DNA from: a virus
DNA length: 14,469 bases
Virus genome (UHGV): UHGV-0142781
Direction: 5' to 3' (one strand)
Shown: piece by piece, positions 1 through 14,469 of the stretch
Position numbering within the stretch: the first letter of the stretch is position 1
How the letters are laid out: each line of letters starts with the position of its first letter
Translations under genes and position numbers: made by a program
Notes under the pieces: generated by a model
The model's database searches: none
What the model was told of the DNA's origin: nothing
The model's input: the letters and a program-made list of their open reading frames with translations, nothing else

Positions 1-236
1 GACAGCAACCGGCATGTTCCATTATCAGCAGGCTGTGACCGTTCGACATACCCGGTAAACCAGCGCAGGACCAGACCATCATAACCAACATCGATCCGCA
101 CCATTTTGCCGGTGTAATCTGTCTCTGTCCCCGCCGTAATAAACCCCCGACCGCACGCGTTCAGCTCCAGCACGATATTGCAGTCAATCAGATGGACCGG
201 ATCAGAGGAAAGGTACAGGCGTTTAATTGGTTTCAT
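1..236 (-). CDS. Phage tail protein, N-terminal part (gene runs off window start); weak resemblance to P2 gpD (late control D / hub) N-terminus
   Basis: Reverse-strand ATG at 234-236; my translation begins MKPIKRLYLSSDPVHLIDCNIVLELNACGRGF... and stays open to position 1. The GRGF...G.DG.V...F.GYVE pattern loosely matches my recollection of gpD-family N-termini. Product identity is low-confidence. Confidence 0.45.
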   Translation of the reverse strand, partial: MKPIKRLYLSSDPVHLIDCNIVLELNACGRGFITAGTETDYTGKMVRIDVGYDGLVLRWFTGYVERSQPADNGTCRLL

Positions 237-243
237 CGTTTAA

Positions 244-786
244 TTACCCCAGCGCATCGTTGACCGGCTTTAAGACTTTTTCTTCAAACCAGCTCATTTT
301 GTCGGCTGGTTCATCAGCACCGGCAGCCGGACCCGCGCCCTTTGCCCCTGTTTGCTTGGTGCTGGCCGTCGCGTTGCCTTTTCGGGCCTGTCGTTTTTCC
401 GGGACACTGCCTTTTTCACGCAGGGTGAAACTTACCTGCCAGGCAAGGCGATCCTCCTGCGGTACGGCATCAATCTGACCGGTGAACGTGGCTTCACGAA
501 GGTTGATAGCCGTTGCCGTCGCATTGGCAACACGGTACTTTTTTAACGCGCCGCTGGCTTCGGTTGCGGATGCCAGCTGGAAAAGCCGCTGTAAGACGGC
601 TTCGTCGTCGAATGTCACCAGACCCGACACGCGCAGCTCTTTGGCCTTGATGCCCTGTTCAGCATTGGCCGTGCTCGATGTCTGGCCCGACTGGTCCTTC
701 TCCTGAAACTGCATGGAAGGTGAAACCAGCATGTTTTGCATGGCAATCCCTTCACCATCAAGCGCGAGTAGTGCGGTCTGGCTCAT
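244..786 (-). CDS. Hypothetical phage structural protein (position consistent with gpU-like tail protein)
   Basis: 180-aa ORF with AGGGAAG-type RBS upstream of its ATG; sits between the Ala-rich ORF and the gpD-like ORF on the same strand; host-like GC. Function assigned by position only. Confidence 0.5.
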   Translation of the reverse strand: MSQTALLALDGEGIAMQNMLVSPSMQFQEKDQSGQTSSTANAEQGIKAKELRVSGLVTFDDEAVLQRLFQLASATEASGALKKYRVANATATAINLREATFTGQIDAVPQEDRLAWQVSFTLREKGSVPEKRQARKGNATASTKQTGAKGAGPAAGADEPADKMSWFEEKVLKPVNDALG

Positions 787-1288
787 GTAGCATCTTCCCT
801 AAGTCAGATAACGAATCCCCGATAAACATCATCGCGGCGGTATGCACTGCCGTTGTTTGCGGGATGCCTTTCAGCAATTCAGCGGCAGCAACGGCATAAC
901 TTCCGCTGTAACTGAATGAAAAAATATTCGCACTGGCGGCTTTCAGGTCGTCCAGTCCCTGGCTGAGCGAGGACAGCAAACCGGCCCGTTCCTGAATAAA
1001 TCCCGTAACCTGATTTTTTAGATCTGTTGTGGTGGTACTGACTGCGGCGGCCAGCTGCGCGGCGGCAACACGCTGGGCATTCAGCGCCAGCCGGTTGGTT
1101 GAGACTGATAACGGCGCACTGGCTGGCAATACATCTGCTTTAACCGGCAACTGCATTTTTACTGTGCTGAGTTCTGCGGCCGCTGCCGCCATGCGGCTTA
1201 CCTGCGTAAATACCGGGGCCGGAAATACGGTGGACAGTTTATTCAGTCCCTGCATAAAAGCGTCATGGGTATTTTCCGCCACCATCAT
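758..1288 (-). CDS. Ala/Gly-rich phage protein, possibly a 5'-truncated tape-measure (gpT)-like remnant
   Basis: ORF track gives 758..1552, but that start would overlap the divergent Q start codon. The first plausible internal start is the MM pair at 1283-1288. The frame stays open upstream to 1552, as expected if the gene's 5' end was lost. Composition (poly-Ala, Q/L/S-rich) is tape-measure-like. Confidence 0.35.
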   Translation of the reverse strand: MMVAENTHDAFMQGLNKLSTVFPAPVFTQVSRMAAAAAELSTVKMQLPVKADVLPASAPLSVSTNRLALNAQRVAAAQLAAAVSTTTTDLKNQVTGFIQERAGLLSSLSQGLDDLKAASANIFSFSYSGSYAVAAAELLKGIPQTTAVHTAAMMFIGDSLSDLGKMLHEPDRTTRA

Positions 1289-1545
1289 GACGATAACGTC
1301 ACCACTTCCACCACCACTACCGGATAACAGCTTTTTAGCCAGATATCCCACCGCGTTGGCAGGGCTGAGATAACCGCCTGAATACCGGTTTTTAACGCGC
1401 TCAGGTCTTCCGCTTCCATGTTTTCCACGCTTTTGACGTATACCGTTACCGCCAGGGTGTGGCTGGTTATCTCGCACGCCGTAATTAACGAACCTATCGA
1501 TCACGAATATGACCGCCCATCGGGCTGGTACTTTGGGAAAGCAGC

Positions 1546-2607
1546 ATGACAAAGAAACAGCGTAAAAATAAAAAATTCGGGTCCATGACCGGCAACAAGG
1601 TTGAAACCTTCACGCCAGGGCGCGGAAGCGTGATCACCTTTGGCGAACCAGAACCCATCCTGACGACCGGCACTGATTATCACAATATCTGGTATGACAA
1701 TGAGTATGACCACTGGCGACTCCCGATTGATCGCCTGGCGCTGGCCCAGTTGCCGAACCTTAACGGCCAGCACGGCGGGGTACTGTATGCGCGGCGCAAT
1801 ATGGTGGCCGGTGGCTATATCGGCGGCGGCCTGACGCCTGACCAGGTCGAACAGGCTGTCTTTGATTACCTGCTGTTTGGTGACGTCGCTATCCTGAAAA
1901 TTCGTAACGTATTCGGGGAAGTGATCGACCTGCTGCCGCTGCCGTCGCTGTATCTGCGCTGCCGGAAAGACGGGTCGTTTGCCGTTCTGCAGGAAGGGCC
2001 AGCGCTTATCTATGACCCGGAAGACATCGTTTTCTTTAAAATGTACGACCCTCGCCAGCAGGTGTATGGCCTGCCTGACTATATCGGCGGCATCCATTCG
2101 GTGTTACTCAACAGTGAGGCAACCATCTTCAGGCGCCGTTACTACAATAACGGGGCGCACATGGGCTTTATTCTCTATACCAGCGATCCGAATCTGACGC
2201 TGGAAATGGAAAACGAAATCAAAGAGAAGATCGCCCAGTCCAAAGGGCTGGGTAACTTCCGCAATATGTTTATCAACATCCCGAAGGGCGACCCGGAAGG
2301 GGTTAAAATCCTGCCGGTGGGCGAAGTCAGCGCAAAGGACGAATTTGCCAACATCAAAGGGATCACCGCACAGGATATCTTTACCGCTCACCGTTTCCCC
2401 GCTGGCCTGGCGGGTATCATCCCGACCAATGGCGCGGTAATGGGCAACCCTGAAACCGCCCGCACAACCTATCGCAAGGATGAAGTTATCCCCTTGCAGC
2501 GCAAGCTAATGAACGGCGTCAACAATGACCCGGAGATCCCCGCACACTTGCACCTGGTTTTTGACGTGGATATCCCAGCAATTACCACCGAAAAGGGCGA
2601 AAAATGA
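1546..2607 (+). CDS. Q: Capsid portal protein (P2 gpQ family)
   Basis: 353 aa; motifs FGEPEP, IFRRRYYNNGAHMGFILY, SKGLGNFRNMF and EVSAKDEFANIKGITAQDIFTAHR match my recollection of P2 gpQ. GGGAAAG RBS at 1533-1539. Confidence 0.85.
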   Translation: MTKKQRKNKKFGSMTGNKVETFTPGRGSVITFGEPEPILTTGTDYHNIWYDNEYDHWRLPIDRLALAQLPNLNGQHGGVLYARRNMVAGGYIGGGLTPDQVEQAVFDYLLFGDVAILKIRNVFGEVIDLLPLPSLYLRCRKDGSFAVLQEGPALIYDPEDIVFFKMYDPRQQVYGLPDYIGGIHSVLLNSEATIFRRRYYNNGAHMGFILYTSDPNLTLEMENEIKEKIAQSKGLGNFRNMFINIPKGDPEGVKILPVGEVSAKDEFANIKGITAQDIFTAHRFPAGLAGIIPTNGAVMGNPETARTTYRKDEVIPLQRKLMNGVNNDPEIPAHLHLVFDVDIPAITTEKGEK

Positions 2608-2930
2608 GCGCAGTTAAGTTAAAATCATCCCCATTGTTAGCAATGGTGTGCGGGATGGTGAACATGCGAGTTTTTAAAATTAAATGTCCTGAATGCGGCT
2701 CACCGGCCATCATTCGCAAATCAGACTGGAAAGATAAAAAACTGGCCGATTTATACTGCGCCTGCACGGAAGTTGAATGCGGCCACACCTTTGTTTTTAA
2801 CGCCCAGTTTTCACATACTCTCAGCCCCAGCGGACTGACCGGCAACAAGCTGGTTAAATTTCTGATTGATCGGCTCAAACCAGACGAAAGACAATTCGCT
2901 TTAGATTTGCTAAACAACCATATTAATTAA
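2604..2930 (+). CDS. Ogr/Delta-family zinc-finger transcriptional activator (late-gene activator type)
   Basis: CPEC-x22-C-TEVE-C-GHTF matches the Ogr pattern C-x2-C-x22-C-x4-C-x2-TF (P2 Ogr: CPLC...CQNVNCSATF). ATG at 2604 overlaps the Q stop TGA at 2605-2607 (ATGA). An alternative start at 2664 (MRVFKIKCPEC) gives an Ogr-sized protein. Confidence 0.7.
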   Translation: MSAVKLKSSPLLAMVCGMVNMRVFKIKCPECGSPAIIRKSDWKDKKLADLYCACTEVECGHTFVFNAQFSHTLSPSGLTGNKLVKFLIDRLKPDERQFALDLLNNHIN

Positions 2931-2982
2931 CCTATAAGCACCGAGTATCTTTATTTAAATGTGATATTTATAAGGAAATATA
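2931..2982 (+). promoter_or_regulatory. AT-rich leader of the cargo cassette (possible promoter plus RBS)
   Basis: Very AT-rich stretch (TTTATTTAAATGTGATATTTATAAGGAAATATA) ending in an AAGGA RBS before the ATG at 2983. No specific -35/-10 assigned. Confidence 0.3.
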
Positions 2983-4818
2983 ATGAGCAATTCAAAATAC
3001 ATTAATTTAGATGCGAGAATAAAAAAACTAAAAGAAGTTGTTAAAGATTTAGACACAAACACTTTAGCAACCTACTCTTTTTGGGAAATGTACAAATTTG
3101 GTACATTAGGTCAAAAAATTGAACTACAATCACCAGCACGACAAATCTTATATCTTTTTGGGATTGCATGTTCATCTGCTGAACCAACCGAACCAACTGA
3201 TAATGTTGAGGGTAAGATAAAACAAACAGTAGAGATCCTAAATGATATTTTTACAAAATATATGTTGGCGTACTTTCCAACCAAAGATGATTTAAAATCT
3301 GGATTAGAAGATGAATGGCATAAAGTTAGAGAAGTTGCTATGCCAATGTTTTCAAACTACTTTTTTGAAGGGTTAAAAGTTTCCACTGAAAACTTCAAAG
3401 GGATCATAAAAAATTATTTCAATGGTTTTGAAAATGAAATAAAAACACATTTTGGCTTAGATCACCATGAAATGGTAGAAATTTTAAATCTCATTGGTGA
3501 GCTTATACAGAGCAAATATGACAGATTCCGTGAAATAATGGATACATTAAAAGACGAACATGAGAAATTTAAAGAGAATAATTTTGAAAAACATGAAGAT
3601 TTTATAACATATATGGATGACATGAGGGAGCGTACAAAACATTTAGCACAAGAATTTCATGACTTCCTCAATGGGAGTGTATCATTCAAGTTTGATTCAA
3701 TAAGATGTAAACTTGGTGACGATGTCGTTGATAGTTTTATAAAAGCTTTCGTTACAGAGCGTGGAAACTCATCCGAAATCAAATACATTACTGATGAGAA
3801 TCCATTTTCATATAAACCGATAGTAACTGTAAATAATCTGGATTATATGCTCCCTTCTGCTAACGCAGCTTATGAAGCTATCATTCTTAATCTTGAAAAG
3901 TTTTTTAAAGAGTCAAAACACAATGATAAATTTAGAAAAGCCCGAGACAACAGGCTGGAACATGAGACTTTTTGCACCTTTAGAAATTTCTTCCCTGAAT
4001 CAACTACAATACTTGAAAGTGTATTTGAAACAAACAAATCCCATAATGAACATGATCTGATTATTTTCCATGATAAAACGATTCTTATTGTAGAGGCTAA
4101 AGCATCACCACGCCGCGCTCCATTGAGAGAACCAGCCAGAGCATACATTAGAATTAGAGATGATTTCAAACGTAAATCAGGAATACAAAGCGCATCTGAA
4201 CAAGCAAATAACTTAAGAAATTTAATCATTAATAATGAAAAAACATCATTATATGATAAAAAAGGTAATTTACTATATACCATAAATCGTTGTGACTACG
4301 ACAATATATATTGTATATGTGTCACTAAAGATGATTTCGGAATGCTTGCTACAAATTTAACTTTAATGTTAGAAAAAAAAGAAGATGAACCCTACCCTTG
4401 GGTTATTTGTATTCAAGACTTGAAGTTTTATTTTGATTGCCTTAAGGAAATAGATTTGGATCATGACTATTTCTTAAATTATATTCGTGAAAGAATAAAA
4501 ATACACGGCAAAGCAACGGCATGTGATGAGCTTGAATATGCAGGTGCATACTTGAATTATGGTGGTTTCGATTTCATTAATAAAGAAGTAAACTCTAACG
4601 TTTGTCTTGATATCTCTGAATCACGAGTATTCGATGAAATCCATATCGAAAAAGTTAATGGCAGGAAATATGTTCACCAGATTAAAAAACCTACTTACAG
4701 CATTTTAAATAGAGATAAATTAATTTCTTCTTTAAATTTCAATCACTCAAACAAAGATGCAAAAAAAGCAAAATCAAAAAGAAAGGAACAGAAAAAATCC
4801 AGAAAAAGAAACCGTTAA
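2983..4818 (+). CDS. Cargo protein with central PD-(D/E)xK-like nuclease motif and poly-basic C-terminal tail; candidate defence effector
   Basis: 611 aa, strongly AT-rich. Residues 356-373 read EHDLIIFHDKTILIVEAK (D-x12-ExK, nt ~4048-4101). C-terminal 23 residues are almost all K/R/S. No Walker A motif. Confidence 0.85.
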   Translation: MSNSKYINLDARIKKLKEVVKDLDTNTLATYSFWEMYKFGTLGQKIELQSPARQILYLFGIACSSAEPTEPTDNVEGKIKQTVEILNDIFTKYMLAYFPTKDDLKSGLEDEWHKVREVAMPMFSNYFFEGLKVSTENFKGIIKNYFNGFENEIKTHFGLDHHEMVEILNLIGELIQSKYDRFREIMDTLKDEHEKFKENNFEKHEDFITYMDDMRERTKHLAQEFHDFLNGSVSFKFDSIRCKLGDDVVDSFIKAFVTERGNSSEIKYITDENPFSYKPIVTVNNLDYMLPSANAAYEAIILNLEKFFKESKHNDKFRKARDNRLEHETFCTFRNFFPESTTILESVFETNKSHNEHDLIIFHDKTILIVEAKASPRRAPLREPARAYIRIRDDFKRKSGIQSASEQANNLRNLIINNEKTSLYDKKGNLLYTINRCDYDNIYCICVTKDDFGMLATNLTLMLEKKEDEPYPWVICIQDLKFYFDCLKEIDLDHDYFLNYIRERIKIHGKATACDELEYAGAYLNYGGFDFINKEVNSNVCLDISESRVFDEIHIEKVNGRKYVHQIKKPTYSILNRDKLISSLNFNHSNKDAKKAKSKRKEQKKSRKRNR

Positions 4819-4872
4819 CAAAATATCCTTTTGACGAATTCAAACCAACTGAACATATGGAGAAAATAAAAC

Positions 4873-6228
4873 ATGAGAATGACCGCCCCATTAAAATCAT
4901 TTTCTGATGGATTTTGTGAGAATGACGACATTTTTGAAAGAAAAAAACTTCACGACATTATTATGCGAGTTGCTACTAACGCGCCTGATAAAAGTTTAGT
5001 TTTAGCATTAGATGATAAATGGGGTAATGGGAAAACTTCATTTGTAAAAATGATGGAATCAGAAATAAGCAAAAAACATTCCGATGATTTCGAAGTCATC
5101 TATTTTGATGCATTTAAAAGTGATTATCAGTCGGATCCATTTGTAGCGTTAACTTCCAATATTTATTCGTTGGTTAGTAATGAAGAAGGCAAGCTAAAAA
5201 CATTAGGTGAAAAATTATTAAGTGCTGGTAAAAAACTAGGAGCTTCATTCCTTTTAAATGGTGCGAAGTTTGCAATCAGTACTATTTCAGGTGGGATGGT
5301 TTCTGGTACTGTAGTCGAAAAGGCAAGTGATACAATATCAGAATCCATATCATCACCTGTAGAAAAATACATAGAAGAAAAGATAAAAGCAAGTGAGAGT
5401 GAGTTTGCTACTATTGAGCAATTTGGAAATTTGTTAACTGAGATATACAAAGAAAGTGGAAAGAAAATATTTTTTATAATTGATGAATTAGACCGTGCAC
5501 GACCTGATTTTTCATTGGATTTATTAGAAAAGATAAAACATATATTCTCAGTAGAGGGTATTATTTTTCTATTGGTCGTCAATCGCGAACAATTTGAAAA
5601 AAGCATTGAGTCTCGATATGGCAATATAAACTCAAGATTGTATCTCAATAAATTTGTTCATTACTGGTTTTCGCTTCCCAAAACAAGCTGTTTATCTGAT
5701 GGTTGCTTAAATGGATATACTTATTCAACTATAAAACGATATTTACTTTCCATTGATAATGGAAACGACTTATTAAGTAGAAATGGTCCGCTTCTTAATA
5801 CACTATCATTGCTTTTGGAAATAAATGGAGCTTCTTTGAGAGAGGCGGAACGCTGTTACTCGGTATTTTCGGTTATCGAAGATGTCAATAAAGTAAACTA
5901 CTATACAAGTGATGCATATAAAGTAGCTTTGGGACTTGTTGTTTTCCTGAAAGTACATAACTCACAGTTGTTAACTGAAATTGTCTTAAAAAAAATCGTG
6001 TTAAAAGAAGCGATAGCCAAGCTTTTAATATACACAGTTCATCACCACAATATAATCGAAGCTCAATTCATTGAATATATCTTAAAGTACCATTACGCAA
6101 CAAATGAAGAATTAATAGAAGAAAGGAAGCAAAGAACATACTCTGATATAGAAGGTGGATATGGTCGAAGAACTCCCCTATTAGAAGGCATGTTTAAAAC
6201 AGTTGAGGGGTTTGATATTAGTTCTTAA
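4873..6228 (+). CDS. KAP-like P-loop NTPase; candidate defence partner
   Basis: 451 aa, AT-rich. Walker A-like DDKWGNGKTSF (res 47-57, nt 5011-5043) and Walker B FFIIDELDR (res 200-208), about 150 residues apart with a hydrophobic stretch between, as in KAP NTPases. 54-bp gap after the upstream gene, same strand. Confidence 0.85.
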   Translation: MRMTAPLKSFSDGFCENDDIFERKKLHDIIMRVATNAPDKSLVLALDDKWGNGKTSFVKMMESEISKKHSDDFEVIYFDAFKSDYQSDPFVALTSNIYSLVSNEEGKLKTLGEKLLSAGKKLGASFLLNGAKFAISTISGGMVSGTVVEKASDTISESISSPVEKYIEEKIKASESEFATIEQFGNLLTEIYKESGKKIFFIIDELDRARPDFSLDLLEKIKHIFSVEGIIFLLVVNREQFEKSIESRYGNINSRLYLNKFVHYWFSLPKTSCLSDGCLNGYTYSTIKRYLLSIDNGNDLLSRNGPLLNTLSLLLEINGASLREAERCYSVFSVIEDVNKVNYYTSDAYKVALGLVVFLKVHNSQLLTEIVLKKIVLKEAIAKLLIYTVHHHNIIEAQFIEYILKYHYATNEELIEERKQRTYSDIEGGYGRRTPLLEGMFKTVEGFDISS

Positions 6229-6319
6229 ACTCTATTTTTTCGCGGACTCTTTGCCGCCCGCCCCGCATCATCGCGCAGATCGACGCAACAAGTTGCGACG
6301 GTCAGCGCGATTGCATTCA

Positions 6320-8932
6320 TTATTTTGGGTGACTACCATCCACACCCGCCAGCATTTTTTGATACTCCCCGACCGGATCAAACCGCAGGCGCGTGGCATC
6401 AATACCGTGGTTATCACGCAGACGGTCCCATAATTTATTCACCGTCCGTGACTCATCGAGTAATTGACGCGTTATCAACTCGCCGCCAGCACTGCCCCGA
6501 TAAACTTTGCCGCCAATCTCCAGACGGCTCCCCATTAACAGCGAAACAGCCTGAATCTCTGAAATCTCAACCGAACACAACGCCGCATCAGCCAGCAGAC
6601 TGGCAACCTCAGGGGCAAGCGCTGCCCGCCTGGCTTTTTCAGCCGCCGATCTGGCCTCGGTTTTTTTAACGGCAGAACGCCAGGCAACATCTAATTCGCT
6701 CCCTGGCTCATAAGGTGATCCGCTTTGCCGCCTTTTGAATGGTGCTTCACGTAGTCGCCGCATCAATTTTCGCCGCGTTGGCTGGTCCATATTTTCAAAA
6801 TCGACGATTTCCTCTTCTGATTCTTCTGTCATACCCTCCACATCACGCGAAAAATCGGTGATTTTTTCGTCTTCCGTAGAGTTATTGACAGAACTCCAAG
6901 CGTCGCCGGTTGGCGACGGCAAAAGGTCAACCCCCAAACCGGGGCCGTTTTTGGCCTCGGTGGTAGCTTTAGATTTGGCGCAGATTTTCCACTTAACCAG
7001 ACGGGTACAAATACGGGAGGCATCACCCAGACGCGGCGACCAGACCCCGAAAACCTTTTCGGGGATCTCACAATAAGCATTCATTTCATCAGCTGGCTGA
7101 TAGGCCAGACGGACGACATAGTTTTCTCGCGGGATCAAAACCCCACCCTGGCGGATGATGTAGGTAGCAAAGCACCCGACATCGGCAGCGGCGCAAACCG
7201 CATCCATTGCAGGATCCACAAGCAACGGCGCACCGCGTTTGAAGGTATTGTCAATTTTCTGGCGGGTCGTGATTTGATTGCTCAGTTTGCGCAGCTCGCG
7301 GTAAACCGATATGGGCGGCTGTCCGATAGGCTGAAACTGGCGGATACGGTGAAGCGATGCCCAGGCCATTGCATATTTGGCGGTTTCATTCAGCGGCTTG
7401 CCGCTTTCGTCGTCCAGTTCACCGGCCAGCGCGTGGCCGTCGATATTCTTCGAAATGTATTTAGCGATATATGCCGTTGCCGACCCTTTCCGTGGGTCCA
7501 TTTTTTTTGACTTGAAACGAGCACCGGTATTGCGGCCCAGCTCATCGCGGTCTTCCGCAATGAAGTAGGCGCGAAGGATCGCAACCGTGGCTTTGACTTG
7601 CTCTTGTGGCATAAACAGCAACGCGTGCCAGTGTGGTGTCCCATCGTGATGCGGCTCGGCGACACGGAAGCCATAAGGGCGCAAATCTTCGCGTTTCAGT
7701 TTGGCGGTTGCACGGTTCCATACACGGCATAAATAGCGCTGCGCCTGGGCGACGGTGGAATGATTCCATTTGGCATTATGGTGGCCGGACGCAATATTAC
7801 TGTGATATTTCGACGGGCAAGTGATGGTCAGGAAAATACCAACATCGCCGCGACTTTGGGCGACAAGTTCAACGCCAGCCATTCTGGTCATAAGCTCATG
7901 GCGACGAATAGCCGGGTTAGACGTGGATTTATTAATCATTTCCTCAAGCGACGAAACGTTGCCGTCTTCGTCTACCAGTTCATGACTTTTGAAAAAATCC
8001 CGGTTTTTACGGCGCTGTTCCTGCCACTCGATCAGGCTGGAAGCGCTAACGTAGGCGTGCGCTTTTTTATTTACCGCGCCAACAGCACGCAGCTGGTTCT
8101 CGCGCCAGTCACAACGCAAGCGCCAGATTTTTCGCCCCCACCAGTCAGGCGAAGCCATACGCAAAATGGCCGTGCATATGCGCTCGCGTTCCCACGGCGC
8201 ATACCATGCAGGCGGCACAATACGAAGCGCCAGCATTTCTCGGCCCAGGTGGCAATAAAGCCAGTCCAGTTCTTCGACGTTCATGTCGGAAACATTCCGC
8301 CCTAGGGCTTCGCATTCCGTCCCCAGCATTTCAGCCATGCGGCTGGCGATCTCATTAGCGGCGCTTAGTGCATCCCGCTTTGTGAAATCAGCCAGACGTT
8401 GCCAGCGCCCGAACCAGTACGCGGCCAGTTCGCCGGTGATATCAGGCGAAACACCTTGCCTTGTGCGTACAACATCAAGACGCAGCAATGATTTTTTCAC
8501 GGTTCCCATAAGAAAATCATTGGTGTGTCTGGTTTCACGGTTGACCCGTAACCACTCAATTTTTTTTCGCCAGACTTCACGAATGAAGAACGGCTCTGCT
8601 AATAAACGCGCTTCGACACCTTCCGGCGTATTGGTCCAGGCTGCCGTCGTAGATTTGGCGGCTTCCATTTCCTGCCGGATTAAATTTTGATGGGCGGCCA
8701 GTGGCAGGCCGCACGGTTCGTACCTGTCCAGCGCCTGGATAAGCGCGTTACGGTCCCGCACCTCGTCGGGGTTGTAACCGGCGTGTCTGAAGATGTGATC
8801 GATGTGTTTTTTTACGGCAGGATGATGCGCCACCGCCCCGGCAAGCGGGGCGATTTTTTTCGGTTCGTAGGTGTACAGGCCAACAGCTGGGCGCGGCGCG
8901 TTCCAGGGCCATGCAAAAGCTGTGTCAGACAT
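6320..8932 (-). CDS. A: Replication initiation protein (P2 gpA family rolling-circle endonuclease)
   Basis: About 870 aa at the expected position upstream of the cargo slot; identified by size, synteny and general resemblance to gpA. ORF track starts at a GTG at 8950; the ATG at 8930-8932 (MSDTAF...) is the more likely start. Confidence 0.85.
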   Translation of the reverse strand: MSDTAFAWPWNAPRPAVGLYTYEPKKIAPLAGAVAHHPAVKKHIDHIFRHAGYNPDEVRDRNALIQALDRYEPCGLPLAAHQNLIRQEMEAAKSTTAAWTNTPEGVEARLLAEPFFIREVWRKKIEWLRVNRETRHTNDFLMGTVKKSLLRLDVVRTRQGVSPDITGELAAYWFGRWQRLADFTKRDALSAANEIASRMAEMLGTECEALGRNVSDMNVEELDWLYCHLGREMLALRIVPPAWYAPWERERICTAILRMASPDWWGRKIWRLRCDWRENQLRAVGAVNKKAHAYVSASSLIEWQEQRRKNRDFFKSHELVDEDGNVSSLEEMINKSTSNPAIRRHELMTRMAGVELVAQSRGDVGIFLTITCPSKYHSNIASGHHNAKWNHSTVAQAQRYLCRVWNRATAKLKREDLRPYGFRVAEPHHDGTPHWHALLFMPQEQVKATVAILRAYFIAEDRDELGRNTGARFKSKKMDPRKGSATAYIAKYISKNIDGHALAGELDDESGKPLNETAKYAMAWASLHRIRQFQPIGQPPISVYRELRKLSNQITTRQKIDNTFKRGAPLLVDPAMDAVCAAADVGCFATYIIRQGGVLIPRENYVVRLAYQPADEMNAYCEIPEKVFGVWSPRLGDASRICTRLVKWKICAKSKATTEAKNGPGLGVDLLPSPTGDAWSSVNNSTEDEKITDFSRDVEGMTEESEEEIVDFENMDQPTRRKLMRRLREAPFKRRQSGSPYEPGSELDVAWRSAVKKTEARSAAEKARRAALAPEVASLLADAALCSVEISEIQAVSLLMGSRLEIGGKVYRGSAGGELITRQLLDESRTVNKLWDRLRDNHGIDATRLRFDPVGEYQKMLAGVDGSHPK

Positions 8933-9146
8933 TGGATGCCCCGCTATCACCCTCCCGCTGGGAATGTTTTTCGATTAGCGGGTCGAGTAACACATTGAAA
9001 GAAATCAACAGCGTATTTGCGGCTTCACTTCCGGCGAGAACACCCGCGAACGTTGCGTGTGCAAGGGCCAGTGTTTTGGCTTCGTTAAGCGCAGCCAGTG
9101 CGCCGCGCTGGTATTCCGAAAGACCGTTATTAATTTTGTTAGCCAT
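8925..9146 (-). CDS. Small hypothetical phage early protein
   Basis: 73 aa; its ATG overlaps the dam stop (TGATG at ~9144-9148), suggesting translational coupling; position matches the small ORFs before A in P2. Confidence 0.6.
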   Translation of the reverse strand: MANKINNGLSEYQRGALAALNEAKTLALAHATFAGVLAGSEAANTLLISFNVLLDPLIEKHSQREGDSGASNV

Positions 9147-10111
9147 CAGAAGACCACCTCGTCAGCCGTCCCACCCCACACGGAATAACCAGCACAAGGG
9201 CCACAGTCAGGACAGCACCCACCACCTGCACGACGACAAGTTGCACAGACTTTGAGGACGCCGATCACTTCACTGGCGGCCCCTCTGGTAATGGCGTTCG
9301 CGCTGACAGAACGGTTAACGCTGATTTCCTGGAAGTTGAAAGCGCGATAAATCTCGCGGGTAGATGGGGTGTCGCTATTGGACAGGATCACCGGCGAACC
9401 AGTAAGGCGGTTAATATCCAGCAGGGCGGCAGCTAACTGGCGATGCTCTTTAATCCCAAACGGGGCGGTGTGGTATTGGGTGAAATTAGCGGTTTCGCTT
9501 GTTGGCAGGTATGGCGGATCGCAGTAGATAACCGCGTCACTACCAATCATAATTTTTAACGTGCTCTGGAAATCGCAGCACACGAAAATGGCTTTCGTGT
9601 CGTTAGCTTTTTCAGTGAATAAACGGATCTGTTCTTCCGGGAAGTAAGGCGGGGTTTTGTGTCGCCCAAAGGGAACGTTATATCCACCCTGTTGGTTGTA
9701 GCGTACTACGCCGTTATATCCGTGACGGTTCAGGTAAAGAAATTGTGCTGCACGAAGAATCTTGCCCGTGTCCGGTCCGTCCTCAAACACATTGCGCGAT
9801 GACAGAAGGTCATAGGCGCGGGCGTTGAAATCATCGCGGATCCACTTATAGCCGTCTTTATCGCCGTACACTTTAAACAGCGGGCGAGCAGCGTCGATCA
9901 CCGCATCAGGCCAGCGGGTTATCTGGCGATACAGGTTAATTAAATCTGGGTTGATATCACCCAGGATATAACGGCGATATTCAGTATTGAGGAAAACAGA
10001 AGCACCGCCGACAAACGGTTCCACCAGGCAATCGGCTTTCGGCAGAATCGTTAGCAAATCAGGCATAACCCGGCCTTTGCCACCGGGCCATTTAACGAGA
10101 GATCGAATCAT
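9146..10111 (-). CDS. dam: DNA adenine methyltransferase (Dam family) with Cys-rich C-terminal extension
   Basis: N-terminal KWPGGK, EPFVGG and catalytic DPPY (res 198-201) motifs; GGAGAAAG RBS. C-terminal about 35 residues carry six Cys (CATC...CC..C..C). Confidence 0.9.
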   Translation of the reverse strand: MIRSLVKWPGGKGRVMPDLLTILPKADCLVEPFVGGASVFLNTEYRRYILGDINPDLINLYRQITRWPDAVIDAARPLFKVYGDKDGYKWIRDDFNARAYDLLSSRNVFEDGPDTGKILRAAQFLYLNRHGYNGVVRYNQQGGYNVPFGRHKTPPYFPEEQIRLFTEKANDTKAIFVCCDFQSTLKIMIGSDAVIYCDPPYLPTSETANFTQYHTAPFGIKEHRQLAAALLDINRLTGSPVILSNSDTPSTREIYRAFNFQEISVNRSVSANAITRGAASEVIGVLKVCATCRRAGGGCCPDCGPCAGYSVWGGTADEVVF

Positions 10112-10181
10112 TTTTACTTTCTCCAGGGTGCAAGAAGCCCGACGCGTTAGCGCCTGTTTCTTTTTTGTGGGTAGTTAGTTG

Positions 10182-10571
10182 TTAATTGACTGCGTTATCT
10201 GGCGCGGGTGGTTTGTCGCGTATCGCCTGAATTTCGGCGCGTGGTGCTGCATAGTCCTTAAATTCCCACGGCATTGATGCTGCAAATTCGGAAAGGCGCT
10301 TAATGCCCATCAAAAGGCACGTTTGCTCCTTTTCGGTTAGATTTCCGTAAGTACAACCCAGCTGTTTAGCGGTCAGCTTCGGCATTCCGGCTATGTATCT
10401 GGACGCATCGTTTGCCAGGATGAAAATCACCTTTTTACAGGCATCATCTAGGCGGTTAAAACGGGTTGCAGTGTCGTTCACGCGTGAGGCGTTCAAACTG
10501 GCTTGTAGCCGCGCCCGTTGCTCTAAGAACTGGCGGCGGCCTGGTTGTTGTTCTGTCTTATCCATCAACAT
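10182..10571 (-). CDS. Hypothetical phage early protein
   Basis: ORF track starts at a GTG at 10577; the ATG at 10569-10571 has a GGGGAGG RBS 5 nt upstream. About 129 aa, phage-typical GC, same strand as the early operon. Confidence 0.6.
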   Translation of the reverse strand: MLMDKTEQQPGRRQFLEQRARLQASLNASRVNDTATRFNRLDDACKKVIFILANDASRYIAGMPKLTAKQLGCTYGNLTEKEQTCLLMGIKRLSEFAASMPWEFKDYAAPRAEIQAIRDKPPAPDNAVN

Positions 10572-10586
10572 AACCACCTCCCCGAA

Positions 10587-10808
10587 CTACGCAAAGATGC
10601 CCATTAAGCGGGAAAACCAGCGGCGCTTATTACGCGGGCGCGACATGAACGGTACACGGCAGTTTTTAACAAATTGAACATCTGCCGCTTTCGGCTGGAA
10701 GAACCGCCCGTCCGGGGTTTCAATCCAGCCGCGTTGATGCTGACGGTGGGTGATCTGCTGGCCGTGCGTGAGCAGACTAGCGAGTGAAGGGCATTGTGTT
10801 AATTCCAT
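10587..10808 (-). CDS. Small hypothetical phage early protein
   Basis: ORF track gives 10587..10880; the internal ATG at 10806-10808 (MELTQCP...) is preceded by GGAG. GC-rich, same strand as neighbours. Start uncertain. Confidence 0.45.
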   Translation of the reverse strand: MELTQCPSLASLLTHGQQITHRQHQRGWIETPDGRFFQPKAADVQFVKNCRVPFMSRPRNKRRWFSRLMGIFA

Positions 10809-10946
10809 GTTGATCTCCGTCATATTGAAAAGATGCCGGGATACGACCCCACGCCCGGCGCGTGTTTCCTGTGATAACATCGCTATGCCTGTGTAACTTT
10901 GAGCAGTGAATCAGGCATAACAATCACCAACACAGAAGGAGTTGTA

Positions 10947-11426
10947 ATGAAATTCAATGTGTTTTTTAAAAAAGACCACGGATCACACTGGGTGCTTTCC
11001 GATGATTCCCCCCTCTTTGAAAGTCCACTATTTGAAACAAGACCTAAAGCCATTGATGACCTTGAGAACTTTGTAGGCCTTATGGAATCGCCAATCTTTA
11101 TTAAGGCTGGTGACGATATTAATTCTGGCGATACAGAAAACTGTCCATCTGTAGTAATTTCTTTAAAACAGCATGAATCGCTATGGGGCTGGGAATTATT
11201 TATCTCAAAAAATGGACAACTTTCTAAAGTTACCGAAAGTTCAGGTAATGGCTTTGACTCATTAGAATTAGCAAAGCAAAGTGCCCAGTTTTTCCTTAAT
11301 GCCATTATCGACGCTCCTATTCTGGATCAAGCCGATGTCGCTATCCCCGGCATGCACTTCTCAAAATCTTTCGAGGAAACGCACCACATTGGTGACACTC
11401 ACCCATCTAGTAAATGGTTCAAATAA
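10947..11426 (+). CDS. AT-rich hypothetical protein (moron), antisense to the early operon
   Basis: ATG at 10947 with AGGAG RBS at 10936-10940 (ORF track extends to 10899). 159 aa, visibly AT-richer than neighbours; no recognisable motifs. Confidence 0.7.
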   Translation: MKFNVFFKKDHGSHWVLSDDSPLFESPLFETRPKAIDDLENFVGLMESPIFIKAGDDINSGDTENCPSVVISLKQHESLWGWELFISKNGQLSKVTESSGNGFDSLELAKQSAQFFLNAIIDAPILDQADVAIPGMHFSKSFEETHHIGDTHPSSKWFK

Positions 11427-11430
11427 TCCA

Positions 11431-11778
11431 TCACTGTGGTGTTATCGTTTTTCTTGTGCGAGGTGGTACATCTCGCACGGTTTCTTCATCAACAATTAAC
11501 TCATAAACTCTGATGCTGCTATCACCTTTTGATACGTCATCAAATACCTGAAAAAGAAAACTCATGAATTGCTCATAAGTGACGCTGGGTTCAACATACC
11601 CACCAGTAACCTCAATTAATGGTGTTAGTCCTGAATTATCTGCTAACGAAACGCAGTCCAACTTATCCAAACGGAAAAAGTAATTACCGCAAGGTGTTCT
11701 TTTATCCTTAATCCGTATAAATACATTTGATAACGCTGTATGACTATCTGAGAGTTTAAAGATTTTTGCCGTGTCCAT
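11431..11778 (-). CDS. AT-rich hypothetical protein (moron) immediately downstream of cox
   Basis: 115 aa starting 22 nt after the cox stop on the same strand; its stop lies 4 bp from the stop of the convergent 10947-11426 gene. AT-rich relative to cox. Confidence 0.6.
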   Translation of the reverse strand: MDTAKIFKLSDSHTALSNVFIRIKDKRTPCGNYFFRLDKLDCVSLADNSGLTPLIEVTGGYVEPSVTYEQFMSFLFQVFDDVSKGDSSIRVYELIVDEETVRDVPPRTRKTITPQ

Positions 11779-11800
11779 TTTATTCAGCCCTGTAAGTTGC

Positions 11801-12076
11801 TTATGATGGATTGCCCAGACCCAACCACATTAACCACCCTTCCCTAATTTCCTTCGGGCGGCTCTCATACGCCATTTTCATTCCGTTGTTCCATGCTGGG
11901 AGGTAGACCCAGTACTCACCTGCCCGCCCGGAAGTTGATTGCGGATCGGTCATCTCAACTACGGGTAGCTTTCCTTTTTCAATCATCCCCTTCACCGCTG
12001 CCGGTGTTTTACCAATGAGTTTTGCGAACTCCTGATATGGGACGGCATCTGTGCTTAACGCGATCTGTTTAACCAT
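11801..12076 (-). CDS. cox: Cox (excisionase / lytic-switch regulator)
   Basis: 91 aa; translation tracks my recollection of P2 Cox over most of its length (AIPYQEFAKLIGK, DPQSTSGRAGEYWVYLPAWNNG, ESRPKEIREGWLMWLGLG). GAGGG RBS. Confidence 0.9.
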   Translation of the reverse strand: MVKQIALSTDAVPYQEFAKLIGKTPAAVKGMIEKGKLPVVEMTDPQSTSGRAGEYWVYLPAWNNGMKMAYESRPKEIREGWLMWLGLGNPS

Positions 12077-12192
12077 TTAAGGCCCTCACAAGTTTAAGAA
12101 TCGTCACCAATGGCTTATAGTTGCCTTTGATGTTCATTTCTAAACATCAAACAGTCTACATCTAAATCAAATGGTATTGAGATCTAAACACT
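12077..12192. promoter_or_regulatory. Immunity switch region between cox and C (early and repressor promoters with operator repeats)
   Basis: Three direct repeats TCTAAACA (12139-12146), TCTAAATC (12161-12168), TCTAAACA (12183-12190), exactly 22 bp apart. A TATAAG -10-like element on the minus strand (~12113-12118) faces cox. Confidence 0.6.
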
Positions 12193-12492
12193 ATGTCAAA
12201 CGCCTTAAACGAGAAAATTGTACTCATCAGAAAGTCTGAGTATCTCAGCAGACAGCAACTAGCTGATTTAACAGGCATTCCCTATGGCACTTTAAGTTAT
12301 TACGAAAGTGGTCGTTCTACACCGCCCACGGACGTAATGATGAGGATTTTGCAAATGCCCCAATTCAGCAAATACACGTTGTGGTTTATGACCGATCAGG
12401 TTGCTCCCGAAGCCGGTCAGATAGCACCGGCCCTCGCACACTTTGGGCAAGATGTAACAACATCGCAGCACTCAGACCAAAAGATTGGTTAA
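12193..12492 (+). CDS. C: Immunity repressor C
   Basis: 99 aa; near-collinear with my recollection of P2 C (EKIVLIRKSEYLSRQQLADLTGIPYGTLSYYESGRSTPPTDVMM...), same length. Confidence 0.9.
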   Translation: MSNALNEKIVLIRKSEYLSRQQLADLTGIPYGTLSYYESGRSTPPTDVMMRILQMPQFSKYTLWFMTDQVAPEAGQIAPALAHFGQDVTTSQHSDQKIG

Positions 12493-12637
12493 CCATTCAC
12501 CAGGCGCATCTTTATTACAAAATTTGTTTACTTGTTGCCAAATACAACAAACACAACAAGTTTGTGAAATCTAAGCGCAAGGGAAAATTAACAGCAGCAA
12601 AGAAAACTCAACCTAGCACCATTCATTTGGGGGTCTT

Positions 12638-13645
12638 ATGACAATTAAGAAACTCGATGATGGTCGTTATGAAGTGGATATCAGACCTGCAGGGCGCAAC
12701 GGAAAGCGCATCCGCAGGAAATTTGACAAGAAAAGTGAGGCTGTAGCTTTTGAGAAACACACTCAATACAACCATCACGATAAAGAATGGCTGGCTAAAC
12801 CGACAGATAAGCGGCATCTGTCTGAATTAACAAAAGTCTGGTGGGATCTGAAAGGCAAGCATGAAGAACACGGAAAATCCAATTTGGGTAAGATTGAAAT
12901 CTTTACCCGGATCACTGATGACCCTTGCGCGTTCCAGATAACCAAAGCGCTTATTAGCCAGTACAGCATGACTCGCAGAGGGCAAGGCATAAAACCGGCC
13001 AGTATTAACCGCGACCTTACCTGCTTGAGTGGTATGTTTACTGCGCTAATTGATGCGGAGTTGTTTTTTGGCGAACACCCTTTCAGAGGGATGAAAAAGC
13101 TCAAGGAGCAGAAACCAGAAACAGGCTATCTGACGCAGGAAGAAATAACATTGTTGCTTGCCAATCTTGACGGGGACAACAAGAAAATCGCGATTCTCTG
13201 TTTAAGTACCGGCGCTCGATGGGGTGAGGCCGCGAAACTGAAAGCTGAGAACGTAATACAGAATCGGGTGACGTTCGTTAAAACAAAGACGAACAAACCA
13301 CGTACTGTCCCTATCTCTGAGGAAGTAGCTGTAATGATTGCGGGTAAAGGGTATCTGTTCCCAGATGCCTCATACCCGAAGTTCAGGCGAACAATGAAAG
13401 ATGTAAAACCAGATCTACCGGACGGGCAAGCAACTCACGCATTGCGTCACAGTTTTGCTACCCACTTTATGATTAACGGCGGGAGTATCATCACCTTGCA
13501 GAGAATACTGGGACATTCACGGATAGAGCAGACAATGGTCTATGCGCACTTTGCCCCGGAGTATCTTCAGGATGCTGTTTCACTCAATCCGCTACGTGGT
13601 GGTGTTGACTCCCAGAGTGTCCACACTGTGTCCACAGTAGGGTAG
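12638..13645 (+). CDS. int: Tyrosine integrase (P2 Int family)
   Basis: 335 aa; N-terminus MTIKKLDDGRYEVDIRPAGRNGKRIRRKFDKKSEAVAFEK and C-terminal HALRHSFATHFM...LGHSRIEQTMVYAHFAPEY match P2 Int as I recall it. GGGGG RBS. Confidence 0.95.
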   Translation: MTIKKLDDGRYEVDIRPAGRNGKRIRRKFDKKSEAVAFEKHTQYNHHDKEWLAKPTDKRHLSELTKVWWDLKGKHEEHGKSNLGKIEIFTRITDDPCAFQITKALISQYSMTRRGQGIKPASINRDLTCLSGMFTALIDAELFFGEHPFRGMKKLKEQKPETGYLTQEEITLLLANLDGDNKKIAILCLSTGARWGEAAKLKAENVIQNRVTFVKTKTNKPRTVPISEEVAVMIAGKGYLFPDASYPKFRRTMKDVKPDLPDGQATHALRHSFATHFMINGGSIITLQRILGHSRIEQTMVYAHFAPEYLQDAVSLNPLRGGVDSQSVHTVSTVG

Positions 13646-13726
13646 TTTATTATGGCTTTCAGTGGTCTTGCGTGCCGCGCAAACCCGCATTGCACCGCTG
13701 AAAGCCCATGTTACCTACCCTGAAAA

Positions 13727-13753
13727 ACGCCCTTACGCAGGCTTATTTTTTGC
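13727..13753. other. Candidate attL core (P2 att-core-like sequence) marking the prophage-host junction
   Basis: CGCCCTTACGCAGGCTTATTTTTTG is close to the reverse complement of the P2 core as I recall it (AAAAAATAAGCCCGTGTAAGGGAGATT); lies about 80 bp after the int stop, just before the clpA terminator. Confidence 0.45.
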
Positions 13754-13804
13754 CTGCCGTTTAAACTCCCTGAATATCCCAATTCAAATCACTTTTATCA
13801 GGCG

Positions 13805-13829
13805 AAAAAAAACCGGGCATTACGCCCGG
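13805..13829 (-). terminator. Rho-independent terminator of clpA
   Basis: Minus strand reads GCCGGGC-GTAAT-GCCCGG followed by eight U (stem 13813-13818 / 13824-13829, U-run 13805-13812), about 20 bp after the clpA stop. Confidence 0.75.
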
Positions 13830-13848
13830 CTGATTAGGTGATTAAAGA

Positions 13849-14469
13849 TTAATGTGCAGCTTCTGGCTTGTGCTTTTGCGCACTCTGGAAACCATAAGTC
13901 AGCTCATTTTTCTCTTTATCCAGCGCAACGGTCACCTGGCCACCATCCACCAGCGAACCGAACAGCAGTTCGTTAGCCAATGGTTTTTTCAGGTTATCCT
14001 GGACAACACGCGTCATTGGACGTGCGCCCATTGCGCGGTCGTAGCCTTTCTCTGCCAGCCAGTCACGTGCTTCCTGGCTCACTTCCAGAGAGACACCTTT
14101 CTGATCCAGCTGAACCTGAAGCTCGACGATAAACTTATCAACAACCTGATGAATCACCTCGGTAGAGAGATGATCAAACCAGATAATGTTGTCGAGGCGG
14201 TTACGGAATTCCGGCGTAAACACTTTTTTGATTTCGCCCATTGCATCAGTACTATTGTCCTGATGAATCAACCCAATCGATTTACGCTCAGTTTCACGCA
14301 CACCGGCGTTGGTGGTCATGACCAGCACCACATTGCGGAAATCCGCTTTACGCCCGTTATTGTCGGTCAGCGTGCCGTTATCCATCACCTGCAACAGCAG
14401 GTTAAAGACATCCGGGTGTGCTTTTTCGATTTCATCCAGCAGCAGTACCGCATGCGGATGCTTAATAAC
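13849..14469 (-). CDS. clpA: ATP-dependent Clp protease ATP-binding subunit ClpA, C-terminal part (gene runs off window end)
   Basis: Translation ...LLQVMDNGTLTDNNGRKADFRNVVLVMTTNAG...ALDKEKNELTYGFQSAQKHKPEAAH matches the ClpA C-terminus nearly residue for residue; stop at 13849-13851. Confidence 0.95.
   Translation of the reverse strand, partial: VIKHPHAVLLLDEIEKAHPDVFNLLLQVMDNGTLTDNNGRKADFRNVVLVMTTNAGVRETERKSIGLIHQDNSTDAMGEIKKVFTPEFRNRLDNIIWFDHLSTEVIHQVVDKFIVELQVQLDQKGVSLEVSQEARDWLAEKGYDRAMGARPMTRVVQDNLKKPLANELLFGSLVDGGQVTVALDKEKNELTYGFQSAQKHKPEAAH

Follow-up and report, generated by a model that had tools for sequence, protein, structure and literature searches.

The first 1,552 nucleotides of the window, which is the whole 14,469-nucleotide stretch of the virus genome UHGV-0142781 analysed here, are very probably the scar that a compound internal deletion left in a half-deleted Peduoviridae prophage with the gene order of Irrigatiovirus and HP1. 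The element as a whole is an ordinary defective (cryptic) prophage of the P2 family, a member of the Irrigatiovirus/HP1-type Peduoviridae that is not P2-ordered. Its left part contains the following features:

1..236, minus strand: 5' end (first 78 codons) of orf35, an HP1 orf35-type baseplate hub/spike gene with the N-terminus MKPIKRLYLS...
244..786, minus strand: orf34, an intact HP1 orf34-type baseplate complex protein of 180 aa (PF25759 HP1_ORF34, 1.1e-53, full length; PHROG 1398)
758-1552, minus strand: a 264-aa ORF of the ORF list with a TTG start, Ala-rich and open up to the portal start
758..1383, minus strand: orf33', the 5'-truncated HP1 orf33 homologue (SI7 gp22), with codons 35-242 and the stop kept and the first 34 codons deleted
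1381..1383, no strand: junction 1, between orf33 and the J fragment, with the 3-bp microhomology AAT in a side-by-side alignment with the intact prophage L002
1381..1468, minus strand: J island, an 88-bp mid-gene piece of baseplate J/gp47 (approximately codons 295-324) that keeps its native direction and is read out of the J frame in the 264-aa ORF
1468..1468, no strand: junction 2, between the J fragment and terL, with a 1-bp overlap (T)
1469..1549, plus strand: 3' remnant of terL, its last 26 codons and stop; the translation ISHAVINEPIDHEYDRPSGWYFGKAA, followed by the stop, matches the end of the 603-aa terL product of L002 residue for residue
1546..2607, plus strand: the intact portal gene, 353 aa (Pfam Phage_portal, 3.4e-13; PHROG 68, 2.8e-118)

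The portal protein is 33% identical to P2 gpQ (E 1e-56) and has the same length as in intact relatives. As the initial annotation had noted, no terminase ORF precedes its gene; in the ORF list, the largest ones on the plus strand of 1-1552 have 43-114 aa. This absence is not a chance effect, since the C-terminal 26 residues of terL are kept before the portal gene, with the terL stop still overlapping the portal ATG (ATGA). DNA homology to the terL-portal region of L002, of two further relatives (L012, L013) and of Salmonella phage SI7 starts exactly at position 1468.

A blastn comparison of 1-2700 with L002 resolved the region into three collinear segments, 6-1383, 1381-1468 and 1468-2700, which correspond to 20001-21378, 24833-24920 and 37897-39129 of that prophage. 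The positions in SI7 are equivalent and the break points against 15 other intact prophages are identical. The J island, which is only 88 bp long, is 94.3-98.9% identical to the J genes of 15 intact relatives (E 1.5e-33 to 2.9e-36), always with the same end points. The element lacks 3.45 kb and 12.98 kb that intact relatives have, about 16.4 kb in total. The shared segments have 93.7-97% nucleotide identity to SI7, and intact prophages of E. coli and Citrobacter are similarly close (94-97%).

From these data we propose the following origin. The ancestral element would have had the order found in the annotated genomes of SI7, the E. coli 2011C-4251 prophage and HP1: terL, portal and ogr read in one direction and, in the other, scaffold, capsid, terS, head completion, sheath/tube, lysis, tape measure, baseplate W/J/I, fibre, fibre assembly, orf33, orf34 and orf35, ending at att. 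One illegitimate join would have removed about 3.45 kb, from codon 34 of orf33 back to the middle of J, and a second one about 12.98 kb, between mid-J and a point 26 codons short of the terL end, with the 88-bp J fragment staying between the two. A parental genome of about 32.3 kb would have been reduced in this way to a 15.9-kb remnant bounded by att sites. Scans of IMG/VR and JGI metagenomes with both junction 26-mers returned no matches and no single-deletion intermediate; as to whether one event or two produced both joins, no intermediate was found to tell.

The three minus-strand ORFs that had been described as abutting the portal gene are present, at 758-1552, 244-786 and from 236 running off the left end, but their identities turned out to be different from those proposed. 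The "Ala/Gly-rich ORF" of 264 aa is a chance chimera: its residues 57-264 are the HP1 orf33 homologue (PHROG 1677) and its first 56 codons are out-of-frame J and antisense terL sequence. The orf33' segment is 96.6% identical to L002 (20001-21378) and 94.9% identical to SI7, and its protein alignment to the 242-aa intact gene begins at residue 35; the match to HP1 orf33 itself has 29% identity (E 6e-25). The ORF had been considered tape-measure-like, but it has no Pfam match, and tblastn with P2 gpT gave an E-value of 1.5. The protein encoded by orf34 occurs identically in 9838 blocks of the collection, and all ten of the places shown are within fuller prophages with the upstream tail genes kept.

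For the left-end gene, a gpD-like N-terminus had been suggested. BLASTP against P2 gpD gave an E-value of 0.48; instead, the full gene, which encodes 574 aa, extends left of the window and is complete in a longer copy (L003, 6967-8691), has 42% identity to HP1 orf35 (E 9e-158) and matches PHROG 2258, 'baseplate protein', at 1e-275. The part inside the window is likewise recognised by residues 1-78 of HP1 orf35 (tblastn, window 236-3, E 1.6e-14). A search for PF05954 gave no match at E <= 1, and the only other hits were sub-threshold, to Phage_base_V/Gp5_C and vgr_GE. Weak matches to baseplate-hub PHROGs would allow a role analogous to gpD. On the basis of Pfam, BLASTP and tblastn, none of the three ORFs is a tape-measure, gpU or gpD gene.

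These assignments bear on the reading of the initial annotation, a single deletion in a P2-ordered prophage that fused the DNA preceding Q with the middle of a tape-measure gene and left T'-U-D. The 264-aa ORF is indeed Ala-rich, and the ORFs are placed with respect to the prophage end similarly to T-U-D in P2. Nevertheless, we regard this origin as extremely improbable. None of the P2 proteins gpT, gpU, gpD, gpO, gpN and gpP has a match in 1-1552 (all E >= 0.38), the body of the ORF is an HP1 orf33 homologue, relatives have the real tape measure (704 aa, PF10145) five genes upstream and none of it is left here, and the junction consists of two breaks flanking a J-gene island. Of the proposed deletion, the junction directly upstream of the portal gene and the loss of terminase, capsid, lysis, tape measure, sheath, tube, baseplate and fibre genes thus stand, whereas the P2 order, the gene identities and the simple junction do not.

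Prophages can collapse in short-read assemblies, and the first five bases of the window are unlike those of all relatives, which hints at a contig end; the join could accordingly be imagined as a chimeric or collapsed contig that falsely connects the ends of an intact prophage. There is hardly any room for such an artefact. The same junctions occur at 99.9-100% identity in nine independent contigs from different samples and from three assembly sources (NCBI, Logan, ENA), always in the same chromosomal context, and the deletion is therefore real and apparently clonal. Further, one of these contigs, an 805-kb NCBI contig (L043), carries the whole element and spans from yegQ to clpA, and a collapse would not yield an 88-bp J island with microhomologies of 1-3 bp.

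Where the contigs reach the flanks, the attL side is covered by L003/L043 and L004/L044, of which only the former pair contains yegQ, and L043-L046 contain clpA. Indirect evidence points to a host that is probably Citrobacter and not E. coli. The core of attL falls within the terminator of CyaR, at the gene's 3' end; cyaR is among the listed integration sites of P2-type phages (PMC3032704). The two att copies are 15,883 bp apart in L043. Upstream of the window, where D, ogr and attR had been expected, orf35 continues and is followed by about 640 bp without coding sequence, the att core and cyaR/yegQ; ogr had been expected after D and is located just downstream of the portal gene (2655-2930). 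As a remote possibility, the att site marks a breakpoint of chromosomal rearrangement, with yegQ/cyaR on one side and clpA on the other, perhaps from a prophage-mediated inversion across the terminus.

The remaining features of the window are:

2655..2930, plus strand: ogr, an Ogr/Delta zinc-finger late activator of 91 aa (PF04606, 2.6e-17; PHROG 603)
2983..6228, plus strand: two-gene cargo with low GC content (30-34%), encoding a 611-aa protein of no assigned function and a 451-aa KAP NTPase (PF07693, 3.4e-39)
6320..8932, minus strand: the replication initiator gpA (PF05840, 4.9e-107; called as 870 aa in L003)
9146..10111, minus strand: Dam-type N6-adenine methyltransferase (PF02086, 1.4e-57)
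11801..12076, minus strand: cox (PF10743, 5.9e-43)
12193..12492, plus strand: C immunity repressor, 99 aa (84% identity to P2 C, E 7e-66)
12638..13645, plus strand: tyrosine integrase (PF24624, PF00589)
13730..13756, plus strand: attR core of 27 bp, CCCTTACGCAGGCTTATTTTTTGCCTG, a direct repeat of the attL core that is also found at 6302-6328 of L003, inside CyaR

For ogr, a 108-aa ORF starting at 2604 is a longer alternative call. The gene directly follows the portal gene also in SI7 and in E. coli prophages, and the integrase is identical to the protein of E. coli prophages at the yegQ/cyaR site.

By Pfam and PHROG, the element has the hallmarks of the Peduoviridae: a P2-family portal, a gpA rolling-circle initiator, Cox, a C-type repressor, a tyrosine integrase and an Ogr/Delta activator. 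Its late organisation is of the Irrigatiovirus/HP1 type, as seen from the nucleotide similarity to SI7 and from the orf33-orf34-orf35 block next to att. The morphogenesis set of the family is not complete, terL being reduced to its last 26 codons and J to 88 bp, and from att to att the gene list of L043 contains no large or small terminase, scaffold, capsid, sheath, tube, tape measure, fibre or lysis genes; of the morphogenesis genes, just the portal and orf33'-35 are left. Because this set is missing, we consider the element a defective member of the Peduoviridae and not a viable phage. It is phage-derived, bounded by att repeats and located at a known phage integration site, as is typical for a cryptic prophage. 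With three leftover tail genes joined to the portal gene and about 16.4 kb lost, it should, as far as gene content can tell, be unable to form virus particles or to lyse the cell.

The early part is in a different state. Full-length genes are retained for int, C, cox, gpA/ori, dam, ogr and portal, as is the KAP-NTPase cassette, in agreement with the earlier proposal of a remnant that keeps immunity, replication and cargo. From these intact ORFs, the element would probably still give P2-type immunity, and it is probably passed on vertically as a cryptic prophage. An induction experiment with mitomycin C, as had been suggested, would be uninformative for a P2-type C repressor, since P2 is not SOS-inducible.

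The portal gene now lacks the upstream terL and late-promoter region. A sigma-70 scan of 1-3100 found no more sites than in shuffled sequences and none on the plus strand upstream of the portal gene. A scan for Ogr-dependent late promoters (TGT-N12-ACA; TGTA..TACA dyad) gave one candidate dyad, in the terL-scaffold spacer of L002 that is deleted here, and no consistent set. The portal gene and orf33'-orf34-orf35 are probably silent passengers whose upstream late control regions were lost, as judged solely from the lost upstream DNA and the lack of sigma-70-like sites on the relevant strand.

The cargo sits in the hotspot between gpA and portal that has been described in PMC9122126. It matches PADLOC PDC-S20 (8.9e-72), with an additional sub-threshold match to NERD (E 0.011). 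The KAP-NTPase cassette is a defence candidate, and the element possibly confers cargo-mediated defence against phages. The exact 611-aa protein was seen in deleted-form copies only. As no intact parent carrying this cargo between these flanks turned up, the ancestral state is deduced from relatives with 94-99% identity.

With int, cox, C, gpA, ogr and portal all intact, one could also picture a helper-dependent 'hitcher' or incipient satellite, which would excise by int/cox, replicate by gpA, be packaged by an infecting intact Irrigatiovirus and so spread the defence cassette. The element has 0.49 of the parental length; it could be packaged, for example, as a 2 x 15.9 kb dimer fitting a 32-kb head, and its Ogr may cross-talk with the late promoters of the helper. 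Intact relatives of the element abound in Enterobacteriaceae, and hitcher elements are widespread (PMC11389934), both of which we count for this reading. If it were true, the remnant would be a satellite caught at birth, spreading the KAP-NTPase/611-aa cassette. We consider it very unlikely, though, as all nine copies are 99.9-100% identical in one flank context, which is a clonal, vertical pattern, the junction is absent from the scanned IMG/VR viral contigs, and the gene fragments at the junction resemble random damage and not adaptation. Moreover, cos was not located: a search for a P2-type cos gave nothing within 5 mismatches, and the HP1 cosL had an identical 9-mer near attL that was not significant (E about 0.9), with no exact match in eight relatives.

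A P4-like or other phage satellite was also considered and rejected: replication is by gpA and not by an alpha primase, satellite-type genes (sid/psu, delta) are absent, and the copies share one context at 99.9-100% identity.

The element opens no new question. It offers a clean case, resolved to the base, of decay in a P2-family prophage, in which the lethal morphogenesis and lysis block would have been lost by illegitimate recombination and the genes for immunity and replication retained along with the cargo of the defence hotspot, in line with how prophage domestication is generally seen. The main value is for annotation: gene calls that span the junction (264 aa, 248 aa, 176+44 aa) are chimeric artefacts, and the presence of portal, orf34 and orf35 is here no sign of a viable phage.

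Among known phages, P2 (Peduovirus P2) shares with the element the family, the C repressor (84%), the portal (33%), the gpA, Cox and Ogr families and a defence hotspot between gpA and portal. In contrast, the order of its tail genes differs, its T, U and D have no sequence homology to the window genes, its ogr follows D and not the portal gene, and a P2-type cos is absent here. Haemophilus phage HP1 (Hpunavirus) has the same succession of fibre, fibre assembly, orf33, orf34 and orf35 followed by the genome end near attP, with similarity of 29% for orf33, via the Pfam family for orf34 and of 42% for orf35, and also has the portal gene downstream of terL on the opposite strand; unlike the element, it has no ogr after the portal gene and a different immunity region. 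Given the 84% identity of its C repressor to P2 C, the element is a mosaic with a P2-type early and an HP1-type late part.

SI7 (Irrigatiovirus SI7, NC_049460) and the E. coli 2011C-4251 prophage at cyaR/yegQ (NZ_CP027388) have the same gene order as the window at both ends: orf33-34-35 (gp22-24), terL-portal-ogr, gpA, dam and cox. At the C-int end, the E. coli prophage is likewise close, with 98.3% identity, whereas SI7 reaches only 72-82% in this region. The window lacks about 948-13923 and 14012-17447 of SI7 (the genes from terL to fibre assembly, plus the beginning of gp22), and a different cargo lies between its ogr and gpA. Finally, the 'ogr-D'' cryptic P2 remnant of E. coli K-12 is likewise a non-viable P2-family prophage at the 3' end of cyaR that was reduced by deletion. 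Whereas nothing but ogr and a portion of D is left in K-12, the element described here has lost only the central morphogenesis block and keeps about half of its genome, with all early, immunity and replication genes and the cargo.

The ORF table and the sequence both confirm the initial observation that the portal gene has no upstream terminase ORF: no long plus-strand ORF lies 5' of it, and three minus-strand ORFs are found there.

Portal gene and ORFs upstream of it
From 236 past the left window edge, minus strand: left-end gene
244-786, minus strand: 180-aa ORF (PF25759)
758-1552, minus strand: 264-aa ORF
1546-2607, plus strand: portal gene (Pfam Phage_portal; PHROG 68, 2.8e-118; 33% identity to P2 gpQ)

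The initial annotation had read the left-end gene as gpD-like at its N-terminus and the Ala/Gly-rich 264-aa ORF as tape-measure-like; neither reading was borne out. In tblastn searches of 1-1552, P2 gpT, gpU, gpD, gpO, gpN and gpP reached a best E-value of only 0.38, whereas orf33, orf34 and orf35 of Haemophilus phage HP1 matched at 7e-18, 5e-36 and 1.6e-14, so that an assignment to P2 T/U/D is rejected. The 180-aa protein belongs to PF25759 ('HP1 ORF34 baseplate complex protein', Pfam 1.1e-53), which it matches over its full length. The left-end gene, whose full length of 574 aa was taken from an identical contig, encodes a protein with 42% identity to HP1 orf35 (PHROG 2258, 'baseplate protein'); it is not gpD, as it shows no similarity to P2 gpD in BLASTP (E 0.48) and lacks PF05954, with only sub-threshold V/gp5/VgrG-like signals. 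Nor is the main part of the 264-aa ORF a tape measure: it belongs to PHROG 1677 and is homologous to HP1 orf33 and gp22 of Salmonella phage SI7.

By megablast, the region was located in three Salmonella phages of the genus Irrigatiovirus (SI7, SW3 and SW5; Peduoviridae) as well as in 19 complete E. coli genomes; in each of them it is broken into three separate places. One gene order is common to annotated SI7, an intact prophage of E. coli (NZ_CP027388) and HP1: ogr ← portal ← terL, then scaffold, capsid, terS, head completion, tail completion, sheath, tube, lysis, chaperones, tape measure, DUF2590 (baseplate W position), baseplate J, a tail protein (baseplate I position), fibre, fibre assembly, orf33, orf34, orf35 and att. 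In this phage type ogr thus follows the portal, and the late operon ends, on the att side, with the orf33-35 block. In the E. coli relatives, an AbiH abortive-infection gene lies between att and the orf35 end (16957-17922 of the intact E. coli prophage L002, and the matching position in L031, L033, L036-L038 and L040); it is absent from SI7 and the window's element, and this is a second variable cargo locus.

Aligned to the intact E. coli prophage L002 by blastn, the window resolves into three collinear pieces.

Window pieces and their positions in L002
6-1383: 20001-21378
1381-1468: 24833-24920, within the baseplate J gene (E 1.5e-33)
1468-2700: 37897-39129

Segments of 3,454 and 12,976 bp are missing, 16,430 bp in total, which bears out the proposed deletion directly 5' of the portal. 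The end points were identical against 15 further intact prophages, including that of Citrobacter meridianamericanus BR102 (97.3% identity over the tail part, 98.9% over the J fragment). Microhomology at the joins is limited to AAT (1381-1383) and T (1468), which points to illegitimate recombination without an IS element or repeat. In translation, 1469-1549 yields exactly the last 26 terL residues, with the stop still overlapping the portal ATG, the first 34 codons of orf33 are missing, and the J piece lies out of its own frame inside the 264-aa ORF. This ORF, noted initially as open all the way to the portal start, is therefore no real gene but a chimera that arose by chance from antisense terL, J in the wrong frame and 5'-truncated orf33 (orf33'); gene callers disagree on it (248 aa, or 176 + 44 aa).

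The 27-bp direct repeat CCCTTACGCAGGCTTATTTTTTGCCTG occurs at 13730-13756 and again 2.15 kb beyond the left window edge (6302-6328 in the identical contig L003), the two copies being 15,883 bp apart in the 805-kb NCBI contig L043. On the left, the repeat forms the terminator end of a full-length CyaR sRNA (Rfam RF00112, 105 bits); the cyaR locus is documented as an integration site of P2 type and harbours an 'ogr-D'' remnant in K-12 (PMC3032704). Together with the missing 16,430 bp, this distance gives a parental genome of about 32.3 kb, 51% of which was lost.

Genes kept full-length, and ORFs of a low-GC region
orf34 and orf35
portal and ogr
low-GC cargo pair, between gpA and portal
gpA and dam
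fil-like gene (PF10893, precomputed for identical contigs)
10899/10947-11426, plus strand: 159/175-aa ORF, no Pfam or PADLOC match
11431-11778, minus strand: 115-aa ORF, no Pfam or PADLOC match
cox
12193-12492: C repressor, 84% identical to P2 C
int

GC is also lower (40-44%) in a second region, 10750-12250, between the fil-like gene and cox. Relatives vary at this place: L010 and L011 carry IS insertions and L013 has other genes, so the region may represent a further variable slot.

Exact copies of the portal protein and of the cargo protein each occur on 9 contigs, drawn from a single NCBI genome (GCA_030850205.1), from Logan assemblies (four runs) and from ENA metagenome scaffolds. That the junction is an assembly artefact is excluded, since all of these contigs share the deletion and are 99.9-100% identical to the window, and every contig reaching a flank has the same flank: L003/L043 and L004/L044 include the attL side, with yegQ itself present only in L003/L043, and L043-L046 include the clpA side. 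Junction 26-mers were absent from IMG/VR and JGI metagenomes, and megablast found no junction in complete E. coli genomes. This distribution argues for one deletion event, inherited vertically in one, apparently clonal lineage. A different internal deletion in the related prophage CP024881.1 (L035, 1517-4433), where terS is directly followed by a truncated 557-aa tape measure and head completion, sheath, tube and lysis genes are missing, shows that such decay is recurrent and independent within this phage group. Positions 1-5 (GACAG) differ from every relative, including otherwise 100% identical contigs (ACGAA, L003 8456-8460), and are likely an assembly artefact at the end of the source contig.

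With all genes for DNA packaging, lysis and, except for portal and orf34/35, head and tail assembly absent, the element is a defective prophage. As initially proposed, the remnant keeps immunity, replication and cargo: C, gpA and the cargo pair are all full-length. The deletion would have deprived the portal of terL and of the spacer between terL and scaffold, which corresponds in position to the divergent P/O late promoters in the P2 annotation, and the orf33'-35 block of all late DNA 5' of it. Prediction gave no sigma-70-like site 5' of the portal. Taken together, these points make portal and orf33'-35 probably unexpressed passengers. The C/cox/int/gpA set should still confer P2-type immunity and possibly allows excision and replication. 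P2-type C repressors are not SOS-sensitive, and mitomycin C induction would therefore be negative even for an intact phage.

The cargo (2983-6228) consists of two genes with a GC content of 30-34% in the gpA-portal hotspot, described as a defence hotspot by Rousset et al. (PMC9122126). The 451-aa protein is a KAP P-loop NTPase matching the PADLOC candidate PDC-S20 (8.9e-72). The 611-aa protein has no family match except a sub-threshold one to NERD nuclease-related (E 0.011, residues 338-417), and its exact sequence occurs only in copies of the deleted element. The pair may provide phage defence.

The right edge (13730-13848) comprises attR and the clpA terminator, the left flank (L003 4791-6328) yegQ, cyaR and attL. 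These flanks, yegQ/cyaR and clpA-clpS-cspD-macBA, come from loci far apart in E. coli. In sister lineages with ~95% host identity, int likewise adjoins clpA (L013, L015) and orf35 adjoins yegQ (L034); the att site thus coincides with a chromosomal rearrangement breakpoint older than the deletion, which may reflect a prophage-mediated inversion across the terminus. Identities to E. coli of 86.7% for clpA and 80-86% for the mdtD-yegQ flank indicate that the host would be another enterobacterium, probably Citrobacter as judged by the closest species-representative prophage.

The element did not qualify as a satellite. The only two less ordinary readings, namely that the half-genome is mobilised by a helper and that a chromosomal rearrangement at the att site is associated with the prophage, have no positive support. 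It is a defective member of the Peduoviridae and a mosaic: the immunity region is P2-type, with a C repressor 84% identical to P2 C, whereas the late region is of Irrigatiovirus/HP1 type, without detectable similarity to P2 T/U/D. We regard it as a well-resolved but ordinary case of a defective prophage, whose nearest conceptual precedents are the ogr-D' remnant that K-12 carries at this site and, more broadly, cryptic prophages.

Follow-up and report, generated by a model that had tools for sequence, protein, structure and literature searches.

Ogr of phage P2 activates the late genes through an inverted repeat and through contact with the C-terminal domain of the RNA polymerase alpha subunit (PMC3152322). 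In K139 and Smhb1, the ogr homologue is placed between the portal and the replication genes (PMC8537503). The interval between gpA and gpQ of P2-like phages (cos-proximal, old/tin) is a defence hotspot (Rousset et al. 2022, PMC9122126; PMC13586616), and for HP1-like phages a cos located beside attP has been reported (PMC2771037). In a P2-like Salmonella prophage, ogr expression was seen under every lysogenic condition that was assayed (PMC7067206).

Here we analysed a stretch of 14,469 nt of the virus genome UHGV-0142781 (the window), in which an Ogr-type zinc-finger gene stands between the portal gene and an AT-rich cargo (Table 1). A sequence-only reading of this DNA had offered two alternatives: either the phage lineage moved its late activator, or the zinc-finger gene is part of the cargo. 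The main value of our analysis is a correction: the Ogr homologue after the portal gene is neither a cargo-borne regulator nor a relocated cos region. It is very probable that the gene is the Ogr/Delta activator of this lineage, that it starts at ATG 2664 and has its own promoter, and that it forms the edge of a hotspot at which its 3' end was exchanged, in what is now a decayed prophage.

Table 1. Features of the window around the ogr homologue and at the att site (coordinates in nt of the window)
Feature	Position	Strand	Evidence or remark
Baseplate-J gene fragment, 88 bp, double deletion junction	1381..1468	-	blastn against SI7 and an E. coli prophage
Portal gene (P2 gpQ homologue), 353 aa	1546..2607	+	Phage_portal E 3.4e-13; phrog_68 E 2.8e-118
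ORF (108 aa, maximal)	2604-2930	+	Ogr/Delta-family zinc-finger gene
In-frame 60-nt leader, ATGA overlap to conserved ATG	2604..2663	+	without codon periodicity
TAAAAT hexamer, putative -10 of ogr promoter	2620..2625	+	conserved offset in relatives
Ogr/Delta zinc-finger transcription activator, 88-aa core CDS	2664..2930	+	HMM, Cys alignment, third-position bias
Four zinc-binding Cys codons	within 2685-2780	+	alignment with Ogr, B and Delta
Left cargo junction	2898..2982	+	SW5 nucleotide homology stops at 2899
First cargo gene, 611 aa, candidate defence gene	2983..4818	+	weak NERD-like nuclease region, residues 338-417
Second cargo gene, KAP-family P-loop NTPase, 451 aa	4873..6228	+	Pfam KAP_NTPase E 3.4e-39
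Right cargo junction and replication gene A (6320-8950)	6241..8950	-	Pfam Phage_GPA E 4.9e-107
att core (right copy), CCCTTACGCAGGCTTATTTTTT	13730..13751	+	24/28 match to P2 attP core

Identity and position of the zinc-finger gene

The zinc-finger ORF covered the full 47-position Pfam model Ogr_Delta (PF04606) with an E value of 2.6e-17 and a score of 62.9 bits, compared with a curated cut-off of 26.3 bits, and it matched phrog_603, annotated as 'transcriptional regulator', with an E value of 4.6e-41. The CX2C-X22-CX4C pattern of the protein needed no gaps in an alignment with P2 Ogr, 186 B and the two P4 Delta repeats, and C8, C11, C34 and C39 (numbered from M21) are invariant. The HMM match and the cysteine alignment agree with the Ogr-type zinc-finger gene that had been claimed, and, judged by its sequence, the ORF is a genuine Ogr/Delta-family gene. 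Its closest relatives were found in Peduoviridae phages. The protein is 96% identical to the 'transcriptional regulator' of SW5 and SI7, 58% to its ESSI-2 and 52% to its K139 counterpart, and the gene is 96-97% identical at the nucleotide level to those of SW5, SW3 and SI7. A role as late-gene activator is presumed by analogy with P2 Ogr, in which case the small zinc-binding protein would bind an inverted repeat at late promoters and activate RNA polymerase.

Gene order was surveyed in 70 related loci (Salmonella phages SW5, SW3 and SI7, prophages of E. coli and other Enterobacterales, and ESSI-2); the sample was composed of 13 complete genome loci (14 fetched) from 10 genera, 56 IMG/VR loci, E. 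coli prophages and ESSI-2. The order terL, portal, ogr, variable region and repA was kept in the 70 loci, and ogr lay directly 3' of the portal gene whatever came next, empty sites included. K139 shows the same order, but one small ORF (orf14) separates its portal gene from orf13, the ogr homologue. The portal protein of the window was 99% identical to that of SW5. Searches by tblastn with Ogr, B and Delta and a scan for the cysteine motif found no second ogr in either the window or the complete genome of SW5, which has a single Ogr-family gene. One other match to the cysteine motif, in the dam-homologous region of the window and of SW5, was rejected on its X21 spacing and lack of homology. 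The placement of ogr after the portal gene and not after tail gene D was thus borne out by both the window and the 70-locus synteny, and the conserved order, together with the single ogr of SW5, upholds the alternative of a lineage whose late activator has a different place. This placement is the already known, published layout of K139-type P2 relatives.

The second alternative, a mobile cargo gene that arrived with the AT-rich cassette, would account for the GC content of the zinc-finger gene (0.43), which is intermediate between the backbone and cargo values, and for its last 11 codons, which are AT-rich and shared with the other locus having a homologue of the 611-aa cargo gene. However, nucleotides 1468-2899 are 96.9% identical to SW5, where the hotspot neighbour of ogr is an unrelated DNA methylase, and the exchange was limited to the extreme 3' end of the gene. 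The gene was also present beside empty hotspots and beside more than 20 unrelated cargoes, in either orientation. A cargo origin is highly improbable on these grounds, and it was refuted by the synteny survey. The comparison of the portal-to-cargo junction among relatives, which had been suggested as a check, returned a conserved core gene, and the cysteine spacing did not fail to align. The zinc-finger gene is not cargo; it belongs to the conserved core of that branch of the P2-related phages which comprises K139, ESSI-2 and Irrigatiovirus.

Start codon and putative promoter of ogr

The ATG at 2604-2606 overlaps the portal stop TGA at 2605-2607 as ATGA, and it arises from the portal codon AAA followed by TGA. 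The overlap described in the sequence-only reading is therefore present in the sequence, but it is probably not the start of the gene. The numbers of variable columns at the three codon positions were 13/12/13 of 19 in codons 2-20 versus 37/26/84 of 86 in codons 21-106 (the core), and the ratios of synonymous to nonsynonymous changes were 0.42 and 3.05, respectively. A coding signature, seen as a strong third-position bias, appeared only from codon 21 on, and the overlapped 5' codons did not show the coding constraint of a translationally coupled ATGA pair. In the Providencia lineage (L019, L020 and L086), stop codons close the upstream frame, and in K139 an in-frame stop is located about 15 codons upstream. 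The sole start conserved in all lineages is ATG 2664 (MRVFKIKCPEC...), which gives 88 aa and is the most likely start. The 60 nt in front of it are probably 5' untranslated or promoter DNA, and the ATGA overlap would be a by-product of the final AAA-TGA of the portal gene. As a by-product for annotation, the 108-aa gene model should probably be shortened by 20 codons, and it has a conserved -10-like element inside.

A start at the ATGA would give 108 aa and make ogr, coupled to the portal gene, the last gene of a late terL-portal operon, with positive feedback on late transcription. The leader frame and the ATGA overlap are intact in 53 of 53 distinct close sequences, the 108-aa product was annotated by the SW5 authors and by some gene callers, and an in-frame start further upstream is also available in ESSI-2, L018, L021 and L022. 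We nevertheless consider this start unlikely, because of the missing periodicity and the excess of nonsynonymous changes in codons 2-20, the closed frames in the Providencia lineage and K139, and the 91-aa product annotated by PGAP and the SI7 authors. Selection against stop codons in the 20-codon leader was not detected, as variants that create a stop were not significantly depleted (p = 0.17); a column-shuffle null for this test ignores relatedness and was judged inappropriate. The late promoter and terL are deleted in the window, so such a transcript could not be made here. Finally, the hexamer TAAAAT is conserved at the DNA level inside the leader.

This hexamer was found as TA[AG]AAT 38-50 nt upstream of the conserved ATG in 70 of the 70 related loci. 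It persists in distant loci whose surrounding sequence no longer aligns, and in the Providencia lineage it falls in a different, closed reading frame. A consensus promoter scan of 1300-3100 gave no plus-strand promoter; TAAAAT was not called, and the -35 is weak. We propose that ogr is most likely expressed from its own promoter, with TAAAAT just after the portal stop as the putative -10.

Late-promoter dyads and cos

P2-type late promoters carry TGT-N12-ACA near -55. No such dyad was found in the terL/scaffold intergenic (late-promoter) region of 16 relatives, and the window held five copies versus about 3.5 expected, which is at chance level, with none in promoter position. A late-promoter dyad upstream of 1546 or 2983, proposed as a further check, was looked for at both places and did not turn up. 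Instead of the P2 dyad, the relatives have ATTCGG(A/T)TA...CCGAA about 70-120 nt upstream of the terL ATG (16/16, from K139 to SW5). Exact TTCGG-N14-CCGAA occurred once per locus in the relatives examined, solely upstream of terL, and the window showed 4 matches with up to 2 mismatches versus 7.6 expected, all inside coding sequence. Since TGT-N12-ACA is absent from the late-promoter region of the relatives, the DNA specificity of this branch probably differs from that of P2 Ogr. The ATTCGG...CCGAA dyad that replaces it is a testable candidate operator of this Ogr branch, although the assignment amounts to no more than a guess.

Against the 19-nt P2 cos, the window reached at most 13/19 identical positions and the complete SW5 genome 14/19, and blastn with the right end of P2 gave no match. 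The absence of a P2-like cos between the portal gene and the cargo was thus confirmed. The idea that the gene sits where P2 has its cos region did not hold, as an HP1-like cos is reported near attP and the gap between ogr and the next gene in SW5 is 27 bp.

The cargo cassette in the hotspot between ogr and gene A

Directly after ogr, the GC content drops from about 0.53 to about 0.31, and the 3.3-kb AT-rich cassette (2931-6240) opens with a gene on the same strand, in agreement with the earlier description. The 611-aa product of this gene had no Pfam, PHROG or PADLOC match at normal thresholds, and its NERD match was below threshold (E 0.011). A homologue with 69% identity stands alone in the same hotspot in locus L058; it came from the ogr-anchored loci, and a scan of IMG/VR with the 611-aa protein confirmed no relative. 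The KAP NTPase matched the PADLOC candidate defence family PDC-S20 (E 8.9e-72). Its homologues, with 60-75% aa identity, are cargo of the same hotspot in seven IMG/VR loci, and they stand alone in those loci whose interval has room for a single gene. We regard both cassette genes as candidate defence genes. Backbone homology resumes at 6241/6242 (blastn against SW5 and an E. coli prophage).

Across 56 distinct junctions, the interval between ogr and repA ranged from 70 bp (empty) to 4.3 kb. Its contents were unrelated, usually of low GC, often defence-like and on either strand, and they matched the known or candidate defence families NsnA/GmrSD+HEPN, LmuB-like, PDC-M68B+ABC-3C and PDC-S20. By its flanks and contents, 2931-6240 is a cassette that was exchanged at the known defence hotspot between gpQ and gpA. 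Such cassettes would be exchanged by recombination in the flanking core genes, with the 3' end of ogr as the hotspot edge; the hotspot in this lineage begins inside the last ogr codons.

At the left junction, the last 11 ogr codons are recoded and AT-rich (GCTTTAGATTTGCTAAAC...), and they are followed by a 52-nt spacer without a terminator, at the end of which the first cargo gene has its ribosome-binding site (ATAAGGAAATATAATG at 2970). In the relatives, a GC-rich hairpin and a T-run come right after the ogr stop, and this terminator was present at 14/14 empty sites. No terminator hairpin was found after ogr in the window (MFE -6.6 kcal/mol, z +1.27), and a consensus terminator scan of 1300-3100 also found none there. 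Upstream of the ATG of the 611-aa gene, L058 and the window share just the ribosome-binding site and the recoded 3' end of ogr, and no conserved promoter seems to come with the cassette of the window. The exchange that brought the cassette in would have replaced the last 11 ogr codons and the terminator.

Since the terminator was replaced and the cassette has no conserved promoter, co-transcription of ogr and the first cargo gene is possible. As a tentative addition to our explanation, the first cargo gene, and perhaps the KAP NTPase, may be transcribed by read-through from the ogr promoter, in which case cassette expression would follow ogr expression. The two genes lie on the same strand across a short spacer without a hairpin, the ancestral terminator is present at all empty sites, and in L058, the only other locus with a homologue of the 611-aa gene, this homologue also comes directly after ogr without a terminator. 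Loss of the terminator was observed for 8/15 co-oriented cargoes versus 6/27 on the opposite strand. Some cassettes delete the terminator and could in this way put defence genes under the ogr promoter, and the ogr gene of the P2-like Salmonella prophage is expressed in lysogeny (PMC7067206). However, this association with orientation is weak (Fisher p = 0.085), the hairpin test was crude, and other co-oriented cargoes, such as that of L012 and the KAP-only ones of L036 and L038, retain the terminator. A possible extended -10 (TGTGATATT at 2960) in the AT-rich spacer could also be a promoter of the cassette itself. Of the proposed coupling of the cargo to phage late transcription, a possible co-transcription with ogr is left, but the tie would be to the ogr promoter and not to the late promoters.

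The prophage remnant

The prophage is a 15.9-kb att-bounded deletion remnant without terminase, capsid and tail genes. The left att copy is a perfect 22-nt direct repeat at L027 2865; in the identical NCBI contig, it precedes the first position of the window by 2,153 nt. No tRNA was found at the att site, and the integrase shares 86.6% identity with P2 Int. Two deletions removed the structural genes and left the 88-bp baseplate-J scrap between a 5'-truncated phrog_1677 gene (758-c.1383) and the final 78 bp of the gene for the large terminase subunit. The blastn segments were consistent with this, as 1200-1383 fell in the phrog_1677 gene, 1381-1468 inside baseplate J, and 1468 onwards in the 3' end of terL and the portal gene. 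The intact relatives all have a full terL upstream of the portal gene, and the portal gene of the window has become separated from both its terminase gene and its late promoter.

A P4-like satellite is recognised by dedicated genes (P4 alpha primase, sid, psu) and by an organisation other than that of a helper with deletions; this identity was rejected, as all backbone genes present belong to the phage itself (P2-type gene A, dam, cox, C, int and portal). A helper-dependent, satellite-like defence island is a further reading. The remnant has kept the integrase, Cox, repressor, gene A, portal, Ogr homologue and defence cassette, as well as the region in which the SW5 genome has its ends. Such an island would be mobilised and replicate upon superinfection by an intact relative, and its Ogr homologue would, like P4 Delta, cross-activate the helper late genes and also drive the cassette fused to its transcription unit. 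We consider this very unlikely. The host element is a decayed prophage in which, since the late operons are lost, the activator has nothing left to activate in cis.

Comparison with known systems

The protein of the window has the same cysteine spacing as P2 Ogr, 186 B and P4 Delta, the founders of PF04606, and it is likewise small and encoded by a phage related to P2. However, it is only about 22% identical to these proteins and carries about 45 additional, conserved residues at the C terminus. The counterparts in K139, Smhb1, ESSI-2 and Irrigatiovirus (SW5, SW3 and SI7) belong to the same family, and the protein of the window differs from them in its last five residues. In P2, ogr lies after tail gene D next to attP, whereas the homologue in the window follows the portal gene; K139 orf13 and the regulators of Smhb1, ESSI-2, SW5, SW3 and SI7 are in this same slot, after the portal gene and before the variable region and the replication gene. 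Unlike these counterparts, the ogr copy of the window is in a deletion remnant without late operons, and the cassette stands here in place of the ogr terminator. The P2-like hotspot adjoins cos, whereas the window and SW5 have no P2-like cos (best 13-14/19). In both the P2-like gpQ-gpA hotspot and the window, the segment from the portal gene to replication gene A holds variable cargo of low GC, but the former is bounded by the portal gene and cos, whereas in the lineage of the window the boundary is formed by ogr.

Identity and genomic position of the zinc-finger gene

The gene whose maximal ORF overlaps the stop codon of the 353-aa portal ORF (1546-2607) in an ATGA, here called ogr, matched all 47 positions of the Pfam Ogr_Delta model (E 2.6e-17; 62.9 bits against a cut-off of 26.3), and its product also matched phrog_603 ('transcriptional regulator'). 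The CPEC...C-X4-C pattern was aligned to P2 Ogr without gaps by BLASTP. In a multiple alignment with the homologues of SW5, an E. coli prophage, ESSI-2, K139 (orf13) and a Providencia prophage, as well as P2 Ogr, 186 B and both P4 Delta halves, the four Cys were invariant and identically spaced. Directly 3' of ogr the GC content falls from ~0.53 to ~0.31. Therefore, the sequence-only reading was sound in describing an Ogr-type zinc-finger gene whose ORF opens on the portal stop and is followed by AT-rich DNA.

The closest phages are the Salmonella phages SW5, SW3 and SI7 (Peduoviridae, genus Irrigatiovirus), with 96.9% identity over 1468-2899. Their scaffold gene is divergent from a series of terminase large subunit, portal and 'transcriptional regulator', which is followed by a convergent DNA methylase, a small ORF, replication endonuclease, methylases, cox, repressor and integrase. 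E. coli prophages of ~95.5% identity have the same order, and PGAP labels the gene in them as 'Ogr/Delta-like zinc finger protein' (91 aa).

A genome scan with one genome per species gave 14 loci (from Enterobacter, Kluyvera, Buttiauxella, Erwinia, Rahnella, Citrobacter, Hafnia, Photorhabdus, Providencia and one metagenome-assembled genome), and 56 further loci were obtained from IMG/VR. Wherever flanks exist, the order was terL-portal-ogr-interval-repA(-)-dam(-)...int, and the portal stop was 46-80 nt 5' of the conserved ATG of the zinc-finger domain. Between ogr and repA lay 70 bp to 4.3 kb; 14 distinct junctions were essentially empty and the others held unrelated, mostly low-GC genes on either strand. 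Sampled cargo comprised NsnA/GmrSD with a HEPN protein, an LmuB-like SMC ATPase, PDC-M68B with an ABC-3C domain protein, a Peptidase_M78 (IrrE N-terminal-like) protein and a dATP/dGTP pyrophosphohydrolase. In P2-like phages, this gpA-gpQ interval has been described as a hotspot of defence genes (PMC9122126, PMC13586616). The complete SW5 genome contains a single Ogr-family gene, the one after the portal, so the second copy that had been considered was absent there. The survey and this single copy identify ogr as a conserved core gene. Hence, of the two explanations offered earlier, a lineage with its late activator in another place is right, and a regulator belonging to the cargo is wrong. The position after the portal is an ordinary arrangement, already annotated and already published.

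Start codon and promoter of ogr

The ATG of the overlap is formed from the last Lys codon of the portal gene (AAA) and the following TGA. Among 53 distinct close sequences, variable columns in codons 2-20 numbered 13, 12 and 13 of 19 by codon position, showing no bias, with a synonymous:nonsynonymous ratio of 0.42; the corresponding values for codons 21-106 were 37, 26 and 84 of 86, and 3.05. The upstream frame is closed by stop codons in the Providencia lineage and K139, and the only start found in every lineage is ATG 2664 (MRVFKIKCPEC...), which is preceded by a G-rich Shine-Dalgarno-like stretch. A TAAAAT hexamer lies 38-50 nt 5' of this ATG in 70/70 loci (TAGAAT in one). It was kept even in distant loci without other alignable sequence, and stands in a different frame in the Providencia lineage. 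We read it from the alignments as the putative -10 of ogr's own promoter; a consensus promoter scan did not call an ogr promoter, and the -35 is poor. The 108-aa gene model is probably over-long, with the putative promoter inside it, which is a modest new point. The 108-aa form could still be made by coupled translation on late polycistronic RNA, as the 20-codon leader is open in all close relatives, but the depletion of stop-creating variants in it was not significant (p = 0.17).

Just 3' of the putative -10, the sequence CCATTG-TTAG-CAATGG forms a perfect 6-bp palindrome that the closest relatives share and that has decayed in more distant relatives. It may be an operator or have arisen by chance.

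Candidate operator and loss of late genes

At late promoters, P2 Ogr binds inverted repeats with their centre near -55, and it must also touch the alpha subunit of RNA polymerase (PMC3152322). No TGT-N12-ACA was found in the terL/scaffold intergenic region of the window's relatives. In 16/16 loci, from K139 to SW5, a dyad ATTCGG(A/T)TA...CCGAA was located ~70-120 nt 5' of the terL ATG, in the promoter region between the divergent terminase and scaffold genes; the exact form TTCGG-N14-CCGAA occurred once per locus and nowhere else in it. In this branch of Ogr proteins, the dyad could plausibly serve as operator in place of the P2 TGT-N12-ACA, again a modest new point. Noncoding DNA of the window lacks such a site, since the terminase/scaffold promoter region has been deleted. 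The late-promoter dyads envisaged upstream of 1546 and 2983 were found at neither position.

Window positions 6-12818 were 100% identical to the NCBI assembly GCA_030850205.1 and several other assemblies. Only the last 78 bp of the terminase large-subunit gene remain 5' of the portal, joined to an 88-bp fragment of baseplate gene J and then to a 5'-truncated tail-region gene. The remnant, a ~15.9-kb element bounded by identical 22-nt direct repeats (att cores), has no capsid, lysis, sheath, tube or fibre genes and has lost most tail genes. Independent deletions with other end points were observed in L005, an E. coli relative, and in L013, a metagenome contig. The ogr homologue of the window is intact, the portal gene has lost its promoter, and the presumed targets of ogr have been lost in cis.

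Positions 1-5 of the window read GACAG, versus ACGAA in an otherwise 100%-identical NCBI contig. To its left, in the identical contig L027, the remnant is flanked by baeSR/yegP/yegQ-like DNA; to its right, in the window, lies the clpA 3' end. E. coli prophages whose integrase is 100% identical (L004, L005) adjoin yegR/yegS, and the differing right flank points to another attB in this host or to rearrangement there. The Dam-type methylase could be aligned to its relatives over residues 1-288 of 321 only; its last 33 residues, a Cys/Gly-rich tail (CATCRRAGGGCCPDCGPCAG...), are not shared by SW5.

Features of the window and of related loci
Feature	Coordinates	Strand	Remarks
Tail-region gene stub / baseplate-J scrap / terminase stub	1381-1545 and 758-1383		deletion junction
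ogr, maximal ORF	2604-2930	+	108 aa
TAAAAT hexamer	2620-2625		inside leader; putative -10
CCATTG-TTAG-CAATGG	2631-2646		palindrome
Cassette gene 1	2983-4818		611-aa protein; sub-threshold NERD match only
Cassette gene 2	4873-6228		KAP NTPase; matches PADLOC candidate PDC-S20, E 8.9e-72
Dam-type methylase	9146-10111	-	321 residues
att cores	13730-13751; L027 2865-2886		direct repeats
SW5 record-end sequence	L027 ~3290-3340		~1.7 kb left of window start
ATTCGG(A/T)TA...CCGAA copies	L001 4193-4216; L007 1798-1821; L008 2098-2121; L017 7087-7110; L019 6964-6987; L021 7051-7074; L022 7019-7042		candidate operator
KAP homologue loci	L036, L038, L039, L040, L044, L061, L068
611-aa homologue	L058 6313-8058

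Cargo junction and cassette

Homology to the phage backbone stops at ~2899 and starts again at 6241. In the last 11 ogr codons, AT-rich synonymous codons have taken the place of the usual ones, and the protein ends in NNHIN in the window versus NGQTA in SW5. A GC-rich hairpin with a T-run stands directly 3' of the ogr stop in most relatives, including 14/14 empty sites; no terminator hairpin was found after ogr in the window (MFE -6.6 kcal/mol, z +1.27).

The two cassette genes, in tandem over 2983-6228, are separable modules. Homologues of the KAP NTPase (60-75% amino acid identity) are hotspot cargo in seven IMG/VR loci, and stand alone where the interval fits one gene only. A homologue of the 611-aa protein (69%) is alone in L058, directly after ogr and without a terminator. 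Upstream of the 611-aa ATG, the similarity between the window and L058 is confined to the ribosome-binding site and the recoded 3' end of ogr. The terminator was lost somewhat more often with co-oriented cargo (8/15) than with opposite-strand cargo (6/27; Fisher p = 0.085), and transcription of ogr from a P2-like Salmonella prophage was seen in every lysogenic condition examined (PMC7067206). Taken together, the missing terminator, the L058 parallel, the orientation trend and this transcription in lysogens make read-through from the ogr promoter into the cassette a reasonable possibility, somewhat short of even; in that case, cassette expression would depend on the ogr promoter and not on late promoters. 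The cassette-specific loss of the ogr terminator is a modest new point.

Location of cos

The earlier failure to find a P2-like cos between Q and the cargo extends to the entire window and to SW5, in which 27 bp separate ogr from the next gene. In HP1-type phages, cos is reported to adjoin attP (PMC2771037). The ends of the SW5 record lie between the last late gene and the integrase, and the record-end sequence also occurs left of the window in L027. If these are the true genome ends, cos would adjoin attP as in HP1 and would have been kept by the remnant. An HP1-type placement is a likely explanation for the missing cos. The sequence in L027, GC-rich and reading ...CTGCGCAGGCGGGTGC|GGTGTAGCGCC..., has been retained in the remnant, with the last late gene on one side and attL on the other.

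Comparison with known phages

The lysogeny module of the window resembles that of P2, as its integrase is 86.6% identical to P2 Int and 24 of 28 positions of the att core equal the P2 core. However, the zinc-finger gene of P2 and 186 lies after tail gene D, adjoining attP, whereas that of the window follows the portal. The homologue of Cronobacter phage ESSI-2 is placed as in the window. Vibrio phage K139 has a like order, but the small orf14 lies between the portal and orf13 ('zinc-finger protein'). For K139 and Smhb1, the ogr homologue has been described between the portal and the replication endonuclease (PMC8537503).

Follow-up and report, generated by a model that had tools for sequence, protein, structure and literature searches.

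In Citrobacter, an Irrigatiovirus-like prophage remnant of the P2 family carries two AT-rich genes side by side in its cargo slot, and the locus raises the question of whether they form one anti-phage system or two. The window analyzed is the whole 14,469 nt stretch of virus genome UHGV-0142781. A preliminary description of this DNA had presented the two genes as a candidate defense system, uncharacterized and unnamed, combining sensor and effector, located in the interval between portal gene Q and replication gene A.

An AT-rich cargo insert between the Ogr gene and gpA

The two reading frames, described as 54 bp apart and convergent with gene A, were recovered as such (Table 1); they are co-directional and converge on the gpA ORF. 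Their low G+C content, previously estimated by hand, was confirmed by measurement (about 31% compared to 54%): it is 0.314 in the slot, 0.310 in ORF1 and 0.326 in ORF2, compared to 0.540 in the portal gene and 0.542 in gpA, and the value of the slot is far beyond the variation found elsewhere in the window. The borders of the variable slot were set by homology breakpoints, which delimit positions 2916-6240. On the left, backbone homology stops at 2915 in comparisons with relatives carrying only the KAP gene, only the nuclease gene or no cargo. As the portal gene and ORF1 are separated by the Ogr gene (Pfam Ogr_Delta, E 2.6e-17; phrog_603, E 4.6e-41), the slot runs from Ogr to gpA and not from portal to gpA. 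On the right, the backbone segment adjoining gpA (G+C 0.571), which may act as cos or terminator, is kept in SI7, L012, L033 and L045 regardless of cargo. The interval first delimited by genes Q and A is variable, but its left border is the Ogr gene rather than the portal gene, and the slot reaches from there to the cos-proximal end of gpA.

The portal gene is 95-99% identical to the portals of related prophages bearing other cargo, and the same slot holds different cargo in related phages. These comparisons agree with the preliminary description and support the insert as AT-rich cargo that was acquired horizontally at a P2-family prophage hotspot, the portal/Ogr-gpA interval. In P2-like phages, the GpA-portal interval is the chief defense hotspot (PMC9122126; 10.64898/2026.02.27.708500). 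In P2 it holds old and tin, single-gene exclusion functions that have the low-G+C moron character in common with the present cargo (PMC9122126); however, old and tin are unrelated in sequence to ORF1 or ORF2, and in the present prophage the Ogr gene separates the portal gene from the cargo. At locus L052, an Old/AriA-like gene is found directly upstream of a KAP homologue.

Table 1. Coordinates of the cargo slot features and flanking backbone genes in the window
Feature	Position	Strand	Remarks
Portal gene (phage backbone)	1546..2607	+	Pfam Phage_portal E 3.4e-13
Ogr/Delta zinc-finger late activator, 108 aa (left slot border)	2604..2930	+	
Nuclease cassette: leader, ORF1 and 41 bp trailing	2916..4859	+	G+C 0.307
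ORF1, 611 aa, ATG start	2983..4818	+	
ORF1 catalytic core codons	3958..4101	+	E326 3958-3960, D358 4054-4056, E371 4093-4095, K373 4099-4101
ORF1 polybasic C-terminal tail, residues 587-611	4741..4815	+	13 K/R in last 25 residues
Spacer between ORF1 and ORF2, 54 bp	4819..4872	+	ORF2 ribosome-binding site GGAG 4859-4862
KAP cassette	4860..6240	+	G+C 0.324
ORF2, 451 aa, ATG start, KAP-family P-loop NTPase of PDC-S20 family	4873..6228	+	
ORF2 Walker A GNGKTS, G51-N-G-K54-T-S56	5023..5040	+	
ORF2 insert between Walker A and Walker B, residues 127-163	5251..5361	+	pLDDT 27-36
ORF2 Walker B DELD, D204-E-L-D207	5482..5493	+	
Right slot border, backbone segment	6241..6319	.	GC-rich run and inverted repeat GACGCAAC..GTTGCGAC
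Replication gene A, gpA (phage backbone)	6320..8950	-	Pfam Phage_GPA E 4.9e-107

ORF1, a predicted nuclease of an uncatalogued family

ORF1 consists of a helical N-terminal domain, a central NERD-like PD-(D/E)xK core, a helical C-terminal domain and a polybasic tail that ends with '...QKKSRKRNR'. The features of the PD-(D/E)xK superfamily were all found, i.e. the alpha/beta core fold together with conserved acidic residues and a lysine: E371 and K373 are invariant in 96 family members, and conservation of E326 and D358 reaches at least 90% in the same set. Residues D358, E371 and K373 are located in 'EHDLIIFHDKTILIVEAKA'; they had been numbered correctly, as had K54 of ORF2, and the identification of a PD-(D/E)xK motif protein next to a KAP-like NTPase was upheld. 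Against Pfam NERD (PF08378), ORF1 scored 16.7 bits (E 0.011), below the gathering cut-off of 22.1, and many members of the family, with 44% identity to ORF1, carry a precomputed PF08378 match and the NCBI name NERD protein.

The family is made of proteins of about 600 aa and, at 50% identity, comprises at least 490 clusters; it spans Proteobacteria, Bacteroidota and Acidobacteria and is also carried by plasmids of Firmicutes and by a haloarchaeal plasmid. The polybasic tail is present in 82 of 112 relatives; in about 20 others a SEC-C zinc motif, CxCxSGKKYKxC[CH], replaces it at the equivalent position. ORF1 had no match in PADLOC, NCBIfam or PHROGs, the defense profiles being those of PADLOC of 2023, whose scope precedes newer named systems. 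Judged by these sequence profiles, ORF1 belongs to a family that the three collections do not catalogue. The preliminary view of the genes as uncharacterized holds in this respect for the nuclease but not for the KAP gene, which is catalogued as candidate PDC-S20. Outside P2 phages, the 88 neighboring proteins of family members include one type I R-M system, two mad2 and one Argonaute-associated nuclease, a modest defense-island signal. Members of the family were also seen standing alone among housekeeping genes in Actinobacillus, adjoining T6SS genes in Pseudomonas, and on plasmids.

The nearest solved fold to ORF1 is that of Upx (Gao et al.; PDB 9wuf), a single-protein PD-(D/E)xK nuclease defense, with 270 residues covered at 9-12% identity. 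Upx has an NTD-MD-CTD architecture of about 1270 aa with a dual nuclease (PMC13099982) and a C-terminal canonical core, whereas in ORF1 and its relatives a single core is centrally placed and the tail is basic or of the SEC-C type. The assignment of ORF1 to Upx was rejected, given no match in PADLOC, no sequence match in the PDB, one core and a length of 611 aa. [quoted passage not shown] Compared by residue spacing alone, its E535/D567/E580/K582 (32, 13, 2) are arranged as E326/D358/E371/K373 of ORF1, but the VHS, DUF647 and S4 domains of ZwsA are not apparent in ORF1. No P. aeruginosa relatives were found for P0353, an extended ORF1-family member of 814 aa.

ORF2, a KAP NTPase of the PDC-S20 family

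ORF2 matched Pfam KAP_NTPase (PF07693) with E 3.4e-39 and 135.3 bits (cut-off 20), phrog_8614 with E 2e-130 and PADLOC PDC-S20 with E 8.9e-72, the latter over residues 18-415 of 451 and thus near full length. In Walker A, G51, G53 and K54 do not vary among 114 relatives, nor do D204, E205 and D207 of Walker B within the family. The insert located between the two motifs is Gly/Ala/Ser-rich and was modelled without confident hydrophobic helices, and the Gly/Ala-rich consensus flanking it is conserved. At this position, the P-loop domain of other KAP NTPases is interrupted by membrane helices, as Aravind et al. reportedly described in 2004. The AF2 model of ORF2 (pLDDT 80) found its best Foldseek matches in RdrA rings and ORC/Cdc6. 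Both ORF1 and ORF2 are under purifying selection, with Ka/Ks values of 0.13-0.23 for ORF2.

PDC-S20 is a bioinformatic candidate that provides a name and no mechanism, and no mention of it was found in the literature searched. PADLOC output lists PDC-S entries as single ORFs (PMC11514479), and relatives of ORF2 are likewise found alone in the slot. ORF2 also matched PifA of the F plasmid (E 1.8e-17) and QatA of the Qat system (E 3e-14). Identity with PifA was rejected as residues 33-271 alone align, to positions 32-256 of a 720-position profile, and identity with QatA as the NCBIfam score was 47.4 bits for a cut-off of 600 and the slot has no QatBCD genes, nor any cargo gene besides ORF1 and ORF2. 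Two single-gene KAP defenses have been validated, Reve from the P4 hotspot and EF_KAP, the activity of the latter depending on its Walker B motif; however, Reve (586 aa) has just the Walker motifs in common with ORF2, and the N-terminal membrane helices and 322-aa effector region of EF_KAP are both absent from ORF2. Among solved structures the best match is RdrA, the ring-forming ATPase of the anti-phage system RADAR (Foldseek E 2.7e-5, probability 1.0, TM about 0.44), but RdrA has about 830 aa, a partner deaminase, RdrB, and 13% identity to ORF2. RADAR was rejected since there was no RdrA match in PADLOC and no deaminase gene, and the likeness is structural only.

The two cassettes are distributed independently

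Nuclease and NTPase complexes are a common design in defense (10.1101/2025.07.10.664194), and the preliminary description had interpreted the two genes as a sensor/effector pair. In an obligate two-gene system resembling Hachiman, AbpAB, PD-T4-4 or Menshen, the KAP protein would sense infection or load and activate the PD-(D/E)xK nuclease. The arrangement of ORF1 and ORF2 fits such a pair, the genes being co-directional, closely spaced and of similar G+C, and both were kept together in two Citrobacter-type lineages. The comparison of related loci argues against it. Homology breakpoints at 2915, 4860 and 6241 divide the slot into two modules, split at about 4860. In the relatives carrying KAP only, L045 and L012, homology ends at 2915 and restarts at 4860, the nuclease cassette being absent; the KAP cassette is 88-89% identical in DNA to their sole cargo and the homology continues into gpA. 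Conversely, L035 and L038 carry the nuclease cassette without KAP, with homology spanning 1468-4806/4819, and in phage SI7, which is devoid of the KAP cassette, homology restarts at 6241.

Each gene was found as sole cargo. KAP is alone in the slot in Salmonella and IMG/VR prophages with backbones 95-99% identical to the present one, at distances of about 115 bp to Ogr and 100 bp to gpA; loci with KAP as sole cargo include L012 and L044-L048. In general, ORF2 relatives (40-75% identity) are either sole cargo or located beside unrelated cargo in the same slot. The nuclease is the sole cargo in prophages of Hafnia (74% identity) and of Enterobacter bugandensis (69% identity). The co-occurrence of the pair, proposed as a check of the two-gene system, was not observed in the other loci compared: none of 40 IMG/VR KAP loci had an ORF1 relative, and KAP was absent from the 17 other nuclease loci (0/14 from GTDB, in several phyla, and 0/3 from IMG/VR). 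No conserved neighbor family was found around the ORF1 relatives at 14 genome loci from several phyla. In Klebsiella prophages, the gene order is reversed with respect to the present locus and KAP is an internally deleted pseudogene, reduced to residues 1-109 and a relic of the last codons, next to an intact nuclease gene (45 collection blocks). The history of the two genes differs even where they are found together: compared to L033, the only other lineage carrying the pair and used here as reference, Ks amounts to 0.52 in KAP compared to 0.044 in the nuclease, a twelvefold difference. Neither ORF1 nor ORF2 matched the PADLOC models of known nuclease-NTPase pairs. Combined, these results make the obligate pair highly improbable, and the sensor/effector interpretation was abandoned. 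Instead, the slot likely consists of two independent and separately exchangeable single-gene cassettes, a self-contained nuclease and a stand-alone KAP NTPase. Had adjacency within a hotspot been taken to indicate a system, the result at this locus would have been a false two-gene "system". P2-family hotspots stack and swap single-gene cassettes, as illustrated by the two gene orders found in as many lineages, the decay of a partner and the substitution of one allele.

The junction and possible cooperation of stacked genes

No terminator-like site was detected in the 54-bp spacer. Homology to the KAP-only phages restarts just 13 bp ahead of the ORF2 start, and the upstream region and terminator of the KAP-only phage L012 are missing ahead of ORF2. 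Given the short gap, the lack of a terminator within it and the loss of the KAP upstream region, ORF1 and ORF2 are probably transcribed together at the present locus, which leaves room for some functional coupling.

Two autonomous systems might then cooperate when stacked, by synergy or cross-regulation, and generate a combined phenotype exceeding the sum of both. Besides the probable co-transcription, KAP, intact or as a relic, is found alongside the nuclease in three of about eight P2-slot lineages seen, an association that could exceed chance stacking. A preprint reportedly describes synergy between co-occurring defense systems. The KAP-like Tmn shows synergy with Gabija (cited in PMC12632615). 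KAP is, however, equally readily stacked with unrelated cargo (an Old/AriA-like ATPase, DUF488/PDC-M45B or HicAB), and the nuclease outlasts the decay of KAP in Klebsiella, so that cooperation appears unlikely.

Candidate functions of the two cassettes

As two separate single-gene cassettes, ORF1 and ORF2 may both act against phages. For the nuclease, a defense role is supported by the conservation of the catalytic residues and the PD-(D/E)xK fold. For ORF2, it is supported by the KAP, PDC-S20 and PifA profile matches, by the RdrA-like fold and by the validation elsewhere of Reve and EF_KAP. Purifying selection and the location in a P2-like hotspot support it for both genes. By analogy with single-protein nuclease defenses of the Upx type, the domains flanking the core of ORF1 would sense a phage cue or keep the nuclease inactive, and the nuclease, once released, would cut phage or host nucleic acid; the tail may serve as an anchor to an anionic partner such as nucleic acid, ribosome or membrane. 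ORF2 could be a nucleotide-dependent oligomeric switch set off by infection, in line with PifA and other single-gene KAP defenses. The ORF1 family is a testable candidate, as a stand-alone nuclease with defined catalytic residues, whilst PDC-S20, which is very commonly found as the only cargo in the Peduoviridae hotspot, is a good choice for validation.

One or both genes may alternatively serve the prophage outside defense, as an addiction or toxin module, in plasmid or satellite exclusion, in counter-defense or as a replication accessory. The lone, T6SS-adjacent and plasmid-borne members of the ORF1 family and the modest defense-island signal around it would be compatible with such a role, and phage restriction may not be the primary role of PifA according to the authors of PMC12632615. 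Such roles are nevertheless quite improbable: the slot is the main defense hotspot of P2-like phages, in which tested unknowns mostly confer protection, the cargo was kept in a decayed prophage, ORF2 matches a defense-candidate family and the closest solved fold to ORF1 is a defense nuclease.

The SEC-C or polybasic tail of the ORF1 family suggests a targeting mechanism. Taken furthest, this idea would make ORF1 the representative of a new and widespread class of immune nucleases acting as single proteins, tethered by the tail or SEC-C to ribosomes, RNA or membrane; the two modules would be interchangeable and act like the metal-binding tail of SecA/YecA, and infection would unleash RNA or DNA cleavage at the tether site. 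We regard this proposal as rather unlikely. A similar tail is found in Bandua, a validated cargo of the P4 hotspot composed of a NERD nuclease, 4A, and a kinase, 4B. ORF1 was not assigned to Bandua 4A because the family profile gave E 0.16, BLASTP aligned the last ~85 residues only (E 0.001) and the slot has no kinase; in addition, the nuclease domain of 4A is N-terminal, with a kinase partner and a P4 satellite as carrier, whereas ORF1 is carried by a P2 phage. The tail of 4A, '...QKKARKLNRKRK', nevertheless resembles that of ORF1 and could be a targeting module shared with the ORF1 family.

Organisation and borders of the cargo slot

ORF calls on the window agreed with an arrangement proposed in a preliminary description of this DNA, namely two co-directional ORFs of 611 and 451 aa (ORF1, a putative PD-(D/E)xK nuclease, and ORF2, a KAP NTPase) that are 54 bp apart and convergent with the replication gene gpA. 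The claim of an AT-rich cargo also held, as the G+C content is 0.29-0.34 over ~3000-6000 compared to 0.51-0.57 on either side (exact values are 0.314 for the slot, 0.540 for the portal gene and 0.542 for gpA). The interval had been described as running from the portal gene to gpA; these are its flanks, but an Ogr/Delta zinc-finger gene intervenes before the cargo. The first 4 nt of this gene overlap the portal stop codon, and its G+C content (0.43) lies between backbone and cargo values. Homology with relatives stops 15 bp short of its stop codon, and the 3' end of ogr therefore belongs to the recombination junction. The right border of the hotspot is a conserved GC-rich (0.57) segment found directly past ORF2, at 6241-6319, which holds CTCTTTGCCGCCCGCCCCGC and an inverted repeat, GACGCAAC..GTTGCGAC. 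This segment is kept regardless of the cargo in Salmonella phage SI7 and in the related loci L012, L033 and L045. Its base composition is similar to that of the P2/P4 cos core. Scanning 2500-6500 for promoters and terminators was uninformative (promoter-like sites numbered 12, with 16.4 expected) and gave no promoter- or terminator-like site in the 4819-4872 spacer.

Coordinates of the cargo genes and of the flanking phage genes in the window
Feature	Position	Strand	Remarks
HP1_ORF34 baseplate-type gene	244-786	-	upstream of the portal gene
phrog_1677 baseplate-type gene	758-1552	-	upstream of the portal gene
Portal gene	1546-2607		left flank of the cargo region
Ogr/Delta zinc-finger gene	2604-2930		between portal gene and cargo; left border of the slot
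ORF1	2983-4818	+	611 aa
ORF2	4873-6228	+	451 aa
gpA (replication gene A)	6320-8950	-	876-aa ORF

The cargo is carried by a prophage remnant

Proteins identical or 98% identical to those of the window came from Citrobacter, and the same locus was present on twelve contigs among the loci listed. On the longest contig, the entire element of ~15 kb (L001:3640-18773) has the host genes for U32 peptidase and ClpA on either side and carries integrase, repressor, cox, fil, methyltransferase, gpA, cargo, ogr, portal and a few baseplate-type genes. Between the U32 peptidase and ClpA genes there is no gene for terminase, scaffold or capsid, which identifies the element as a prophage remnant. In the window, minus-strand baseplate-type genes (1-1552) precede the portal gene in place of terminase. 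The putative defence cargo has outlived the phage.

The backbone matched that of SI7 (Peduoviridae, Irrigatiovirus), which has an identical layout of portal gene, Ogr gene, slot and gpA with other cargo, a methylase and a small ORF on the opposite strand. The cargo DNA had no match past the gpA edge in complete E. coli genomes and INPHARED phages, and tblastn of ORF1 against phages gave no match. A 159-aa ORF at 10947-11426 (+), matching phrog_9021 (unknown function) and no Pfam family, lies on the strand opposite to the surrounding early genes at a local G+C content of ~0.42. Located between fil and cox, it could be another moron.

Comparison of related loci separates ORF1 from ORF2

The two genes had been proposed to form a two-gene sensor/effector anti-phage system. 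This proposal was not supported: each gene is the sole cargo elsewhere, their breakpoints are separate and their Ks values differ.

Firstly, ORF2 relatives (72-75% identical) are the sole cargo in Salmonella and IMG/VR prophages (L012, L044-L047), where ~115 bp separate the KAP gene from Ogr and ~100 bp separate it from gpA; the portal, Ogr and gpA proteins of L012, L045, L046 and L047 are 94-99% identical to those of the window. ORF1 relatives were present in none of 40 sampled IMG/VR loci carrying the KAP family (38-75% identity), nearly all of which carry it between portal and gpA on P2-like backbones that are very diverse. Conversely, an ORF1 relative is the sole cargo in prophages of Hafnia paralvei (74% identity) and Enterobacter bugandensis (69% identity), and neither a KAP gene nor a recurrent neighbour family was found in 14 species-representative genomes and 3 viral contigs with ORF1 relatives. 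Same-slot co-occurrence in other P2-like prophages had been suggested as a check; among the sampled loci, to which all these counts refer, the pair was present in only one other lineage (L033/L034). Prophages of Klebsiella pneumoniae carry the genes in the reverse order to the window (KAP, then nuclease), and KAP is a pseudogene. It is internally deleted directly upstream of an intact ORF1 homologue (L007:7561-7960), with residues 1-109 (67% identical to ORF2) followed by a stop, past which a remnant of the final KAP codons is left ('VEGFTVSR*' compared to 'VEGFDISS*' in ORF2). The nuclease gene is 44% identical to ORF1 and was found in 45 collection blocks among the loci listed.

Secondly, homology to the window is lost at 2915 and regained at 4860 in KAP-only phages, spans 1468 through 4806-4819 in nuclease-only phages, and is lost at 2915 and regained at 6241 in SI7. 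These breakpoints divide the slot (2916-6240) into a nuclease module (2916-4859) and a KAP module (4860-6240). Thirdly, comparison of L033/L034 with the window gave 97% identity and a Ks of 0.044 for ORF1 and 81% identity and a Ks of 0.52 for ORF2, a contrast indicating that one of the two alleles was exchanged. Ka/Ks values of 0.13-0.25 indicate purifying selection on both genes. Combined, these sequence comparisons indicate that the pairing of ORF1 and ORF2 is not a system.

The KAP gene of the window is devoid of the upstream region and terminator found in KAP-only phages. Because the spacer also has no terminator, ORF1 and ORF2 are probably co-transcribed at this locus, as judged from these sequence features. 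It is possible that the two products cooperate in a non-obligate manner, which the probable common transcript would accommodate.

ORF1 belongs to a new family of putative nucleases

The description of the cargo as uncharacterised and unnamed stood for ORF1, which matched nothing in PADLOC (2023 library), NCBIfam or functional PHROGs and gave a sub-threshold Pfam NERD match; it did not stand for ORF2, which is catalogued (see below). ORF1 belongs to a well-conserved, full-length family of ~600 aa. A word-indexed search gave 134 relatives, and a search of 1.84 billion representatives gave at least 490 clusters at 50% identity with E<=1e-30 and 1692 with E<=1e-10. Hosts include Enterobacterales, Pseudomonas, Vibrio, Acinetobacter, Actinobacillus, Bacteroidota, Acidobacteria and Chloroflexi-type MAGs. 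A homologue on the Exiguobacterium plasmid pEYLC1.1 (L086, 6977-8773; 31% identity across 90% of the length) adjoins a HEPN-domain gene and an IS3 element, and the haloarchaeal plasmid of Halobaculum marinum (NZ_CP119990.1) gave a partial match to the family.

The residues D358, E371 and K373, singled out previously for mutation, were correctly placed within EHDLIIFHDKTILIVEAKA and are conserved. E356, H357, E371 and K373 are invariant in the family, and E326 and D358 are conserved at 90% or more. The confident model (pLDDT 90.2, pTM 0.86) has an all-helical N-terminal domain (~1-256), a central alpha/beta nuclease core and a helical C-terminal domain ending in a long basic helix. This tail (residues 587-611, window 4741-4815, columns 601-670 of the family alignment A1) is polybasic ('..KxQKKSRKRNR') in 82 of 112 relatives, and in ~20 a SEC-C zinc motif ('GRNEPCxCGSGKKYKxCCG') occupies the same position. 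A profile search of PDB sequences with the family gave nothing useful.

No conserved partner of the nuclease family was found among the neighbours of 16 loci. In Actinobacillus, the gene is alone amid housekeeping genes. In Pseudomonas viridiflava, a 595-aa protein is encoded 39 bp downstream of the homologue (L083:9890-11677) and the pair adjoins VgrG and PAAR genes; this protein has no family match and contains a PD-(D/E)xK-like 'D...VVEVKG' stretch. It was rejected as a KAP-type partner, being unrelated to KAP and present in no other locus sampled. When 88 proteins encoded next to non-P2 nuclease loci were run against PADLOC, the defence signal was only modest and was not relied on.

ORF1 as a candidate single-protein defence nuclease

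P2-like phages have their principal defence hotspot in the GpA-portal interval, and most of the unknown hotspot cargo tested to date protects against phages (PMC9122126; 10.64898/2026.02.27.708500). The closest analogues of ORF1, Upx and ZwsA, are nucleases in which a single protein both senses and cuts. Upx, a monomer, senses terminase and has a FokI-like core under the control of its other domains; ZwsA is a stand-alone NERD RNA endonuclease. ORF1 was rejected as a member of Upx, as it had neither a PADLOC match nor a PDB sequence match. It is also probably not a member of Zws, as judged from the relatives of P0353 (see below). ORF1 represents a new candidate family of a known kind, the single-protein PD-(D/E)xK defence nucleases. 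By analogy with Upx and ZwsA, we propose that ORF1 may be an auto-inhibited nuclease that would be freed by a phage cue to cut a DNA or RNA target, and its SEC-C or polybasic tail might tether it to an anionic partner.

One member of the family, P0353 (814 aa, from a metagenome), is extended by ~200 aa at its N-terminus and ends in a SEC-C tail. The catalytic residues of P0353 (E526, D558, E571 and K573) are 9 positions off those reported for ZwsA (E535, D567, E580 and K582). The relatives of P0353 are Gemmatimonadaceae-like and none from Pseudomonas aeruginosa was found; therefore no link to ZwsA, compared by its reported residue positions only, was made. The NERD nuclease 4A of Bandua, a validated P4-hotspot system, is unrelated to ORF1 and ends in a very similar tail, KSQKKARKLNRKRK; it was rejected as a member of the family because only the tail region is common.

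ORF2 is a KAP NTPase of a catalogued family

Pfam places ORF2 in the KAP family of P-loop NTPases (E 3.4e-39); it also matched phrog_8614 (E 2e-130) and, over residues 18-415, the PADLOC single-gene candidate PDC-S20 (E 8.9e-72). The family is thus already catalogued, as an unvalidated candidate. Alignment with PifA and QatA is limited to the NTPase domain, QatA being far under its curated cut-off. K54, pointed out previously, does lie in the Walker A motif 'GNGKTS' and is conserved. The AlphaFold model (pLDDT 80) has a helical C-terminal half and a low-confidence insert (127-163) between the Walker motifs; its best solved structural matches were the RdrA rings of RADAR, then ORC/Cdc6 and clamp loaders. 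A profile search of PDB sequences gave nothing useful.

Single-gene KAP NTPases protect in other contexts: with Reve, from a P4 hotspot, protection against Drexlerviridae reaches up to 10^5-10^6-fold, and EF_KAP requires its Walker B motif. Only the NTPase core is common to these proteins and ORF2, and Reve, a validated KAP defence, was rejected as a member of the ORF2 family because it shares only the Walker motifs. ORF2 might act as a nucleotide-dependent oligomeric switch, which is consistent with the RdrA/ORC-like fold of the model.

KAP genes are stacked with unrelated cargo

Among 44 loci, the search for a conserved partner of the KAP family gave phage backbone genes only. In P2-like prophages, KAP genes stand beside unrelated cargo, which illustrates the stacking of cassettes in the hotspot. 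The neighbour is HicAB in Serratia, whereas L052 has an Old/AriA-like ATPase, L043 a DUF488/PDC-M45B gene together with a DuOB protein, both downstream of KAP, and L051 an uncharacterised 430-aa gene. The 616-aa gene upstream of KAP in L052 was considered as a diverged nuclease homologue and rejected, as it encodes an Old/AriA/GajA-like ATPase. Coordinates of such unrelated cargo are L052:3798-5648, L043:8146-9366 and L016:7410-8047.

Follow-up and report, generated by a model that had tools for sequence, protein, structure and literature searches.

Upx (Gao_Upx, PDB 9wuf) is a single-protein defence nuclease of the PD-(D/E)xK type, with 1272 residues in three domains (an NTD with a second, atypical nuclease, an MD and a CTD) and 3'-5' exonuclease activity on ssDNA (PMC13099982). 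Its large non-catalytic part detects the terminase ATPase, and Upx requires its ExK motif (PMC13601566; PMC13099982). Zowangsin (ZwsA) from Pseudomonas aeruginosa is a stand-alone NERD RNA endonuclease that cleaves the genomes of ssRNA phages (bioRxiv 10.64898/2026.04.06.716636). HEC-02 is a validated two-gene system of an ATPase and a NERD protein (bioRxiv 10.1101/2024.01.29.577857). In P2-like phages, a documented defence hotspot separates gpA from the portal gene gpQ; it holds old and tin in P2, and most of its tested cargoes are defensive (PMC9122126; PMC13586616).

The window analysed here, a stretch of 14,469 nucleotides, is a P2-like prophage of Citrobacter portucalensis with recognisable backbone genes, among them those for the portal (1546-2607) and a Dam-type methyltransferase (9146-10111), and with an integrase gene at 12638-13645. 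The hotspot is bordered on the left by an Ogr/Delta-like late activator gene (2604-2930, plus strand) and on the right by the gene for the gpA replication initiator (6320-8950, minus strand), both of the P2 backbone. Between them lies a sharply bounded low-GC cargo island (2931-6228; 31-33% GC, against 54% in the flanking portal and gpA genes), formed by ORF611 (2983-4818, plus strand) together with ORF451 (4873-6228, plus strand). These genes are compositionally foreign, they lie between the portal side and gpA, and the cargo at this position varies among related prophages, which identifies them as cargo of the hotspot. The GC-rich segment at 6229-6319 was considered as the P2 cos site at the border of the island and dropped, being conserved only in a near-identical Citrobacter prophage.

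ORF611 is most likely a single-gene phage-defence nuclease belonging to a conserved family. We assign a probability of roughly 60% to the reading that it is self-sufficient, carried by the prophage for defence, and probably excludes superinfecting phages. Its product (611 aa, approximately 71 kDa) is identical to C. portucalensis MDQ2229214.1, which is labelled 'hypothetical protein' (exact-sequence look-up). The gene starts with ATG, 6 nt downstream of an AAGGAA ribosome-binding site, and the same start methionine is used by its homologs. A promoter scan yielded 12 sigma-70-like sites against 15.4 expected, none of them convincing upstream of ORF611, and terminator-like sites were uninformative. 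Searches with the protein against Pfam, PADLOC, NCBIfam and PHROGs returned nothing above threshold, and a literature search found no experimental report on the family or its architecture.

The original prediction had placed a PD-(D/E)xK signature at residues 356-373, within a mostly helical protein devoid of a Walker motif. The motif is present as described, reading EHDLIIFHDKTILIVEAK, and a motif scan confirmed that Walker A is absent throughout ORF611. The bare pattern (D-hydrophobic...hydrophobic-[EDQ]xK, a loose regular expression) arises in about 7% of ORF611 shuffles, so that the motif alone is weak evidence, and the PD-(D/E)xK assignment rests on conservation, family assignment and fold rather than on the bare motif. 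In an alignment of 62 family members (25-74% identity), R321, E356, H357, E371 and K373 are invariant, while conservation reaches at least 90% for D358, E326 and D322. E326, D358, E371 and K373 are the predicted catalytic residues; the first of these, a fourth catalytic-type residue on the helix preceding the sheet, had been overlooked in the original prediction.

The motif E356-H357-D358 ... E371-A-K373 (4048-4101, plus strand) has the form 'ExD...ExK' typical of NERD domains, with its two halves on consecutive strands. Pfam NERD (PF08378) matches ORF611 itself with 16.7 bits (E 0.011, aa 338-417), below the gathering threshold of 22.1 bits, and the family consensus, aligned to model positions 4-97 of 111, with 25.0 bits. 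The same model is matched at E<=0.1 by 45 of the 62 members, the best at 9e-6, and several homologs have already been named 'NERD domain-containing protein' by NCBI.

An AlphaFold2 (AF2) model of ORF611, built on the family alignment, was confident, with a mean pLDDT of 91.1 and a pTM of 0.87. The model comprises a helical region (1-336) that contains a long hairpin at 161-231, an alpha/beta core (342-476), a helical subdomain (477-558) and a basic terminal helix (577-610); the stretch that precedes the motif is thus almost entirely helical, as had been proposed. The NERD / PD-(D/E)xK core as we delimit it (aa 313-476; 3919-4410, plus strand) consists of a helix (314-336) carrying R321, D322 and E326, strands 342-348, 356-363 and 366-373, helices spanning 384-417, and strands spanning 420-448, a predicted alpha-beta-beta-beta-alpha-beta arrangement like that of restriction endonucleases. 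E326 lies on the first helix, D358 begins the second strand (356-363), and E371 and K373 end the third (366-373), giving the acidic residue on strand 2 and the ExK on strand 3 that characterise PD-(D/E)xK enzymes. The motif residues therefore sit within the alpha/beta core in the canonical PD-(D/E)xK arrangement, and with the conservation across 62 sequences, the Pfam NERD match and the fold matches the signature claimed originally is upheld.

The fold matches of the model were PD-(D/E)xK nucleases, the closest being Upx, the cleavage domains of the FokI/BspD6I type and HindIII. No significant match was found in the viral BFVD with Foldseek, and a profile of the nuclease domain detected nothing at E<=10 among PDB chains. 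The full-length family profile matched only apolipoprotein A-I coiled coils among PDB chains, and these matches were discarded as spurious. Taken together, sequence and model indicate that ORF611 is, at the family level, a divergent NERD-domain protein with a predicted PD-(D/E)xK active site of the metal-dependent type.

Like Upx, ORF611 would be a single-protein PD-(D/E)xK defence nuclease, but with 611 aa it is about half the size, and a second nuclease domain such as that of Upx was rejected as the AF2 model shows one alpha/beta core only. Membership of the Upx family was also searched for directly: none of the 62 members matched the PADLOC Upx model, and the family profiles miss the 9wuf sequence at E<=10. 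To our knowledge, Upx carries neither a SEC-C nor a polybasic tail. With the FokI/BspD6I-type cleavage domains and PF08378, ORF611 has in common the ExD...ExK motif, the core topology and the fold, but its core is embedded in a conserved architecture of 600 aa, without a type IIS DNA-recognition domain or a cognate methyltransferase. Identity as a type II or IIS restriction-modification enzyme was accordingly rejected, the island being devoid of a methyltransferase and a search for a recognition domain giving no match. The Dam-type methyltransferase gene of the prophage is part of the P2 backbone and is found in prophages without the NERD gene too.

Because the closest folds (Upx, FokI/BspD6I-type and HindIII) are those of DNA nucleases, we favour DNA as the probable substrate of ORF611, at slightly better than even odds. 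RNA, to which we give somewhat more than half that weight, is a serious alternative on account of the SEC-C tail found in other family members and of ZwsA, the only stand-alone NERD defence protein studied biochemically, which cleaves RNA and not DNA.

Outside the core, the N-terminal all-helical region (aa 1-336; 2983-3990, plus strand) has no sequence match in Pfam or the PDB. It contains conserved positions (L48, S50-P51, Q54, Y93, P99, M120, F123, Y126-F127, Y268 and T270), and its helices are moderately conserved, with a top-residue frequency of 0.5-0.6, compared with 0.57-0.73, the highest values, from the nuclease core through the stretch after it. The lowest values were obtained for the tail and for a long antiparallel helical hairpin (aa 161-235; 3463-3687, plus strand; top-residue frequency 0.27-0.39). 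Among close alleles, the hairpin shows 46-58% identity against 62-83% in other regions, and in a Salmonella allele that is 93% identical overall the substitutions are enriched in residues 161-247 (Fisher p = 0.001). We infer that the hairpin is a candidate specificity, sensor or oligomerisation arm; its divergence could reflect a specificity or sensor element and would fit weak structural constraint equally well. The N-terminal region as a whole is fairly conserved, unlike hypervariable sensors, an observation that counts against a sensor model. Following the core, the helical subdomain (aa 477-560; 4411-4662, plus strand) is conserved, with invariant R504, G509, D515, E516 and G521.

ORF611 ends in a polybasic helix (aa 576-611; 4708-4815, plus strand; ...KKSRKRNR), its last 36 residues containing 15 K/R and 3 D/E. 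Members with such a tail terminate in [SA]-[RK]-[RK]-x-N-R, while 22 of the 62 carry at the tail position a SEC-C zinc motif, GRNEPCxCGSGKKYKxC[CH]G; the two tails are mutually exclusive and occupy the same C-terminal position. When the 62 members were screened with the PADLOC v2 defence models, only SEC-C tails were matched. The PDC-S12 and CBASS E2/E1-E2 matches cover just the last 25-40 residues and were not accepted as a defence assignment; confined to the SEC-C motif, the tail matches are uninformative about the body of the protein.

The tails bear directly on the choice of substrate. In SecA, the SEC-C metal-binding domain binds SecB and ribosomes (PMC6620043; bioRxiv 10.1101/613315), and the interchange of SEC-C and polybasic tails at one position would be in keeping with ORF611 being an RNA-targeting, possibly ribosome-associated nuclease similar to ZwsA, recruited to ribosomes or RNA by its tail and still serving in defence. 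ZwsA is, like ORF611, a stand-alone NERD defence effector found in genomic islands and has a C-terminal nucleic-acid-binding appendage, an RNA-binding S4 domain where the ORF611 family has its basic or SEC-C tail. Furthermore, the two proteins share the catalytic spacing E-31-D-12-E-x-K, E535/D567/E580/K582 of ZwsA being spaced exactly as E326/D358/E371/K373. ZwsA differs, by its published description, with which alone ORF611 was compared, in size (about 82 kDa) and in its VHS/DUF647/NERD/S4 make-up: its catalytic residues lie about 209 positions further from the N-terminus, only about 140 residues follow the ExK, and no Pfam match to VHS, DUF647 or S4 was found in ORF611. Moreover, the nearest fold matches are to DNA nucleases, polyanions of any kind bind to a polybasic tail, and SEC-C-like tails are also present on unrelated defence proteins (the PADLOC PDC-S12 and CBASS E2 models and lactococcal Rugutis). 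We therefore regard an RNA-directed, ZwsA-like activity as unlikely, though it is the strongest of the competing readings. A bolder form of it, in which ORF611 is the founding member of an unnamed and widespread single-gene immune family, built of a helical domain, NERD and a C-terminal SEC-C or polybasic tail, and in which this tail tethers the nuclease to ribosomes or RNA for a translation-coupled, RNA-cleaving defence, appears less likely still. Were such a tether real, PD-(D/E)xK immune nucleases would gain a mode of action so far undescribed for them, and the recurrence of SEC-C on unrelated defence proteins would be explained.

The second gene of the island, ORF451, encodes a KAP-family P-loop NTPase (PF07693, 3e-39; PADLOC PDC-S20, 9e-72) in which both Walker motifs are intact (A, WGNGKTS; B, FFIIDE); it is identical by exact-sequence look-up to C. 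portucalensis MDQ2229213.1, 'P-loop NTPase fold protein'. It begins 54 nt downstream of ORF611 on the same strand and with the same low GC, and no terminator-like site was found between the two. This arrangement raises the question of a single two-gene nuclease-NTPase defence system, in which the NTPase senses infection and licenses the NERD nuclease. The pair recurs in a prophage of Citrobacter sp. TSA-1 (98% identical), a KAP remnant adjoins the NERD homolog in P2-like prophages of Klebsiella, and the members of nuclease-NTPase pairs as a rule assemble into a complex (bioRxiv 10.1101/2025.07.10.664194). HEC-02 resembles the present locus in having a NERD-class PD-(D/E)xK protein as presumed effector, with an NTPase gene adjacent here, but it requires an ABC ATPase, whereas the neighbour of ORF611 is a KAP NTPase that is dispensable by distribution, and the HEC-02 model of PADLOC is matched by 0 of the 62 family members.

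The distribution of the two genes argues strongly against such a partnership. In Hafnia (74% identity), Enterobacter bugandensis (69%), a JGI contig (62%) and an IMG/VR contig (69%), the NERD gene alone fills the space between Ogr and gpA. A KAP homolog alone fills it in Salmonella (75%) and Klebsiella (66%), and in Hafnia a KAP homolog also occurs there beside a Fic-domain gene. The Klebsiella prophages with a NERD protein of 44% identity retain only a 110-aa N-terminal remnant of KAP, located upstream, that is, in the reverse order. Apart from four such Klebsiella remnants, a KAP relative was near the NERD gene in 0 of 35 other loci, a set that excludes the near-identical Citrobacter pair. 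In addition, PADLOC treats the PDC-S20 type of KAP as a single-gene candidate, and Reve, a single-gene KAP system, has been validated (PMC13586616). Co-occurrence of the kind expected for a two-gene system was thus not found, each gene standing alone in the same hotspot; KAP as an obligate partner is rejected on its distribution, and by these genomic comparisons the two-gene reading is largely refuted and retains very little probability. Since each gene fills the hotspot alone in related prophages, NERD and KAP appear to be independent, interchangeable cargoes that are stacked here.

The ORF611 family extends well beyond these prophages. A word-indexed search retrieved 134 homologs, and a profile run exhaustively against 1.84 billion cluster representatives matched 2,986 of them at E<=1e-3, of which 1,785 also passed E<=1e-10 and 494 passed E<=1e-30. 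Nearly all of the best 150 profile matches are 560-640 aa long and aligned end to end, which indicates that the architecture of the family is uniform. Members occur in Gammaproteobacteria, Bacteroidota, Acidobacteriota, Gemmatimonadota, Spirochaetia, Planctomycetota, Desulfobacterota and Chloroflexota, in a Micrarchaeota MAG, and on plasmids of Exiguobacterium and Halobaculum, and Firmicutes and archaea are also represented among the approximately 500 clusters of clear homologs. A plasmid search returned only the distant Exiguobacterium and Halobaculum matches, complete E. coli genomes matched the Ogr/portal flank only, and no match to ORF611 was found by tblastn in 50,697 deposited phage genomes.

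The genomic context was examined by a scan of 112 immediate neighbours at about 28 non-P2 loci. These include restriction enzymes of types I, IIG, ISP and IV, GmrSD/HEC-06, Avs2, Dsr2, Pbe and MADS components, as well as four integrases and an IS66 transposase. A Desulfarculaceae MAG has the order Avs2-Dsr2-NERD, and family members lie beside HsdR in Hymenobacter mellowenesis, beside a type IIG enzyme in a Caldilineaceae MAG and beside a mad8/SspH-like protein in H. guriensis; one is carried by a CTnDOT-like conjugative element. All-versus-all clustering of the flanking ORFs of 38 loci yielded only P2 backbone genes and integrases as recurrent neighbours; the NERD gene is throughout a single-gene module. 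Taken descriptively, such surroundings are those of a mobile defence gene that stands alone.

The same data address the proposal that ORF611 has no part in defence and is a nuclease of DNA repair, recombination or replication, one with which the phage takes over its host, or a selfish endonuclease of the homing type that simply resides in variable regions. PD-(D/E)xK and NERD domains do serve in repair and recombination, the Actinobacillus member is solitary amid housekeeping genes, and the curated defence models gave no match. A core phage function is contradicted by the absence of the gene from most P2-like phages and from all of the deposited phage genomes searched, and a homing function by the fact that the gene is not inserted into conserved genes, unlike those of homing endonucleases. 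Moreover, the family is patchily distributed over many phyla, low in GC and tied to integrases and conjugative elements, it is frequently adjacent to restriction-modification, Avs2, Dsr2 and GmrSD genes, and the present copy occupies a hotspot in which most tested cargoes defend (PMC9122126, PMC13586616). A role outside defence is therefore improbable.

For ORF611 as a self-sufficient defence nuclease, the following course of events may be envisaged. In the lysogen, the large helical region at the N-terminus would keep the protein inactive. The trigger would come with infection by another phage, as one of its proteins or as nucleic acid of abnormal structure, and the fast-evolving hairpin may be what reads it. 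The nuclease would then cut nucleic acid gripped by the polybasic tail, or by the SEC-C zinc knuckle in other members, and cleavage would stop phage replication directly or by way of abortive infection. The KAP NTPase encoded downstream would act as a second, separate single-gene system in the same hotspot. This logic of activation and cleavage has precedents in Upx, ZwsA and HEC-02, the last of which shows NERD proteins at work in defence.

The architecture of ORF611 is new, but single-protein PD-(D/E)xK defence nucleases are a known kind, and the proposal is not conceptually surprising. If validated, it would enlarge the known range of prophage-borne immunity by a compact single-gene nuclease system, from a family whose body is at present invisible to PADLOC and whose members are mostly annotated 'hypothetical'. 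The occurrence of NERD alone, KAP alone or both in one P2 hotspot offers a natural experiment on the additivity or synergy of stacked systems, and the interchangeable SEC-C and polybasic tails provide a handle on the role of SEC-C in defence proteins. One longer relative (P0235, 814 aa), extended at its N-terminus by about 200 aa, was considered as a possible ZwsA-like architecture and proved to belong to the family like any other member, its tail being of the SEC-C form.

The gene directly downstream of the NERD-type nuclease candidate ORF611, ORF451 (window 4873-6228, + strand), encodes a KAP-family P-loop NTPase in which both the Walker A and the Walker B motifs are intact, and it is matched by the PADLOC candidate PDC-S20 and by phrog_8614. 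Homologs of ORF451 also lie in the portal/Ogr-gpA hotspot of other P2-like prophages (among loci L048-L054). A Salmonella homolog with 75% identity and a Klebsiella homolog with 66% are each the sole cargo there. Since these homologs stand alone in the same hotspot elsewhere, ORF451 probably represents a single-gene defence system of its own. 'Reve', a single-gene KAP system of P4 hotspots, has recently been validated (PMC13586616).

Related prophages carry other combinations at this position. In four Klebsiella P2-like prophages (L001-L004), a 110-aa ORF (5561-5917) gave a tblastn match over 120 residues to the N-terminus of ORF451, with 62-64% identity, and is followed directly by a NERD homolog. 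This truncated KAP-like ORF looks like the scar of a cargo replacement via recombination within the hotspot. The hotspot of a Hafnia P2-like prophage (L053/L054; cargo at 5047-7365) is a further example of stacked cargo, with a 162-aa ORF and a 138-aa Fic-domain protein preceding the KAP NTPase.

Outside this hotspot, in a Desulfarculaceae MAG (L030, 56-9698), Avs2 and Dsr2 are followed directly by a member of the ORF611 family, in surroundings that are a clear defence island. The closest fold to the family is that of Upx, a single-protein PD-(D/E)xK defence nuclease for which an association with Avs1 has been reported in certain genomes. In Pseudomonas viridiflava (L005), the NERD homolog is followed after 38 nt by a 595-aa ORF (7890-9677) that adjoins T6SS VgrG/PAAR genes and had no match in a Pfam search. 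This neighbour was not seen at the other loci compared, and may represent a lineage-specific partner or another cargo.

Zinc motifs of the SEC-C type are present at the C-termini of ORF611 family members (62-sequence alignment), PADLOC PDC-S12, CBASS E2/E1-E2-type models and the lactococcal Rugutis. Their recurrence at the ends of otherwise unrelated defence proteins suggests a shared, so far unexplained, role in immunity.

The Salmonella enterica cluster P0009, 93% identical to ORF611, comprises 461 member sequences. All 15 of the members listed are 'partial' (68-433 aa), and each sits at the end of a contig. This AT-rich gene seems to be a place where draft assemblies break, so that it is common in Salmonella yet systematically under-annotated.

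Within the window, the Ogr/Delta gene (2604-2930) has a start that overlaps the portal stop (2604-2607). Its true start is ambiguous, because gene calls in related loci give either a 108-aa protein from the overlapping start or a 91-aa protein from an internal one. The intergenic segment between the ORF451 and gpA stops (6229-6319, 57% GC), which contains TTTGCCGCCCGCCCCGC, was considered as a cos site and dropped, being conserved in the near-identical Citrobacter prophage but in none of the other P2-like loci compared. GC is also moderately lowered (40-43%) in a second stretch, 10800-12600. Bounded by the Dam gene and the integrase, this stretch carries several small ORFs in both orientations and is presumably the prophage immunity/early control region.

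Follow-up and report, generated by a model that had tools for sequence, protein, structure and literature searches.

A conserved basic tail, probably a modular C-terminal docking element, on a predicted NERD-like nuclease that is candidate single-gene cargo of a P2 prophage hotspot

The window analysed here (the whole stretch of viral DNA, 14,469 nucleotides) encodes a 611-aa protein that ends in a strongly basic tail. On balance, this tail seems best explained as a module for docking, maintained by selection at the C-terminus of a stand-alone NERD-like nuclease that is carried as single-gene cargo of a P2 hotspot. It probably docks onto RNA, ribosomes or DNA, and it is probably not a frameshift site. 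The family to which the protein belongs is a natural experiment, in which one nuclease body is found with a SEC-C module, with a basic tail ending in a hexapeptide, or with nothing at its C-terminus. The features on which the argument depends are as follows.

2604-2930: ogr/delta-like gene, flanking the island of a P2-like prophage
2931-6319: AT-rich cargo island, ~30-32% GC, from composition and flanking genes
2983-4818, plus strand: gene of the uncharacterised 611-aa NERD-like PD-(D/E)xK nuclease, from the ORF, homologues and AF2 model
2983-4002, plus strand: all-helical N-terminal region, ~residues 1-340, a presumed sensor or regulatory domain, from AF2 secondary structure
3958-4326, plus strand: PD-(D/E)xK / NERD-like core, strands E342-E448, from conserved columns, the NERD match and Foldseek
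3958-3960, 4048-4056, 4093-4095 and 4099-4101, plus strand: core residues E326, E356-H357-D358, E371 and K373, respectively
4660-4746, plus strand: variable linker joining the conserved body to the tail, ~residues 560-588, from the C-terminal columns of alignment A1
4747-4815, plus strand: basic tail SNKDAKKAKSKRKEQKKSRKRNR, residues 589-611, followed by the TAA stop at 4816-4818
4747-4797, plus strand: residues 589-605, the Lys-rich stretch of the tail, conserved in charge and variable in sequence
4761-4767, plus strand: A7 run that reads in frame as the heptamer A_AAA_AAA, where a relative of 97% identity has naturally lost 6 nt in frame
4798-4815, plus strand: terminal hexapeptide S606-R607-K608-R609-N610-R611, conserved among the basic-tailed relatives as [SA]-R-[RK]-x-N-R
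4873-6228, plus strand: KAP-family P-loop NTPase (PADLOC candidate PDC-S20), Pfam PF07693 at 3e-39 and phrog_8614 at 2e-130
6320-8950, minus strand: gpA of the P2-like prophage, flanking the island

The nuclease gene and its setting

The carrier protein is predicted, from its conserved residues and its AF2 model (pLDDT 91, pTM 0.87), to be a divergent NERD-like PD-(D/E)xK nuclease. E356, H357, E371 and K373 are invariant in alignment A1, the columns of D358 and E326 are conserved there to 90% or more, and the spacing E-x31-D-x12-E-x-K is present in 225 of the 262 family sequences. These residues, together with the sheet spanning E342-E448 in the AF2 model and the Foldseek matches of the core (Upx, R.BspD6I, McrC, R2 RLE, Cdn1 and Hjc), give a PD-(D/E)xK catalytic signature on a restriction-endonuclease-like fold. 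The nuclease motif pointed out in the earlier note is thus real, since the invariant E356-H357-(D358)...E371-x-K373 lies within this fold. Foldseek matched the N-terminal region to generic helical bundles only. Searches of the 611-aa protein against Pfam, PADLOC and NCBIfam gave no match at E <= 0.01. Only under a relaxed Pfam cut-off did a sub-threshold NERD match surface (PF08378, residues 338-417, E 0.011), at 16.7 bits and below the gathering cut-off of 22.1; weak NERD matches were found in 49 of 67 family members, the best at 1.1e-5. Against PDB sequences the family profile gave only spurious coiled-coil matches, and a viral fold library gave no match below E 0.01. Homologues are named in the databases as hypothetical or NERD domain-containing.

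The gpA-gpQ locus of P2-like prophages is a defence hotspot (PMC9122126). The nuclease gene, at 31% GC, is the sole cargo in related loci from Hafnia, Enterobacter and a metagenomic prophage (L044, L045 and L046). In the window it is followed by the KAP gene, which belongs to PDC-S20 (PDLC04959, 8.9e-72, residues 18-415 of 451), a group that PADLOC lists as a single-gene candidate. It could be proposed that the two genes form one system and that the tail is a docking peptide for the KAP NTPase, since 54 nt separate them on the same strand, with nothing terminator-like in between, both are low in GC, and the pair recurs in the nearest relatives, from Citrobacter and two metagenomic contigs. However, no KAP gene accompanies the relatives that occupy the same hotspot at 74%, 69% and 62% identity, nor any other family member examined outside the nearest relatives of the window, and the tail is kept regardless. 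In Klebsiella prophages there is only a KAP remnant of 110-120 aa, and this lies upstream of the nuclease gene. A conserved co-occurrence of nuclease and KAP NTPase was therefore not found across the family contexts, from which the hypothesis of a KAP partner was rejected; a docking peptide for this protein is highly improbable. As the nuclease is the only cargo in the hotspots of relatives, the KAP NTPase is to be regarded as a separate, stacked cassette. The neighbours of other family members include Ppl and PRTase-CE/NADAR/integrase. Nothing was found in the literature on NERD with KAP NTPases or on PDC-S20. A megablast search with the island gave no match in INPHARED phages, and in complete E. 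coli genomes it found no DNA of ~85% identity or higher; tblastn found no match in phages and only two distant matches in plasmids. The nuclease gene has a putative role in defence and is a new candidate, missed by current defence-finding models, for a single-gene cassette with such a role in the P2 hotspot.

The tail, its terminal motif and the SEC-C knuckle at its position

An extremely basic tail at 4747-4818 had been noticed earlier. It was confirmed with exactly these coordinates, with the correction that the interval encodes 23 residues and not the 22 that had been quoted. Lys and Arg make up 13 of the 23 residues (57%), compared to 14% in residues 1-588, which makes the tail the window of highest K/R density in the protein. 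When the whole protein was shuffled 20,000 times and the tail density was scored anywhere in it, this density was reached in 0.06% of the shuffles (p ~6e-4), beyond what shuffling would lead one to expect. The net charge of the tail is +11 here and +10 to +17 across the family, and that of the body is -15 here. In the AF2 model residues 577-610 form one helix of moderate confidence (pLDDT 60-82, with 78-82 in the terminal part), and the tail is without an amphipathic moment (muH <= 0.24, mean hydrophobicity ~ -1). A accounts for 64% of the DNA that encodes the tail, which contains runs of A7 (4761-4767), A5 (4776-4780), A6 (4792-4797) and A5 (4803-4807), and its Lys codons are nearly always AAA.

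The earlier note had proposed a comparison with the C-termini of homologues, and this comparison shows that the tail has been kept in different phyla and across the family. The ending [SA]-R-[RK]-x-N-R, followed by 0-3 further residues, is shared by every one of the 79 full-length relatives with a basic tail, the most distant at ~30% identity, a count that is partly circular in that the tails were anchored by a regular expression; the Asn and the Ser/Ala are far more uniform than this expression demanded. The Asn is kept in 62 of 63 distinct tails, and in the closer set (alignment A2) N610 reaches a conservation of 90% or more. The motif also ends a homologue of 31% identity on an Exiguobacterium plasmid (Bacillota). 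It is retained in genes of 40-53% GC with AAG/CGN codons and few A-runs, and in the Pseudomonas genes of 53% GC it is present with A-runs absent. Among ~1,240 unrelated ORFs from the loci examined, none carries it. It also ends unrelated small phage ORFs in 10 viral-contig loci, none of the nuclease family, but these loci are few and were themselves selected by two back-translated tail patterns, so that they do not prove the portability of the motif. Upstream of the hexapeptide the fraction of K/R is 0.4-0.86 per column across family tails, with two conserved non-basic positions, E/Q at -4 and Q at -3, and the linker includes a clade-specific L-[ND]-R-x-K-[LI] motif in alignment A1. Judged by comparison of sequences, the tail is a selected feature and not mere low complexity, and it is the peptide, rather than the A-runs, that is conserved.

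The wider family comprises 498 clusters at E<=1e-30, most of which carry a SEC-C zinc knuckle and a few of which have no tail. The knuckle aligns at the position of the tail, after the same linker. It was recognised here as a C-terminal CxC...C[CH] knuckle (GRNxPCxCGSGKKYKxC[CH]G), and Pfam SEC-C (PF02810) matches 21 of the 67 aligned relatives. In 142 representatives at 50% identity SEC-C is the majority state (76 strict and ~10 variants), compared to ~22 basic tails, and on a tree from which the tail was left out the tail types group by clade. The 611-aa protein itself has no Cys in its last 30 residues and no Pfam SEC-C match. The last 30 residues carry a net charge of +13.5 in basic-tailed, +7.7 in SEC-C and +1.1 in tail-less members; the SEC-C knuckles of this family are cationic (+5 to +10), and the bodies are acidic across the tail types, at about -17 to -21. 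One member of the SEC-C clade (P0119) looks like an accidental frameshift. Beyond this family, numerous defence proteins end in a SEC-C knuckle, among them those of the PADLOC models E2, E1-E2 and PDC-S12 and likewise Rugutis (PMC11381338).

Homologues lacking the tail with unchanged activity had been named earlier as the observation that would speak against a function of the tail. This is partly seen in nature, as tail-less members retain the catalytic residues; the tail is therefore dispensable for the fold and perhaps for catalysis.

Possible roles of the tail

The docking element that we favour would have two layers, a Lys/Arg-rich stretch in which the charge is kept and the sequence is free, and the fixed hexapeptide 0-3 residues from the C-terminus. 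The cationic tail would hang by the variable linker from the acidic body and could do the same job as SEC-C, that of an electrostatic tether of the nuclease to a polyanionic partner, to which the Asn/Arg motif would add some specificity. RNA or the ribosome would be the most likely partner, with phage or host DNA as the alternative, and binding probably makes the tail helical, as it does with arginine-rich RNA-binding peptides. RNA or the ribosome is preferred because of the analogy with SecA, the one protein for which a ribosome link of SEC-C is established. Of the functions suggested earlier for the tail, interaction or nucleic-acid binding agrees with the conservation and with the SEC-C position, while the word non-specific fits poorly with a fixed hexapeptide and a near-invariant Asn; a degradation tag found no support, as no ClpXP/ssrA-like feature is present. 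A stronger proposal is that tail and SEC-C are interchangeable docking signals for the ribosome (or for rRNA/mRNA), which would station a latent nuclease on the translation machinery. We regard this as unlikely. If true, a prophage single-gene system would act on RNA during infection, the same ending on small phage proteins would be a portable ribosome- or RNA-targeting peptide that phage and host alike employ in their conflict, and there would be a first functional explanation for many SEC-C motifs on defence proteins.

It could also be possible that the tail acts within the protein, as a latch in which the cationic tail sits on the acidic body or in the substrate groove and keeps the enzyme inactive until it is displaced by a trigger or by competition from a polyanion. 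The opposite charges (body -15, tail +11) and the pLDDT of 78-82 at the helix terminus, which is high for a free tail, are consistent with such a latch, and the C-terminal tail of SecA is known to modulate and autoinhibit its catalytic core (PMC6620043). It can also coexist with docking. On the other hand, the natural variants without a tail would then be constitutively active, and a zinc knuckle and a basic helix would have to serve as structurally different plugs for one groove, so that we consider the latch unlikely. Targeting to the membrane, where a polybasic tail would bind anionic phospholipids and hold the nuclease at the inner membrane at which phage DNA enters, is in line with the strong positive charge of the tail and with the finding that in SecA the C-terminal tail and the metal-binding domain aid membrane binding (10.1101/613315). 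However, the tail lacks any hydrophobic or amphipathic element, an amphipathic membrane helix was rejected because of the hydrophobic moment, and lipid binding would give no reason to expect a conserved hexapeptide with Asn and Arg. This role is improbable.

Two further readings were considered. In an AT-rich, horizontally acquired gene a 3' end rich in AAA/AGA could drift to Lys/Arg as a neutral by-product that confers, at most, a weak and non-specific affinity for DNA. The low GC content of the gene, the A-rich tail with its AAA codons and the variation of the upstream K-rich part in sequence and in length would agree with this, but the motif survives in genes of 40-53% GC and across phyla with its Asn near-invariant, variation is seen in frame only, and a structured SEC-C occupies the same position in relatives. 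Neutral drift is therefore strongly disfavoured and quite improbable. The other reading is that the A-rich tract is slippery, as raised in the earlier note, and would give an alternative C-terminus by programmed -1/+1 frameshifting or an on/off switch by phase-variable slippage. The A_AAA_AAA heptamer is in frame, and the -1 frame is open for 45 codons beyond it, with a predicted product that would end KIKHENDRPIKIIF. Length heterogeneity of the kind that the earlier note proposed to look for was seen once, as a 6-nt deletion exactly at the A7 run in the 97%-identical relative, the sole variant; it preserves the frame, and no frameshifted allele was seen among close relatives. In-frame XXXYYYZ heptamers shift position among homologues and are absent in Vibrio, Pseudomonas sp. 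S31 and Thalassolituus, and the shifted-frame products range from 1 to 45 aa and are mutually unrelated. A position-conserved heptamer with a conserved shifted product was thus not found in the family; it is the zero-frame peptide that is conserved, also in genes without A-runs, and a slippery tract has hardly any probability left.

Comparison with known systems

Like the known cargo of the P2 Q-A (tin/old) hotspot, the nuclease gene lies between the portal/ogr genes and gpA, and such cargo is likewise low in GC and swapped among related prophages (PMC9122126). It is not among the known systems, and PADLOC gave no match. Upx is a dual-nuclease PD-(D/E)xK defence protein that acts alone (PMC13099982). 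It is the best structural match (PDB 9wuf, Foldseek E 1.2e-4), with TM-scores of only 0.28 and 0.17, and it differs in having 1,212 aa and two nuclease domains, compared to 611 aa and one core here. The PADLOC Upx model did not match the 611-aa protein, and the similarity in fold is partial.

The arginine-rich (ARM) RNA-binding peptides, such as those of lambda and P22 N and the ARRNRR of HIV Rev, are short and highly basic, with a conserved Asn among the Arg residues. As a lead only, the present tail resembles them in being basic with an embedded conserved Asn and in being predicted helical by the AF2 model, plausibly folding on RNA. It differs in being Lys-rich upstream and in forming the very C-terminal end of a large enzyme.

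ZwsA (Zowangsin) is a stand-alone NERD defence RNA endonuclease in which E535, D567, E580 and K582 were shown by mutation to be important (10.64898/2026.04.06.716636). Compared by spacing only, these residues are identical in arrangement to E326, D358, E371 and K373. Both proteins are encoded in defence islands, ZwsA as a single-protein effector and the present one as a candidate of that kind, and in ZwsA an appendage that binds nucleic acid, an S4 RNA-binding domain, follows the nuclease (10.64898/2026.04.06.716636), much as the putative docking tail does here. The VHS, DUF647 and S4 domains of ZwsA were not detected in the 611-aa protein, and the lengths differ. An 814-aa relative (P0235) was considered as the equivalent of ZwsA and rejected, as the residue numbering does not match; no family member examined matched the numbering of ZwsA.

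The closest parallel for the tail is offered by SecA. Its SEC-C module, which follows a flexible linker, has 70S ribosomes, SecB and membranes as binding partners and exerts a modulating effect on the catalytic core (PMC6620043, 10.1101/613315), azide disrupts the SecA metal-binding domain and the membrane binding of SecA, and SecA-like domains on YecA, YchJ and Met-aminopeptidases have been linked to ribosomes (10.1101/613315). In both cases a cationic module is borne on a linker at the extreme C-terminus. The carrier here, found in defence islands, is predicted to be a PD-(D/E)xK nuclease, whereas SecA is a translocase; the tail of the 611-aa protein contains neither Cys nor His, and the fixed [SA]R[RK]xNR ending is undescribed for SecA tails. 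The binding target of the tail, if shown, would explain the targeting or the restraint of a widespread nuclease mobilised by prophages, and the same result would probably explain what SEC-C does in immunity. SecA proteins without SEC-C often have highly basic tails, and it is this same either/or alternation that is found in the nuclease family.

Basic tail, its carrier and the prophage hotspot

The last 23 residues of the 611-aa protein (residues 589-611, SNKDAKKAKSKRKEQKKSRKRNR) form a highly basic tail, and the earlier note was correct on this point. Lys and Arg make up 13 of the 23 residues (57%) as compared to 14% in residues 1-588, and the K/R density of the protein peaks in the tail, at a value reached anywhere by only 0.06% of 20,000 protein shuffles. 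The tail DNA is 64% A with runs of A7 (4761-4767), A5, A6 and A5, and an amphipathic moment is absent from the tail.

Features of the window
1546-2607, portal gene Q of the P2-like prophage
2604-2930, Ogr/Delta zinc-finger gene of the P2-like prophage
4747-4818, plus strand, tail-coding interval, the 3' end of ORF 2983-4818 (611 codons plus TAA)
4873-6228, KAP-family P-loop NTPase, 451 aa (PADLOC candidate model PDC-S20, 8.9e-72; phrog_8614, 2e-130)
6320-8950, minus strand, replication gene A (gpA) of the P2-like prophage
9146-10111, minus strand, Dam methylase

To the right of the Dam methylase lie Fil, Cox, a C-type repressor and an integrase. The gpQ-gpA interval is a described P2 defence hotspot, which carries old and tin in P2 itself (PMC9122126). 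In the window the island between ogr and gpA has 30-32% GC against a background of ~54% and contains two genes, for the tailed protein and for the KAP-family NTPase. Window 1468-10812 is 97.3% identical to a P2-like prophage of Citrobacter sp. TSA-1 (L008), and synteny with it (L008 1-4486) is broken on the left side (window 1-1550). There the terminase gene is reduced to its last ~67 codons (1361-1549, 56% identity). Ahead of it come a baseplate gene of HP1_ORF34 type (244-786, minus) and an unassigned ORF at 758-1552 (minus). The left end of the prophage is rearranged, mosaic or defective. A ClpB C-terminal fragment (AAA_2 plus ClpB_D2-small) just past the prophage integrase (window 13849-14394, minus; 12638-13645, plus) probably marks the prophage-host junction next to clpB.

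The tailed protein has no match in Pfam, PADLOC or NCBIfam at normal thresholds. An AlphaFold2 model built from a 67-sequence family alignment (pLDDT 91, pTM 0.87) shows an all-helical N-terminal region (residues 1-340), an alpha/beta core (strands 342-448) and, beyond a linker, one long helix (577-610, pLDDT 60-82). Across the family E356-H357, E371 and K373 of the core are invariant, and E326 and D358 nearly so. In Foldseek the core groups with PD-(D/E)xK nucleases; the top match is the defence protein Upx (9wuf, E 1.2e-4), with TM-scores of only 0.28/0.17, followed by R.BspD6I, McrC, R2 endonuclease, Cdn1/Can1 and Hjc. Pfam NERD weakly matches 49 of the 67 family members, the window protein staying below threshold (16.7 vs 22.1 bits). 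Because of these fold matches and the weak NERD matches, the protein is predicted to be a divergent NERD-like nuclease.

Terminal motif, A-runs and alternation with SEC-C

A word-indexed search gave 134 relatives of the tailed protein; an exhaustive profile search, counted in 50%-identity clusters, gave 498 at E<=1e-30 and 1,791 at E<=1e-10. All 79 full-length basic-tailed relatives carry [SA]-R/K-[RK]-x-N-R, 0-3 residues from the C-terminus. Among 63 distinct tails the opening Ser/Ala is present in 63, the Asn in 62 and the Arg after it in 58. The tails were anchored with an expression looser than the uniformity observed, so the search itself does not account for it. Upstream of the motif charge is kept while sequence and length vary; the two positions ahead of K-K are non-basic (E/Q, then Q). 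Even an Exiguobacterium (Bacillota) plasmid homologue of 31% identity ends in the motif (...KQSKFSKRNNRKK). Among all ORFs in the compared loci that encode 60 aa or more (1,268), the ending was found in the 21 family genes and five pattern-fetched loci, and in none of the remaining ~1,240. It was proposed earlier that such a tail can bind nucleic acid non-specifically or serve as an interaction tag. The tail is indeed conserved and constrained; with its fixed terminal motif it is not merely non-specific.

A few small ORFs of 60-85 aa, on viral contigs of IMG/VR, share the terminal motif of the nuclease family; their ending is ...AAKKAR[KR][KR]NR(K).

Small ORFs with the motif ending
L034 838-1053, minus strand
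L043 1806-1988, plus strand
L040 6508-6534, minus strand
L037 2915-2941, minus strand

Those of L034 and L043 also have an upstream TKKQxKxRxKxKAAKKAR in common, and the sole match of these ORFs is a weak one to phrog_1622. The window's tail itself shows a weak match to the phrog_33586 C-terminus (E 0.013). These likenesses, from a small and pattern-selected sample, hint that the ending could be portable between proteins.

The earlier note also considered a slippery, frameshift-prone A-rich tract; of programmed frameshifting there is no sign. What the family conserves is the tail peptide and not the A-runs: in Pseudomonas one homologue, whose gene has 53% GC, encodes ...AARKQNRSR by AAG/CGA codons with a single A5 run. 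The window has an in-frame A_AAA_AAA heptamer at 4761-4767, but among homologues such heptamers shift or vanish (none in Vibrio, Pseudomonas sp. S31 or Thalassolituus), and the -1/+1 frame products, of 1 to 45 residues, have no mutual similarity. Length heterogeneity of the A-runs was borne out in part, as a 97%-identical relative lacks 6 nt precisely at the A7 run (GCAAAAAAAGCAAAATC -> GCAAA------AAAATC), a deletion which leaves the frame and the terminal motif intact. This is the sole length variant seen; the A-runs are thus mutationally labile, with the frame kept by selection.

In the family alignment the conserved body stops at about residue 575 and a variable linker of 20-30 residues follows. 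Past the linker the protein has one of two endings, the basic tail or the SecA SEC-C motif (PF02810), K-x-G-R-N-x-P-C-x-C-G-S-G-K-K-[YF]-K-x-C-[CH]-G. SEC-C is the majority ending among 142 new 50%-identity representatives (76 strict matches and ~10 variants), with ~22 basic tails and the remainder fragments or tail-less. In a tree that excluded the tail, the SEC-C clade is flanked by two basic-tailed clades and tail-less forms are nested inside it. Mean net charge of the last 30 residues is +13.5 (basic), +7.7 (SEC-C) and +1.1 (tail-less), on acidic bodies averaging about -17 to -21 (window protein, -15). Some members of the SEC-C clade look damaged at the C-terminus, perhaps by sequencing error or because the terminal module is decaying: P0119 reads NSPCACGSGKT and then unrelated sequence, which suggests a frameshift, P0102 ends at ...DGPCTC, and L024 5980-7941 continues as a hydrophobic extension that is unrelated. 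The SEC-C ending of family protein P0120 (L004 6001-7854) weakly matches the C-termini of the PADLOC models E2, E1-E2 and PDC-S12 (E 0.001-0.02). These models are unrelated, and the matches point to SEC-C knuckles as a recurrent terminal appendage of defence proteins.

Independence from the KAP neighbour

Of the relatives, only the nearest have the nuclease-KAP pair, namely Citrobacter sp. TSA-1 (98%) and two metagenomic contigs. Hafnia paralvei (74%), Enterobacter bugandensis (69%) and a P2-like prophage from a metagenome (62%) carry no cargo but the nuclease gene between ogr and gpA, and KAP as the nuclease's partner was rejected on genomic contexts such as these and those that follow. Klebsiella P2-like prophages carry a basic-tailed homologue (44% identical) in the same gpQ-gpA hotspot. 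Directly upstream of it, only a 110-120-aa N-terminal KAP fragment of PDC-S20 type exists (L001-L003 5561-5917), 62-64% identical to the window's NTPase; this fragment resembles a scar left by the replacement of a cassette. In Pseudomonas, Thalassolituus, and SEC-C and tail-less members the neighbours are unrelated, several being defence-related (Ppl; PRTase-CE/NADAR adjoining an integrase). Since KAP is missing beside most relatives, the nuclease is a self-contained cassette, and the window's hotspot appears to stack it with KAP as an independent single-gene candidate. A literature search gave no paper that mentions PDC-S20.

The nuclease and KAP ORFs are in one reading frame, separated by TAA plus 54 nt (window 4816-4872), with a Shine-Dalgarno-like GGAG 12 nt ahead of the KAP ATG and no terminator-like site in this gap. 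The two genes are probably co-transcribed, though functionally independent. In Pseudomonas viridiflava (L010) a 595-aa protein (7890-9677) without Pfam or PADLOC match is encoded 38 nt downstream of the basic-tailed nuclease, and may be a clade-specific partner; that nuclease locus adjoins a VgrG-PAAR (type VI secretion) cluster.

Possible role and known systems

The tail is under selection, has a specific ending, is independent of the neighbouring gene and occupies a position interchangeable with a cationic zinc knuckle. Neutral low complexity, frameshifting and KAP docking are largely excluded, and so is the degradation tag proposed earlier. We infer that the tail docks an acidic nuclease to a polyanion. 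Two rivals remain live, namely an autoinhibitory latch, in which the tail restrains the nuclease, and membrane binding by the tail. For the docking reading, RNA or the ribosome would be the favoured partner and DNA the second, because of parallels with arginine-rich motifs, SecA SEC-C and ZwsA. As a lead, the helix-prone, Arg/Lys-rich tail with one conserved Asn is reminiscent of RNA-binding peptides with an arginine-rich motif, for example ARRNRR in Rev. The activity of SEC-C is best documented for SecA: there the motif binds 70S ribosomes and SecB, and the C-terminal tail modulates the catalytic core as well (PMC6620043). The same reasoning has tied the SecA-like knuckles of YecA, YchJ and methionine aminopeptidases to ribosomes (10.1101/613315). 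ZwsA, a recently described stand-alone NERD effector, is an RNA endonuclease with a C-terminal S4 RNA-binding domain (10.64898/2026.04.06.716636). Its four functionally required residues E535, D567, E580 and K582 have spacing identical to E326, D358, E371 and K373 of the tailed protein, a parallel in residue spacing only.

The basic tail is thus a real, conserved and functionally constrained feature, more specific than first proposed. It offers a clean, testable handle on the role of SEC-C-type endings on immune nucleases, the defence role being putative. No paper describing this nuclease family was found in a literature search. Polybasic tails at the C-terminus are a familiar type of feature, and SecA offers a precedent for the SEC-C/basic alternation; what appears to be new is the carrier, a widespread nuclease family present as a single gene in the P2 hotspot and missed by PADLOC, together with the fixed hexapeptide ending of the basic tails and the natural series in which a single body has three states (SEC-C, basic, none).

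Follow-up and report, generated by a model that had tools for sequence, protein, structure and literature searches.

KAP NTPases of the EF_KAP type, which carry uncharacterised C-terminal regions, protect bacteria against phage, and their defence depends on Walker B as well as on the C-terminal region (PLoS Biol 2026, PMC13552941). In addition, 'Reve', a single-gene KAP system of P4 hotspots, protects E. coli (NAR 2026, PMC13586616). A further precedent for KAP proteins in phage exclusion is PifA of the F plasmid, which excludes T7 and has no transmembrane helices (PMC13001434); it had already been named in a preliminary description of the DNA analysed here. The second precedent offered there, TmnA, did not hold, because Tmn is classed by its characterisers as a YobI-family NTPase distinct from KAP, with two transmembrane helices within its P-loop domain (PMC13001434). 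As for genomic location, Rousset et al. 2022 (PMC9122126) described the gpA-gpQ region of phage P2 as a defence hotspot and anti-phage reservoir.

The window analysed here is the whole 14,469-nt stretch of virus genome UHGV-0142781, in which a gene at 4873-6228 on the plus strand encodes a protein of 451 amino acids, as had been claimed, here called the KAP protein. A GGAG ribosome-binding site lies 8 nt 5' of its ATG, and the initial methionine M1 is near-invariant among homologs. The assignment to the KAP family, for which a profile search had been proposed, was confirmed by Pfam PF07693 (KAP_NTPase), which matched residues 24-272 with 135.3 bits and an E-value of 3.4e-39, far beyond chance at a gathering score of 20. 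The PADLOC candidate family PDC-S20 matched over nearly the full length (model PDLC04959, E 8.9e-72, with residues 18-415 aligned to positions 18-404 of the 464-position profile), with support from PDLC04956 (E 8.6e-60) and two more PDC-S20 models, and phrog_8614 matched with an E-value of 2e-130. PADLOC entries of the PDC type are computational candidates only; the term 'PDC-S20' was absent from the searchable literature, in which we found no experimental test of the clade. Sequence searches of solved structures with profiles of the KAP family and of the neighbouring 611-aa family gave no match. The preliminary description had missed two facts, namely the listing of the family as PDC-S20 and the identity of the site with the published gpA-gpQ hotspot of P2.

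Walker A (WGNGKTSF, residues 50-57; 5020-5043, plus strand) and Walker B (FFIIDELDR, residues 200-208; 5470-5496, plus strand) lie exactly where they had first been placed. W50, G51, G53, K54, D204, E205, D207 and R208 are invariant among 94 homologs with identities down to 41%. Of the G-x-W-G-x-G-K-S/T signature that had been invoked, the W-G-x-G-K-T part is present but the first glycine is not, its position being held by an invariant D48; the protein reads D-K-W-G-N-G-K-T at 48-55 and F-I-I-D-E-L-D-R at 201-208, the latter in keeping with the Walker B signature hhhD(D/E)LDR, and both are invariant in the 94 homologs. The block comprising residues 196-272 is the most conserved, with a mean identity to the window of 80%. 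We take the gene product to be a small, soluble KAP-family P-loop NTPase of PDC-S20, and its motifs for NTP binding and hydrolysis are intact as well as invariant.

The element that carries the gene is a P2-like Citrobacter prophage, a deletion remnant lacking terminase, capsid and tail genes. The left flank of its cargo slot (1546-2930, plus strand; Pfam Phage_portal and Ogr_Delta) consists of a portal gene at 1546-2607 (TIGR01540, E 3.8e-68) and an Ogr/Delta late activator gene at 2604-2930, and the right flank is a P2 GpA-type replication endonuclease gene (6320-8950, minus strand; Pfam Phage_GPA, E 4.9e-107). According to composition and homology breakpoints, a low-GC island at 2916-6240 fills this variable slot, with 30-32% GC versus about 54% in the backbone. 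Backbone homology to phage SW5 (L001) and prophage L018 stops at 2915, and homology to SW5 restarts at 6241. Phages SI7 and SW5 (about 95% identical) are without the island and have a methylase in the slot, so that the label of cargo gene was well chosen. The position of the KAP gene between portal and GpA, together with slot content that varies among close relatives, identifies the slot as the gpA-gpQ hotspot. Among 51 viral loci with KAP relatives, the order portal, KAP, GpA was found in 25, and one marker was found in 7 more (32 in total). A nucleotide search with the cargo against complete E. coli genomes and GenBank phages returned matches to the Ogr/portal backbone only. For the window and the cargo boundaries, searches for Rfam families, tRNAs and repeats gave nothing meaningful.

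Could a gene in such a remnant serve something other than defence? It might be a moron with another phage or host role, for instance in controlling how the prophage replicates or is packaged, or as a selfish addiction-type gene, or it might be decaying cargo of a dead prophage, as the deletion of terminase, capsid and tail genes, the lack of experimental reports on the clade in the searchable literature and the use of AAA+/ORC-like folds in replication would allow. However, decay fits poorly with an ORF that is intact and identical in 4/4 of the places shown (the protein is 100% identical to P0001 from Citrobacter portucalensis, which is carried by 12 contigs) and in which all catalytic residues are conserved. 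The family is also accessory rather than core, being missing from near-identical phages, and its relatives are stacked with various recognised defence genes, namely OLD/AriA-like, AbiU/AIPR, RmrA-like and NsnA/GmrSD_N-like ones. Moreover, genes tested from this type of slot were mostly antiviral (PMC9122126, PMC13586616), and defective P2 elements have been reported to retain intact defence genes (PMC13586616). On this balance, a role outside defence is improbable.

The other gene of the island, at 2983-4818 on the plus strand, encodes a 611-aa NERD-type PD-(D/E)xK protein with a helical N-terminal half and a Lys/Arg-rich tail. Its PD-(D/E)xK-like character, proposed earlier, was upheld through homologs, which exceed the Pfam NERD threshold and in which D358 is near-invariant and E371 and K373 are invariant; the argument runs through homologs because the 611-aa protein itself had no direct match in Pfam, PADLOC, NCBIfam or PHROGs. 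A protein search of the phage collection with it gave no match either. Its AlphaFold (AF2) model has a pLDDT of 89.6, and the fold weakly matches Upx, a single-protein defence nuclease, and restriction nucleases.

The preliminary description regarded the KAP NTPase as coupled to this protein, and the two genes might indeed form one system, with the ATPase detecting infection and then allowing the PD-(D/E)xK nuclease to act. They are on the same strand, and the junction (4819-4872, plus strand) is only 54 nt long, holds the ribosome-binding site and showed no terminator-like site in a terminator scan. The pair occurs in the lineage of the window (L014-L017) and in a second lineage (L086/L087), only in these two, with the same order and 54-nt spacing, and operons of a nuclease and an NTPase are very common in defence (bioRxiv 10.1101/2025.07.10.664194). 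However, each gene is found without the other. First, the KAP gene is the only slot gene in Salmonella prophages L018-L020 (protein 75% identical), and it occurs without the 611-aa gene in Klebsiella (L021-L023) and Proteus (L004). Second, the 611-aa family is the sole occupant of the slot in L024, L082, L088 and L089; it stands alone in Enterobacter, Hafnia and viral contigs, and in Pseudomonas its companion is an unrelated gene of 595 aa. Third, a relative of the 611-aa gene accompanies none of the 63 other KAP loci (0/51 viral and 0/12 genomic, the genomic ones being mostly distant and coming from a scan of genome contigs that was far less productive than that of viral contigs), and none of the 3 viral 611-aa loci has a KAP gene. 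No neighbour of KAP is conserved across these 63 loci, in agreement with the single-gene organisation of PDC-S20.

The breakpoints also bracket the two genes separately: homology to the solo-KAP prophage L018 begins at 4860, and homology to the solo-NERD prophage L024 ends at 4806. Between the two pair-bearing lineages, divergence is discordant, with 97% identity for the 611-aa protein but 81% for the KAP protein. Klebsiella prophages that have a KAP remnant beside a 611-aa relative might be cited in favour of a pair, but there the two genes stand in the opposite order and only a dead fragment of 110 aa is left of KAP. The claimed coupling is contradicted by the solitary occurrences, the 0/63 count and the separate breakpoints, and a two-gene system seems to us quite unlikely. 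Comparative evidence instead favours two separate, independently mobile pieces of cargo that are not partners. Because the same order, the 54-nt spacing and the lack of a terminator are shared by the window and L086/L087, co-expression or cooperation is still conceivable, and, more speculatively, the stacked KAP protein may cooperate with the NERD nuclease though neither needs the other. With regard to transcription units, the promoter and terminator scans allow only the absence of an intergenic terminator to be stated: 12 promoter-like sites were found versus a shuffled expectation of 15.1, none of them in either intergenic region.

KAP-family proteins typically, though not universally, combine the NTPase domain with two or four transmembrane helices, and these membrane segments are placed between Walker A and Walker B. 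In the KAP protein, the corresponding insert (5191-5457, plus strand) consists, according to AF2 secondary structure and hydropathy, of helices at residues 107-130 and 160-195 with a flexible Gly/Ser/Thr-rich tip at 130-168, which AF2 models with low confidence (pLDDT <50) as the end of a two-helix arm. The preliminary description noted a hydrophobic stretch here, LGASFLLNGAKFAISTISGGMVSGTVV, took it for the insert typical of the family and proposed a transmembrane prediction. The stretch exists (residues 122-148), but hydropathy and AlphaFold both speak against a KAP-typical membrane insert. The Kyte-Doolittle 19-residue mean peaks at 1.06-1.08, below the threshold of about 1.6; at +6.9 kcal/mol, the Hessa sum likewise falls short of the transmembrane range. 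Across the family, the insert region reaches a Kyte-Doolittle value of 1.6 in 3/94 proteins and a Hessa sum of <= 0 in 0/94. No transmembrane helix of the KAP-family type was found in the protein by Kyte-Doolittle or Hessa, and AF2 gave a disordered tip and no transmembrane hairpin. Thus, the KAP protein has no transmembrane segment.

These observations bear on the possibility of abortive infection at the membrane, as for PifA and Tmn, in which the tip of the insert would be a degenerate KAP transmembrane hairpin that perturbs the inner membrane on triggering and causes leakage or depolarisation. The insert is in the right place for such a hairpin, small residues recur in a conserved pattern at its tip, where K121 and G123 are near-invariant, and a few family members do reach the hydropathy threshold. 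In addition, the PADLOC PifA model matches the NTPase domain (residues 33-271) with an E-value of 1.8e-17, and PifA, despite having no transmembrane helices, is reported to cause membrane depolarisation and nucleotide leakage, as summarised in PMC13001434. Nevertheless, no family member shows a favourable insertion energy, AF2 gives a loop and not a hairpin, no Tmn match was obtained, the PifA match spans no more than positions 32-256 of the 720-position profile, and KAP helices sit outside the P-loop domain according to PMC13001434. Membrane action is therefore doubtful, although we hold it to be slightly less so than the two-gene system or a role outside defence.

The C-terminal region has evolved in a different manner from the ATPase core. 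Residues 273-451 (5689-6225, plus strand) form a family-specific, all-helical domain, with hypervariability and shuffling by recombination in its part from 336 to 451. Only 14 matches to this domain were found among 1.84 billion representatives, and most of the full-length matches occupy the same position in proteins of about 450 aa. Mean identity is 31% in the C-terminal domain versus 80% in the core. At the nucleotide level, identity between the window and L086 is 96-99% but falls to 60-67% at 5746-6195, and mosaic pairs showed that the domain is mosaic between lineages. These comparisons indicate that divergence and recombination are far more rapid in the C-terminal domain than in the ATPase core and suggest that this domain may be a specificity or sensor module. 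Natural KAP alleles differ almost only in this domain and, should stand-alone defence be confirmed, would suit the study of phage sensing and output. Relaxed constraint is a possible alternative cause of rapid C-terminal divergence.

Taken together, we consider the KAP gene to be an autonomous single-gene anti-phage cargo of the portal/Ogr-GpA slot, stacked with an independent NERD nuclease, and we put the probability of this reading at roughly 0.6. The protein would most likely be an autonomous NTP-driven anti-phage switch, of which both the defence role and the effector step are inferred. In this mechanism, the prophage would express the KAP protein and thereby shield its host from other phages; expression is assumed, since the promoter scan returned nothing above chance. 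A phage component would be recognised by the variable C-terminal domain, perhaps with help from the flexible tip of the arm, and recognition would drive NTP-dependent switching or oligomerisation, by analogy with the ring-forming RdrA and with STAND/ORC-type switches. Infection might then be stopped by using up nucleotides, or by trapping or remodelling a factor of the phage or the host. The protein has no recognisable nuclease, protease, TIR, SIR2 or pore domain; for this reason the sequence does not reveal the effector step, and any step of killing or arrest is speculative. A bolder form of the same idea, which we offer tentatively as less probable than its contrary, is that a KAP protein with neither a transmembrane segment nor a recognisable effector domain suffices on its own as a complete anti-phage system, with a minimal RdrA-like ring, a shuffled C-terminal sensor and an output through ATPase activity or assembly.

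If stand-alone defence is confirmed, the protein would be a very small (451 aa), soluble and experimentally tractable immune ATPase of the KAP family. The locus further illustrates, as a clean case from nature, how a P2 hotspot is assembled: two independent cassettes, each found alone elsewhere, meet in a join of about 53 nt, and a Klebsiella lineage still has a KAP stump of 110 aa at the point of entry of the other cassette. For annotation, the lesson is that adjacent hotspot genes on the same strand need a co-occurrence test before they are labelled as an operonic 'system'.

Among known systems and families, the closest is PDC-S20, itself only a computational candidate, which shares the near full-length match and the single-gene organisation and from which the KAP protein has no detectable difference. 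RdrA of RADAR (PDB 8fnt, 8fnu, 8hr8) is much larger, with about 800-900 aa, and 14-16% identical. A Foldseek comparison of the KAP model with RdrA gave a moderate TM-score of 0.43, normalised to the query, at 14% identity, and the modelled ATPase fold is RdrA/ORC-like. Identity with RdrA was rejected because the similarity is one of fold only, PADLOC gave no RdrA match and the window has no RdrB adenosine deaminase. Tmn and QatA, like the KAP protein, are related P-loop NTPases, and they act in phage defence. Tmn was set aside given the lack of transmembrane helices and of any PADLOC match at E <= 0.01 (provided that the library includes Tmn models). PADLOC QatA models matched the NTPase domain with an E-value of 3e-14, but QatA was excluded by an NCBIfam score of 47.4 bits, where 600 is the cut-off, and by the absence of QatBCD nearby, the slot holding only the 611-aa and KAP genes. 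PifA resembles the KAP protein in being a single-protein phage exclusion factor on a mobile element with a similar NTPase domain; identity with it was rejected because the match is confined to that part, and nothing in the KAP protein, whose C-terminal domain is family-specific, corresponds to the C-terminal two thirds of PifA. EF_KAP differs in its origin from Firmicutes, its 322-aa tail and the two transmembrane helices with which it is modelled. Reve originates in P4, a satellite of P2 whose hotspot is the sister of the P2 one. It was picked among genes that DefenseFinder and PADLOC did not recognise, and since PADLOC does recognise the KAP protein, the two probably belong to different clades, set apart by this recognition and not by sequence. 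Both EF_KAP and Reve, however, share with the KAP protein the same plan, that of a single gene whose product has a KAP NTPase and, after it, a C-terminal region without a known fold.

The open reading frame at 4873..6228 on the plus strand encodes a protein of 451 aa and carries a ribosome-binding site (GGAG) 8 nt 5' of its ATG. A Walker A motif, WGNGKTSF, occupies residues 50-57 and a Walker B motif, FFIIDELDR, residues 200-208, and an alignment of 94 homologs, with identity down to 41%, revealed that W50, G51, G53, K54, D204, E205, D207 and R208 are invariant. In Pfam, KAP_NTPase (PF07693) covered residues 24-272 with an E value of 3.4e-39 and 135 bits, the threshold being 20. Because the reading frame, the invariant Walker residues and the Pfam match all support it, the assignment to the KAP-family P-loop NTPases that the preliminary description had proposed from the two motifs is secure. 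The best defence profile was PDC-S20, a candidate single-gene system of PADLOC (E 8.9e-72, residues 18-415), four models of which matched; PADLOC PDC entries are computational candidates, and PDC-S20 was not mentioned by name in the literature searched. The PHROGs family of the protein is phrog_8614, of unknown function, and a 100% identical protein, P0001, is annotated in Citrobacter portucalensis.

A confident AlphaFold2 model built from 94 sequences (pLDDT 80.9, pTM 0.75) predicted an RdrA/ORC-like fold, in which the insert between the Walker motifs forms two long helices (residues 107-130 and 160-195) joined by a low-confidence tip rich in Gly, Ser and Thr (130-168). The hydrophobic stretch noted earlier in this insert is present at residues 122-148, but it is not transmembrane: its hydropathy lies under the transmembrane thresholds (KD19 1.08, Hessa +6.9 kcal/mol), and across the family a KD of 1.6 was reached in 3 of 94 proteins and a Hessa value of 0 or below in none of the 94. 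The KAP clade of the window therefore appears to be soluble, as is PifA (PMC13001434). A PifA-like abortive mechanism that perturbs the membrane through the tip of the arm is unlikely in view of the same values.

The remainder of the protein, residues 273-451, is predicted to be an all-helical domain and is family specific. When it was searched alone against 1.84 billion representatives, 14 proteins were recovered, and most of the full-length ones were of about 450 aa with the domain at the same C-terminal position. Relative to the window protein, mean identity was 80% in the Walker B core (196-272), 62% in residues 1-105 and 31% in residues 336-451. In addition, nucleotide identity to locus L086, a relative carrying both cargo genes, was 96-99% across the upstream 611-aa gene and the first ~190 KAP codons, fell to 60-67% at 5746-6195 and returned to ~96% in gpA, which marks a recombination tract and not point divergence. 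Other homologs showed similar mosaics: P0002 is 96% identical to the window protein in its NTPase part, while its C-terminal part is 84% identical to that of P0005 vs 50% to that of the window, and between P0017 and P0021 identity drops from 95% over the NTPase part to 36% over the C-terminal one. Shuffling and fast evolution of a terminal domain attached to a conserved engine would be expected of a specificity or sensor module.

The backbone surrounding the gene is that of a P2-like prophage and shares ~95% identity with the Salmonella phages SI7, SW5 and SW3 (Peduoviridae, Irrigatiovirus). The slot lies between the portal (1546-2607) and Ogr/Delta (2604-2930) genes on its left and the gene for the GpA replication endonuclease (6320-8950, minus strand) on its right; the backbone further includes Dam (9146-10111, minus strand), Fil, Cox, an XRE-type repressor and the integrase (12638-13645). 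Backbone homology ends at 2915 and restarts at 6241, so the cargo island spans 2916-6240; its GC content is 30-32% vs ~54% in the backbone. In SW5 and SI7, the Ogr-to-GpA slot is filled by a small ORF and a DNA methylase. Among P2-like phages this position is that of the gpA-gpQ hotspot, described as a reservoir of anti-phage systems (PMC9122126) whose contents are exchanged very rapidly (PMC13586616). Beyond the integrase lies the 3' end of host clpA (within 13646-14469), and as no tRNA gene was found in the window, the attachment site is not a tRNA; at the opposite end of the element, seen in locus L014 of the same lineage, the host gene encodes a U32 peptidase.

The prophage is a remnant left by a deletion of about 15 kb, which removed the terminase, scaffold, capsid and lysis genes and most of the tail genes, with the junction near 1468-1552 in window 1-1552 (1640-4674 of L014). 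In the intact relatives SI7, SW5 and L018 the terminase lies left of the portal; the window portal adjoins genes of 248/264 aa, 180 aa (HP1_ORF34) and 574 aa, which in SI7 form the far end of the tail module by the attachment site. Intact genes remain for integrase, repressor, Cox, Dam, GpA, Ogr and portal, as well as for the two cargo proteins, and each of the four listed P0001 locations bears the same deletion. Several small early-region ORFs on the minus strand (10182-10577, 10883-11305 and 11431-11778) have no Pfam family, and two of them fall into phrog_7428 and phrog_10410, whose functions are not annotated. The 140-aa ORF at 10883-11305 had no match in any library searched; gene callers choose the other strand at this place, with a 159-aa gene (L014 14075-14554), so its coding strand is ambiguous.

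The preliminary description had coupled the NTPase to a separate PD-(D/E)xK protein, the product of the 611-aa gene upstream (2983-4818, plus strand). No terminator-like site was found between the two genes in our scan, which makes co-transcription plausible in the window element, and the pair recurs, with 54-nt spacing as in the window, only in the lineage of L086 and L087 (611-aa protein 97% identical, KAP 81%). Stacked cassettes do not become a system by being co-transcribed, however, and several observations argue against a functional pair. First, each gene occurs in the same slot without the other: KAP is the only cargo in Salmonella prophages L018-L020 (75% identical) and lacks the 611-aa gene in Klebsiella L021-L023 (66%) and Proteus L004 (40%), while the 611-aa family stands alone in Enterobacter bugandensis L024 and L082 and Hafnia paralvei L088 and L089; in Pseudomonas viridiflava, a chromosomal 611-aa relative is followed by an unrelated 595-aa gene, with no KAP. 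Second, no 611-aa relative lay within the flanks of 51 viral-contig or 12 genome KAP loci, and KAP was present at none of three viral 611-aa loci. The order portal, KAP, GpA was found in 25 of the 51 viral loci, and one marker in 7 more (sum 32). Third, homology to the solo-KAP prophage L018 breaks at 2915 and 4860, bracketing the 611-aa cassette, and homology to the solo-NERD prophage L024 breaks at 4806 and 6662, bracketing the KAP cassette and the gpA 3' end (6320-6661), where L024 differs; two cassettes joined by ~53 nt therefore make up the window cargo. Fourth, Klebsiella pneumoniae L025-L028 have the two genes in the opposite order and a KAP copy that is dead: a 110-aa ORF (6561-6893) upstream of the 611-aa relative matches the first 101 residues of a KAP homolog (66-69% identity). 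Fifth, the neighbours of KAP relatives vary from locus to locus. A nuclease-NTPase pair is thus very improbable, and, judged from these comparisons, the 611-aa gene is a cassette independent of KAP.

The Klebsiella stump retains Walker A, is of PDC-S20 type and has a 599-aa relative of the 611-aa gene immediately downstream; it is recognisable as a defence-gene remnant left by cassette replacement. Such stumps are common in Klebsiella prophages, and the 599-aa protein appears in 45 indexed blocks of the collection; published work reports defence pseudogenes in P2 hotspots as rare. Neighbours of KAP relatives include OLD/AriA-like ATPase, AbiU/AIPR, RmrA-like, NsnA/PD-T4-2_A GmrSD_N and YaaC-like proteins, and a HEPN protein adjoins one 611-aa relative. 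In L041, a 616-aa OLD/AriA-like AAA_15 ATPase (2798-4648, plus strand) takes the place of the 611-aa gene 5' of a 61% identical KAP; it is nearly equal in length yet unrelated, so a conserved partner could easily be assumed, wrongly, from length and location.

The 611-aa protein had no direct profile match in Pfam, PADLOC, NCBIfam or PHROGs. Its classification as a PD-(D/E)xK protein nevertheless held: homologs at 39-44% identity exceed the Pfam NERD threshold, and across the aligned family D358 hardly varies while E371 and K373 are invariant; the core is therefore intact. The fold, predicted with high confidence (pLDDT 89.6), comprises a long helical N-terminal half, the NERD-type core and a Lys/Arg-rich tail, which a SEC-C zinc motif replaces in distant homologs. 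It resembles the single-protein defence nuclease Upx weakly (Foldseek E 1.6e-4, TM 0.24), and the protein is plausibly an uncatalogued single-gene nuclease defence candidate. The P. viridiflava relatives (L029 8890-10677, L030 4628-6415) lie by a T6SS VgrG/PAAR cluster, and the 595-aa gene, 38 nt downstream and without a Pfam match, may form a different two-gene arrangement with the NERD family.

The KAP NTPase is intact and apparently soluble, forms an autonomous, mobile single-gene unit, lies in a defence hotspot and has a variable C-terminal module; a non-defence role, or decay of the gene, seems hardly probable. We propose that it guards the lysogen against other phages: a phage factor would be recognised by the C-terminal domain, perhaps also by the flexible tip of the arm, and recognition would trigger NTP-dependent switching or oligomerisation. 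The protein has no effector domain that would point to an output. A defence role is supported by analogy with single-gene KAP NTPases with uncharacterised C-terminal regions, in which Walker B and the C-terminal region are both needed for defence (PMC13552941), and with a single-gene KAP system of the P4 hotspot that protects E. coli (PMC13586616).

Among known systems, Tmn, cited earlier as a precedent, was rejected, as it belongs to the YobI family and is transmembrane (PMC13001434). Membership tests also rejected QatA (47 bits in NCBIfam vs a cut-off of 600), PifA, and RdrA, to which the likeness is one of fold; the PADLOC matches to PifA (1.8e-17) and QatA (3e-14) are far weaker than that to PDC-S20 and confined to the NTPase domain. 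The candidate family, the hotspot and the kind of element are already known. Added here are the independence of the neighbouring cassette, the lack of a transmembrane segment in the clade, the predicted RdrA-like fold and the shuffled C-terminal domain, and the chief value of the protein is as a small, tractable model of KAP-type immune ATPases.

What the first reader, a model, noticed from the sequence alone, without database searches (positions are those of the whole stretch)
9146..9260. Dam methyltransferase carries a Cys-rich C-terminal tail
After the normal Dam catalytic region (DPPY at res 198-201) the protein continues with VCATCRRAGGGCCPDCGPCAGYSVWGG, six cysteines in 18 residues, encoded by a notably GC-rich stretch. 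This is not part of the canonical Dam fold as I know it. It could be a metal-binding knuckle for regulation or DNA targeting, or the result of a frame change or fusion with downstream sequence.
Basis: partly seen in the sequence, partly recalled or inferred. Interest (0 to 1): 0.3.

Follow-up and report, generated by a model that had tools for sequence, protein, structure and literature searches.

The report
Zinc-knuckle tail on prophage Dam methylase
The cysteine-rich end of this prophage DNA methylase is real and conserved: it is a small four-cysteine, probably zinc-binding, module that most closely related prophage methylases carry and that also sits inside the RecE recombination nuclease, and I found no description or test of its function.

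Summary
Window 9146-10111 (minus strand) encodes a 321-aa Dam-family methyltransferase of a P2-like prophage. The canonical fold ends at residue 287. Residues 288-321 form an extra tail with six Cys in 18 residues.

It is not a frameshift. Of 121 close homologues, 84 carry the same CxxC-x6/7-CxxC core (consensus KVCxGCGRxGGGxCPDCGP). Four cysteines (C289, C292, C300, C303) are invariant; C299 and C306 vary. Over 13 loci the codons show purifying selection (pN/pS 0.25), and the Cys codons alternate TGT/TGC.

Host Dam and prophage Dams below about 50% identity lack the tail. So do 19 E. coli genomes with a 96.5%-identical gene, so the tail is accessory.

A tail-only profile against 1.84 billion proteins finds the same module in other proteins:
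- E. coli RecE, residues 517-545, in its N-terminal part "of unknown function".
- RecE-like proteins with a DnaQ-type nuclease domain.
- A small early protein of a Mu-like phage.

No Pfam, NCBIfam or PDB entry models it, and I found no paper describing it.

Best reading: a mobile Cys4 (zinc) mini-domain acting as a docking or tethering element. Metal binding and function are inferred, not shown. The last codons also carry the ribosome-binding site and the overlapping start of the next gene. Interest is modest.

The parts
9146..10111 (-). Complete Dam-family N6-adenine DNA methyltransferase gene (321 aa plus stop)
   Evidence: ORF list. Pfam PF02086, E 1.4e-57. TIGR00571 'dam' 256.8 bits against a cut-off of 114.85. 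E. coli Dam 2G1P, E 1.7e-63.
9251..10111 (-). Canonical methyltransferase core, residues 1-287 (DPPY at nt 9509-9520)
   Evidence: Alignment to E. coli Dam covers residues 3-287. AF2 models the core confidently: the 10-residue pLDDT block means are mostly 72-96, with three low blocks (52-59) around residues 101-110, 201-210 and 261-270, and 51 for 271-280.
9197..9253 (-). Cys4 knuckle, K287-P305 (KVCATCRRAGGGCCPDCGP). Putative metal ligands are C289 (9245-9247), C292 (9236-9238), C300 (9212-9214) and C303 (9203-9205).
   Evidence: Four invariant Cys columns in 34 tails. Motif present in 84/121 homologues. pN/pS 0.25 with TGT/TGC alternation. A profile built only from non-Dam modules scores 19.2 bits, against at most 8.3 bits in 2000 shuffles.
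9149..9196 (-). Variable C-terminal peptide C306-F321 (CAGYSVWGGTADEVVF), 'class B' ending
   Evidence: One of at least four alternative endings after CPDCGP. AF2 pLDDT below 50 for 304-316 and 318-321. Homology to phage SI7 stops just after CPDCGP.
9144..9160 (-). Translational-coupling signal inside the last Dam codons: GAGGTG (9155-9160), 8-nt spacer, then TGATG stop/start overlap (Dam stop 9146-9148; next ATG 9144-9146)
   Evidence: Sequence. 24 of 35 related loci have an overlapping stop/start, and 20 of these also have an SD-like purine run in the last codons.
8925..9146 (-). Downstream 73-aa ORF, same operon, no family match
   Evidence: ORF list. No PHROG, NCBIfam or Pfam hit. A homologue follows a different Dam tail in Candidatus Erwinia dacicola (L004).
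6320..8932 (-). P2-type replication endonuclease gpA (likely start ATG 8932, overlapping the stop of the 73-aa ORF)
   Evidence: phrog_91 'nicking at origin of replication', E 5.7e-255. Start inferred from homologues beginning MSDTAFAWPWNAPR.

Best explanation
The tail is a genuine, selected, accessory mini-domain grafted onto the C-terminus of a P2-like prophage Dam methyltransferase.

Its core (residues 289-303, CxxC-x7-CPDC) most likely folds around one Zn2+ held by C289, C292, C300 and C303. C299 and C306 are dispensable extras. The final 16 residues are a variable, probably disordered peptide. Its last codons also serve as the ribosome-binding site and overlapping start for the next gene.

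The knuckle belongs to a previously unmodelled, horizontally mobile module of temperate enterobacterial phages. The same module occurs in Rac RecE (residues 517-545), in RecE-like proteins carrying either a PD-(D/E)xK or a DnaQ-type nuclease, and in small early proteins of Mu-like phages.

It is not needed for the methyltransferase fold or catalysis. My committed guess is that it works as a docking or tethering element. It would hold the enzyme at a shared target, more likely a conserved host or phage protein (or the protein itself) than DNA, so that phage DNA is methylated efficiently during early replication.

What is shown: existence, reading frame, conservation, selection, modular distribution and dispensability. 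What is inferred: zinc binding (my estimate about 0.75) and the docking role (about 0.4).
For: - Frame and motif recur in 84/121 homologues at 53-93% identity, and another 16 carry other tails with at least 4 Cys.
- Four Cys columns are invariant and the second pair is the classical CPxCG knuckle.
- Synonymous sites are near saturation (pS 0.76) while pN is 0.19, and the Cys codons alternate TGT/TGC.
- The tail lies outside the Dam fold.
- A tail-only profile against 1.84e9 proteins gives 30 hits at E <= 1e-3. They include RecE-family proteins, 3'-5' exonuclease fusions and small proteins.
- K-12 RecE has [28 protein letters not shown] at 517-545. Review PMC11611040 calls that N-terminal part a domain of unknown function.
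- A 79-aa carrier lies next to Kil, GemA and DUF3164 genes, typical of a Mu-like early region.
- At least 566 stretches encoding a relative of the module were found in IMG/VR viral contigs.
- In RecE the module is flanked by strongly acidic linkers, which argues for protein contact rather than DNA contact.
- Accessory nature: natural tail-less versions exist. Six of the 121 have no tail, and 19 E. coli genomes have a 96.5%-identical gene whose homology stops at V288.
Against: - No metal or binding data exist.
- AF2 gives only pLDDT about 58 for the knuckle in the full-length model and 55 for the isolated tail, so there is no confident fold.
- No curated zinc-finger family or solved structure matches significantly. 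The best PDB hit has E 0.029 and covers generic CPxCG only.
- The window's own tail shares only the knuckle half with RecE. The VMGDATYxEMF half is replaced by CAGYSVWGG, and the score is 19 bits against up to 58 bits for class-A Dam tails. A partner that reads the second half would not be shared.
- Tail-less relatives persist in genomes, so any benefit is conditional.
- No candidate partner was identified.
Confidence: 0.55

Rival explanations
1. The knuckle is a small non-specific DNA-binding zinc finger that adds a DNA contact to Dam. It would raise affinity or processivity on phage DNA, functionally like the C-terminal DNA-binding domain of CcrM.
For: Every large carrier is a DNA enzyme: Dam, RecE-type nucleases and a DnaQ-like exonuclease. 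The window tail has K287, R293 and R294 around the first CxxC. Zinc knuckles commonly bind nucleic acids (general knowledge).
Against: The module has few basic residues. In RecE it is net acidic and embedded in long acidic linkers. It is very small. No similarity to any known DNA-binding zinc finger was found.
Confidence: 0.25
2. The six cysteines bind an iron-sulfur cluster or form a redox-active centre that makes methylation respond to oxidative state. The window contains C300-x2-C303-x2-C306 and a thioredoxin-like CGPC.
For: The window sequence has CPDCGPC. 30 of 121 homologues have CxxCGPC. Fe-S clusters occur in other DNA enzymes (general knowledge; for example Cas4, PMC3466216, listed).
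Against: Only four Cys are invariant. C306 is V, A or Y, and C299 is R, H, Y, L or G, in many homologues and in RecE. Two CxxC pairs with CPxCG are the typical zinc or rubredoxin-type pattern.
Confidence: 0.08
3. The tail has no function of its own. It is a tolerated recombination scar at a mosaic junction, kept because its DNA carries the ribosome-binding site and start overlap for the downstream gene.
For: Homology to SI7 breaks just after CPDCGP, and to the E. coli relatives just before the knuckle. Several alternative endings exist, and some tails contain the N-terminus of a downstream ORF family. 20 of 35 loci have SD plus stop/start overlap in the last codons. Tail-less variants exist.
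Against: The coupling signal explains only the last 4-5 codons. The knuckle is conserved at the protein level while synonymous sites are near saturation. It recurs in unrelated proteins where no downstream-gene coupling applies, such as the middle of RecE. The same class-B tail precedes different downstream genes.
Confidence: 0.08
4. A frameshift, misassembly or read-through into downstream sequence created an artificial Cys-rich end.
For: None beyond its unusual composition.
Against: The identical 35-residue tail occurs in P0031, and one differing at a single residue in P0034. Near-identical knuckles occur in phage SI7 and dozens of genomes. Codon-level purifying selection acts in this frame.
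Confidence: 0.01

Closest known systems
E. coli Dam (PDB 2G1P) and the Dam family (Pfam PF02086, TIGR00571)
   Same: The catalytic core is the same. Residues 3-287 align with E 1.7e-63, the DPPY motif is at 198-201 and the EPFVGG AdoMet motif at 31-36.
   Different: Host Dam proteins end at about 266-278 aa with no cysteine motif. The window protein scores below the cut-off of the host-Dam equivalog NF008152 (259 against 441 bits). It also has an insertion of about 13-20 residues near residues 98-117.
Dam of Salmonella phage SI7 / SW3 / SW5 (Peduoviridae, Irrigatiovirus; QEI25461.1)
   Same: 97.6% identical over residues 1-288. Same knuckle (CSGCGRAGGGRCPDCGP) and same gene neighbourhood: cox ... 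Dam ... replication endonuclease.
   Different: After CPDCGP it has the class-A ending VMGNATYNEMLATAAAYGVEPF. It is followed by a different small ORF and a cytosine methyltransferase.
RecE (exonuclease VIII) of the Rac prophage, residues 517-545, and RecE-like phage exonucleases
   Same: Same CxxCGxxGGxxCPDCG knuckle with identical Cys spacing. The tail profile hits these proteins at E 1e-10 to 1e-7 in a 1.84e9-protein library, and a profile built from them recognises the window tail.
   Different: In RecE the module is internal, between acidic linkers and ahead of the nuclease domain. It always continues with VMGDATYxE(T/M)F, which the window tail lacks. Its function in RecE is also unknown.
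Generic CPxCG zinc knuckles and ribbons (rubredoxin-type knuckles, TFIIB zinc ribbon, haloarchaeal C(P)XCG small proteins)
   Same: Two CxxC pairs, the second being CPxCG. This is the ligand pattern of zinc ribbons and rubredoxin knuckles (general knowledge; weak matches).
   Different: No significant sequence match: best E 0.029-1 in PDB, and Pfam Zn_Ribbon_TF and ZnF_RZ far below cut-off. The 7-residue inter-pair loop is much shorter than in true ribbons.
C-terminal DNA-binding domain of CcrM (beta-class adenine methyltransferase)
   Same: Precedent for an orphan adenine methyltransferase with a non-catalytic C-terminal extension (my own knowledge, not tested here).
   Different: Unrelated in sequence and size (about 80 residues), and not cysteine-based.

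Membership tests
Dam family / D12-class N6-adenine DNA methyltransferase | Significant match to the family profile over the whole catalytic domain | tested here: met
   PF02086 E 1.4e-57, residues 8-268, profile positions 1-252 of 253. TIGR00571 256.8 bits against a cut-off of 114.85.
Dam family / D12-class N6-adenine DNA methyltransferase | Catalytic motif IV (D/N)PP(Y/F) and AdoMet motif I FxGxG | tested here: met
   D198 P199 P200 Y201 and E31 P32 F33 V34 G35 are invariant in a 68-sequence alignment.
Dam family / D12-class N6-adenine DNA methyltransferase | GATC specificity and actual methyl transfer | not testable with these tools
   Inferred only from the alignment to E. coli Dam. The score is below the host-Dam equivalog cut-off (NF008152, 259 against 441 bits).
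Cys4 zinc knuckle / zinc-ribbon-like mini-domain | Four metal-ligand residues in two CxxC-type pairs, conserved across homologues | tested here: met
   C289, C292, C300 and C303 are invariant in 34 aligned tails. The motif is in 84/121 homologues. pN/pS is 0.25.
Cys4 zinc knuckle / zinc-ribbon-like mini-domain | Match to a curated zinc-finger family or a solved zinc-binding structure | tested here: not met
   No Pfam family above cut-off. The best PDB profile hit has E 0.029 on CPxCG only.
Cys4 zinc knuckle / zinc-ribbon-like mini-domain | Confidently predicted compact fold | tested here: inconclusive
   AF2 pLDDT is about 58 for 291-300 in the full-length model and 55 for the isolated tail. 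Only two single-residue beta-bridges are assigned, at tail positions 2 and 9, which flank the first CxxC.
Cys4 zinc knuckle / zinc-ribbon-like mini-domain | Stoichiometric metal binding | not testable with these tools
   Needs ICP-MS or a PAR assay on purified protein.
RecE-type 'CPDCG' module (unnamed; defined here from non-Dam carriers) | Knuckle half: CxxCGxxGGGxCPDCG with 7-residue spacing | tested here: met
   A profile built only from RecE-like and small proteins scores the window Dam 19.2 bits. The maximum over 2000 tail shuffles is 8.3 bits.
RecE-type 'CPDCG' module (unnamed; defined here from non-Dam carriers) | Second half: (P/A)VMGDATYxE(M/T)F directly after the knuckle | tested here: not met
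   The window has PCAGYSVWGG instead. V20, T25 and Y26 of the non-Dam alignment are invariant there but absent here. 52 of the 121 Dam tails do have it.

The most novel reading that the evidence does not exclude
The tail is one instance of an undescribed, horizontally mobile zinc-knuckle module of about 30 residues. Three unrelated lineages of temperate enterobacterial phages carry it: P2-like, Rac/lambdoid and Mu-like. They graft it onto DNA-processing enzymes (Dam, RecE with either of two nuclease types) and onto small early proteins. On this reading all carriers dock to one shared cellular target, such as a replisome or repair factor or a defence sensor. It would also be the functional element in RecE's N-terminal part, whose function is unknown.
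Probability: 0.3. Interest if true: 0.6.

Novelty: new variant of a known kind. Interest (0 to 1): 0.35.

Why it matters
On its own this is an ordinary prophage Dam with an accessory end, and this subfamily is common in Enterobacterales. The useful result is the link. The same short cysteine module is the only strongly conserved island in the linker of RecE-family recombination nucleases. The N-terminal part of RecE improves linear-linear recombineering but has no assigned function (PMC11611040). The module also appears in Mu-like early proteins. If it is a docking element for a shared host factor, it would show how different temperate phages position DNA-modifying enzymes early in infection. 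It would also give a small, testable handle on full-length RecE: four Cys-to-Ser changes. If it is only a structural cap, the finding is a minor annotation point, and a Pfam-type model for the module would still improve annotation.

Tried and rejected
- **Frameshift or artefact:** rejected by homologues and codon analysis.
- **Curated families:** Pfam, NCBIfam and PHROGs hold no separate model for the tail. PHROG and NCBIfam hits on small carriers only reach the RecE segment.
- **PDB:** a profile search with the tail returned only generic CPxCG noise.
- **AF2 of the isolated tail:** pLDDT 55, too poor for a fold search, so none was run.
- **Linkage of tail class to the downstream gene:** rejected. 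The window's 73-aa ORF also follows a non-Cys tail in L004. The class-B tail is followed by different genes in L086 and L087.
- **Chi-site idea (A-G-G encoded as GCTGGTGG):** rejected. The window has GCAGGTGG, and none of 13 loci encodes Chi there.
- **Beta-clamp or SSB-tip mimicry by the acidic ...E-x-F end:** recalled from memory and not run as a test. The end is largely explained by the SD and overlapping stop/start, and the YxEMF stretch does not fit QLxLF as I recall it.
- **Word-index search with the module alignment:** only 13 candidates, little added. An earlier attempt failed on the minimum length.
- **Literature:** the searches found no description of the module. One search was wasted on 'rece' matching 'receptor'.
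- **Rfam and tRNA scans of the window:** empty.

Full report
**1. What is in the sequence**

The minus-strand ORF 9146..10111 encodes a 321-aa protein ending ...EVIGVLKVCATCRRAGGGCCPDCGPCAGYSVWGGTADEVVF.
- Pfam PF02086 (D12-class N6-adenine methyltransferase) covers residues 8-268 at E 1.4e-57.
- TIGR00571 'dam' scores 256.8 bits against a cut-off of 114.85.
- E. coli Dam (PDB 2G1P) aligns to residues 3-287 at E 1.7e-63.
- DPPY is at residues 198-201.

Residues 288-321 therefore lie outside the canonical fold.

The GC remark is true but weak. The tail is 59% GC, against 51% for the rest of the gene and 46% for the window, and 6% of equal-sized windows are as rich. The Cys/Gly/Pro/Ala codons account for it.

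**2. Context**

The window is the early region of a P2-like (Peduoviridae) prophage.
- ogr (2604-2930, plus strand)
- an unknown 611-aa ORF, then a KAP-family NTPase
- replication endonuclease gpA (6320-8932, minus strand)
- a 73-aa ORF (8925-9146)
- Dam
- a Fil-like protein, then cox (11801-12076)
- repressor (12193-12492) and integrase (12638-13645)

Dam, the 73-aa ORF and gpA overlap at their stops and starts (TGATG; ATGTCTGA), so they look translationally coupled.

**3. Not a frameshift**

The closest phage, Salmonella phage SI7, has a Dam 97.6% identical over residues 1-288. It continues CSGCGRAGGGRCPDCGP and then has a different ending.

Among the 120 best database homologues plus the window protein (53-93% identity, all Enterobacterales where named), the tails fall into these groups:

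| Tail type | Count of 121 |
|---|---|
| CxxC-x6/7-CxxC knuckle (consensus KVCxGCGRxGGGxCPDCGP) | 84 |
| Other tails with at least 4 Cys | 16 |
| Non-Cys tails | 15 |
| No tail | 6 |

In an alignment of 34 tails the invariant columns are C289, C292, G297, C300 and C303. C299 and C306 vary.

Over 13 loci with DNA in hand, the 20 knuckle codons give pS 0.76 and pN 0.19 (ratio 0.25). Each invariant Cys uses both TGT and TGC. The frame is therefore real and constrained at the protein level.

**4. Where the tail stops phylogenetically**

In 80 genome loci found with the Dam alignment, the knuckle occurs only in relatives above about 50% identity. Host dam genes and more distant prophage Dams end at about 266-283 aa.

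Nineteen complete E. coli genomes carry a gene 96.5% identical at the DNA level whose homology stops exactly at V288. That protein is 296 aa, ends KVATSTGICE and runs into the start of gpA. The knuckle and the 73-aa ORF are deleted.

The tail is therefore accessory and not needed for the methyltransferase fold.

**5. Mosaic structure**

After CPDCGP there are alternative endings:

| Class | Ending | Count |
|---|---|---|
| A | xMGDATYxxM...EAF | 52 |
| B (window type) | CAGYSVWGG..EVVF | 11 |
| C | CAGYS...ESEENPIPL | 7 |
| D | a second Cys cluster | 7 |

Homology breaks fall just before or just after the knuckle. The same class-B tail precedes different downstream genes, and the window's 73-aa ORF follows a different tail elsewhere. 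Tail and neighbour are therefore not linked.

The frequent ...E-x-F end is largely a by-product of translation signals. 24 of 35 loci have an overlapping stop/start, and 20 also have an SD-like run in the last codons. In the window this is GAGGTG at 9155-9160, 8 nt before the ATG that shares a base with the TGA.

**6. The module occurs outside Dam**

A profile of the tails alone, searched against 1.84 billion representative proteins, gave 30 hits at E <= 1e-3. Besides Dam proteins they are:
- RecE-family proteins, with the Exonuc_VIII N-terminal domain and/or a PD-(D/E)xK DUF3799 nuclease domain.
- RecE-like proteins ending in an Rv2179c-like 3'-5' exonuclease.
- Small proteins of 79-190 aa with the module at or near their C-terminus, whose only family hits fall on the RecE segment.

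E. coli K-12 RecE itself has [28 protein letters not shown] at residues 517-545. [quoted passage not shown]

A 79-aa carrier sits next to Kil, GemA and DUF3164 genes, which is typical of a Mu-like early region.

Of those stretches 566 encode a relative of the module. Among the best 80, most are RecE-like proteins of about 810-1050 aa with the module at about residue 540, and the rest are Dam tails.

A profile built only from non-Dam modules scores the window Dam 19.2 bits. The maximum over 2000 composition-preserving shuffles of the tail is 8.3 bits. Class-A Dam tails reach 57.8 bits. The window therefore shares the knuckle half of the module but not the VMGDATYxEMF half.

**7. What is known about it**

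- No Pfam model covers the module in RecE or in the tail.
- The PDB profile search gives only generic CPxCG resemblance: consensus zinc finger, TFIIB ribbon and a miniaturised rubredoxin, at E 0.029-1.
- AF2 models the methyltransferase core well but gives pLDDT about 58 for 291-300, below 50 from 304, and 55 for the isolated tail. There is therefore no structural confirmation, and no fold search was justified.
- Full-text searches found no description of the motif in Dam or RecE.

**8. Mechanism**

Shown: the tail is a real, selected, dispensable, modular Cys4 element.

Inferred: it binds one zinc through C289, C292, C300 and C303. Two points support this. Two CxxC pairs with the second as CPxCG form the standard zinc-knuckle pattern. 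Divergent tails also keep four Cys even when their positions shift, for example GCPAGGCGHCDSAVEC.

For function I favour a docking or tethering role over DNA binding, with moderate confidence:
- The module is grafted onto several unrelated early-expressed DNA enzymes.
- It is poor in basic residues.
- In RecE it sits between long acidic linkers.

Rivals:
- A non-specific DNA-binding finger.
- An Fe-S or redox centre. The window has CxxCxxC and CGPC, but C306 and C299 are not conserved.
- A neutral recombination scar. This is contradicted by selection on the knuckle and by its occurrence inside RecE.

**9. Verdict**

The 'frame change' idea is refuted. The tail is not peculiar to this sequence, because it is the norm in this prophage Dam subfamily.

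What is new is modest. It is an unmodelled mobile mini-domain, undescribed as far as I could find, shared between P2-like Dam tails, RecE-family nucleases and Mu-like early proteins. Interest 0.35; novelty: new variant of a known kind.

Noticed in passing
window 2983-6228 (+): Between ogr and gpA lie a 611-aa ORF with no PADLOC or Pfam match (2983-4818; PHROGs and NCBIfam were not run on it) and a 451-aa KAP-family P-loop NTPase (4873-6228). The NTPase matches the PADLOC candidate defence family PDC-S20 at E 8.9e-72. This looks like anti-phage cargo at a P2-type variable hotspot.
   Followed up: partly
L085 3590-4480 (E. coli O45:H2 FWSEC0003) and 18 other E. coli genomes: A natural tail-less version of almost the same Dam gene (96.5% DNA identity). 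Homology ends exactly at V288. The knuckle and the 73-aa ORF are deleted, and the ORF runs into the start of gpA. This prophage also carries an IS3 insertion.
   Followed up: yes
L016 4975-5238, L006 4984-5244, L024 4845-5117, L012 4831-5136; Dam tails of P0102-P0113, P0016, P0017, L020: Some Dam homologues end with a W/F-x-G-(F/V/L)-D-(P/L)-A motif. That motif is the N-terminus of a small ORF family (86-101 aa) lying just downstream of Dam in other loci. Pieces of the neighbouring gene have apparently been fused onto Dam by deletion or recombination.
   Followed up: partly
window 8925-9146 (-): A 73-aa ORF wedged between Dam and gpA, overlapping both (TGATG and ATGTCTGA). It has no PHROG, NCBIfam or Pfam match. 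A homologue is in Candidatus Erwinia dacicola (L004 4930-5148).
   Followed up: partly
window about 9761-9820 (-), Dam residues about 98-117: An insertion of roughly 13-20 residues relative to E. coli Dam, in the helical DNA-binding part. It is locally low-confidence in AF2, with pLDDT below 50 at residues 105-107.
   Followed up: no
L084 59-298: A 79-aa protein (P0123) whose C-terminal half is the CPDCG module lies directly upstream of Kil, GemA and DUF3164 genes, which is typical of a Mu-like early region. The module is therefore not confined to P2-like and Rac-like phages.
   Followed up: partly
P0126, P0129, P0131 versus P0128, P0135, P0145; L089-L168: RecE-like proteins place the same module and acidic linker ahead of either of two unrelated nuclease domains. 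One is Rv2179c/DnaQ-like 3'-5' (about 813-826 aa). The other is PD-(D/E)xK DUF3799 (about 866-1050 aa). This suggests domain swapping downstream of the module.
   Followed up: partly
window 13849-14394 (-): A 181-aa ORF next to the integrase matches only the C-terminal part of ClpB-type AAA+ proteins (AAA_2 end plus the ClpB D2-small domain). It may be a truncated host gene at the prophage boundary.
   Followed up: no
window 10587-10880 (-): A 97-aa ORF upstream of Dam matches the PHROG 'cell division inhibitor' family (phrog_816, E 8e-27). In related loci the corresponding gene is annotated as a phage filamentation (Fil) protein.
   Followed up: no

Follow-up and report, generated by a model that had tools for sequence, protein, structure and literature searches.

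P2-like prophages are among the main models for defence hotspots carried by phages. Examples of prophage defence that comes with self-immunity are BstA with the aba element and gp29/gp30 of mycobacteriophage Phrann. In coliphage 186 the promoters pR and pL are convergent, and the opposing promoter is suppressed when the lytic one is active. The accessory hotspots described in P2 include tin/old, between gpA and the portal, and Z/fun in the tail region (Rousset et al. 2022 PMC9122126; iLund4u 10.1101/2024.10.15.618418; PMC13586616). [quoted passage not shown]

Judging by its genes, the window, by which we mean the whole 14,469-nucleotide stretch of viral DNA analysed here (UHGV virus genome UHGV-0142781), represents the end of a P2-like prophage that carries its regulatory and early genes (Table 1). 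The promoter scan placed two promoter-like sites face to face in the gap between cox and the C repressor gene, a minus-strand site TTGACA-17-TACCAT and a plus-strand site TTAAGA-16-TATAGT, an arrangement that matches Pe/Pc of P2. The early operon runs leftward on the minus strand, so that any plus-strand gene between cox and gpA is antisense to it. ORF159 and ORF115 were found between cox and the fil-like gene, for which the RefSeq annotation in E. coli is a 73-aa form, with the Dam methylase and gpA genes further along. The original prediction, made from the DNA letters, had held the plus-strand gene to be antisense to the early transcript, and ORF159 does face against the minus-strand early operon.

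Table 1. Features of the early region and of the ORF159/ORF115 cassette, in window coordinates
Feature	Positions	Strand	Details
gpA replication nickase	6320-8950	-	
Dam methylase	9146-10111	-	
phrog_7428 gene	10182-10577	-	
fil-like cell-division inhibitor gene	10587-10808	-	next early gene 3' of the cassette; Pfam Phage_186_Fil, phrog_816
Cassette interval (ORF159 and ORF115)	10809-11800	both	
Dyad A	10835-10859	not assigned	GCCGGG (10835-10840)/CCCGGC (10854-10859), N13 spacer
Dyad B	10850-10864	not assigned	CACGC (10850-10854)/GCGTG (10860-10864), N5 spacer
Extended -10 type promoter element, predicted, for ORF159	10872-10880	+	TGATAACAT (TGnTAnnnT)
Stem-loop	10884-10919	+	TATGCCTG-N20-CAGGCATA; predicted to lie at the 5' end of the ORF159 mRNA or close to it
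Shine-Dalgarno sequence	10936-10941	+	AAGGAG, 5 nt before the ORF159 ATG
ORF159	10947-11426	+	ATG 10947, TAA 11424-11426; 159 aa
ORF115	11431-11778	-	ATG 11778, stop TGA (complement) 11431-11433; 115 aa; first gene after cox
Intrinsic-terminator-like hairpin	11454-11490	+	core GTGCGAG/CTCGCAC (11454-11480) and T-tract; promoter/terminator scan
cox	11801-12076	-	first early gene; Pfam Phage_Cox, E 6e-43
Pe-like promoter, predicted	12199-12171	-	upstream of cox; promoter scan
C-type repressor	12193-12492	+	
Integrase	12638-13645	+	

The two convergent open reading frames that had been reported, of 115 aa on the minus strand and 159 aa on the plus strand with stops 4 bp apart, were exact in all coordinates, the gap between the stops being 11427-11430. 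The description of the interval as an AT-rich insert of foreign composition was borne out as well: the GC content is 40.0% in ORF159 and 38.2% in ORF115 compared with 50.4% in cox, 55.0% in fil and 54.2% in gpA (38-40% in the insert against 50-55% across the cox, fil, Dam and gpA flanks), and GC3 is 0.36 and 0.31, respectively, compared with 0.55-0.56 for the flanking genes. Both proteins gave full-length PHROG matches, ORF159 to phrog_9021 (E 2e-110) and ORF115 to phrog_10410 (E 2e-78), neither of which has an assigned function. Their exact protein sequences are recorded in Citrobacter portucalensis as adjacent hypothetical proteins. The pairwise dN/dS was 0.1-0.35 for ORF159 and ORF115, with synonymous sites near-saturated, and by these measures both are genuine genes under purifying selection. 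An antisense gene across ORF159 (10883-11305, 140 aa) was also considered. The frame was open in 10 of 11 homologues and exceeded synonymous shuffles in several, but it was not accepted as a gene because the shuffles were already long, the start codons were unconserved and one homologue (L015) carried stops.

The cassette was present in 19 of 5,426 complete E. coli genomes. Neither family was detected in 185,579 species-representative genomes, 50,697 GenBank phage records or 72,556 plasmids, so far as these collections were searched for ORF159 and ORF115. Both families are tiny orphans confined to chromosomal P2-like prophages, and no paper that we found mentioned ORF159, ORF115 or the PHROGs phrog_9021 and phrog_10410. 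In Salmonella phage SI7, which is 94.7% identical to the window across fil and the gene downstream of fil, fil directly follows that phage's own cox and the cassette is absent. The view that these are not conserved core P2 genes of ordinary composition was therefore upheld by the 19 of 5,426 E. coli genomes and by SI7, and the cassette can be described, from its sequence and distribution, as a rare, mobile, AT-rich pair of real genes.

A platform of approximately 115 nt was found upstream of ORF159, consisting of two overlapping dyads, an extended -10 type element, a stem-loop and then the Shine-Dalgarno sequence. The platform was more conserved than the proteins and was kept across loci whose proteins were only about 30% identical. 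Comparison of 15 distinct platform variants showed that the paired elements keep their complementarity via multiple double substitutions. Dyad A had the compensatory variants GCCGAG/CTCGGC, CCGAT/ATCGG and ACCGGG/CCCGGT, dyad B had CCATG/CATGG, CCCTG/CAGGG and CGCG/CGCG, and the stem was kept by the double changes TGCGCCTG/CAGGCGCA, CATGCCCA/TGGGCATG, GTGCCTGG/CCAGGCAC and TTTTGCCCG/CGGGCAAAA. A strict search recovered both dyads in 11 of the 15 real sequences compared with 14% of shuffles; stems of 6 bp or more were likewise recovered in 11 of 15, compared with 4% of shuffles, while all three paired elements were visible by eye in every one of the 15 variants.

Dyads A and B share bases and are consequently mutually exclusive. 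An H-type pseudoknot formed by the two was ruled out by the one-base linker, which is unable to span a 6-bp stem, leaving the dyads as alternatives. The concerted change of their half-sites could reflect a palindromic protein-binding site, for which the dyads are candidates. A LexA box and a P2 late promoter (TGT-N12-ACA) in the platform were both rejected by eye, the spacing being wrong and the sequences not conserved across loci. The platform and terminator had no match in Rfam 15 at the gathering thresholds in the window, and the only two Rfam matches in 10500-12250 were at chance level, with E of 3 or more.

The TG and TA of the TGATAACAT element do not vary among the aligned loci, even where the cargo is unrelated, and the element lies 4-5 nt ahead of the stem-loop. 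It is probably the extended -10 promoter of ORF159; the consensus -35/-10 promoter scan did not report it. The 10884-10919 stem-loop is the minimum-free-energy structure and begins approximately where the extended -10 would initiate, so that it would form a 5'-terminal hairpin on the cargo mRNA. In the distant lineage L066 the stem includes one U-G pair, which is compatible with the plus strand only. The Shine-Dalgarno sequence was conserved in the alignments as AGGAG or AGGAA.

At the other end of ORF159, the terminator-like hairpin sits within the last approximately 20 codons of ORF115. Every ORF159 locus has this hairpin, whose stem shows an A-T to G-C change, and its folding z-score was -2.7. 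The run that follows the hairpin on the minus strand is A-rich, so that the terminator should be unidirectional, stopping the ORF159 transcript and not the early transcript. With promoter-like, Shine-Dalgarno and terminator signals of its own opposing the early operon, ORF159 has a geometry that would permit the antisense regulation or collision that had been thought plausible.

The dyads are upstream of the predicted cargo start, so that the early (minus) RNA would be the only transcript to contain them, or else they act in DNA. This raises the alternative that the platform is primarily a transcriptional device, in which its convergent transcription and the dyads and stem-loop in the early RNA tune read-through beyond cox to fil and the replication genes, with a secondary part for the cargo protein. 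Such a role would agree with the conservation of the platform above any cargo and its retention with unrelated cargo, with the short T-run that follows dyad A on the minus strand in the window, and with the stretch of about 620 nt of early mRNA from ORF115 to fil that has no conserved coding frame. However, the U-run after dyad A is missing from most variants, the related SI7 works with fil straight after cox, and the slot is apparently empty in two of the loci (L024 and L027). Moreover, purifying selection on ORF159 is clear and its C-terminal motif is conserved, a selection that a primarily transcriptional role leaves unexplained. We consider this alternative improbable.

A wider view of the platform came from a stem-loop pattern scan of IMG/VR with 34 matching loci, of which about 25 were P2-like contigs in which the platform was complete. 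These contigs carried at least seven unrelated cargo types downstream of it, namely ORF159-type proteins, 91/101-aa helical proteins (phrog_32592), a 39/46-aa peptide with a 160-aa membrane protein (phrog_6315), a 174-aa protein (phrog_5286), a 92-aa protein, 53/65-aa proteins (phrog_14615) and 56-59-aa proteins. None of these types has a known function according to Pfam, PHROGs and PADLOC, and the sole PADLOC entry for the alternative cargo was a DrmC match to the 91-aa cargo with an E-value of 0.007. The facing early gene was also variable, belonging to the ORF115 family, to a portal-like Y family (motif RRYYxNGxHAGN) or to several others, and the 160-aa membrane cargo was found beside both ORF115-type and Y-type neighbours. 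The location of the slot within the early operon differs between prophages. Relative to the Citrobacter variant, the swap boundaries fall just after CAGGCATAAC (about 10921) and within the hairpin at the 3' end of ORF115 (about 11455). Variable, unrelated cargo at a position set by conserved flanks characterizes a moron slot, and that is the pattern found here. On sequence grounds, P2-like early operons have a conserved antisense slot for cargo, and the interval is a mobile accessory cassette that occupies it.

This slot resembles the P2 hotspots in its AT-rich, rapidly swapped cargo, its conserved phage flanks and its presumed expression in the lysogen. It differs from them in that it lies inside the early operon, between cox and fil, with the cargo antisense, in having a platform of approximately 115 nt with covarying dyads and a variable facing early gene, and in that no known defence gene occupies it. 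The P2 hotspot papers cited here refer to the integrase-primase interval in general and describe neither the platform nor the antisense slot, and a conserved cargo slot in the early operon is apparently previously undescribed.

Neither protein had a motif that was recognised at the outset, and HMM and structure searches altered this in one respect: the structure model gave ORF159 a YegP-like fold, whereas Pfam and PADLOC gave no match and ORF115 had no fold relative. Pfam, PHROGs and PADLOC searches with ORF159, ORF115, their family members and the alternative cargo returned only PHROGs without a function. Similarly, neither ORF159 nor ORF115 matched a solved structure by sequence or a defence protein model in PADLOC-DB 2.0.

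ORF159 is an acidic cytoplasmic protein, with a pI of 4.9 and no hydrophobic segment. Its AlphaFold2 model, from a 15-sequence alignment (pLDDT 84.9, pTM 0.79), consists of two beta-beta-beta-alpha(-beta) repeats, residues 2-53 and 68-127, followed by a lower-confidence tail. The tandem beta-beta-beta-alpha units form a pseudo-dimer, as expected of YegP/DUF1508, and the model resembles the YegP/UPF0339 fold, a likeness at the level of the fold only. We know of no function for YegP. Unlike the YegP/UPF0339/DUF1508 proteins (PF07411; PDB 2K49, 6Q2Z, 3BID), ORF159 has no sequence-level membership: PF07411 (DUF1508) had no Pfam match at E<10 in any of 15 ORF159-family members, and the ORF159 profile aligned to E. 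coli YegP with an hhalign probability of 0.5%, which is not significant. Tandem DUF1508 domains have been proposed to be Whirly/PC4-like single-stranded nucleic-acid binders that act as sensor domains of the Menshen defence system (PMC12065111), and yegP homologues have been located downstream of the immune regulators capK/capS (PMC13373217). ORF159 also differs from these proteins in bearing an extra conserved C-terminal tail. Among its relatives, which span several lineages at 31-98% identity, the tail is the most conserved part of the protein, with the motif AP[IV]LD...IP..F...F....I.D.HPS, and D127, I133, F138, F142, I148, D150 and H152-P153-S154 stay unchanged even where overall identity falls to 31%. 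It looks like a partner-binding or active motif.

In the ORF115 model (pLDDT 74), beta structure predominates alongside a single long helix, and neither a fold relative nor a family could be recognised. An exhaustive search of 1.84 billion proteins with the ORF115 profile gave 15 representative clusters, some with N-terminal extensions, and apart from the portal-like Y motif there were no informative domain fusions among the 15. For ORF115 and ORF159 alike, homologues ranged from 97% down to about 30% identity. An IS3-family element interrupts ORF115 in seven of the 19 E. coli genomes, with two distinct insertion sites and orientations, and each of these genomes retains an intact ORF159.

The pairing of the two genes was judged by an HMM scan of fetched loci, counting only loci that were long enough. 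All ORF159-family members were convergent to an ORF115-domain gene (26 clusters, from Enterobacteriaceae, Serratia, Proteus/Providencia and the distant L066). The tail-to-tail order, with stops 1-20 bp apart, was kept in prophages with differing immunity and replication modules, so the genes do travel together across diverged prophages, as their description as a pair had implied. The Proteus/Providencia prophages carry a distant subfamily, about 31% and 35% identical, that retains the pairing, and the L066 lineage has it likewise. The position of the cassette varies, before fil in the window and after fil in a Serratia locus (L028), where the ORF115 domain makes up the C-terminal half of a protein of 214 aa. 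One pair (L007) lies in a locus without an early gene annotated as Phage_Cox. The ORF159 lineages are non-independent samples.

The converse did not hold. Relatives of ORF115 occurred without ORF159 (L013, L023, L024 and L027). In Citrobacter the relative, there fused to 70 extra residues, is beside an unrelated 91-aa helical cargo; in L023 and L026 it is beside a 39-aa peptide and a 161-aa membrane protein; and in L024 and L027 it has no cargo and the slot appears to be empty. The association is thus asymmetric, ORF159 being always with an ORF115 domain and ORF115 also with other cargo or alone. Of the tight pairing originally described, the constant presence of an ORF115 domain beside ORF159 stands, but ORF115 also occurs without ORF159, and the pair itself lies within a broader, conserved slot for cargo.

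That the prophage holds a pair of small genes of foreign composition in close apposition had suggested a classical toxin-antitoxin addiction module, in which one protein is a toxin and the other a constitutive antidote. This part of the original prediction did not survive: 1) the genes are convergent with separate predicted promoters and do not form a co-transcribed autoregulated operon, 2) neither family has toxin or antitoxin domains in Pfam, in PADLOC or among solved structures searched by sequence, 3) ORF115 lies in the repressed early operon and is the gene disrupted in 7 of the 19 E. coli genomes, ORF159 remaining intact, and 4) several prophages have ORF115 without ORF159, whereas in type II systems loss of either partner alone would be expected to kill the cell. 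A classical toxin-antitoxin module is effectively excluded for ORF159/ORF115, and we assign it only a very small probability.

A different division of labour is proposed here. ORF159 would be a moron with its own signals, an extended -10, a 5' stem-loop, a Shine-Dalgarno sequence and a terminator, facing the early operon. It would be made in the lysogen while the C repressor holds Pe off, and would be shut down by convergent transcription from Pe once the prophage turns lytic, since the early transcript must cross ORF159 to reach fil, Dam and gpA. Both steps are inferred from the geometry and from established P2 regulation. ORF115, as the first gene after cox, would be made only early in lytic growth. 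The YegP-like ORF159, possibly a nucleic-acid-binding protein, would block the lytic development of related incoming phages, and ORF115 would be an early antidote that frees the resident phage, or any phage carrying ORF115, from ORF159. The timing of expression, the exclusion activity and the interaction of ORF115 with ORF159 are what we infer from the arrangement. An effector that never occurs without its antidote, and an antidote that sometimes occurs alone, is the distribution predicted by defence with self-immunity. Counting against an antidote, ORF159 and ORF115 have no homology to defence, anti-defence or toxin-antitoxin families. That ORF159 is an exclusion factor and ORF115 its early-lytic antidote appears to us quite possible, though short of probable.

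In its proposed logic the pair is like BstA/aba and Phrann gp29/gp30, in which a lysogen factor harmful to the resident phage is neutralised by a phage-encoded element during the phage's own lytic growth. There is no homology to either, the putative antidote here is an early-operon protein and the proposed switching is helped by convergent transcription. The opposed transcription units in a P2-like phage recall pR/pL of coliphage 186. The opposing unit here is not a lysogenic promoter; it is a cargo gene that lies some 700-1300 bp downstream of Pe, and interference at ORF159 is suggested by geometry only.

The main rival of an exclusion factor with its antidote is that the two genes are merely linked. 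ORF159 would then be an independent moron expressed in the lysogen, with a role in lysogenic conversion, defence or some other host-directed function, and ORF115 an unrelated variable early gene for host takeover or anti-defence, the two co-occurring through adjacency and a common terminator region. Cargo and neighbour assort fairly freely in the wider slot, so the association could be inherited linkage: the same platform precedes at least seven unrelated cargo types, the convergent neighbour is itself drawn from the ORF115 family, the portal-like Y family and others, relatives of ORF115 lie beside three different cargo types or none, and the 160-aa membrane cargo occurs with both neighbour families. 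In addition, the terminator of ORF159 is embedded in the 3' end of ORF115, which physically ties the two genes together, and the ORF159 lineages are not independent. However, relatives of ORF159 down to 31% identity, at varied positions in the early operon, still adjoin an ORF115 domain, the pairing persists where the N-terminus of the neighbour has been remodelled (L028 and L066), and other cargo evidently undergoes replacement of its neighbour. Linkage of this kind, both in the separate roles it gives to the two genes and in its account of their co-occurrence, is in our judgement a credible possibility that we would not call likely.

The fullest version of the proposal, in which an exclusion factor and its antidote occupy a further P2-like hotspot, can be offered only tentatively and is rather unlikely to hold in every part. 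The antisense platform would carry swappable cargo that is expressed in the lysogen and silenced on induction, and in this prophage the cargo would be a YegP-like exclusion factor with ORF115 as its dedicated antidote, the two forming a defence and self-immunity pair under the control of the lysis-lysogeny decision.

Of most use here is that the platform and the slot have been recognised, which makes the question of function directly testable. The signature TGnTAnnnT followed by TATGCCTG-N17-21-CAGGCATAA would be a simple means to mine for small uncharacterised cargo genes. The YegP/DUF1508-like fold would gain a testable phage-related context. If the proposal is true, it would add to the P2-like prophages a hotspot with a different logic, antisense in the early operon, with a conserved regulatory platform and a facing early gene. 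Should ORF115 be an antidote, the two genes would illustrate how a prophage escapes its own weapon.

ORF115, the early-operon gene convergent to ORF159, was broken by IS3-family elements in 7 of 19 E. coli genomes, the affected ones being STEC-type. The insertions used two different sites and differed in orientation, with two orientations seen. One of the two sites was located in a terminator hairpin at the 3' end of ORF115. ORF159, which encodes the YegP-like-fold cargo, was undamaged in all seven interrupted genomes.

In related prophages, the small early-operon proteins opposite the cargo slot, the position occupied here by ORF159, included a family bearing the motif RRYYxNGxHAGN(I/V). The motif was a copy of a segment in the phage's own portal protein, corresponding to approximately positions 190-237 of phrog_68, and the version in the window portal was ATIFRRRYYNNGAHMGFILY. 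The ORF115 domain and this motif were found fused in both orders, in proteins of 214 aa (Serratia) and 183 aa (Citrobacter).

Of 11 homologues of ORF159, 10 had an open antisense frame of 122-158 codons, which in six of them was longer than in synonymous-codon shuffles (P<0.07). In the window this frame, antisense to ORF159, forms an ORF of 140 aa, whose start codons varied among homologues and which was interrupted by stops in one of them. The open frame could be either a by-product of amino acid composition or the result of selection to keep the early transcript free of polarity.

A related prophage of E. coli GN06156 was inserted between yegQ and yegR. Approximately 1.8 kb from the prophage end is yegP of the host, the gene that gave its name to the fold resembled by ORF159. 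Since yegP and ORF159 have no sequence similarity, their proximity looks like a coincidence. An AbiH-family gene directly followed yegQ at the same prophage end.

The window has another AT-rich insert, which occupies the position of the classical tin/old hotspot. Its 451-aa ATPase matched PDC-S20 in PADLOC (E 9e-72), with weaker matches to PifA and QatA, while the 611-aa protein of the same insert had no match in PADLOC.

Coordinates of the features in the window and in related prophage loci (L-numbers)
Feature	Location	Strand	Details
ORF antisense to ORF159	window 10883-11305	-	140 aa; AGGAG-N8-ATG upstream
RRYYxNGxHAGN(I/V) family members	L035, L041, L065, L033, L013 (1237-1788); protein P0038
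Portal	window 1546-2607
fil, longest ORF	window 10587-10880	-	97 aa
Platform	window 10835-10919; equivalent regions in L004-L066		~115 nt
IS3-family insertions in ORF115	E. coli L002 (6933-8146), L003 (7189-8402)		equivalent to window ~11466-11469, ~11713
yegP/yegQ-side prophage-end region	L067 8741-9073 and 10919-11884		E. coli GN06156
First AT-rich insert	window 2983-6228		31.6% GC; between gpA and portal

For fil, the next early gene downstream of the ORF159-ORF115 cassette, both the Fil domain and the way RefSeq annotates the homologue in E. coli support a 73-aa form starting at 10808, a start preceded by GGAG. The 24 codons upstream, present in the longest ORF, overlap the platform, the conserved region upstream of ORF159, and are probably non-coding.

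The platform, which matched no family in Rfam, was more conserved than any protein encoded behind it. It consisted of an extended -10, two dyads that covary and exclude each other, and a stem-loop that likewise covaries and in the loop of which GGA or ACAGGA was frequent. The dyads may serve 1) to control termination or read-through of the early RNA, 2) as a protein-binding site or 3) as a DNA hairpin.

What the first reader, a model, noticed from the sequence alone, without database searches (positions are those of the whole stretch)
12077..12192. Three 8-bp direct repeats at exact 22-bp phasing in the C/cox switch
TCTAAACA / TCTAAATC / TCTAAACA start at 12139, 12161 and 12183, two helical turns apart. 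The P2 C repressor is known to bind direct repeats at this spacing. Here there appear to be three copies, the last ending 3 bp before the C start codon, so it may overlap the C ribosome-binding region and offer autoregulation.
Basis: partly seen in the sequence, partly recalled or inferred. Interest (0 to 1): 0.35.

Follow-up and report, generated by a model that had tools for sequence, protein, structure and literature searches.

The report
Three-part repressor operator in P2-like prophage
The three phased repeats are real: two are the already-known binding sites of the phage P2 repressor, and the third, which sits over the repressor gene's own promoter, is probably an undescribed extra site that lets the repressor limit its own production.

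Summary
TCTAAA occurs at 12139, 12161 and 12183, exactly 22 bp apart. Only 2 of 20,000 shuffles of the 116-bp spacer give such a triple.

The locus is a P2-type C/cox switch. C is 84% and Cox 80% identical to the P2 proteins.

Alignment to the annotated P2 genome shows that the copy next to the C start codon is the canonical O1. The middle copy is O2. Both are known, and both are invariant in 79 of 80 related loci. The extra copy is the cox-proximal one (12138-12145, TTCTAAAC, 7/8). It lies about +10 to +18 of the C promoter Pc.

P2 itself has only a decayed 6/8 copy there, and its published footprint stops just short of it.

In at least three heteroimmune relatives, a third copy carries that class's own half-site sequence at that class's own spacing. 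WPhi has none.

I conclude, by inference, that this is a low-affinity third half-site (O3). It would extend the repressor array over Pc, giving negative autoregulation.

Caveats: O3 is no better conserved than its flanks in the P2 class. It also overlaps a conserved hairpin with compensatory changes. No binding data exist.

The parts
11801..12076 (-). cox gene (91 aa), first gene of the early operon transcribed from Pe
   Evidence: ORF. 80% amino-acid identity to P2 Cox. Pfam Phage_Cox on the identical gene.
12094..12121 (+). Predicted Pc promoter for C and int: TTAAGA, 16-bp spacer, TATAGT (-10 hexamer at 12116-12121). Start estimated near 12128-12129.
   Evidence: Consensus scan. The -10 aligns with the annotated P2 Pc -10 TATAAT. 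The start site is inferred from the -10 position and from the published ~35-nt overlap of P2 Pe and Pc transcripts (PMC1904263).
12126..12151 (-). Conserved inverted repeat TTTGATGTT/AACATCAAA. On the Pe (early) transcript it can form an 11-bp stem with a GAAA loop at about +13 to +38. It encloses the third repeat.
   Evidence: -11.4 kcal/mol, z = -4.3 on the - strand. Compensatory changes at 3 pairs across 5 lineages. The - strand pairs better, 199/220 versus 166/220 cells.
12138..12145 (-). Extra third half-site, here called O3: GTTTAGAA on the Pe strand (TTCTAAAC on +). It matches the P2 half-site GTTTAGAT at 7/8 and lies exactly 22 bp from O2. Position is about +10 to +18 of Pc and +19 to +26 of Pe.
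   Evidence: P2 has ATCCAAGC (6/8) at the same phase. TTCTAAAC is also present in E. coli EC11 and IMG/VR relatives. Statistics. Cross-class tracking.
12160..12167 (-). O2 half-site of the C operator: ATTTAGAT on the Pe strand, 7/8. Sister strains carry the exact GTTTAGAT. It spans the predicted Pe start.
   Evidence: Aligns to the annotated P2 O2. The T/C polymorphism at 12167 is seen.
12171..12176 (-). Pe -10 hexamer TACCAT, lying between O1 and O2
   Evidence: Consensus scan (TTGACA, 17-bp spacer, TACCAT, 10/12). Aligns to the annotated P2 Pe -10 TAGTAT.
12182..12189 (-). O1 half-site of the C operator: GTTTAGAT on the Pe strand, 8/8, between Pe -35 and -10.
   Evidence: Same sequence and same distance from the C ATG as the annotated P2 O1.
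12194..12199 (-). Pe -35 hexamer TTGACA, overlapping the C start codon
   Evidence: Same arrangement as the annotated P2 record and as class T relatives.
12193..12492 (+). C immunity repressor gene (99 aa, helix-turn-helix)
   Evidence: 84% identity to P2 C, with the whole stretch from residue 13 to 50 (which includes the region aligned to the P2 helix-turn-helix) differing only at V29I. Pfam HTH_3 on the identical protein.
12638..13645 (+). Integrase, second gene of the Pc operon (context)
   Evidence: ORF. Pfam Int_N and Phage_integrase on the identical locus layout.

Best explanation
The 116-bp spacer between cox and C is the lysis/lysogeny switch of a P2 immunity-class prophage, probably in Salmonella. 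The two convergent promoters are Pe (early, leftward here) and Pc (C and int, rightward).

The two repeats nearest C are the known operator half-sites. O1 lies between Pe -35 and -10. O2 lies over the Pe start. Two C dimers bind them cooperatively on one face of the helix and shut off Pe.

The cox-proximal repeat is a third, weaker half-site (O3), two further helical turns along on the same face. It lies over the first ~20 bp transcribed from Pc.

I infer that at high C concentration a third dimer joins the array through the same dimer-dimer contacts that couple O1 and O2. From the P2 footprint pattern, each dimer covers its half-site plus about 12 bp on the cox side. A dimer at O3 would therefore cover roughly 12126-12145, which includes the Pc start. 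That would hinder RNA polymerase at Pc and give the negative arm of C autoregulation. It may also tighten Pe repression.

Shown here: the sequence, the phasing, the homology to annotated P2 sites, and the comparative pattern. Inferred: C binding at O3 and its effect on Pc.
For: 1. C is 84% identical to P2 C, and residues 13-50 (which include the region aligned to the P2 helix-turn-helix) differ only at V29I. The same DNA specificity is therefore expected.

2. O1 and O2 align to the sites annotated in AF063097. They are exact in 79 of 80 loci retrieved through the protein alone, spread over five diverged spacer lineages.

3. O3 matches the half-site at 7/8. By my reading of the three sites in register, O1 and O2 also share a T at -5 and an A at -2 on their cox-proximal flank (the + strand as read in the window). 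O3 matches 9 of the resulting 10 shared positions. It sits at exactly the O1-O2 spacing.

4. Chance level is about 1e-4.

5. All five P2-class lineages give a significant three-way periodic match at lags 22/22, with p at or below 0.005.

6. The third site tracks specificity in heteroimmune relatives.
- The 'TAGAG' class (C 77% identical) has TAGA at -17, -36/-37 and -56/-57 in 35, 32 and 33 of 38 distinct spacers.
- In that class the TAGA...GA skeleton is as conserved in the third unit as in the second, while the interior bases vary.
- Its Pe has the same layout as in P2.
- Two further classes also show own-type third copies at their own spacing (19/19 and 21/20).

7. Literature:
- P2 C raises its own expression at low concentration and lowers it at high concentration (PMC3448106).
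- The P2 footprint runs from O1 to about 12 nt beyond O2, as four patches (PMC1904263).
- The Pe and Pc transcripts overlap by about 35 nt (PMC1904263), which places O3 at about Pc +10 to +18.
Against: 1. In the P2 class, O3 is no better conserved than its neighbours: 0.88 against 0.83-0.87 for the spacers, and 0.97-1.0 for O2 and O1.

2. In P2, the only member with biochemistry, the third copy is 6/8 with both mismatches in the core. The published footprint stops about 3 bp short of it (PMC1904263). No report of a third site was found.

3. O3 lies in the loop and one arm of a conserved hairpin. In P2 the A-to-G change that damages the O3 match is compensated across the stem. The stem, not C binding, may therefore be what is selected at those bases.

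4. The region is rich in CTAAA and TCAAA motifs.

5. WPhi has no third copy (5/10 at the in-phase position, by my letter-by-letter count of the sequence returned), and several other classes show none. The design is not universal.

6. The operators of the other classes are assigned by position only, not by experiment.
Confidence: 0.55

Rival explanations
1. Only O1 and O2 are repressor sites. The third copy is a non-functional relic of an old duplication of the operator unit. It is kept partly similar because its bases belong to a conserved hairpin in the early-transcript leader, or to Pc initial-transcribed sequence, in AT-rich, motif-poor DNA.
For: - O3 conservation equals that of its flanks in the P2 class.
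- The hairpin shows compensatory changes at 3 pairs. One of these is the pair that removes the O3 match in P2.
- The P2 footprint ends before the site (PMC1904263).
- P2 C needs two half-sites and weak sites bind poorly (PMC1904263).
Against: - A relic would not carry each immunity class's own half-site sequence at each class's own spacing, as seen in at least three other classes.
- The in-phase position is the best match in the whole upstream region in four of five P2-class lineages.
- The chance level is about 1e-4.
Confidence: 0.3
2. The cox-proximal repeat is a Cox-binding site (cox-box) and belongs to the Cox operator over Pc, not to the C operator.
For: - CTAAACATC (12140-12148) matches the cox-box consensus TTAAA(G/C)NC(A/C) at 6/8 (consensus from PMC3936717).
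- At high concentration Cox spreads from Pc towards Pe (PMC3936717).
Against: - 6/8 is also reached by O1 and by several other AT-rich 9-mers.
- The better cox-box-like sites lie on the other strand at 12064-12130, as they do in P2 (887-914 of L001).
- Cox boxes repeat every 10-11 bp, not every 22 bp.
- Cox is 80% conserved across classes whose third copy changes with C specificity.
Confidence: 0.07
3. One reading: the copy next to the C start codon is the special third site, and it autoregulates C by overlapping its ribosome-binding region.
For: The copy at 12182-12189 does lie between a weak GAGA Shine-Dalgarno-like motif and the ATG. It is also inside the Pc transcription unit, so bound C could act as a roadblock (concept from PMC5001618).
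Against: - It is the canonical O1, identical in sequence and position in P2. It lies between Pe -35 and -10.
- C is a DNA-binding protein, so overlap with the RBS in DNA has no translational meaning.
- Nothing distinguishes this phage from P2 at this copy.
Confidence: 0.03
4. The threefold phasing is coincidence.
For: The motifs are short and the DNA is AT-rich.
Against: - 2 of 20,000 shuffles give such a triple.
- Two of the three copies are experimentally defined sites in P2.
- The pattern recurs in five lineages and in other classes.
Confidence: 0.02

Closest known systems
Bacteriophage P2 C operator O1/O2 at Pe (immunity class I)
   Same: - Repressor 84% identical.
- Same 8-bp half-site GTTTAGAT and same 22-bp spacing.
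- Same placement flanking Pe -10, with Pe -35 over the C start codon.
- Same convergent Pe/Pc layout (PMC1904263, PMC2995052).
   Different: - P2 is described with two half-sites only.
- Its in-phase third position is a decayed ATCCAAGC (6/8), and the footprint stops short of it.
- Here the third position is TTCTAAAC (7/8).
- O2 in this window carries one mismatch.
Lambda OR1-OR2-OR3
   Same: A three-site operator in which two strong sites repress the lytic promoter. A third, weaker site overlaps the repressor's own promoter and lowers repressor synthesis at high concentration (established knowledge).
   Different: - Lambda sites are 17-bp palindromes, each bound by a dimer.
- PR and PRM are back-to-back, not face-to-face.
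- Positive control is by direct contact with polymerase, whereas in P2 it is thought to be relief of interference from Pe.
- The proteins share no homology beyond the helix-turn-helix fold.
Operators of heteroimmune P2-like phages WPhi and P2 Hy dis
   Same: Direct-repeat half-sites for a small dimeric C repressor at Pe (PMC1904268).
   Different: - Spacing is 34 bp in WPhi and 26 bp in Hy dis.
- The half-site sequences differ.
- WPhi shows no in-phase third copy (my count on the sequence).
Unnamed 'TAGAG' immunity class of P2-like prophages (e.g. IMG/VR loci L216, L233; Scandinavium L004)
   Same: - Same gene layout and same Pe architecture.
- Three in-phase direct repeats, with the third as conserved as the second.
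   Different: - The unit is TAGAG-N5-6-YGA at 19-20 bp.
- There is no experimental work on this class. Assignment of the repeats as operators is by position only.

Membership tests
P2 immunity-class-I C/cox switch operator | Divergent 99-aa helix-turn-helix C gene and 91-aa cox gene separated by about 110-116 bp | tested here: met
   ORFs at 12193-12492 (+) and 11801-12076 (-), with a 116-bp spacer. 84% and 80% identity to P2 C and Cox. Pfam HTH_3 and Phage_Cox.
P2 immunity-class-I C/cox switch operator | Two 8-bp direct repeats GTTTAGAT, 22 bp centre to centre | tested here: met
   O1 at 12182-12189 is 8/8. O2 at 12160-12167 is 7/8 and is 8/8 in sister strains. Spacing is 22 bp.
P2 immunity-class-I C/cox switch operator | Half-sites flank the Pe -10, and Pe -35 overlaps the C start codon | tested here: met
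   TTGACA, 17-bp spacer, TACCAT on the - strand at 12199-12171. Same layout as annotated P2. These are consensus predictions, not mapped starts.
P2 immunity-class-I C/cox switch operator | Same DNA-recognition region in C as in P2 C | tested here: met
   Residues 13-50, which include the region aligned to the P2 helix-turn-helix, differ only at V29I.
P2 immunity-class-I C/cox switch operator | Cooperative binding of C dimers, and immunity to P2 superinfection | not testable with these tools
   Needs purified protein or phage crosses.
Proposed third C half-site (O3) | Half-site sequence in the same orientation and helical phase as O1/O2 | tested here: met
   TTCTAAAC, 7/8, exactly 22 bp from O2. 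Shuffle tests.
Proposed third C half-site (O3) | Sequence and spacing change together with repressor specificity in heteroimmune relatives | tested here: met
   Met in the TAGAG class, the L224 subclass and the L291/L329 class. Not met in WPhi (my count on the sequence) or in several other classes.
Proposed third C half-site (O3) | Conserved above its flanks within the P2 class | tested here: not met
   0.88 against 0.83-0.87 for the spacers, and 0.97-1.0 for O2 and O1. The P2 copy is 6/8.
Proposed third C half-site (O3) | Bound by C, with an effect on Pc | not testable with these tools
   The published P2 footprint ends about 3 bp short of the P2 equivalent (PMC1904263). No data exist for this phage.
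Cox-box array | TTAAA(G/C)NC(A/C) in at least 6 copies at 10-11 bp intervals | tested here: not met
   The third repeat scores 6/8, as does O1. The better matches lie on the other strand at 12064-12130. The repeats under study are 22 bp apart.
Known RNA family or intrinsic terminator (for the enclosing hairpin) | Rfam match, or a GC-rich stem followed by a T-run | tested here: not met
   No Rfam hit in the window. No terminator-like site at 12126-12151.

The most novel reading that the evidence does not exclude
Three in-phase half-sites, not two, are the normal operator design in a large part of the P2-like C/cox switch family. The third site sits over the start of the repressor's own transcript. 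It would be the missing molecular basis for the concentration-dependent self-repression of C reported in 1987. P2, the model phage, would then be an outlier whose third site has largely decayed, which is why the literature describes only O1 and O2. Prophages such as this one would hold C at a lower, tighter set-point than P2.
Probability: 0.4. Interest if true: 0.5.

Novelty: new variant of a known kind. Interest (0 to 1): 0.42.

Why it matters
P2 C is the textbook case of a symmetric dimer that reads direct repeats. How it both raises and lowers its own synthesis has been explained only by 'proximity' to polymerase at Pc.

A third phased half-site over the Pc start would give a concrete, mutable element for that feedback. 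It would also extend the cooperative-array model from two dimers to three. It would predict different lysogen stability and spontaneous induction among P2-like prophages, which are very common in Salmonella, E. coli and Klebsiella.

The O1/O2 part of the finding is ordinary and already known.

Tried and rejected
- **Genome-contig scan with the C protein.** These were useful only as other classes.

- **Metagenome pattern scan (parsed).** No new P2-class lineage. It found variants of lineages A and B, a marine tandem repeat (L388) and one chance hit (L404).

- **Automatic 'find best pair, then test the in-phase third position' test.** It was noisy, because it often chose O3-O2 or unrelated pairs as the reference. 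I replaced it with the three-way periodic test.

- **A fourth copy outside the array.** By eye, 22 bp upstream of O3 (12116-12123, the Pc -10) matches 0/8. Downstream of O1, 21 bp on, 12203-12210 matches 5/8 inside the C coding sequence. Neither is convincing.

- **WPhi as an experimentally defined test case.** No third copy: 5/10 by my count.

- **Cox-box reading of the third repeat.** Weak.

- **Terminator or known RNA family for the hairpin.** None.

- **Strand of the hairpin from wobble pairs in the 9-bp stem.** Ambiguous. Extending to 11 pairs favoured the - strand.

- **Papers I could not read.** Saha 1987 (PMC553466), Karlsson 2006 (PMC1482927), Liu 1999 (PMC113030) and Ljungquist 1984 (PMC345353). 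The statement that a third site is undescribed therefore rests on the four NAR/J Biomol NMR papers and the 2011 review-type paper that I could read, plus full-text searches.

Full report
**Observation.**
The sequence shows TCTAAACA at 12139, TCTAAATC at 12161 and TCTAAACA at 12183. Starts are 22 bp apart, and the last copy ends two bases before the ATG at 12193. In the register used for phage P2 the sites are:
- TTCTAAAC, 12138-12145
- ATCTAAAT, 12160-12167
- ATCTAAAC, 12182-12189

These are the only matches to ATCTAAAC (at most 1 mismatch) in the intergenic spacer. An exact 6-mer triple at any equal spacing of 15-35 bp arose in 2 of 20,000 dinucleotide-preserving shuffles of the 116-bp spacer.

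**What the locus is.**
The spacer separates two genes:
- a 91-aa gene on the - strand (11801-12076), 80% identical to P2 Cox
- a 99-aa gene on the + strand (12193-12492), 84% identical to P2 C

An integrase follows C. In C, residues 13-50, which include the region aligned to the P2 helix-turn-helix, differ only at V29I.

The exact C protein occurs in more than a thousand assembly blocks. In the examples shown it lies next to clpA or next to yegR/yegS. The flanking clpA is 87% identical to E. coli clpA, so the host is probably Salmonella. That is an inference.

**Assigning the copies.**
The P2 GenBank record annotates O1, O2 and both promoters. Aligned to it:
- The copy at 12182-12189 is O1. 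It has the same sequence and the same distance from the C ATG as in P2.
- The copy at 12160-12167 is O2, with one mismatch. Sister strains carry the exact sequence.
- The Pe -35 TTGACA overlaps the C start codon, and the Pe -10 (TACCAT) lies between O1 and O2. P2 has the same layout.

The extra copy is the cox-proximal one, at 12138-12145.

The literature describes two 8-bp half-sites (GTTTAGAT) 22 bp apart. Two dimers bind them cooperatively, and each dimer reads one repeat specifically and the adjacent DNA less specifically (PMC1904263, PMC1904268, PMC2995052, PMC4752584).

**The extra copy.**
It matches the half-site at 7/8. When the three sites are read in register, O1 and O2 also share a T at -5 and an A at -2 on their cox-proximal flank (the + strand as read in the window). 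The extra copy matches 9 of the resulting 10 shared positions; this is my own count on the sequence. P2 has ATCCAAGC (6/8) at exactly the same phase.

The predicted Pc -10 (TATAGT, 12116-12121) aligns with the P2 Pc -10. P2 Pe and Pc transcripts overlap by about 35 nt (PMC1904263). Together these place the copy at about +10 to +18 of Pc and +19 to +26 of Pe. The published P2 C footprint runs to about +16 of Pe, as four protected patches (PMC1904263). It therefore stops about 3 bp short of the P2 equivalent.

**Relatives of the same immunity class.**
I used two scans:
- A pattern scan of IMG/VR gave 102 matching stretches.
- A protein-based scan, which is unbiased with respect to the operator, gave 80 loci with C at least 84% identical.

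In the protein-based set, 79 of 80 loci carry exact O2-N14-O1-N3-ATG. They fall into five diverged spacer lineages. The third position reads:
- ATCCAAGC in the P2 lineage
- TACTAAAC in lineage B
- TTCTAAAC in the window lineage and in the E. coli EC11 lineage
- TTTTAAAC in lineage E

Column conservation across the five lineages:

| Segment | Conservation |
|---|---|
| O1 | 1.0 |
| O2 | 0.97 |
| Third site | 0.88 |
| Spacers | 0.83-0.87 |

The third site is therefore not singled out by conservation within this class. Even so, a three-way periodic test gives p at or below 0.005 in all five lineages, always at lags 22/22. A metagenome scan added no new lineage.

**Other immunity classes.**
Two further scans brought in about 155 loci of heteroimmune relatives.

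The closest class has C 77% identical. Its repeat unit is TAGAG-N5-6-YGA.
- TAGA lies at -17, -36/-37 and -56/-57 in 35, 32 and 33 of 38 distinct spacers.
- In the alignment, the TAGA...GA skeleton of the third unit is as invariant as that of the second, while the interior bases vary freely.
- 16 lineage representatives of this class give p below 0.01.
- Pe has the P2 layout.

Two more classes show own-type third copies at their own spacing:
- AGCATCTAGAAA / AACTTCCAGACA / AGGATCTAGATA at 21/20
- CAATAAGAGTAA / CGATAGGGGCAA / CCATAGGAGTAA at 19/19

So the third copy follows both the class-specific sequence and the class-specific spacing. A decaying relic, or a site for another protein, would not be expected to do that.

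The design is not universal. WPhi, whose operators are experimentally defined, has only a 5/10 match at the in-phase position by my count. Several other classes show nothing.

**A complication: a conserved hairpin.**
The third copy lies in the loop and one arm of a perfect 9-bp inverted repeat (12126-12134 / 12143-12151). Across 20 distinct sequences:
- 84% of cells pair, against 27-48% when the partner is slid.
- Three pairs show compensatory changes: AU/GC/UA, GC/AU and UA/CG.

One of those pairs contains the very base whose change spoils the half-site match in P2. At that base, the stem is evidently what is maintained.

The - strand, which is the Pe transcript, pairs better: 199/220 against 166/220 cells for an 11-bp stem. 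In the window it folds at -11.4 kcal/mol with z = -4.3. It is not a terminator and matches no Rfam family. Its function is unknown. A stabilising or pausing structure in the early leader is a guess.

**Mechanism proposed.**
O1 and O2 are the known Pe operator. The third copy (O3) is most simply read as a weaker half-site on the same helical face. Going by the P2 footprint pattern, a third dimer there would cover about 12126-12145, which includes the Pc start. It would compete with polymerase at Pc.

This fits two known facts:
- C raises its own synthesis at low concentration and lowers it at high concentration (PMC3448106).
- A repressor bound at a convergent promoter lies in the path of the other promoter's polymerase (PMC5001618).

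Binding at O3 and its effect on Pc are inferred, not shown. My confidence is about 0.55.

**Rivals.**
- Relic plus hairpin constraint: 0.30.
- Cox-box: 0.07. The match is only 6/8, and the better cox-box-like sites lie on the other strand at 12064-12130.
- Chance: 0.02.

**Novelty.**
O1 and O2 are already known. This is a new member of P2 immunity class I.

A third phased half-site is not mentioned in any paper I could read or search. However, four key older papers were not available.

I rate the finding a new variant of a known kind. It is of moderate interest to people who work on phage switches.

Noticed in passing
window 12126-12151: Perfect 9-bp inverted repeat TTTGATGTT/AACATCAAA enclosing the third repeat. 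It is conserved as a structure in all five P2-class lineages, with compensatory changes at three pairs. It pairs better on the - strand (Pe/early transcript leader, 11-bp stem, -11.4 kcal/mol). It is not a terminator and matches no Rfam family.
   Followed up: yes
window 12146-12155 and 12166-12175: A second repeat at lag 20, ATCAAACAGT / ATCAAATGGT. The O3 and O2 units therefore resemble each other over about 17 nt apart from a 2-nt indel. P2 has the analogous ACTAAACA / ACTAAATA. This hints at an old duplication of a ~20-22-bp operator unit.
   Followed up: no
L208 and L211, about 45-55 nt upstream of the C start at 601 (E. coli 2011C-4251 type; also L024): This lineage of the TAGAG class lacks its own-type third unit. 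At that position it carries ACATCTAAAAC, which looks like a P2-class half-site with one extra A. This suggests recombination between immunity modules.
   Followed up: no
class T loci, e.g. L216 about 511-560: In the TAGAG class the conserved TCTCTAA, which overlaps the likely Pc -10, is an inverted copy of the third unit's TTAGAGA. The two are predicted to pair. It could be a fourth, inverted half-site or a counterpart of the P2-class hairpin.
   Followed up: no
window 2983-6228: Two cargo genes lie between the portal-like gene (1546-2607) and the 876-aa ORF at 6320-8950. That ORF is read as replication gene A from the Phage_GPA hit on the corresponding gene. The first cargo gene is a 611-aa ORF with no Pfam or PADLOC hit. 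The second is a 451-aa KAP-family P-loop NTPase matching the candidate defence family PDC-S20 (E = 9e-72), with weaker matches to PifA and QatA. From my own knowledge, this position corresponds to the variable cargo/defence locus near the right end of P2-like genomes.
   Followed up: partly
L363-L368: The identical C protein, with the same cox-C-int layout, is found next to clpA in some assemblies (as in the window) and next to yegR/yegS, or next to other genes, in others. Either the integrases differ in site choice or this module has moved between phages. Integrase sequences were not compared.
   Followed up: no
window 12064-12130, - strand: Cox-box-like 9-mers (TTAAACAGA, TTAAACTTG, TATAAGCCA, TCAAAGGCA; 6-7 of 8) lie over the predicted Pc promoter. 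This parallels P2, where they lie at L001 887-914. They are the likely Cox operator of this phage.
   Followed up: partly
window 10899-11778: Directly downstream of cox are a 115-aa ORF (-) and a 175-aa ORF on the opposite strand (+). Neither has a Pfam or PADLOC hit. Sister prophages carry different genes here, so this is a variable slot where P2 has orf78 and B.
   Followed up: no

Follow-up and report, generated by a model that had tools for sequence, protein, structure and literature searches.

The gap between the immunity repressor gene C and the integrase gene int of this P2-like prophage contains an open frame, -1 relative to C, that is conserved among relatives, and our confidence that this hidden frame is under selection is high. 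The reading that best accounts for the data, to which we assign a probability of about 55%, is that the gap is a conserved coding frame that ribosomes would enter by rare -1 recoding of C and that termination in this frame would be coupled to initiation of int. As part of this reading an inverted repeat found in the gap is probably an incidental and lineage-specific weak hairpin that arose in part from an in-frame 9-nt tandem duplication.

The window, by which we mean the whole stretch of DNA that was analyzed (14,469 nucleotides of virus genome UHGV-0142781), has at its right part the end of a P2-like (Peduovirus) prophage in which cox, C, int and att follow one another (Table 1). P2 is a classical model phage, and the window has the makings of its lysogenic operon: the gene order Pc-C-int-attP, a P2-like C (84% identical to P2 C), a P2-like Cox and Int, arm repeats and a core. 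The C-int transcript would be driven by Pc. The prophage-host junction is found at 13617-13754, ahead of the 3' end of the host clpA gene, and as a tRNA search of the window found no such gene, integration is not at a tRNA gene. Of 5426 complete E. coli genomes, 19 have the gap sequence with 98.8% identity, and the RefSeq annotation of the matching genomes has nothing between C and int. The prophage copy in the window (13650-13850) adjoins the clpA 3' end and a near-identical C-int segment of E. coli O45:H2 adjoins yegR; thus, one immunity-integrase module is present at two different chromosomal sites.

The original prediction described the C-int separation as an unusually long spacer of about 145 bp. 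The length is correct (12493-12637, 145 nt) and is near the top of the 30-173 nt range seen in relatives, but "unusually long" is only partly apt, as the gap of P2 is already 115 nt, the length also found in a Klebsiella phage. The gap of the window exceeds that of P2 by 30 nt, or 10 codons.

Table 1 Positions of the features discussed, numbered from the first nucleotide of the window
Feature	Position	Strand	Basis or remark
Portal-like ORF	1546-2607	+	
Replication gene A	6320-8950	-	
cox	11801-12076	-	
Pc promoter-like site	12094-12121	+	Promoter scan; layout agrees with P2 annotation
Pe promoter-like site	12199-12171	-	Promoter scan; faces Pc; layout agrees with P2 annotation
C, P2-type immunity repressor, 99 aa, HTH_3 domain	12193-12492	+	ORF list and Pfam match
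Hidden ORF, conserved part, -1 frame of C, reads RTLWARCNNIAALRPKDWLTIHQAHLYYKICLLVAKYNKHNKFVKSKRKGKLTAAKKTQPSTIHLGVL*	12435-12641	+	Open frame and amino-acid conservation
Candidate -1 slip site, C-frame CAA_AAG with in-phase A_AAG (12480-83)	12478-12483	+	This lineage
C-int gap, 145 nt	12493-12637	+	Coding annotation absent from every record examined
Extended imperfect hairpin, MFE fold	12496-12585	+	Outer stem GCGC 12504-07 with GCGC 12575-78
Inverted repeat ACTTGTTG, 16-nt loop, CAACAAGT	12530-12561	+	5' arm within conserved Leu-Leu-Val-Ala codons of hidden ORF
9-nt tandem duplication ACAACAAAC / ACAACAAGT	12544-12561	+	Read from sequence; two alternative 3' arms for hairpin
int ribosome-binding region: GGGGG, 4 nt, ATG	12629-12640	+	Inside last codons of hidden -1 ORF
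int, P2-type tyrosine integrase, 335 aa	12638-13645	+	ORF list and Pfam
Int arm-type repeats (GTGTCCACA twice) and att core-like CCCTTACGCAGGCTTATTTTTTGCC	13617-13754	+	Alignment with annotated P2 attP

Conservation of the -1 frame

In the window the -1 frame is open from position 12267, and its TGA stop (12639-12641) overlaps the int initiation codon to give ATGA. The first sample of 18 lineages all had this frame open from within C through the gap to the int start, and none of the 33 distinct gaps of the first set had a -1-frame stop, with one to five stops present in each of the other frames. Shuffling put the chance of an open frame at 0.03-0.10 per lineage. A set of 24 diverse lineages, which includes Wphi, L-413C, SEN5, 3LV2017, P88_4B11 and ESSI2_ev239, gave gap totals of 32 stops in the C frame, 57 in the +1 frame and none in the -1 frame; antisense ORFs were also sought in these lineages and all three antisense frames carry stops (40, 55 and 41). 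Among 98 distinct sequences drawn from 209 loci carrying both C and int, for which the counts are not phylogenetically independent, the stops numbered 114, 224 and 8 (C, +1 and -1 frames, respectively) and the -1 frame was open across the whole gap in 94 (gaps of 63-145 nt).

The four exceptions are understandable. One Pseudomonas phage has a different C tail, and L195 has a single CAA to TAA nonsense change. In the other two, L222 and L223, the gap is 173 nt long; the frame extends for 36 codons past the end of C and stops 63 nt short of int, ahead of two hairpins, and in that lineage the hidden frame is uncoupled from int. These two loci (~1580-1760) encode a longer hidden peptide with a hydrophobic tail resembling a membrane helix (..ISWLDSIIVLVLMDFILNE), and one of the two hairpins 3' of the frame is terminator-like (TTTTTCCGCTGCACGGAAAAAA). 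Gap length is 0 or 1 mod 3 in 96 of the 98 sequences and 2 mod 3 only in L222 and L223; a gap of 2 mod 3 would fuse the -1 frame to int. Hence, the phase of the frame is fixed relative to C, rather than to int.

The gap was then scored for protein-level conservation by a BLOSUM column-shuffle test (1000 shuffles) in which nucleotide conservation is held constant. The -1 frame gave z = 6.0 (5.2 with stop-containing pairs ignored), a value reached by none of the 1000 shuffles, versus z values between -0.9 and 1.8 for the C and +1 frames. Pairwise differences in the -1 frame were 0.36, 0.24 and 0.49 at the first, second and third codon positions, and dN/dS was ~0.27 compared with 0.62 in a control frame. 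Synonymous changes are seen in the alignment, with threonine encoded by all four ACN codons, arginine by CGT, CGA, CGC and AGG, and leucine by CTA, TTA, CTT and TTG, and conservative replacements are also seen between relatives. The differences in length between gap classes (30, 9 and 3 nt) are in frame. Alignment of 15 hidden peptides showed R2, W5, A6, N9, L14, R15, W19 and L20 to be invariant, and the tail has the motif ..R-T-L/H-W-A..L-R-x-x-D/N-W-L-T-I/L..Y-I..C... The 5' half of the gap is its conserved part.

No homologue of the hidden peptide was found by a word-indexed search or by a full HMMER search of 1.84 billion representatives, and there was no match in Pfam, PHROGs or the PDB and no similarity to the long C protein of Pseudoalteromonas phage C5a. 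An AlphaFold2 model from the single sequence had two helices with a mean pLDDT of 63, too weak for use. A profile search returned four database proteins in which C-frame sequence continues into -1-frame sequence. Two of them, P0001 and P0002, were considered as natural fusions of the two frames and rejected as assembly artefacts, cox and int also being broken by indels in those assemblies; with at least two of the four so affected, these proteins are given no weight as evidence.

The hidden frame overlaps the last ~19 codons of C, and in this overlap synonymous variation of C is suppressed, as in overlapping genes. Synonymous diversity, measured as the fraction of pairs having the same amino acid that differ in codon, is 0.5-0.65 through codon 80 of C and falls to 0.07-0.15 from codon 81 (12433) to the stop; the Wphi group has its boundary at codon 81 as well. 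The column-shuffle z in the overlap was 2.9 for the -1 frame (range 2.3-2.9) versus 1.6 for the C frame. In the P2 C structure the last 14 residues are disordered, and deletion of the last nine leaves repression unaffected (PMC2995052). Synonymous constraint in a disordered and dispensable C tail fits that structure.

Two phages have lost the end of C. In P88_4B11 (L117) and ESSI2_ev239 (L115), at 1795-1830, C ends five to six codons early (TGA or TAA) and ..AAAAYTGGTTAG is kept 3' of the early stop; in the C frame it is what is left of QKTG*, and in the -1 frame it reads ENWL. The stretch whose C-frame reading would be GQKTG* or KLKIG* remains, conserved, 3' of the C stop. Synonymous constraint in the P88 and ESSI2 groups begins upstream of a -1-frame stop, and thus part of the constraint may stem from another element. 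The codons CCG GCN CTC (window 12433-12489, C codons 81-99; CCGGCTCTC(TCTCTT) in P88, ESSI2 and 705R2) are nearly invariant synonymously, even in lineages with a -1 stop just downstream, where the motif continues into a (CT)5 run; an additional nucleotide-level constraint may act at this motif. A long-range interaction between CUCUC or CCCUC in C and the int Shine-Dalgarno sequence was weighed and rejected, as the third base of codon 80 varies without covariation.

Another reading makes the gap RNA an operator at which Int represses translation of its own mRNA, the Int site being either the hairpin or the 5' half, which is conserved. Yu, Barreiro and Haggard-Ljungquist (J Virol 68:4220) reportedly found in 1994 that P2 Int autoregulates post-transcriptionally, and their work is cited as an example of a viral protein that limits its own production by binding its mRNA. 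Such an operator would be compatible with a translated frame bridging C and int. However, the conservation is codon-like and at the level of protein rather than structure, and the arm-type motif GTCCACA is absent from the gap, which make an operator unlikely.

Stops at the int start and proposed entry into the frame

In 92 of the 98 sequences the hidden frame ends at one of three positions relative to the int start: +8 (59 sequences; TAA within ATG NNN ATT AAG), +1 (23; ATGA) or -2 (10; TGATG). Hence, the stop of the upstream frame lies within a few nucleotides of the downstream start. Which stop is used varies with gap phase: all 33 mod-1 gaps have ATGA or TGATG, versus 8 of 62 mod-0 gaps, and int codons 3-4 read NTT-AAR in 60 of 62 mod-0 cases versus 22 of 33 mod-1 cases (Fisher p = 3e-18 and 1e-4, respectively, uncorrected for shared ancestry). 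The int gene of P2 begins ATGG, and a compensating TGATG is present. The placement of the stop and its tracking of gap phase are, as read from the alignments, a signature of translational coupling. Most lineages provide int with a good Shine-Dalgarno sequence, and thus there is no obvious need for coupling.

How might ribosomes reach this frame? The open part of the -1 frame lacks ATG, GTG and TTG in most lineages (e.g., L084, L083, L029, L026, L085 and L087), and thus recoding from C is the simplest and likeliest mode of entry. In this mechanism ribosomes translating C would shift into the hidden frame at low frequency, giving a C variant with a new C-terminus of 45-70 residues, and termination at ATGA, TGATG or the +8 TAA would hand ribosomes to the int start. 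Int would then be made from the Pc transcript in a small and fixed proportion to C.

We regard -1 frameshifting as the leading, unproven mode of entry, with moderate to low confidence, and the site may differ between lineages. The candidate slip site of the window contains A_AAG, the tetramer most prone to shifting in E. coli, although tetramers alone shift at only ~0.15% and a stimulator is needed to exceed this value (PMC4066793). An in-phase A_AAG or A_AAA is found 2-5 codons ahead of the C stop in the window, in P2 and in many others. However, an in-phase A_AAR is present in only 42 of 67 distinct C tails, and occurrences by phase (45 in phase versus 45 and 16) show no in-phase enrichment; L-413C, SEN5, pro483 and 3LV2017 have none. 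No slippery heptamer was found in the relevant part of C. Hence, the conserved slippery motif expected of a -1 frameshift cassette is absent. The onset of synonymous constraint at codon 81 does not match the candidate slip site at codons 96-97.

A search for a conserved stimulatory RNA structure around the C stop likewise found none. The Klebsiella phi5.4 group has a 9-bp stem around the C stop that starts directly at the candidate slip site, not a few nucleotides downstream. In Klebsiella phage ST16-OXA48phi5.4 (L002, 1612-1632), and also in L010 and L013, this is a perfect 9-bp hairpin, ACTGGTTAA-CAA-TTAACCAGT, that encloses the C stop, and the L010 version has two changes with pairing kept by G-U wobble. 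The 69-nt gap of the Wphi group (L112, Wphi; L113, L-413C) has a 7-bp inverted repeat of its own, TTCACCA..13 nt..TGGTGAA, that is partly preserved by wobble pairs in SEN5.

If the -1 frame were instead a separate small gene with non-canonical or lineage-specific initiation, rather than an extension of C, the lack of a conserved slip site would be expected, and some lineages do have in-frame starts (GTG 12381 in the window and an ATG in L027). The dearth of ATG, GTG and TTG codons in most lineages argues against a separate gene, as does inspection by eye of the -1 frame, in which no conserved near-cognate start codon or upstream Shine-Dalgarno sequence was seen. A conserved Ile/Val/Leu position (ATC, GTC, CTC) behaves as an ordinary hydrophobic residue and not as a start. 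We consider a separate gene just as unlikely as the Int operator.

Recoding within the last ~20 codons of C, if it occurs, would give a hitherto unrecognised trans-frame protein composed of the helix-turn-helix body of C plus a conserved tail of 45-70 residues that ends on the int start, with the recoding frequency setting the Int:C ratio. That P2-type phages in general make such a protein is a tentative proposal that we hold as possible and somewhat doubtful. Were it correct, the extended repressor could have a role of its own in lysogeny or in the decision to excise, and several oddities would be explained if the gap is a translated bridge: the lack of a promoter for int, the avoidance by the gap of short and 2 mod 3 lengths, and the disordered, dispensable C tail being the most conserved part of C, even synonymously. 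Such a bridge would also mean that annotation has missed a coding feature of P2-like prophages of enterobacteria. How P2 integrase is kept low yet linked to the repressor has been discussed since Bertani's split-operon idea.

The inverted repeat and RNA structure of the gap

The original prediction placed in the gap an inverted repeat that might act as an attenuator or a small regulatory element controlling integrase levels. The repeat itself is present: ACTTGTTG (12530-12537) and CAACAAGT (12554-12561) are perfectly complementary and flank an A/C-rich loop of 16 nt, and the whole lies inside the hidden ORF. It is an ordinary repeat, its occurrence above chance being not confirmed. When the gap was dinucleotide-shuffled 5000 times, 9.5% of the shuffles had a perfect inverted repeat of at least 8 nt with a loop of 3-30 nt, and the 14.5-kb window contains ~10 repeats of this kind. 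The hairpin has a folding energy of about -6.6 kcal/mol and is rivaled by an equally good pairing because CAACAA is present twice, the 3' arm being the second copy of the 9-nt tandem duplication. This duplication keeps the frame of the hidden ORF (..NKH NKF..), and in L004 and L005 its copies are ACAACAAGC and ACAACAAGT. By itself the inverted repeat is of little consequence.

That neither the repeat nor the open frame has any function, the repeat being a chance by-product of duplication and the open frame a by-product of nucleotide constraints (e.g., binding sites on the DNA or RNA), would agree with the insignificance of the repeat alone and with the constraint in C of the P88 group, which lies partly outside the open frame. 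It is very improbable in view of the frame: the open-frame shuffle probabilities sum to log10 p = -16 (lineages with unalignable gaps taken as independent), only one of the six frames is open, amino-acid similarity exceeds that given by column composition, and the position of the stop tracks gap phase.

RNA structure prediction, the check proposed for the repeat, gave a weak hairpin and a mildly unusual folding energy for the whole gap (z = -1.97 to -2.47 versus shuffles), but no consensus in relatives. The stem is AU-rich, with two G-C pairs of eight, and is followed directly by UUGUGAAAUC rather than by a U-tract; thus, it lacks both the G+C-rich stem and the U-tract of a terminator. Scans of 12493-12637 predicted no terminator and no promoter, and Rfam 15 at the gathering score had no match in the whole window. 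The hairpin is confined to one spacer class. Seven of its eight pairs are kept in the Kluyvera relative L084, the register is lost in L086, and across the 142-145-nt class the hairpin is kept in parts only, with shifting registers. RNAalifold gave no consensus pairs and no covariation for the gaps of 18 lineages, and the segment from -72 to +60 around the C stop had neither conserved structure nor covariation. When the gaps of 15 lineages were folded on both strands, only those of the window, P2 and L083 were about 2 SD or more below shuffles, and the remaining 12 had z values of -1.4 to +1.2, mostly near zero. The P2 gap has an 8-bp G+C-rich hairpin of its own, TGGTGGCT..AGCCACCA, with a 5' arm homologous to that of the window, which is followed by an A-run and not by a U-run.

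The least probable reading is therefore that the hairpin is an attenuator, partial terminator or small regulatory RNA structure by which int is transcribed less than C: the repeat does exist, the gap does fold better than its shuffles (z = -2.0 to -2.5) and the P2 and window lineages each built a hairpin on a homologous 5' arm, but the AU-rich stem at -6.6 kcal/mol, the missing U-tract and terminator, the frequency of such repeats in shuffles, the RNAalifold result, the shuffle-like gaps of most relatives and the A-run of P2 all speak against it. What survives of the original proposal is its general idea that the spacer ties int expression to C, which would be achieved by the conserved -1 frame ending at the int start, and not by the repeat or by attenuation.

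Relation to known systems and other features of the window

The proposed arrangement of a recoded bridge from C to int most resembles that of IS1 (InsA/InsAB') and the IS3 family (OrfA/OrfAB), in which the zero-frame product is also a small helix-turn-helix DNA-binding repressor, a -1 ORF lacking a start overlaps the 3' end of the repressor gene, A-rich tetramers or heptamers (A_AAG, A_AAA_AAG) are the slip sites (here only a candidate site), and synthesis of the recombination enzyme is kept low relative to that of the repressor, as we propose for Int. It differs in that the -1 frame stops on the int start, with the gap phases that would fuse the two avoided, and in that no slippery motif or stimulator is conserved. 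The junction with int is like that of operons coupled through ATGA or TGATG and of termination-reinitiation in RNA phages, where the upstream frame ends -2 to +10 nt from the AUG and the Shine-Dalgarno sequence lies inside the upstream ORF. Unlike ordinary operon coupling, the upstream frame here is apparently reachable only by recoding from C.

Within the same phage family the P2 E/E' tail chaperone (like lambda G/GT) has a conserved -1 frame extension, as would C if the proposed frameshift occurs; E/E' is another gene with a defined slippery heptamer, and its product is not coupled to a downstream start. FseA of ICEMlSymR7A is a factor controlling integration or excision of a mobile element whose very low level is set by recoding, much as proposed here, although it is a transcriptional activator made by a +1 frameshift that fuses msi172 and msi171 and is not coupled to an integrase start. 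P2 Int autoregulation and lambda sib retroregulation are likewise post-transcriptional controls of integrase on a repressor-linked transcript; they differ in working through protein-RNA binding or RNase III 3' processing, rather than through a translated bridge ORF. If correct, the combination of a repressor, its recoded extension and stop/start coupling to a recombinase would be a new arrangement among the recoding controls of mobile elements.

We found no prior description of an ORF bridging C and int in the literature. In the available portion of a 2016 recoding review phage P2 is named only once, where the FETUD tail-operon (E/E') frameshift paper is cited. Neither a frameshift nor an open reading frame is mentioned in a phylogenetic study of the regulatory regions of P2-like phages, and the spacers discussed there are those from C to cox.

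The window has other features of interest. A 9-bp perfect inverted repeat, TTTGATGTT / AACATCAAA, is located at 12126-12151 between the Pc and Pe promoter-like sites. As P2 C binds direct repeats, this inverted repeat may be a Cox site or an operator belonging to another immunity type. Between gene A and the portal-like ORF, at 2983-6228 (+), are two large ORFs of 611 aa and 451 aa in what we take to be the variable cargo region that adjoins gene A in the P2 gene order. The 611-aa ORF had no Pfam match and the 451-aa ORF has a KAP-family P-loop NTPase domain; given their position in the cargo region, the pair may be anti-phage cargo. The early region contains, at 9146-10111 (-), a gene for a D12-class N6-adenine DNA methyltransferase.

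Follow-up and report, generated by a model that had tools for sequence, protein, structure and literature searches.

What did the prophage carried by UHGV virus genome UHGV-0142781 use as its attachment site? In the stretch of DNA analyzed here (14,469 nucleotides, hereafter the window), a P2-type integrase gene is followed by a short non-coding gap and then by the end of a bacterial clpA gene. The first-pass annotation placed a prophage-host junction in this gap, directly behind the clpA terminator, and took it for a non-tRNA intergenic site of P2 style that differs from the locus used by P2 itself. We asked which host sequence was interrupted, where the strands were exchanged, and whether the site is a new one.

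Layout of the junction between int and clpA

Toward the end of the window, the modules run in the order cox (minus strand), C (plus), int (plus), non-coding gap, and clpA 3′ end (minus). The cox gene (11801–12076) encodes a 91-aa excision and switch protein (Pfam Phage_Cox, E = 5.9e-43). It is followed by a gene (12193–12492) for a 99-aa P2-type immunity repressor C, which contains an HTH_3 domain (Pfam), has the position and the length of P2 gpC, and lies inside the stretch of DNA homology to P2. The int gene (12638–13645), which adjoins the att site, encodes a 335-aa P2-family tyrosine integrase (Pfam Int_N and Phage_integrase) that shares 87% identity with P2 Int across 336 aa. The stop codons of int (13643–13645) and clpA (13849–13851) are separated by 203 bp of non-coding DNA. 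The window includes the 3′ part of clpA (13849–14469; 206 codons plus the stop codon; Pfam AAA_2 and ClpB_D2-small) and its intrinsic terminator (13803–13831, minus strand), identified by a terminator scan and a fold as a stem at 13811–13831 followed by a T-run.

A BLAST alignment of 12109–13751 with phage P2 showed ~74% DNA identity and ended at 13751. The homology extends over the genes C and int as well as the P′ arm, Cox sites, and core; right of the T-run, the resemblance to P2 is no greater than chance. We placed the window on the annotated P2 attP by an offset of +11532. The P′ arm Int-binding site that is transferred from the P2 annotation by this offset falls at 13611–13637, where Int would be expected to bind, and it contains two direct repeats of TGTCCACA (13618–13625 and 13629–13636). 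These repeats sit where the P′ arm is annotated in P2 and, as the reverse complement, fit the P2-type arm consensus tgTGGaCa (PMC3448106). Alignment to the annotated P2 attP also gives a putative Cox-binding region at 13635–13708. Within it, just 3′ of the int stop codon, lies a long inverted repeat (13654–13706; GGCUUUCAGUGGU...ACCGCUGAAAGCC) that is conserved in P2 too, and the predicted fold of 13646–13755 has a free energy of −32.6 kcal/mol (z = −2.76). The counterpart of the 27-bp P2 attP core follows on the plus strand at 13725–13751, where AAACGCCCTTACGCAGGCTTATTTTTT is identical to the P2 core, AATCTCCCTTACACGGGCTTATTTTTT, at 23 of 27 positions. P2 and the window share this order of modules, from C and int through the P′ arm with its TGTCCACA repeats and the Cox-site region to the core.

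The P2-core-like sequence that the first-pass annotation had seen at ~13729–13750 is therefore real, although displaced by one base: it is the 22-mer CCCTTACGCAGGCTTATTTTTT at 13730–13751 on the plus strand, which lies, as stated there, between the int stop codon and the clpA terminator. The 22-mer occurs once in the window, and with up to three mismatches it had no match in 200 shuffles. A second core copy is absent from the window, which stops in the terminase/portal region, ~20 kb before the opposite prophage end, so that the int-distal junction of this prophage lies outside it. ARAGORN detected no tRNA and no tmRNA gene in the window, and Rfam detected no family at the gathering score, which bears out the statement that the interval holds no tRNA.

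Two cargo genes (2983–6228 of the window) are located between the portal/Ogr-like genes and replication gene A, a position that is occupied by tin/old in P2. One encodes a 611-aa protein with no Pfam or PADLOC match; the product of the other is a KAP-family P-loop NTPase of 451 aa, with a PADLOC match to candidate defence family PDC-S20 (E = 9e-72). Among the listed prophages with an Int identical to that of the window, other cargo was found at this locus: proteins of 925–941 aa, a GmrSD_N + HEPN pair, or a 570-aa protein. An Ogr/Delta-like zinc-finger ORF (2604–2930, plus strand; Pfam E = 2.6e-17) lies directly after the portal gene and is conserved there in sister prophages. The early operon contains a gene for a D12-class N6-adenine DNA methyltransferase (9146–10111, minus strand) between gene A and the cox side. 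Sister prophages differ in whether they have this gene and in its length (296–334 aa), and two sister prophages in E. coli have IS1 or IS3 inserted near it.

The att core and the 3′ end of cyaR

We scanned a genome collection with a query consisting of the core and the first seven host bases, and obtained matches in seven Citrobacter species representatives. The site is empty in six of the seven (C. braakii, C. pasteurii, C. meridianamericanus, C. portucalensis, C. werkmanii, and Citrobacter sp. wls619), and in C. youngae it is occupied by a related prophage. All six empty sites have the order yegQ-cyaR-core-spacer-clpA terminator-clpA, and the spacer is the one found between cyaR and clpA in the window (13752–13810). 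The empty site of C. portucalensis A60 is 97.6% identical to the window over 13730–14469, starting at the first base of the 22-mer. Because homology to P2 ends at 13751 and homology to empty Citrobacter sites starts at 13730, the 22 nt at 13730–13751 are the att core that is common to the phage and the host attB. The proposal of a prophage-host junction is thus upheld, and the empty site that the first-pass annotation suggested looking for behind clpA exists, with its boundary at the core.

The same comparison identifies the host. The clpA sequence of the window is only ~86% identical at the DNA level to the annotated clpA of 5422 E. coli genomes, and the intergenic DNA has no match there, so E. 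coli was rejected as the host. Because identity is 97.6% with C. portucalensis as against ~86% with E. coli clpA, we assign the host to the C. freundii complex.

The attB is the 3′ end of a gene for a CRP-dependent small RNA, cyaR (also called RyeE), which lies beside clpA in Citrobacter. When GCTGAAAAACATAACCCATAAATGCTAGCTGTACCAGGAACCACCTCCTTAGCCTGCGTAATCT plus the core, taken from the int-distal junction of a sister prophage, was scored against Rfam family RF00112 (CyaR_RyeE), the match reached 105.5 bits (gathering score, 47) and covered model positions 1–85. The RF00112 match ends within the 22-mer in the six empty sites and in three int-distal junctions of sister prophages. The Rfam structure line and an independent fold concur on the structure of the cyaR terminator, which consists of an 11-bp stem (AGCCUGCGUAA / UUACGCAGGCU), the loop UCUCCC, and a U-tail (z = −4.3). 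The 22-mer therefore begins with the last three bases of the loop and continues through the complete 3′ stem and the T-tail of this terminator. As only these last 22 nt of cyaR are present in the window, it is expected that the window itself gives no Rfam match to CyaR.

The second core copy, which the first-pass annotation had anticipated at the other prophage end, was found in sister prophages. We scanned IMG/VR for the exact 22-mer and obtained 49 loci; several prophage contigs contain it twice in the same orientation. The distance between the copies is 31,883 bp in UViG_2876522725_000004 (loci L013/L010) and 32,582 bp in UViG_2916255364_000003 (L040/L044), both of which have the P′ arm of the window, and the int-to-clpA regions of the sister prophages are 96–97% identical to that of the window. 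The int-proximal copy lies, like that of the window, between the P′ arm with int and the clpA terminator. The int-distal copy is flanked by the P arm (..TGAAATAAATGGATTTATTTC..GTCCACACATTGACCACATCGA..) on one side and by GCTGAAAAACATAACCCATAAATGCTAGCTGTACCAGGAACCACCTCCTTAGCCTGCGTAATCT on the other, and is the end of a full-length cyaR, with yegQ as the upstream gene. In sister prophages in Citrobacter, the rebuilt cyaR shows no difference up to the end of the T-run, and in some the identity extends 5 nt further (GCCTG), so that no change in CyaR would be expected. Judging from the sister prophages, the window prophage probably also has a second core copy and a rebuilt cyaR: its int-distal end would consist of yegQ-cyaR ending in CCCTTACGCAGGCTTATTTTTT, followed by the P arm (..TGAAATAAA.GGATTTATTTC..GTCCACA..TTGACCACA..). 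In L010 (3907–4872), the gene beside the P arm encodes a 321-aa cargo protein, where P2 has ogr, and we therefore refer to the far junction as int-distal and not as ogr-proximal.

Position of strand exchange

Natural variation within the core makes it possible to ask which part of each junction came from the host and which from the phage. E. coli cyaR ends in CCCTTAC-ACGG-GCTTATTTTTT, whereas the Citrobacter and Salmonella-type gene ends in CCCTTAC-GCAG-GCTTATTTTTT. The centre of the P2 core is ACGG; that of the window is GCAG, the Citrobacter/Salmonella-type allele of the cyaR terminator. Among the loci listed that have both Int and the P′ arm identical to those of the window, the int-proximal junction has ACGG in six of six E. 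coli loci and GCAG in the Citrobacter and Salmonella-like loci. We then took a census of 190 core occurrences; the window junction, a few sequences of attP type, and the six empty Citrobacter sites are counted among them. Int-proximal junctions with the standard E. coli flank all have ACGG (64/64), those with the clpA flank all have GCAG (14/14, window included), and no mixed cases were found. Int-distal junctions do include mixed cases: GCAG follows an E. coli-type cyaR body in four of them, and ACGG follows a Citrobacter-type body in one. In one prophage, UViG_640753023_000011, the two ends differ, with GCAG beside cyaR and ACGG beside int; its P′ arm is of the P2 type and not of the window type, and the evidence on the crossover of the window-type Int is the perfect association between tetranucleotide and host flank.

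This distribution indicates that the tetranucleotide adjoining int is derived from the host and that the tetranucleotide adjoining the cyaR body is derived from the phage, which would place the exchange before the tetranucleotide, on its left side. The bases that precede CCCTTAC are aaaaacg in the window-type phage and gtaatct in cyaR, and because these sequences differ, the exchange would fall within the 7-nt CCCTTAC itself (13730–13736, plus strand). We infer that this heptamer is the overlap region and that it contains the exact cleavage points; a literature search found no statement of the cleavage positions of P2. Identity with the host starts at CCCTTAC in the window, whereas in P2 it starts 5 nt further left. 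The DNA to the right of CCCTTAC is of host origin. If strands are exchanged in CCCTTAC, then 13737–13751 (plus strand) would be the displaced native 3′ end of the host cyaR, comprising the rest of the 3′ stem and the T-tail. The origin of this segment is unreadable from the window alone, because the Citrobacter phage and its host both have GCAG.

The mixed int-distal junctions include chimeric cyaR terminators. In L004, L014, L023, and L026, an E. coli-type body (5′ stem AGCCTGTGTAA) is joined to a GCAG-type 3′ stem from the phage, and in L082 a Citrobacter-type body is joined to an ACGG-type stem. When the pairing was worked out by hand, each chimera was found to have a U-A and a U-G pair swapped, and the stem stays paired. 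We also considered the orphan core beside int as a terminator for the C-int transcript and rejected it, as 13695–13755 folds no better than shuffled sequence (z = +0.76).

In the P2 system, integration and excision are governed by Int, IHF, and Cox. Our model for the window prophage starts from the tail-to-tail arrangement of cyaR and clpA in Citrobacter, which puts cyaR ~60 bp from the clpA terminator, and from an attP that carries a copy of the last 22 nt of cyaR (the 3′ terminator stem, with three bases of the loop before it and the T-tail behind it). Int, as a heterobivalent tyrosine recombinase, would bind to the arm repeats and the core, and would exchange strands within CCCTTAC. After integration, the phage-borne terminator sequence would complete the cyaR body at the far prophage end, and the original host tail (13737–13751) would be left orphaned beside int and the clpA terminator. 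By homology with P2, IHF may bend the P arm, and Cox, bound between the P′ arm and the core, may direct excision. CyaR probably stays functional in the lysogen. The phage exchanges the 3′ end of an RNA gene for its own copy, and in this its integration resembles that of the tRNA type; the logic of that type is here applied to half of a terminator hairpin, which is why the site looks intergenic when it is viewed from the int-proximal junction alone. Of the description as a non-tRNA, intergenic, P2-style site, we can thus keep the lack of a tRNA and the P2-style Int, arms, and core, as opposed to the 186 style, and we discard the word intergenic, since the core ends cyaR.

One target gene in different chromosomal settings

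A protein identical to the Int of the window is present in 8796 index blocks of a public assembly collection. Ten matches were listed, and these are at best 92–97% identical to the window over the regions compared. Six have the order int-core, yegR, yegS, gat operon, which is the E. coli cyaR locus, and in these E. coli loci homology to the window stops at 13751. Two have sseK/cesT/yegS; we call this context Salmonella-like because sseK2 flanks cyaR in Salmonella. The remaining two have clpA-clpS-cspD-macBA, the Citrobacter context, and the sister loci encode a full-length ClpA (758 aa) followed by clpS. In a chromosome of the K-12 type, cyaR terminates with a perfect copy of the 27-bp P2 core; next come a P arm, ogrK, a truncated D (D′), yegR, and yegS, so that an ogrK-D′ remnant occupies the site in K-12.

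The use of this gene by P2-type phages is already known. Bobay et al. give ryeE in E. coli as a previously known phage target (PMC3603311), and Table 2 of the E. coli W genome paper lists a “cyaR RNA” site for P2-type elements in strains W, K-12, and B (PMC3032704). Wphi2 of E. coli W and P2*B of E. coli B (PMC3032704) share both integration target and phage family with the window prophage. E. coli prophages at the cyaR site, including those with an Int identical to that of the window, differ from it in host genus and flanking synteny. The window prophage and P2 both have the 3′ half of the cyaR terminator as their target; downstream of attB lies clpA for the former and yegR/yegS for P2 in E. 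coli. The first-pass view that the site is unlike the P2 locus therefore finds no support: both phages use one gene, and the difference is confined to the neighbour downstream of it. As a P2-type site cyaR has been published, and what is specific to Citrobacter is the neighbour, clpA; a literature search found no description of the Citrobacter cyaR-clpA context.

Other phages also insert into genes for stable RNAs. At the ryeB/sdsR sRNA sites in Salmonella, attP likewise copies the 3′ end of a stable-RNA gene and the gene is rebuilt on integration. The same logic of rebuilding applies to 186, Fels-2, and SopEPhi, which insert into tRNA or tmRNA genes. In all of these the target RNA is not CyaR, and the arm sites of the 186 type belong to a family unlike that of the window prophage. 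Compared with these other RNA-gene sites, the segment duplicated by the window prophage is only 22–27 nt, half of a terminator hairpin.

We are highly confident that a P2-like prophage of the Peduovirus type has its integrase-proximal junction at 13611–13751, inserted at the cyaR 3′ end in a C. freundii complex chromosome. The lack of a tRNA and the position of the junction in a non-coding gap behind clpA would also fit an anonymous new secondary att site, intergenic and unrelated to the classical P2 locus, especially as clpA in E. coli adjoins serW and infA and has no P2 site there. We consider this very improbable: the core ends a full-scoring cyaR in empty Citrobacter sites, whose sequences refute the idea; the identical Int uses cyaR in E. 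coli and Salmonella-like genomes; and it is cyaR that the exact P2 core ends in the K-12-type chromosome.

The adjacency to clpA might instead be an artefact of recombination between prophages, of another rearrangement, or of misassembly, in which case 13751/13752 would not be a true att junction. The adjacency of cyaR and clpA is absent from E. coli, and P2-like prophages are frequent and resemble one another, which might favour recombination. However, six prophage-free Citrobacter species have cyaR directly beside the clpA terminator, and the 14 int-proximal junctions that share the clpA-terminator flank (window included) show species-level variation in it. For the junction itself an artefact is thus refuted, and we give this explanation hardly any credence. 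Least probable of all is integration of the tRNA type (186 style) into a degraded or unusual tRNA or tmRNA fragment in 13646–13836. Many 186-type phages of the P2 family do target tRNA genes or ssrA (PMC3448106), but ARAGORN found no such gene, Rfam found nothing at the gathering score in the window and CyaR, not a tRNA, at the empty sites, and the arm repeats match those of P2-type and not of 186-type phages.

The chromosomal setting of cyaR differs between E. coli and C. freundii. The order in E. coli is rlmC, artJ...clpA, serW-infA, and separately yegQ-cyaR, (ogrK), yegR-yegS. In C. freundii, cyaR adjoins clpA-clpS-cspD-macBA-ybjX-ybjD-aqpZ, and the genes ahead of yegS are ybjS-amiD-ybjQ-ybjP-artPIQMJ; a break in synteny coincides exactly with the att site, as E. 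coli and Citrobacter cease to be homologous at the final base of the cyaR T-run (loci compared: window 13752–13851; L052 4290–6690; L189 1–7900; L193). A single large inversion with end points at clpA/serW and cyaR/yegR would put serW-infA beside yegS, and we rejected it in favour of an inverted block because it is artJ, not serW, that adjoins yegS in C. freundii. In the C. freundii complex, the block that spans ~26 kb from artJ to clpA in E. coli thus seems to be placed in inverted orientation between cyaR and yegS, its continuity being an assumption of this comparison. The 3′ end of cyaR would then also be one exact edge of this rearrangement, and we think it unlikely, if conceivable, that a P2-like element or its integrase mediated the transfer of the block. 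If so, a phage att site would have reshaped the order of the core genome in a whole species complex.

A separate observation concerns the right flank of cyaR. In the E. coli and Salmonella-like loci L058–L067 (~11115–11170), a P-arm-like relic (..CCATTGACCACATCGA.., ..ATTGACCACACTAACC..) lies to the right of the cyaR T-run, and it is present even when a complete prophage is integrated. Such relics suggest that they are fossils of earlier P2-type insertions. None was seen in the Citrobacter flank to the right of the core.

Junctions of this kind, with a P2-like prophage inserted into cyaR at its 3′ end, are ordinary and have been documented before; the present one is in Citrobacter. It should be annotated as the int-proximal att junction of such a prophage in cyaR, and not as a new clpA-linked site, and the 15–22 nt behind int would be annotated as a displaced cyaR tail. 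Because one integrase uses cyaR in at least two genera, represented by E. coli and Citrobacter, and in a Salmonella-like context, programs that call prophage boundaries at tRNA genes only would miss ends of this kind. The difference between the E. coli and Citrobacter alleles of cyaR (ACGG versus GCAG) maps the probable crossover to CCCTTAC without experiment, and infection across genera yields chimeric CyaR terminators.
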